Shown piece by piece: positions 1-12,907 of a stretch of 12,907 nt of DNA. The first letter of the stretch is position 1; every line of letters begins with the position of its first letter. The DNA is taken from positions 1 to 12,907 of IMG/VR virus record IMGVR_UViG_3300021400_000055; one strand, given 5' to 3'. Position numbers and translations under genes: made by a program. Below the pieces are notes generated by a model. The model did not search any database. It saw nothing but the letters and a program-made list of their open reading frames with translations, and was not told the DNA's origin. This stretch comes from a virus (taxonomy: Duplodnaviria; Heunggongvirae; Uroviricota; Caudoviricetes).

Positions 1-45
1 TTTTTCTGCTAGTATATTTTTGATTTTTGTATTTAATGCATCCAT
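1..45 (-). CDS. 5' end of a gene running off the left edge (MDALNTKIKNILAEK...), probably another structural/fibre-type protein
   Basis: GGAGG RBS at 52-56 (minus), overlapping the TAG stop of the upstream gene; ATG at 45; open to the window edge. Only 15 codons visible. Not in the ORF track. Confidence 0.65.
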   Translation of the reverse strand, partial: MDALNTKIKNILAEK

Positions 46-55
46 AATCTACCTC

Positions 56-991
56 CTAATATCCAGTAGTCCATCCAGCATCTAAAAATGCTTGATAATT
101 TGATAAAGTAGTACAGATTTCTGCTTGAGTTTGAGACAATGAAAGAGTTTTCAATGTTTTGTCATTTGTCATTTTTACTGCGTTAGTACACATAGCTAAT
201 ATATTATTTAAACTTTCATTTGATAATAATTTACAGCCATCAAACATATAAGTCATAGTAGTAACACTTGATGTATCTAGCACAGGCACGGTCACCAAAG
301 CTGAGCATCCATAAAACATTCCTTGCATATTTACTGTAGTACTTGTATCTAATAATGGTATTGTTGTTAATGAACCACAATACCCAAATACATATGCCAT
401 ATCCGTTACTTTACTGGTGTTGAATTGAGGTATAGAGGATAACAATTTACAACTTGAAAACATATTACTCATACGCGTAACATTGCTTGTGTCTAATAAT
501 GGTATAAAAAATAAGGATGCACAACCGTAAAACATACTCTGCATATTGGTAACATTACTTGTATTTAATAATGGCATTAATATAAGATCAGAATATTGAA
601 ACATACTACTCATATTAGTCACGTTGCTTGTATCAACTAACGGCATATATTTTAAGTTTTCGTCCTGGTAAAACTTGTTGTGTAAATTTGTCACACTACT
701 ATCCCAATTGTTTCGTATTTCTTTGGCATAATTAAATCCTTCTATTATATCTTGTGGTGTGTCTTCATATCCTATTTCACTCCAATCTGGCGGATAAATA
801 TTTACTATATCTGAGCCTTCTAATATTTCTGTTACATCTTCCATAGCTTCATTATATTCTTCATCTGTTAAATTACCAGTCGTGATGTCAGATATTTCAG
901 TCGGAAAATTTTCAGCTATTATTTTTCCACTAGTCCCTTTTTTATTTCTTATCGCATCTGCTATATTTGTGAACAATTGATTAAGTGTCAT
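56..991 (-). CDS. DUF285/BspA-like repeat protein; putative receptor-binding or adhesin structural protein (311 aa)
   Basis: Six tandem 23-24 aa repeats of consensus P(L/V)LDTSNVTxMxxMFxGCxxL. N-terminal 'TNIADAIRNKKGT..I..ENFP.EI' motif resembles N-termini of gut-phage fibre proteins. ATG overlaps the upstream TAA (TAATG). Confidence 0.85.
   Translation of the reverse strand: MTLNQLFTNIADAIRNKKGTSGKIIAENFPTEISDITTGNLTDEEYNEAMEDVTEILEGSDIVNIYPPDWSEIGYEDTPQDIIEGFNYAKEIRNNWDSSVTNLHNKFYQDENLKYMPLVDTSNVTNMSSMFQYSDLILMPLLNTSNVTNMQSMFYGCASLFFIPLLDTSNVTRMSNMFSSCKLLSSIPQFNTSKVTDMAYVFGYCGSLTTIPLLDTSTTVNMQGMFYGCSALVTVPVLDTSSVTTMTYMFDGCKLLSNESLNNILAMCTNAVKMTNDKTLKTLSLSQTQAEICTTLSNYQAFLDAGWTTGY
224..643 (-). 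repeat. Coding tandem repeat, about 6 x 72 bp (DUF285-type units)
   Basis: Repeat-initial Pro at aa 117, 140, 164, 188, 212, 236; degenerate nucleotide copies such as cttgtgtctaataatggtat and cttgtatctaataatggtat on the plus strand. Confidence 0.85.
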
Positions 992-1815
992 TAATATTCA
1001 CCCCCCATTGCATCTGTAATCGCACTCGCAATACTATCGTCTACATATTTTTTAGTCGCAGGTGAACCAGGATACAATGGTTCATAAGGTGTAGAATAAT
1101 CTACATCCGTAGCCAAAAAAGGTATCTTCAATGCCCTTGCGCCAGGTGCTGATATCTGTGTGATAATATCGTTTTCAATTGTAAATTGTATATAAGCGCT
1201 ATATATATTATACTCAGAATTATTTTTTGCAAATGCATCCATACGGTCATATACAATATAATTATAATAGTCTGTCTGTTTATTTGTTCTAATACTATTT
1301 TTCGGTACTTTTATCAACCCAAGATGGTTTATATTAGACATAGATCTTCCTATAACAATAACTAATACATCTGTTGTATTATTTATTTGCATAACATTAT
1401 TCCAAAAATCTAACCCTGTTTGATCTGTTTTACCATCCCAATAATACACTTGTTGACCTACTCCCATATCTATAGCACCAACTGGATCCCATTTACCATC
1501 TATGTAATGATATTCGTTAAATCCGCCTTCACCATCTGGTACTAAATAAATTTTATTAGGTTCTCCCTCTTCTGGCAACTCATCAACTATTACAAATAAA
1601 TCCTTACCAGCAGAACCACCAATTATTTCACTTAAAGTAGAATATGTTCCATCTGGATTTAAAACTTTATTAGGTAACGCAGGTATTTTCTTATATGCCT
1701 CATCAGTTGGAACAACTGAATTGCCAAGTAAATCTGTCACACTCCCATCTTCATTGAGTATTTTATTTGGTAGTGCACGTTTGTTTTTATACACATCTTC
1801 ATTTATTTTTGACAT
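991..1815 (-). CDS. Putative tail/fibre-associated structural protein (274 aa)
   Basis: Duplicated N-terminal unit (ALPNKILNEDGS / ALPNKVLNPDGT), a 'VDELPEEGEPNKIYLV...EYHYIDGKW' module and a C-terminal 'PATKKYVD' motif, both recurrent in phage fibre proteins. GGAGG RBS upstream. Confidence 0.6.
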   Translation of the reverse strand: MSKINEDVYKNKRALPNKILNEDGSVTDLLGNSVVPTDEAYKKIPALPNKVLNPDGTYSTLSEIIGGSAGKDLFVIVDELPEEGEPNKIYLVPDGEGGFNEYHYIDGKWDPVGAIDMGVGQQVYYWDGKTDQTGLDFWNNVMQINNTTDVLVIVIGRSMSNINHLGLIKVPKNSIRTNKQTDYYNYIVYDRMDAFAKNNSEYNIYSAYIQFTIENDIITQISAPGARALKIPFLATDVDYSTPYEPLYPGSPATKKYVDDSIASAITDAMGGEY

Positions 1816-1829
1816 GTTTATACCTCCTT

Positions 1830-2195
1830 TTACATATTATTTTTTAATGTATTTATTTCTTCTTGCAAAGAAAGATTTTCTTCTTGTAATTTTTTATTTT
1901 CTTCTTGTAATGTATCTATGGTCATTTTCAGCTTATGTGTCTCTTTTTCTAAATTTAACTTATCTGATTTTAACTTGTAATTTTCTTGCTCTAAATTTGC
2001 TACACGTTCTTCTAATTTAGCCATTCTTTCGTTCATTCTTTGATCAATTTCTAATAAACTTTTTATATTAGTATTATTTGCTTCGGCGTTTAATTTTTTC
2101 TTTTCAGTAAGTGCTTTTATAACAACACCCACAACACCACCACCAAATAAGGCCACTATTACGGTTATTAGATTTGTTATATCCACACCCGGCAT
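1830..2195 (-). CDS. Single-TM plus long coiled-coil protein (121 aa); possible holin-accessory/membrane protein
   Basis: Start moved from 2237 to MPGVD at 2195 (GAGGAGG RBS 7 nt upstream). Hydrophobic ITNLITVIVALFGGGVVGVVI followed by heptad-rich LEERVANLEQENYKLKSDKLNLEKE. Confidence 0.7.
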   Translation of the reverse strand: MPGVDITNLITVIVALFGGGVVGVVIKALTEKKKLNAEANNTNIKSLLEIDQRMNERMAKLEERVANLEQENYKLKSDKLNLEKETHKLKMTIDTLQEENKKLQEENLSLQEEINTLKNNM

Positions 2196-2196
2196 T

Positions 2197-2619
2197 CTAG
2201 TTACCTCCTCTTTTTTCTTTGACGTATTTATCAGCAAGATCTTCTAATTCCTCAATACTGTTGATTCTATACGTTAGTACAGTTTCTACTGTAAGCAAAT
2301 TCATTAAGTGGCTACCTAATTCTATCATATTAAAACCATGCATTACACACACAACAAGATGAAAAATTATAAACAGTCCGATAGTATAGCGTAATATTTT
2401 TGCGTTCACTTTCCATTCAATGAACAATTGAGCTCGATTACAATGCAAACTATTCGATAACAGCATTAAATTTATGACAGACAAAACTACTGACACCACT
2501 GCTTCGCAATGAATACATTTTGTTAATGTAATAAGCACCGCATCCATTAATTGTAGTAATATGATTATCATCATTGCTATATCAAACCATCTTGCATATT
2601 TTTGTATCAGTCTTTCCAT
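2197..2619 (-). CDS. Multi-pass membrane protein (140 aa, about 3-4 TM helices), function unknown
   Basis: Start moved from 2682 to MERLIQ at 2619 (AGGAGG RBS; removes overlap with the connector gene). Several hydrophobic stretches of about 20 aa and a charged C-terminal tail. Confidence 0.7.
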   Translation of the reverse strand: MERLIQKYARWFDIAMMIIILLQLMDAVLITLTKCIHCEAVVSVVLSVINLMLLSNSLHCNRAQLFIEWKVNAKILRYTIGLFIIFHLVVCVMHGFNMIELGSHLMNLLTVETVLTYRINSIEELEDLADKYVKEKRGGN

Positions 2620-2630
2620 AATGATCCCTC

Positions 2631-3038
2631 CTAAATCACGTATCTTCTGTTTGTAATTTGTTGATGCATTAGCTTCACCCAATCATTATATACATTTTGT
2701 TGACCAAGTTCTGATTGGGAATTCAAACCTTCAGCTCCTCGGTTTAAATACGCAACACAAGAACATTTTACAATAACAGGCCAACAATCATTCATAACTT
2801 CTACTAATTGCGCCTCTGTAAATCTATTTGTCCATTCAGCTGCTTCACGAATAACCATAGTACAAATATCCTGTATATCTGTTGTTGCAGGTTTTTCCTC
2901 ACCTTCATTTGTTGTAGTAACATTATCTGATTCTTCATCAGTTGTTTTCACTGTTTCTGGTTCACGATAATTTTTACCCAACATCTTTTTAGTTTTTTCC
3001 ACTATCATATCAAATGTCATATCAGGTATAGTTGCCAT
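2631..3038 (-). CDS. Phage head-tail connector (HK97 gp6/SPP1 gp15-like), 135 aa
   Basis: C-terminal 'AYLNRGAEGLNSQSELGQQNVY' matches the YNRxGxEGxxSxSE motif of this family. AAAGGAGG RBS. Confidence 0.8.
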   Translation of the reverse strand: MATIPDMTFDMIVEKTKKMLGKNYREPETVKTTDEESDNVTTTNEGEEKPATTDIQDICTMVIREAAEWTNRFTEAQLVEVMNDCWPVIVKCSCVAYLNRGAEGLNSQSELGQQNVYNDWVKLMHQQITNRRYVI

Positions 3039-3064
3039 TTTGTCAGCCTCCTTTTTTATTATTT

Positions 3065-3101
3065 AAAAAGACAGACCAGTCGGAAATCAACCAGTCTGTC
3101 T
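3065..3101 (-). terminator. Intrinsic terminator-like hairpin directly before the connector RBS
   Basis: Minus strand AGACAGAC-TGGTTG-atttc-CGACTG-GTCTGTCT then TTTT: 8-bp Watson-Crick stem extended by 6 pairs including G.U, then a short U-tract. Confidence 0.65.
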
Positions 3102-3134
3102 AATCATATAGATATATGATTTCTACCTATGAAC

Positions 3135-3174
3135 AGTATAATATATTTCTTGTCTCATATCAAGTGGAGTACAA
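3135..3174 (-). promoter_or_regulatory. sigmaA-type promoter with upstream TTGTACTCCAC box
   Basis: Minus strand TTGATA (3163-3158), 17-nt spacer, TATACT (3140-3135). The 14-mer ttgtactccacttg, which includes the TTG of the -35, is identical to that at the portal promoter. Confidence 0.7.
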
Positions 3175-3241
3175 ATAATTTTTCACATATTCTCTGTTTT
3201 CTTAGAGCCAGAAGCGATTACTCCACTACCACCAAGAAATA

Positions 3242-3400
3242 TTATCTACTATCCTTTTCTTGTCTATGTTTATAATCACGTCTAATTAAATCTTCTATTG
3301 CAGAGTATTCTGCTTGTAATTTATTAATTTGTTCCAATATTTCTGCTCTACGGTCTAGTAAAACCCTTACACTTTTATCTTTTACCAACTCATTTCCCAT
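3242..3400 (-). CDS. Small coiled-coil hypothetical protein (52 aa, MGNELVKDKSVRVLLDRRAEILEQINKLQAEYSAIEDLIRRDYKHRQEKDSR)
   Basis: Read by hand (not in ORF track). AAGGAG RBS; ATG overlaps the end of the upstream gene; TAA at 3244-3242; heptad pattern. Confidence 0.7.
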   Translation of the reverse strand: MGNELVKDKSVRVLLDRRAEILEQINKLQAEYSAIEDLIRRDYKHRQEKDSR

Positions 3401-3929
3401 TTTTCTGCTCCTTTTTTAATAATTTTACACTACAATTAAACAATTCGTTATATATTTGATCATTTTCTTGAGCAATTTCTTCTGAATATTCACTCAAATC
3501 TATAATTTTTTCATTTTTTAATTCTTGAACTATCATATGTCTAGTTTCATGTATAACTGTATCATATATCATACTCATATGGTATAAGTTCACAGAGATA
3601 TCTATATAGTACGTGTTATTCCATTCATGAAATGTACCCAGTAAAACGGTTTCAGGACTAGAATTAGGTGATTTAAAGTGATTTTCATGTCGATACTTCA
3701 CAAATCTATAACGTATAGGCTTATTTATAGTTATCCCCAAACTTTTTATGTATTGTTCTGATATATTTTTAATAGAAGTACTATCCGTATCTTGTATTGT
3801 CATATATAGTTTTGTCGTTGGGTCTATCATATAAGTTATAATATGTGAAAAAATGAGCATTATAAAAAGTATAATTGTAATCCAATACATAACACGTCCT
3901 CCTAAAAACCATTGCCACTTTATTTTCAT
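3390..3929 (-). CDS. Membrane-anchored putative zinc metallopeptidase (HExxH)
   Basis: HETRH motif with a downstream EEIA acidic segment; N-terminal hydrophobic helix YWITIILFIMLIFSHIITYMI. Start moved to 3929 (GGAGG RBS); a second in-frame RBS and ATG lies at 3890. Confidence 0.65.
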   Translation of the reverse strand: MKIKWQWFLGGRVMYWITIILFIMLIFSHIITYMIDPTTKLYMTIQDTDSTSIKNISEQYIKSLGITINKPIRYRFVKYRHENHFKSPNSSPETVLLGTFHEWNNTYYIDISVNLYHMSMIYDTVIHETRHMIVQELKNEKIIDLSEYSEEIAQENDQIYNELFNCSVKLLKKEQKNGK

Positions 3930-3955
3930 ATTTACCTCCAATGGTCTGACTATAT

Positions 3956-3984
3956 AAAAAATAAAGGCGGGGTAACCGCCTTTT
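3956..3984 (-). terminator. Rho-independent terminator after the endolysin
   Basis: AAAGGCGG-ggtaa-CCGCCTTT inverted repeat (3963-3983); on the minus strand followed by TTTATTTTTT, just after the lysin stop. Confidence 0.85.
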
Positions 3985-3987
3985 AGA

Positions 3988-5112
3988 CTATACTTTTTGA
4001 CAGTCCCTTATATTAACAGCAGCCGTTACAGCTGTGCCTTTACCTATAACAACTCGGTCTCCCGAAATTTCAATAACGTTGAAAATTCCATTATGTACCC
4101 AACTTGCTAAATGAATTCCTGAATATGATTTTGTACCAGTAAATTTAATTCTAGTTCCTTTTGAAATAACTGGTTGCTTTGGAGATAACATATCGTTTAC
4201 TTTAGTCCTAACTTCATCATATCTAATGTCTAATAAAATTTTGCGAGTTTCTCCATCACCATATTTACCATCGATAACTTCTTGAGCCAAAGTATCAACA
4301 GAAGCGGTAAATATATGATTTATAAATTTTTGTACTTCTGTATATCTTTCACCTAAATTATTTACTCTATCTTGTCCATCACCAAATTCGTGTTTCATTG
4401 TACGAACTGCTAATTCTAGTACACTACCTTCTGGAGCAGTAGGTATTGGTTCTGGAGTAGGAGTTGGTTGAGAATCTTTTTCACTAGGATTTATAAAGTC
4501 GTGATAAGCATAATTTGTATCTAATTTACCACTATGTCCTGAAAAACGTCCTTCTGAAGTAAATTGCCACATGCTTATACCTGATTTTTCATCTGGATTC
4601 ACATCTAAACCTCTTTGTTTTCCTCCTCTGGTTGGCCATTGAGCTACCCATTTGTCAAATCTTTTTAATTTTTCTCCTGATAATTGATTATTGAACCAAG
4701 AAGCTGATGCATACATACCAGAATAATAACCAGCTTCTTCAACTTTTTTGCAAAATTCATAACACATATCTTGCAAAACAGAGTCAAAAGGCATACCATT
4801 TTTCTTTTTGTACCCATCTGCGTCTTCCATATCAAACCAACAGCCATAAGTAGGATGATATGGCGCAATTGCAGAAAGAAAATAGTTAGCCTCAGTCACA
4901 GCTCCATCCGCATTTAGTGCGTATGAATACCAATAAAAGCCATAAGGAATTCCTAATTCTTCACATAAATCAGCATTTCTCTTAAATTTATTATCAAGAG
5001 TACCCTTAGTGCCATATCCAACACGGATTATTACGAAATCAATTTGGTTTTTCAAAGCACCAAGATCAATATTACCATTGTGTGAGGATATATCTATACC
5101 ACGTTTAGCCAT
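3988..5112 (-). CDS. Endolysin: GH25 muramidase, P/T linker, two Cpl-7-like repeats, C-terminal SH3-like cell-wall-binding domain (374 aa)
   Basis: GIDISSHNG N-terminus, 'DMED' acidic catalytic motif, WQFTSEG...LDTN end of GH25; PTPTPEPIPT linker; two 'SVxxLAxxxxxxxFGDGxxRxxxL..RYxEV' repeats; adjacent to the holin. Confidence 0.93.
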   Translation of the reverse strand: MAKRGIDISSHNGNIDLGALKNQIDFVIIRVGYGTKGTLDNKFKRNADLCEELGIPYGFYWYSYALNADGAVTEANYFLSAIAPYHPTYGCWFDMEDADGYKKKNGMPFDSVLQDMCYEFCKKVEEAGYYSGMYASASWFNNQLSGEKLKRFDKWVAQWPTRGGKQRGLDVNPDEKSGISMWQFTSEGRFSGHSGKLDTNYAYHDFINPSEKDSQPTPTPEPIPTAPEGSVLELAVRTMKHEFGDGQDRVNNLGERYTEVQKFINHIFTASVDTLAQEVIDGKYGDGETRKILLDIRYDEVRTKVNDMLSPKQPVISKGTRIKFTGTKSYSGIHLASWVHNGIFNVIEISGDRVVIGKGTAVTAAVNIRDCQKV

Positions 5113-5432
5113 TATTTACCCTCCTTCCCGTCAATTGCATTACTTATCCTAGTTTTTAAATCTTTACCAGTCGAATGTCCAATTTCATATATACCGATAG
5201 AAGCAGCCAATAATACAAATATATTAAGAACACCCGATACTATACCACTGAAATCATATTGACCTATATAAAATATACGTAATACACCAATTATAATAGA
5301 AAATACGAGTGCTAACCACTTAGTGTCTATTTTTTCAGGTAAATATTTTTTGAATACTTGTGTTAATAATGTAATAATAAGTGAACAACCTGCCATTGTC
5401 CCTAATATTTCTATGCTGATAAATTCATTCAT
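5112..5432 (-). CDS. Holin, 3 predicted TM helices (106 aa)
   Basis: Three hydrophobic segments and a charged C-terminus; stop overlaps the endolysin ATG (TAATG); GGAGG RBS. Confidence 0.85.
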   Translation of the reverse strand: MNEFISIEILGTMAGCSLIITLLTQVFKKYLPEKIDTKWLALVFSIIIGVLRIFYIGQYDFSGIVSGVLNIFVLLAASIGIYEIGHSTGKDLKTRISNAIDGKEGK

Positions 5433-5456
5433 AAGTTTACCTCCTTTTTTAGATTT

Positions 5457-5891
5457 TTAAAATTGTCTTCTGTTTAATGGGTCGTGCGCACGCTCTTCAG
5501 GAGCCAAAATAAGACCCTCTGGAAGACGTAATGATAAATTTAACCTTCTTAAAGTGTAAACGCCTGAAATTTGATCGTAGGCTTCTACAGTGTATGCATA
5601 TTTTTTATATTGTGGAAATAATTTAAAGCCATTTAAATCTGCTTCGGCTTTTTTTGCCACAAACACTATATCACCAGTGTTAAATTTTTGTTTAGTTTTT
5701 TGTTTTTTAGTTACAGTTTTTTCTTCTATTTCTTTCATTTCTTCCACTTCAGCTGGTGTTGGCACTATATTAGTTGAAATTTCTATTTCTGGATCAGGAC
5801 CTAAGTCTGGTCCAACAGGTTGCTCTACTGCTTCATTAACTGCAACTGCTTGTGTCTCTGTTTTTTTAGTACTTTTTCTTCTACTTGCCAT
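5457..5891 (-). CDS. Hypothetical protein (144 aa): basic N-terminus, acidic/Pro-rich linker, C-terminal SH3-like domain
   Basis: Start moved from 5915 to MASRRK at 5891 (GAAAGGAG RBS). 'KFNTGDIVFV...YAYTVEAYD' has a KOW/SH3-like beta-strand pattern. Confidence 0.65.
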   Translation of the reverse strand: MASRRKSTKKTETQAVAVNEAVEQPVGPDLGPDPEIEISTNIVPTPAEVEEMKEIEEKTVTKKQKTKQKFNTGDIVFVAKKAEADLNGFKLFPQYKKYAYTVEAYDQISGVYTLRRLNLSLRLPEGLILAPEERAHDPLNRRQF

Positions 5892-6048
5892 TACTATTTC
5901 TCCTTTCAAATACATTTTTTCTTTTTTGTCTACAAAAGCGACATCTTTTTGGTGGAATCAAATTTTTTTCTTCATAAAAGCGTTGTTCATTAGCTGTAAA
6001 TGTGAAGCTCTCACCGCAATCTTGACATTTAATTTTTATATCTTCCAT
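5881..6048 (-). CDS. Zinc-ribbon protein, zf-trcl-like (55 aa, MEDIKIKCQDCGESFTFTANEQRFYEEKNLIPPKRCRFCRQKRKNVFERRNSNGK)
   Basis: Read by hand (not in ORF track). CxxC-GxxFxFTxxEQxFYxEK-PKRCxxCR is the signature of the Firmicute zf-trcl domain. AAGAGGT RBS. Confidence 0.85.
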   Translation of the reverse strand: MEDIKIKCQDCGESFTFTANEQRFYEEKNLIPPKRCRFCRQKRKNVFERRNSNGK

Positions 6049-6064
6049 TTATTTTTACCTCTTT

Positions 6065-6733
6065 TTATTTTTTACTTGTGAAGTTAAAGTTAAACTCTGG
6101 TTCAGCTGATTTTTTCTTTTTGTCTCCTAATAATACGTCTGGATGGTCTTTTAAAAGTGTTTGTACTCTAGCATTTGTAGCCTCTAAGAAGATTTGATTT
6201 CTCTTGTCTACGTAGTCTTCAATCTCTTCGTCTGTCGATACGTCTTCTGCTCTTAGAAGTGACAAAAGTCTTGGGTCATAACCTTTTTCTGCAACCAAAG
6301 CACTGATTTTATCACGTCTTCTGATTAGAGATAGCTCTTTTTCGTACTCAGCAATCTTCAATTCTTGGTTGTCTATTTGTTTTTTATATCTTTCTTCCAT
6401 TGACATTTTGGCCATTTCTTCGGCTTCTTTCTTTTTTTGTTCTATTTCTTCTAAGATGTTAGCTCTCATTTTTTCTTTTTCTGTTGAAATAGTGGCTTGT
6501 AGAGCGCTTTCTCTTTTAGAGTACTCTTGTTCTTTTTTAGTCAAGGCTGTATTTATCGCTTTTTCTAATTTTTTGTCAAATTCAGCTTGTAGTTTAGGGT
6601 CTTGTAGTAGTACGTCTAAGTTTTGTGTGTCTGATTGTGTAGGTTTTGATATTTGATTTGTGATTTGTCCTTGGTTTTGATCTGCATTGTTTGTCACATC
6701 TGTGACTGTGTTTGTTTGATTGTTTTCATCCAT
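6065..6733 (-). CDS. Capsid scaffolding protein (DUF4355-like)
   Basis: N/Q/T-rich N-terminus, coiled coil 'QAEFDKKLEKAI...EEMAKMSMEERYKKQ', position directly after the portal. Start probably 6733, because the GGAGG RBS abuts the ATG at 6742. Confidence 0.8.
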   Translation of the reverse strand: MDENNQTNTVTDVTNNADQNQGQITNQISKPTQSDTQNLDVLLQDPKLQAEFDKKLEKAINTALTKKEQEYSKRESALQATISTEKEKMRANILEEIEQKKKEAEEMAKMSMEERYKKQIDNQELKIAEYEKELSLIRRRDKISALVAEKGYDPRLLSLLRAEDVSTDEEIEDYVDKRNQIFLEATNARVQTLLKDHPDVLLGDKKKKSAEPEFNFNFTSKK

Positions 6734-6776
6734 GTAGTTCATCCTCCTATTAATATTAAATTTTTAATTTATATCA

Positions 6777-6793
6777 GGGGACTGGGGGTCCCC
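6777..6793 (-). other. GC-rich hairpin between portal and scaffold genes
   Basis: GGGGAC-N5-GTCCCC in an AT-rich spacer with no U-tract; more likely a processing/stability element than a terminator. Confidence 0.45.
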
Positions 6794-6799
6794 ATAATA

Positions 6800-8521
6800 T
6801 CAAATGTTAGGTCTACCCTCTCTTGATTTTAGAGCTGGTATATTATTAGTACGATCTGGTACCGGATTTGGTTTTTTAGTTTTGTTTTCTATCTGATTAT
6901 TAGTCTGTGACTCTGTTGTAGACACTGTCGTAGTCTTTTCTTGTGCCTTGTCAACATCATTAGGTGATACAAATGGTGTATCAGGAGACACAGTTTCATA
7001 TAGTATGTCTGTTTCTTCTTCTTTGTTTTTCTTCTCGGTTGCGTAGTCGTAGCCAAGATTAGATAACAAGGTCTTTTGTGAGATGATGCCATTTAGAGCT
7101 AGTTGTTGATTTATTGTTTCATCAGTCATGCTTGGTAAGTTAGTGTTTATACTAATAGATATGTCGTCAATATTATAGTATGTATTAGATATAAGGTTGA
7201 TTCTCTGGAAGAAGTTAGCCCATCTATGTTTTATTAGCACCACGATGCCCTGTCTTATGTCGTCTAGCATTAGTGCCATAGTGTAAAATTTTCTATCGAT
7301 AGCGCTCGCATTCATATCTCCTGAGTTAAAGGCTGCGTCAGATGTATTAGGTATACCACTGACCTGAAAAATACTGTCAACGTAGTATTTTAAATATTTT
7401 GTCGCATCCTCTGCGTGTATTTCTTTTAATAGCCAACTGACATCTCCTCCCTCTTGAACGAAGAAAGTGCGTGAGTTCTGTAAATGCTCATCTTCAATTT
7501 CACGAGCTGGGTTTATAATTTTATCTGGATTTGACGCGGAAACGGGTTTCTCTGGGTCAAACGCTGGATTAGGTATTGTTAGTGGGTTCTCAGGACGATA
7601 GCCACTGATTTTTAGTTTAGCATCTGTGTCATTATATTGATACATATTATTTAAATTATTCATAATCTGCTCGTAAGAAGTAACCAGTGGGATTATTGGA
7701 TCTATTATACTTACGCATGGGTCTGGCTCAAACACTGAGAACGTAGGTATCCTATGTGATGATGGTTTCTCTTCTTTTAGTGTTACCACTTCTTTATATT
7801 TATTTGTACTATCTTCACCTGTAGTCTTATCATATATAGATGTTGAATAATTAGATGTGTATGGGTTACATTCAATACAATAGTACAAAGTGTGCTCTTG
7901 ATTGTCTTCTGAGTTACGTGCTGATAAGGTGTAACGTGTAATTAAGGCTACTGCGTTTTGCTGATTTATATCACTGATATCTGTAGGGAATAACGCAACT
8001 GTATTAAGAGCACTGAGTGGATAATATGTATAATTTGGCTCTGAAGATTGAGGAGTAGTACCATCAATAGAATCTGCTTGTGTAGGAGCTAAGTCTAATT
8101 GTCTTTCATATGCACAACCGTAAAGGACTGCATCGTGGAATAATTGCTTCAATACTTTTGAATCATCATTTTTTGATGACAAAGTTGTGATTATAAACTT
8201 CAATTGTGCAGCTGTGTCTGGGTCTAATGGCTCTGTATGTGATGGATGAAGAAGACGGTATGCTGGCTCTTCTGATTGGTCTACAATTTCAGCACTATAT
8301 ACTATTTCTCCACTTAAGTAACCTGCGGCCAAGTCTGTTATAAATTTTTCAAAGAAAACTTGGACTTTGTCACCGGTTGCACTATCAGTAGAAGTAATAC
8401 CACGTAAATATCTATCTTGAATTTCTGCACGTTTATTTAACACGGCATCTACTTCGCTGAACAAATCTTGAATATGACCTGAATCATACTCATCTTTAAT
8501 GTTTTTTGATATTTTTATCAT
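6800..8521 (-). CDS. Portal protein, SPP1 gp6-like (573 aa)
   Basis: Motifs 'KFITDLAAGYLSG', 'IIPLVTSYEQIMNNLNN', 'GGDVSWLLK', 'IFQVSGIPN', 'NASAIDRKF', 'SQKTLLSNLG'; size; AAAGGAGGT RBS. Confidence 0.9.
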   Translation of the reverse strand: MIKISKNIKDEYDSGHIQDLFSEVDAVLNKRAEIQDRYLRGITSTDSATGDKVQVFFEKFITDLAAGYLSGEIVYSAEIVDQSEEPAYRLLHPSHTEPLDPDTAAQLKFIITTLSSKNDDSKVLKQLFHDAVLYGCAYERQLDLAPTQADSIDGTTPQSSEPNYTYYPLSALNTVALFPTDISDINQQNAVALITRYTLSARNSEDNQEHTLYYCIECNPYTSNYSTSIYDKTTGEDSTNKYKEVVTLKEEKPSSHRIPTFSVFEPDPCVSIIDPIIPLVTSYEQIMNNLNNMYQYNDTDAKLKISGYRPENPLTIPNPAFDPEKPVSASNPDKIINPAREIEDEHLQNSRTFFVQEGGDVSWLLKEIHAEDATKYLKYYVDSIFQVSGIPNTSDAAFNSGDMNASAIDRKFYTMALMLDDIRQGIVVLIKHRWANFFQRINLISNTYYNIDDISISINTNLPSMTDETINQQLALNGIISQKTLLSNLGYDYATEKKNKEEETDILYETVSPDTPFVSPNDVDKAQEKTTTVSTTESQTNNQIENKTKKPNPVPDRTNNIPALKSREGRPNI

Positions 8522-8545
8522 CAGGATTTACCTCCTTTTGTTCAC

Positions 8546-8585
8546 ATTATAGTATTTTTTATTTTTAATTACAAGTGGAGTACAA
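8546..8585 (-). promoter_or_regulatory. Portal-operon promoter with upstream TTGTACTCCAC box
   Basis: Minus strand TTGTAA (8574-8569), 17-nt spacer, TATAAT (8551-8546); same 14-mer as 3161-3174 in the same register. Confidence 0.75.
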
Positions 8586-8756
8586 CTTCGTTGTCTTTTC
8601 CTCCGACAACAGTCGGGGGAGATCCCAATTTAGTTTACATAATGTTGTGATGTTGATATATGTTTTGTGAGTCGCCAGTACATTTGCCTGCTCGCAAAGA
8701 TATACTAGGCAAGGCTTTGCAGGTTTTTAGTACGTAAAAAGTTAGCTAAAAAATTG

Positions 8757-8785
8757 TTGTAAATGTTTATAAAATTTGGTATAAT
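8757..8785 (+). promoter_or_regulatory. Early sigmaA promoter with extended -10
   Basis: TTGTAA (8757-8762), 17 nt, TATAAT (8780-8785), with TG at 8777-8778 (TGnTATAAT); upstream of the small-gene array. Confidence 0.8.
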
Positions 8786-8799
8786 AAAATAAAAAAGAC

Positions 8800-8828
8800 T
8801 GTTTATATTTATATTATAAATATAAACA
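8800..8828. promoter_or_regulatory. Perfect 29-bp palindrome (operator or 5' hairpin)
   Basis: tgtttatatttata-t-tataaatataaaca, 14-bp arms, between the early promoter and the first RBS. Confidence 0.6.
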
Positions 8829-8849
8829 CAAAAAAAAGAGGTGGTAAAA

Positions 8850-8972
8850 ATGAAAAAAGAAATTGAAAACAAAATCAATGACTTAATATACAAAGCTAAT
8901 CACACAAGCGACTTTAAAAGGTGGCAAAAAATAAATGCACAAATAAACAAGTTAAAAAAAGGAGTTGATTAA
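8850..8972 (+). CDS. Small early protein, 40 aa (MKKEIENKINDLIYKANHTSDFKRWQKINAQINKLKKGVD)
   Basis: Read by hand. AAGAGGTGG RBS; TAA lies inside junction repeat copy 1. Confidence 0.7.
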   Translation: MKKEIENKINDLIYKANHTSDFKRWQKINAQINKLKKGVD

Positions 8973-8973
8973 A

Positions 8974-9072
8974 ATGAAATATGAGCAATTAATACAAGAA
9001 TTATTAAACACAAGAATTAATGACATAAAAAGAATAAATGAAATTTTAAAGAAATTGAAAGGAGTTGATTAA
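8974..9072 (+). CDS. Small early protein, 32 aa (MKYEQLIQELLNTRINDIKRINEILKKLKGVD)
   Basis: Read by hand. Runs exactly from junction repeat 1 (RBS and ATG) to the TAA in repeat 2. Confidence 0.7.
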   Translation: MKYEQLIQELLNTRINDIKRINEILKKLKGVD

Positions 9073-9073
9073 A

Positions 9074-9346
9074 ATGATTTTATTGTATGAGTTAAAACCA
9101 AAATTTGACAGAGCAAAAAGTTTTTACAAAAAAGCAAATGTATACAGAGATGACGAAGGCAATATTTTACTAATGAGCTACACAACAATAGTTGCAAAAA
9201 TTACAGATAAAATTGCAACAGAAGATGGCAAGGAAAAAGTTGAAGTTTATGGTTATTATTCAGCAACAACAGCAAGACATATAAACGAATTTTTACAACA
9301 ATATGGTTATCCAAAAATGAATAAAAAAGAAATGGAAAGGAGTTGA
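9074..9346 (+). CDS. Conserved phage hypothetical protein (90 aa)
   Basis: True ATG is in junction repeat 2. 'KSFYKKA..LMSYTTIVA..GYYSATTARHINEFLQQYG' resembles a widespread uncharacterised Firmicute phage family (recognised from memory). Confidence 0.8.
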   Translation: MILLYELKPKFDRAKSFYKKANVYRDDEGNILLMSYTTIVAKITDKIATEDGKEKVEVYGYYSATTARHINEFLQQYGYPKMNKKEMERS

Positions 9347-9351
9347 TTAAA

Positions 9352-9714
9352 ATGAAAACAATTAATGCAAAACTATTTGCACTAAAGTACAAACTTTTGA
9401 AGAAACTAAACGCAAGTTTAGAGAAAGATAAAGAAGCAATAAAAAATGGTGCAAAAATAACATTTGAAAATTATGCAAAAATTCAACTTGTTGAATGTAC
9501 TAGAAAATCATATTCAAAAGAAGTACAACAAGAGCTTGAAGAATATGCAAAATCAAAAGGTTACGAAAAACAAGAAACTAAATACATTAGAGTAGATGTT
9601 GACTGTATAGATGATGACATTGACAGCAAGGTCGATAGCATACTAGACACCTTAGAAGACAGCAACGACAGGGATATAAGAAGAGTAGCCAGCAAAGTAG
9701 CGAATAAAAAATAA
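9352..9714 (+). CDS. Hypothetical early protein (120 aa)
   Basis: True ATG is in junction repeat 3; clean A-rich coding-strand ORF. Confidence 0.8.
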   Translation: MKTINAKLFALKYKLLKKLNASLEKDKEAIKNGAKITFENYAKIQLVECTRKSYSKEVQQELEEYAKSKGYEKQETKYIRVDVDCIDDDIDSKVDSILDTLEDSNDRDIRRVASKVANKK

Positions 9715-9737
9715 GGGGGCGACCCTAAAAAGCCCCC
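9715..9737 (-). terminator. GC hairpin with U-tract on the antisense strand
   Basis: GGGGGC-N11-GCCCCC flanked by A-tracts on the plus strand, so followed by TTATTTTTT only on the minus strand. Confidence 0.45.
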
Positions 9738-9762
9738 CCAAAAAAGAAAGGAGTTGATTAAA

Positions 9763-9876
9763 ATGAGATATGAAGATTACCAAGAATATTTCAATATTGA
9801 ATATATACCAAACAACACAATAAAAGAAGCATACGAGGAATTTAAAGAGGGGGGTGAAGAATATGAAGAGCAATAA
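9763..9876 (+). CDS. Small acidic early protein, 37 aa (MRYEDYQEYFNIEYIPNNTIKEAYEEFKEGGEEYEEQ)
   Basis: Read by hand. RBS and ATG from junction repeat 4; TAA at 9874-9876. Confidence 0.65.
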   Translation: MRYEDYQEYFNIEYIPNNTIKEAYEEFKEGGEEYEEQ

Positions 9877-10033
9877 ATTATTCAATCAATACAGAAGAAT
9901 ATCATTCAAAACTTTTATGATAAATACAAGCGAGCGACCAAGTAGTAAAGACCTACAAAAATTAAATAACTATAACATCAAAATGCAACAAATTGAAAAA
10001 CAGCTAAATGAGCAAGGGGTTTACATTCACTAA
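9863..10033 (+). CDS. Small early protein, 56 aa (MKSNKLFNQYRRISFKTFMINTSERPSSKDLQKLNNYNIKMQQIEKQLNEQGVYIH)
   Basis: Read by hand. GAGGGGGGTGA RBS; overlaps the previous gene by 14 nt. Confidence 0.65.
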   Translation: MKSNKLFNQYRRISFKTFMINTSERPSSKDLQKLNNYNIKMQQIEKQLNEQGVYIH

Positions 10034-10103
10034 AGTAGAAACGCTCCCGAATGTTTTAAATAGGAGGGGGTGCGAAGAGTATACCAAGAAAGGAGGTGAT
10101 TAT

Positions 10104-10229
10104 ATGGAGGAATTAATCAAAGAGCTAGATGAATTGCAAAATGAATTAAGAGGGGCAGATATGTCTATCCCAGAAAATGTACAAAAATACAACAGAATGC
10201 AAGAATTAATAAAAGAAATTTATAAATAG
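10104..10229 (+). CDS. Small helical early protein, 41 aa (MEELIKELDELQNELRGADMSIPENVQKYNRMQELIKEIYK)
   Basis: True start at 10104 behind a perfect AAAGGAGGTGA RBS; the listed 10008 start is an upstream extension with no RBS. Confidence 0.75.
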   Translation: MEELIKELDELQNELRGADMSIPENVQKYNRMQELIKEIYK

Positions 10230-10241
10230 GAGGTGATTAAT

Positions 10242-10457
10242 ATGAGAATGAATTTAATTAACAAAATCTACAACTTACTAGTAAAACACAACATTACAGA
10301 TATATACAACAGCCTAAGTATTGATACACATACAATTGTACTACAAGAAGACAATGTGACAGTACATGAAGTATACACATATGGATATGCTGACATCATC
10401 GGACTAACAAGTGAAGAATTCGCAACATTAGAATATACATTAAACAGCACAAATTAA
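10242..10457 (+). CDS. Hypothetical early protein (71 aa)
   Basis: AGGAGGTGA RBS overlapping the previous stop; ATG at 10242. Confidence 0.75.
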   Translation: MRMNLINKIYNLLVKHNITDIYNSLSIDTHTIVLQEDNVTVHEVYTYGYADIIGLTSEEFATLEYTLNSTN

Positions 10458-10713
10458 TATAGAAAGGGGGTGATTATATGACACAAATCATTTATACAAT
10501 AGTAAAAAACAACGAGCTAATATTAGCACAGAATATTCCATACGATGACAAGACAGAAGCAAAAAGACAATTAAAAACAGTATACGAGGACATCAAGACA
10601 AAACCAAATATTAAAGACATCACATACAACAGCACACAATTAATCTTTACAGATACAGCCGAAAACGACAGCGATGAAATACATAAATTTGAAATAATAT
10701 AGAAAGGGGGTGA
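10455..10713 (+). repeat. Second junction repeat family taatatagaaagggggtga (2 exact 19-bp copies)
   Basis: Copies at 10455-10473 and 10695-10713. Also 10087-10106 matches 10461-10480 at 19 of 20 positions. Confidence 0.85.
10478..10702 (+). CDS. Hypothetical early protein (74 aa)
   Basis: AAAGGGGGTGA RBS; bounded by the two 19-bp junction repeats. Confidence 0.75.
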   Translation: MTQIIYTIVKNNELILAQNIPYDDKTEAKRQLKTVYEDIKTKPNIKDITYNSTQLIFTDTAENDSDEIHKFEII

Positions 10714-10717
10714 GCTT

Positions 10718-11026
10718 ATGGAAAAATATACACTATATGTAGGCTTAAATGATAAAGACAAAAAACAACAACTAATCAGCACCATAGAGGCATACAAAAT
10801 TTGTAATAACATTTTATTACACTATACGGACGGAGCTACAATATTCGAGGCAAGTGGTATATATAAACATCAAGACGGCACATTCACAATAGAGAAAACC
10901 CTACGTATAGAGTTATTATTCACAAATAAAGAAACCATTGACAGTATAGTACAAGACCTAAAGAAAGCATTTAATCAAGAAAGCATTGCGGTACAAAAGC
11001 AAGTAATAGACAGCTATTTGATGTAA
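10718..11026 (+). CDS. DUF3574-like / possible phage SAM-lyase-fold protein (102 aa)
   Basis: 'LYVGL...DGATIFEASGIY...G..TIEKTLRIEL...LKKAFNQESI' fits the DUF3574 pattern and the GxY..E..Q(D/E) layout recalled for T3-type SAM lyases. Confidence 0.6.
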   Translation: MEKYTLYVGLNDKDKKQQLISTIEAYKICNNILLHYTDGATIFEASGIYKHQDGTFTIEKTLRIELLFTNKETIDSIVQDLKKAFNQESIAVQKQVIDSYLM

Positions 11027-11048
11027 ACAGATATATAATGATACGATA

Positions 11049-11077
11049 TTGACTTTTAATTAAAACTATGGTATAAT
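11049..11077 (+). promoter_or_regulatory. Near-consensus sigmaA promoter for the AAA/DUF2201 operon
   Basis: TTGACT (11049-11054), 17 nt, TATAAT (11072-11077), with extended -10 TG at 11069-11070. Confidence 0.85.
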
Positions 11078-11089
11078 TAAAAGTGAACA

Positions 11090-11128
11090 GTGTATGGACA
11101 AGCCGAGTGCTTAATCTTAGCCATACAC
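11090..11128 (+). other. Structured 5' leader hairpin
   Basis: GTGTATGG (11090-11097) pairs with CCATACAC (11121-11128), enclosing an AAGC-cgagt-GCTT sub-hairpin, between the promoter and the RBS. Confidence 0.55.
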
Positions 11129-11144
11129 AAGAAAGGAGAATTTT

Positions 11145-12080
11145 ATGGAATTATTAATTGCGGACAAAATGAGACAAGTGGAAACAATTACACCTAGTCA
11201 ATACAAAAAACTACTTAAGGACGGTGGCAACAGAATGAATATATTCACATATGGCAAATCTGGTATAGGTAAATCAGCCATTGTGAAAGAATACGGAGAT
11301 GAAGAGGGCTTGAAAGTCATTCCATTTTCACTAGCAACAGAAATGCCAGAGGCTATGGGTGGTATTCCACACGCAACACAATCAGAGAAAGCAGTCGAAT
11401 ACTTTACAAGACTATTAGACGAAAGATTAAAACCACTATTTGAAACAGAGGGCAAAGGATATATACTATTCTTTGATGAGATGAACCAAGCACTACCAGA
11501 AGTATTAAATGCTTGTTACAGCATATGTCACCCAAACCCAGAGGAAAGAAACTGGTGCGGACACTCTTTAAAGTATGCACAAATAGTTGGTGCGGGTAAC
11601 TTATCAACAGGTGAAGACGGTACAGTGTACTTAAATGATATACCAACACCACTACACAACAGATTTCACATCTTTGAATTGAAATCAAATAAGAAAGACA
11701 CAAAGGACTACTTAAAAGCGAAATATAAAAACATACCACAAGTAGCCAAATACATCGACGTACTACTAGATGAAGACATACCACCTAGAGACATTGACGG
11801 TATACTACAAGTATTAGAATACAATATGGACGGCTTATGGATTTCAAGTAAAATAGGCAGTGCATTAACAACTAAACTATTTGACATACAGAAGAAAGTT
11901 AAATCAGTAGACCCAGCCAAAGCATTGAAAGCTTGTAGAGAGACATACGAGGCATTCAAGGAAAATGGTAGAGTATTATGGGCTGGTGATTACATAGAAG
12001 AAGAGGAGGACTTACTAAACGAATTCAGTAACATCTTAAGTGAAGAAGAAATCAAAAGTATAGTGAAAGGGGGCGAGTAA
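11145..12080 (+). CDS. MoxR-like AAA+ ATPase (311 aa)
   Basis: Walker A GKSGIGKS, Walker B ILFFDEMN, sensor-1 GAGN, arginine finger LHNRF; GAAAGGAG RBS; adjacent DUF2201-like gene. Confidence 0.88.
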   Translation: MELLIADKMRQVETITPSQYKKLLKDGGNRMNIFTYGKSGIGKSAIVKEYGDEEGLKVIPFSLATEMPEAMGGIPHATQSEKAVEYFTRLLDERLKPLFETEGKGYILFFDEMNQALPEVLNACYSICHPNPEERNWCGHSLKYAQIVGAGNLSTGEDGTVYLNDIPTPLHNRFHIFELKSNKKDTKDYLKAKYKNIPQVAKYIDVLLDEDIPPRDIDGILQVLEYNMDGLWISSKIGSALTTKLFDIQKKVKSVDPAKALKACRETYEAFKENGRVLWAGDYIEEEEDLLNEFSNILSEEEIKSIVKGGE

Positions 12081-12081
12081 T

Positions 12082-12907
12082 ATGGCTAATCCATTCTTAA
12101 CAGGTGCAAACCACGATGAAATTGAAACAGCTATTCTTTATGAGAAAGCATTATTCCACGACATAGGCAAGGCGGTAGCATTCACAGACGGCAGAAGACT
12201 ATTTGTAAATACACCAGATAATCTTGCAATGATACTACCAGACTACAATGATGGAATGCTTAAATGGATACTATGGCATGAAAGATACCATATGGAATTA
12301 AAACATCATAACAGATTTTTCAAATACTTAAAAGAGCTAGATGAAAAAGCCACTATCGATGAGTTCCAAGTAACCAAAGACGAAGTGAACATTATAATGG
12401 ACATACTAGTCCACGACAGTCTAGCTAAAATGTTTCCAGAGTTAGTAGAAACAGCACTAAATAATATGGCACAATTTAGAAACAGAAACTCTTTACAATA
12501 CACATTCAAAACAAACACACTAGAGGAAATGTTAGATGAGTATGCAAAACATAAAAAGGGCGAAGATAAACCAGACGGCGATGGTAAAAGTGAACAGCCT
12601 GCTGATGCTGAAGCAAAAGAAACAGAAGAAAAAGACGAAGATGACAGCAAATCAAAGACAACTAAAAAGAAAGTACACGGCGAGGGTGGCAAATCTATCC
12701 CAAAAGAAAAGAGAGAAGACAAACCAGAAGACGATGAGCCAGAAATGAAAGAAGACGAAGTCAGACCCGAAGCGGAAAGTGAACACGACAAAACAGACTG
12801 GGACAAATTAAAAGACATCGACAGCACAGAGTTTATCGAGGAAGAAGAAGCAGACCACATAGAAAATGAAATCAATAAACTTAAAAGAAAGAAAATCAGA
12901 ATAGGTA
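12082..12907 (+). CDS. DUF2201-N-like putative metallopeptidase-domain protein (probable vWA partner of the ATPase), 3'-truncated
   Basis: Read by hand (not in ORF track): MANPFLTGANHDE...AVAFTDGRRLFVN...ILWHERYHMELKHH...VNIIMDILVHDSL, then a long D/E/K-rich linker; open to the window edge. A(F/A)TDG, HExxH and NxxxD are typical of DUF2201-N. Confidence 0.8.
   Translation, partial: MANPFLTGANHDEIETAILYEKALFHDIGKAVAFTDGRRLFVNTPDNLAMILPDYNDGMLKWILWHERYHMELKHHNRFFKYLKELDEKATIDEFQVTKDEVNIIMDILVHDSLAKMFPELVETALNNMAQFRNRNSLQYTFKTNTLEEMLDEYAKHKKGEDKPDGDGKSEQPADAEAKETEEKDEDDSKSKTTKKKVHGEGGKSIPKEKREDKPEDDEPEMKEDEVRPEAESEHDKTDWDKLKDIDSTEFIEEEEADHIENEINKLKRKKIRIG

Follow-up and report, generated by a model that had tools for sequence, protein, structure and literature searches.

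The question raised by this locus is whether a translation signal repeated between small genes can also serve as the boundary across which related phages exchange those genes. The window analysed here, a stretch of 12,907 nt from a tailed phage whose complete genome measures 77,398 bp, carries at 8850-11026 ten ATG-initiated open reading frames (ORFs) of 32-120 aa, which lie behind a single promoter-like site and are flanked by the portal gene and a conserved AAA ATPase operon. A sequence-only reading had described these ten ORFs behind one promoter and four identical 20-mer junctions between them, and both were recovered exactly as described.

Layout of the array and anatomy of its junctions

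Coordinates are those of the window, and J1-J4 designate the exact copies of the 20-mer AAAGGAGTTGATTAAAATGA.

8757..8785, + strand: promoter-like site, sigma-70 type with extended -10 (TTGTAA, 17 nt, TGnTATAAT; 10/12 matches)
8850..8972, + strand: g1, 40 aa, C-terminus KGVD, TAA within J1
8958..8977, + strand: J1, exact 20-mer, with the last codons and TAA of g1 and the SD and ATG of g2
8974..9072, + strand: g2, 32 aa, C-terminus KGVD, TAA stop
9058..9077, + strand: J2, exact 20-mer
9074..9346, + strand: g3, 90 aa, phrog_4264 / DUF8033, TGA within J3
9336..9355, + strand: J3, exact 20-mer, with the TGA of g3 and the SD and ATG of g4
9352..9714, + strand: g4, 120 aa
9715..9737, + strand: G+C-rich hairpin without a U-tract, after g4 (-13.3 kcal/mol, z -2.1), its position conserved in relatives
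9747..9766, + strand: J4, exact 20-mer, 3' of the hairpin, no upstream ORF ending inside it, with the SD and ATG of g5
9763..9876, + strand: g5, 37 aa, overlapping g6 by 14 nt
9863..10033, + strand: g6, 56 aa
10034..10108, + strand: intergenic module, a hairpin, then GAAGAGTATACCAA, then SD and ATG
10104..10229, + strand: g7, 41 aa, from the SD-preceded ATG (alternative ATG at 10008)
10226..10245, + strand: degenerate junction, 3 mismatches to the 20-mer, with the TAG of g7 and the SD and ATG of g8
10242..10457, + strand: g8, 71 aa
10455..10480, + strand: second-family junction TAATATAGAAAGGGGGTGATTATATG, with the TAA of g8 and the SD and ATG of g9
10478..10702, + strand: g9, 74 aa
10695..10720, + strand: second-family junction, with the TAG of g9 and the SD and ATG of g10
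10718..11026, + strand: g10, 102 aa, DUF3574, predicted SAM-lyase-like fold
11049..11077, + strand: next promoter-like site, at the array end in front of the AAA ATPase operon (11/12 matches), conserved in relatives

The four copies of the 20-mer start four consecutive, unrelated small genes (g2-g5) in the promoter-proximal half of the array, with copy-to-copy spacings of 100, 278 and 411 bp, and the intergenic gaps of the array are 1-5 nt. Each copy consists of the core SD AAAGGAG, a 9-nt spacer and ATG, and the spacer carries stop codons in two frames, one of which is the upstream stop in J1-J3: as previously read, TAA ends g1 and g2, 1 nt before the next ATG, while TGA ends g3, 5 nt before it. 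A deviation from the ideal SD common to all copies had been taken as a sign of shared descent; the shared descent stands, while the SD itself has to be corrected, the effective one being AAAGGAG at its 9-nt spacing. Except at J4, the upstream stop overlaps or lies near the downstream start and the SD lies within the upstream ORF, as in coupled junctions. We infer that translation is coupled across the junctions and that the array genes are expressed early.

Within the 20-mer there is no inverted repeat or palindrome, and no inverted-repeat pair was found around the array genes. The + strand of the array has two strong promoter-like sites, those listed at either end, both outside the 20-mer copies; its hairpins are confined to those after g4 and after g6, and Rfam gave no match over 8500-11300. 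The second junction family noticed earlier is real, 10452-10480 being 86% alike to 10692-10720, and 10088-10108 differing from 10461-10481 by 2 mismatches.

PHROG and Pfam searches with g1, g2 and g4-g9 returned nothing above threshold, the model of g4 (pLDDT 81.5) had no PDB match, and a scan of viral contigs with the g4 alignment yielded zero new loci. Public 'g3' calls of 103 and 82 aa that run over g4 were considered as a junction variant and rejected: the DNA of L164 and L165 is identical here to that of this phage, so that those calls read TGA as sense. The 'g3' call in GCA_001684375.1 has the same overlapping form. The last product, g10, matches PF12098 (DUF3574) with 37 bits, above the cut-off, and PF23780 (S-AdoMet_lyase) with 22.2 bits, short of its cut-off of 28 (E 1.4e-4). 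Its model (pLDDT 91.5) has a predicted PII/CutA-like ferredoxin fold that appears close to solved phage SAM lyases, the top Foldseek matches in the PDB being 6zm9 and 6znb (E 1e-6 to 2e-6, TMq 0.66-0.71, 23-24% identity). Judged by this model, g10 looks like a SAM lyase, and a role in counter-defence, which fits that likeness, is plausible. The proposal of an anti-defence array is thereby made plausible for at least one member.

Origin of the four junction copies

Some of the resemblance among junction families is what SD selection would produce, as the junction taken whole departs from the full 16S 3'-end complement AGAAAGGAGGTGAT by 1 mismatch. The 12-nt AAAGGAGTTGAT within it is complementary to the 16S rRNA 3' end but for 1 mismatch, and every junction family comes within 0-1 mismatches of the 16S 3'-end complement and continues with stop and ATG. 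About 17 of 21 junction positions are functionally constrained, so that near-identical junctions can arise from constraint alone. Identity at 20/20 positions, however, is beyond what SD selection predicts. Dinucleotide shuffles give an expectation of 0.01 copies of the 20-mer (4 observed), and even when up to 2 mismatches are allowed it is found in the array and nowhere else in the complete genome. Presence at most ribosome-binding sites, which the sequence-only reading had named as fatal to its case, is thus not what was observed. Among 122 starts genome-wide with SD, ATG and ORF, the 21-mers have a mean pairwise distance of 11.1, and pairs at distance 0-1 occur in the array exclusively. As a null for junction identity, a PWM derived from 103 relatives' junctions was used in 200,000 simulations, in which the probability of an identical pair was 1.5e-5 and three or more identical junctions among ten arose in 0/200,000. 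Because the null never yielded three identical among ten, the four copies are, on this statistical comparison of sequences, related by common descent and not by independent optimisation, as had been argued, and the genome-wide comparison of starts leads to the same view. An assembly artefact was rejected, the sequence being identical in three assemblies and in a second sample. Elsewhere, the exact 20-mer is rare, with 10 single matches in IMG/VR, in ~4-5 lineages, and 28 single matches in 596 Gb of prokaryote genomes.

Resemblance extends beyond the 20-mer in one case: J2 plus the 11 bases 5' of it matches J3 at 29/31 positions, read in two different frames. The array might instead go back to a single small gene that was duplicated in tandem, junction included, before the gene bodies diverged past recognition; g1 and g2, two short helical peptides rich in lysine with the C-terminus KGVD, would fit this. 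This is hardly credible and was rejected, given that g3 (DUF8033) and g4 each belong to their own well-populated family, that J4 follows a hairpin and not a gene, that J2 and J3 differ in reading frame and in the peptide they encode, and that junctions identical at 20/20 positions are incompatible with bodies diverged to no detectable similarity.

Gene turnover in relatives and the role of the junctions

Variable gene content in relatives, which the earlier reading had called for, is evident. The flanks are kept (portal 72-85% aa identity, ATPase 77-89%) and the homologous left flank stops at the promoter-like site at 8757-8785 or slightly past it, while gene content from portal to ATPase is different in nearly every relative, which makes the region hyperplastic. 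The sole array gene retained in nearly all relatives is g4; g1 has homologues in L035 and L121 (71-75% nt identity) and g3 in L127 (78% aa identity, with a different junction), and no homologue was found for g2 in the 18 relatives' arrays examined or for g7 in the relatives. Junctions travel as well: the same junction type stands in front of at least 9 unrelated gene families, in one case as the exact 20-mer, and would thus act as a shared boundary sequence. Variants of the 20-mer at 1 nt occur twice in L035, and variants at 1-2 nt in L035, L126, L128, L121 and L034. The junctions before g4 and g5 vary between relatives, and between this phage and L127 8/18 bases of the junction differ, next to 15 bases on its 5' side that are identical. 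Similarity of non-orthologous junctions is marginally higher within genomes (4.1%) than between them (2.5%, p = 0.035), and with this genome left out (2.7% vs 2.2%) homogenisation is not significant.

The reading towards which we lean, with some reserve, is that the compact translation junction is a shared boundary for the exchange of whole genes in a hyperplastic array, the repeated 20-mer probably acting as a gene connector. Ribosomes ending one small early gene would restart on the next via the junction; one version of it would have been copied onto the starts of four successive genes, g2-g5, in this lytic 77-kb rumen phage, and the same junction type would circulate in the gene pool of related phages, ahead of many unrelated genes. 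Crossover or strand annealing within ~20-30 nt of junction homology, or other events that preserve this homology, could then add, remove or replace whole genes, and exchange at the junctions would leave expression unbroken. Possible catalysts are encoded by the phage itself, in the form of a Sak4-like AAA_24 protein (73.6 bits) and the DUF669 protein that it adjoins, both of which we regard as candidates. No integrase or resolvase was detected in the complete genome (PF00589 and PF00239, controls positive), in agreement with the original claim that no integrase is involved.

Much of this could be read in another way, which we regard as possible but doubtful, namely that the junctions do no more than provide strong translation starts, their four identical copies stemming from a few local events of slippage, patch conversion or small duplication and being kept by selection for expression, while genes turn over by illegitimate recombination anywhere and gene-breaking products are purged, so that junctions mark breakpoints without causing them. 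The composition of all junction families, an almost perfect 16S 3'-end complement with stop and ATG, fits such a reading, as does the finding that, this genome excluded, different genomes share junction types at about the frequency seen inside single genomes. The breakpoints themselves lie, as had been expected, at junctions or start codons in relatives: the g4 homology block starts at 9314-9326 in six of them; in run X6, where g9 is replaced, the contig match ends at 10473 and resumes at 10694, both ends in second-family junctions; and the 10034-10108 module has a counterpart in relatives, ~85-90% identical and flanked there by other genes, but the gene that starts at its ATG is unrelated to theirs. 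Selection, however, predicts something similar. With gaps of 1-5 nt, a recombinant can retain whole genes only by breaking near a junction, and breakpoints at gene borders are therefore also predicted by illegitimate recombination with selection for intact genes; L124 has a recent 35-bp deletion that is not at a junction. Also on this side, no joint between 20-mer copies was found in the contigs of four runs over 8000-11700 (joints 8595>8656 and 8795>9539 were disregarded, with 22 letters on the shorter side and one contig each), and near-identical copies of this phage all have the same ten genes in the same order. Two further sets of close relatives showed no gene-content change; apparent differences were rejected in the P0047 set as runs of N in scaffolds and in the P0078 set as a 1-nt frameshift. 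What speaks for exchange through the junctions is the comparison of L134 with L136, which have an identical g4 protein and differ by one 61-aa gene, a recent scarless indel with both ends inside ~17 nt of shared junction sequence. In addition, L010 has kept the exact 20-mer at non-orthologous positions, with non-homologous genes on either side, although the genomes are only ~76-80% identical, and non-orthologous junctions in relatives are exactly identical in 9/5033 pairs, ~100x the PWM expectation (1.5e-5). We infer that recombination probably passes through junction homology; the earlier proposal that it shuffles genes is supported in part, the L134/L136 indel being in line with it and no joint between the four copies themselves having turned up in the contigs.

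Two other proposals concern what the junctions are for. The 20-mer might be an mRNA operator through which a trans-acting phage factor shuts off the first early genes together, its identity being kept by selection for binding; T4 RegA, a translational repressor, and T4 RegB, an SD-cutting endoribonuclease, are factors of this kind. In all relatives the 20-mer junction type is confined to promoter-proximal positions (mean relative rank 0.27, vs 0.91 for the distal type, p = 3e-6), and several genomes hold their own variant twice, with two copies in L035 and g4 and g5 junctions 1 nt apart in L120, all of which an operator would explain. The positional pattern, however, is confounded by the orthology of g4 and g5, no candidate regulator was found, the 77,398-bp genome contains no sequence complementary to the 20-mer, the genes behind the junction vary from phage to phage and so form no conserved regulon, and identity over 20 nt exceeds what an operator typically needs. 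We judge an operator to be quite improbable. A bolder form of the boundary reading, unlikely but less so than the operator, would make the junction a dedicated cassette adaptor, promoter-less and integrase-less, a stretch of ~20-30 nt that a Sak4-like and DUF669 annealing recombinase uses to plug counter-defence or host-takeover genes into an early operon already in place, with two dialects, proximal ...GGAGTTGATTAAAATG and distal ...GGAGGTGAAATAATATG, acting as separate exchange compartments across the rumen phage population.

It has long been debated, without a settled answer, whether phage mosaicism reflects homologous exchange at short shared boundaries or illegitimate joining at random, with selection acting afterwards. 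For this question the array offers a clean test case, with four identical 20-nt junctions at known spacings, many relatives carrying different genes and a candidate annealase. If junctions are boundaries of exchange, this would explain how genes for counter-defence, among them the SAM-lyase-like g10, enter early operons with no need of a new promoter, and it would supply a natural rule for designing gene insertions in phage operons. If they are not, the array would be a good example of translation signals that strongly converge and are copied.

Comparison with known systems

The label 'integron-like' was overstated. Like an integron cassette array, this one places small exchangeable genes, none with a promoter of its own, in a row behind a common promoter, with repeated junctions between them; unlike integrons, the complete genome has no IntI-type tyrosine recombinase or other site-specific one, and the junction, which lacks an attC-like imperfect palindrome, is a translation signal and not the recombination site of a dedicated enzyme. 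The host-takeover module of Bacillus phage SPO1, with many small early genes and strong early promoters, thought to be directed at the host (PMC6873191, PMC10531801), is similar as a block of small early genes in a Firmicutes-type phage, but the parallel stops at layout: the two showed no relation in sequence, and identical repeated junctions are not among SPO1 features, as far as checked.

Closer parallels exist among systems in which repeats flank exchangeable genes. In T4-type phages, recombination between copies of promoter-early stem-loop (PeSL) cassettes explains insertions, deletions and replacements, and mini-circles as well as promoter and terminator activity were shown experimentally (PMC2839356, PMC4122927). 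Both systems have repeated regulatory junctions between small non-essential genes of a hyperplastic region, with a repeat that reaches from the stop codon of one gene to the SD and start of the next. PeSLs are much longer, however, and contain a sigma-70 promoter and a terminator stem-loop, whereas the 20-mer has neither and one promoter serves ten genes; they also have experimental evidence behind them, whereas the present array is known from its sequence. In the literature searched as full text, no junction made of ribosome-binding site, stop and start alone was described as a recombination site, and PeSLs and the general idea of boundary sequences were the only precedents. For mosaic phages, short conserved boundary (linker) sequences have been proposed to mediate homologous exchange of modules (concept as summarised in PMC3029335). 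The likeness is that a short sequence at gene borders is common to related phages and that exchange would need general or phage recombination functions and no site-specific enzyme; mosaic breakpoints fall at junctions or start codons here, where selection for intact genes would place them too. The difference is that the boundary here is the translation junction itself (SD, stop and start, 20-31 nt), that it occupies four consecutive borders of one operon and that it comes in two positional types, proximal and distal. With boundary sequences and PeSLs already described (PMC3029335, PMC2839356), the junction array is a variant of a known idea.

Layout of the array and origin of the 20-mer

The virus record, which comes from ruminant gut samples, is complete at 77,398 bp (G+C 32%) with a terminal repeat of 51 bp, and its first 12.9 kb (the window) contain the following features.

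6800-8521, minus strand: SPP1-type portal gene, with which the head genes end
8757-8785, plus strand: promoter-like site before the array
8850-11026, plus strand: ten ATG ORFs of 32-120 aa (g1 to g10, 5' to 3')
starts at 8958, 9058, 9336 and 9747: exact 20-mer AAAGGAGTTGATTAAAATGA
11049-11077, plus strand: second promoter-like site, driving a conserved AAA ATPase operon

The repeated-junction array described in a sequence-only reading was confirmed in every detail (positions, stops and KGVD ends), and the second junction family that it reported was found in the window (10455-10480, g8/g9, and 10695-10720, g9/g10). The TAA of the 20-mer is the stop of both g1 and g2, which share the C-terminus KGVD, its TGA is the stop of g3, and the fourth copy (9747) is preceded by a hairpin, not by a gene. 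That the copies act as translation junctions is well supported. Directly 3' of g4 lies a G+C-rich hairpin (9715-9737) without a U-tract on the plus strand, the position of which is retained in all relatives; in contigs L132, L134 and L136 it is followed by a second hairpin and an additional gene.

Every junction family has a stretch almost perfectly complementary to the 16S 3' end (AGAAAGGAGGTGAT) with a stop and ATG behind it; because function constrains about 17 of the 21 positions, an overall resemblance among junctions is expected. The 20-mer itself is a different matter, because its rarity and the null-model figures exceed both chance and Shine-Dalgarno (SD) selection. Shuffling predicts 0.01 copies (vs the four present), and no further site with up to two mismatches exists in the whole 77,398-bp genome, so that the 20-mer is confined to the array and is not a feature of most ribosome-binding sites. 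Among 122 SD+ATG+ORF starts genome-wide, 21-mers differ by a mean of 11.1 positions, and pairs at a distance of 0-1 occur in the array only. Exact matches elsewhere are always single: 10 among 2.9 million viral contigs, representing some 4-5 independent lineages, and 28 in 596 Gb of prokaryote genomes. Under a position-weight null model that was derived from 103 junctions in relatives' arrays and accounts for functional constraint, the probability of two identical junctions is 1.5e-5, and three identical among ten never arose in 200,000 draws; in relatives, 9 of 5033 non-orthologous junction pairs are identical, a rate at which four of ten would have a probability of about 1e-6. Descent of the four copies from a common source, rather than the independent optimisation against which the sequence-only reading had argued, is thus well supported by these comparisons.

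Junctions and gene content in related phages

Relatives were located in rumen and gut metagenomes by their ATPase and portal flanks (ATPase amino acid identity 77-96%), a g4 search yielded 99 homologue clusters and context look-ups gave further arrays. Far from being invariant, the gene set between the conserved flanks varies in almost every relative, g4 alone being generally retained; in 18 relatives' arrays no homologue of g2 or g7 was found, and one of g3 (DUF8033/phrog_4264) in a single array. Many Staphylococcus and Mammaliicoccus phages, with genomes otherwise unrelated to that of this phage, have hypothetical genes with 77-81% nucleotide identity to part of g3 (9250-9338). A RadC-like gene (PF04002, 144-153 aa), absent from the window, is found in the arrays of L121, L123, L146 and others.

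All arrays are alike in design: the final codons of one gene supply the SD of the next, and a stop codon stands 1 nt before the ATG; because of this overlap, proteins with no relation to each other have KGVD, KGGE or KEVK as their C-terminus. At least nine unrelated gene families are preceded by the junction type GAAAGGAGTTG[A/G]TTAAAATGA, one relative (L010) has the exact 20-mer between non-homologous genes and another (L035) carries a 1-nt variant twice. Without exception, junctions of the 20-mer type lie on the promoter-proximal side and those with AAAGGAGGTGAAATAATATGA on the distal side (p = 3e-6, a statistic not free of orthology); in 12 relatives two junction dialects are strictly separated by array position, ...GGAGTTGATTAAAATGA proximal and ...GGAGGTGAAATAATATGA distal. 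Junctions at orthologous positions are not conserved; this phage and L127, for example, have 8 mismatches among the 18 bases of the junction before g4 but share all 15 bases upstream of it. L146 (at 4346) and L149, otherwise about 98% identical, differ by two adjacent substitutions in one junction (GGAGATAAATAAT vs GGAGGTGAATAAT), which suggests that junctions may evolve faster than their flanks, or by patches.

Breakpoints and candidate catalysts

Several breakpoints in relatives fall at junctions or start codons. The g4 homology block begins at 9314-9326 in six relatives with differing upstream genes. In sequencing run X6, one contig matches 9733-10473 and then diverges and another resumes at 10694, which indicates replacement of g9 between the two family-2 junctions. 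A 75-nt module (10034-10108) has a counterpart of 85-90% identity in four relatives, where it separates g10 from a different gene; the homology ends no more than 5 nt past the ATG, and the downstream proteins are unrelated. This module comprises an intergenic hairpin and an SD, one stem position being C-G in this phage and U-G in the relatives. Among contigs encoding an identical g4 protein, L134 has an additional 61-aa gene that L136 lacks; about 17 nt are common to the junctions on either side of it, and L136 has a single scarless hybrid junction. In the same group, 84-aa and 122-aa genes interchange between a common SD/start and the next junction.

However, selection for intact genes alone would put surviving breakpoints near junctions, since the genes lie 1-5 nt apart. 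A recent 35-bp deletion in one relative takes out a start codon and is not at any junction, the ten-gene content is unchanged in all near-identical copies of this phage and no change was found in two further sets of close relatives. Joints between any of the four copies, which the sequence-only reading proposed to seek in reads, were absent from the assembled contigs of four runs. Non-orthologous junctions of one genome resemble each other only marginally more than those of different genomes do (p = 0.035), an excess that vanishes when this genome is left out. Gene shuffling with the 20-mer copies as substrates is plausible and partly supported, by the breakpoints and the scarless L134/L136 indel, but not by any joint between copies.

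No tyrosine or serine recombinase was found in the genome, in line with the integrase-free array that had been proposed, nor was a RecT or Rad52-type protein, and an ERF-like signal is weak only. Sak4-type proteins act with a cognate SSB in the annealing of single strands, so the adjoining AAA_24 (Sak4-type) and DUF669 genes (48769-49978 in this genome; 1504-2710 in L143) are a plausible candidate catalyst of exchange at short homologies. The translation starts of these two genes differ at 2 of 21 positions.

Gene functions and known systems

The protein encoded by g10 (10718-11026, 102 aa) is a DUF3574 member with more than 570 relatives in gut and rumen data. Its structure model (pLDDT 91.5) has phage SAM lyases as best PDB matches (6zm9 and 6znb; E 1e-6, TMq 0.71), and this likeness supports a putative counter-defence role for at least one array gene; the host-takeover or anti-defence array proposed earlier holds to that extent. 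For g1, g2 and g4 to g9, no PHROG or Pfam family scored above threshold.

Modular exchange through short conserved boundary sequences is an old idea (summarised in PMC3029335), and in T4-type phages such exchange is demonstrably mediated by promoter-early stem-loop (PeSL) cassettes in hyperplastic regions (PMC2839356). Unlike a PeSL, the 20-mer has neither promoter nor stem-loop and is thus not one. Integrons have an integrase and attC, both of which the array lacks, so that in mechanism the array does not resemble them. The most fitting description of the 20-mer is that of a boundary sequence pared down to the translation junction alone.
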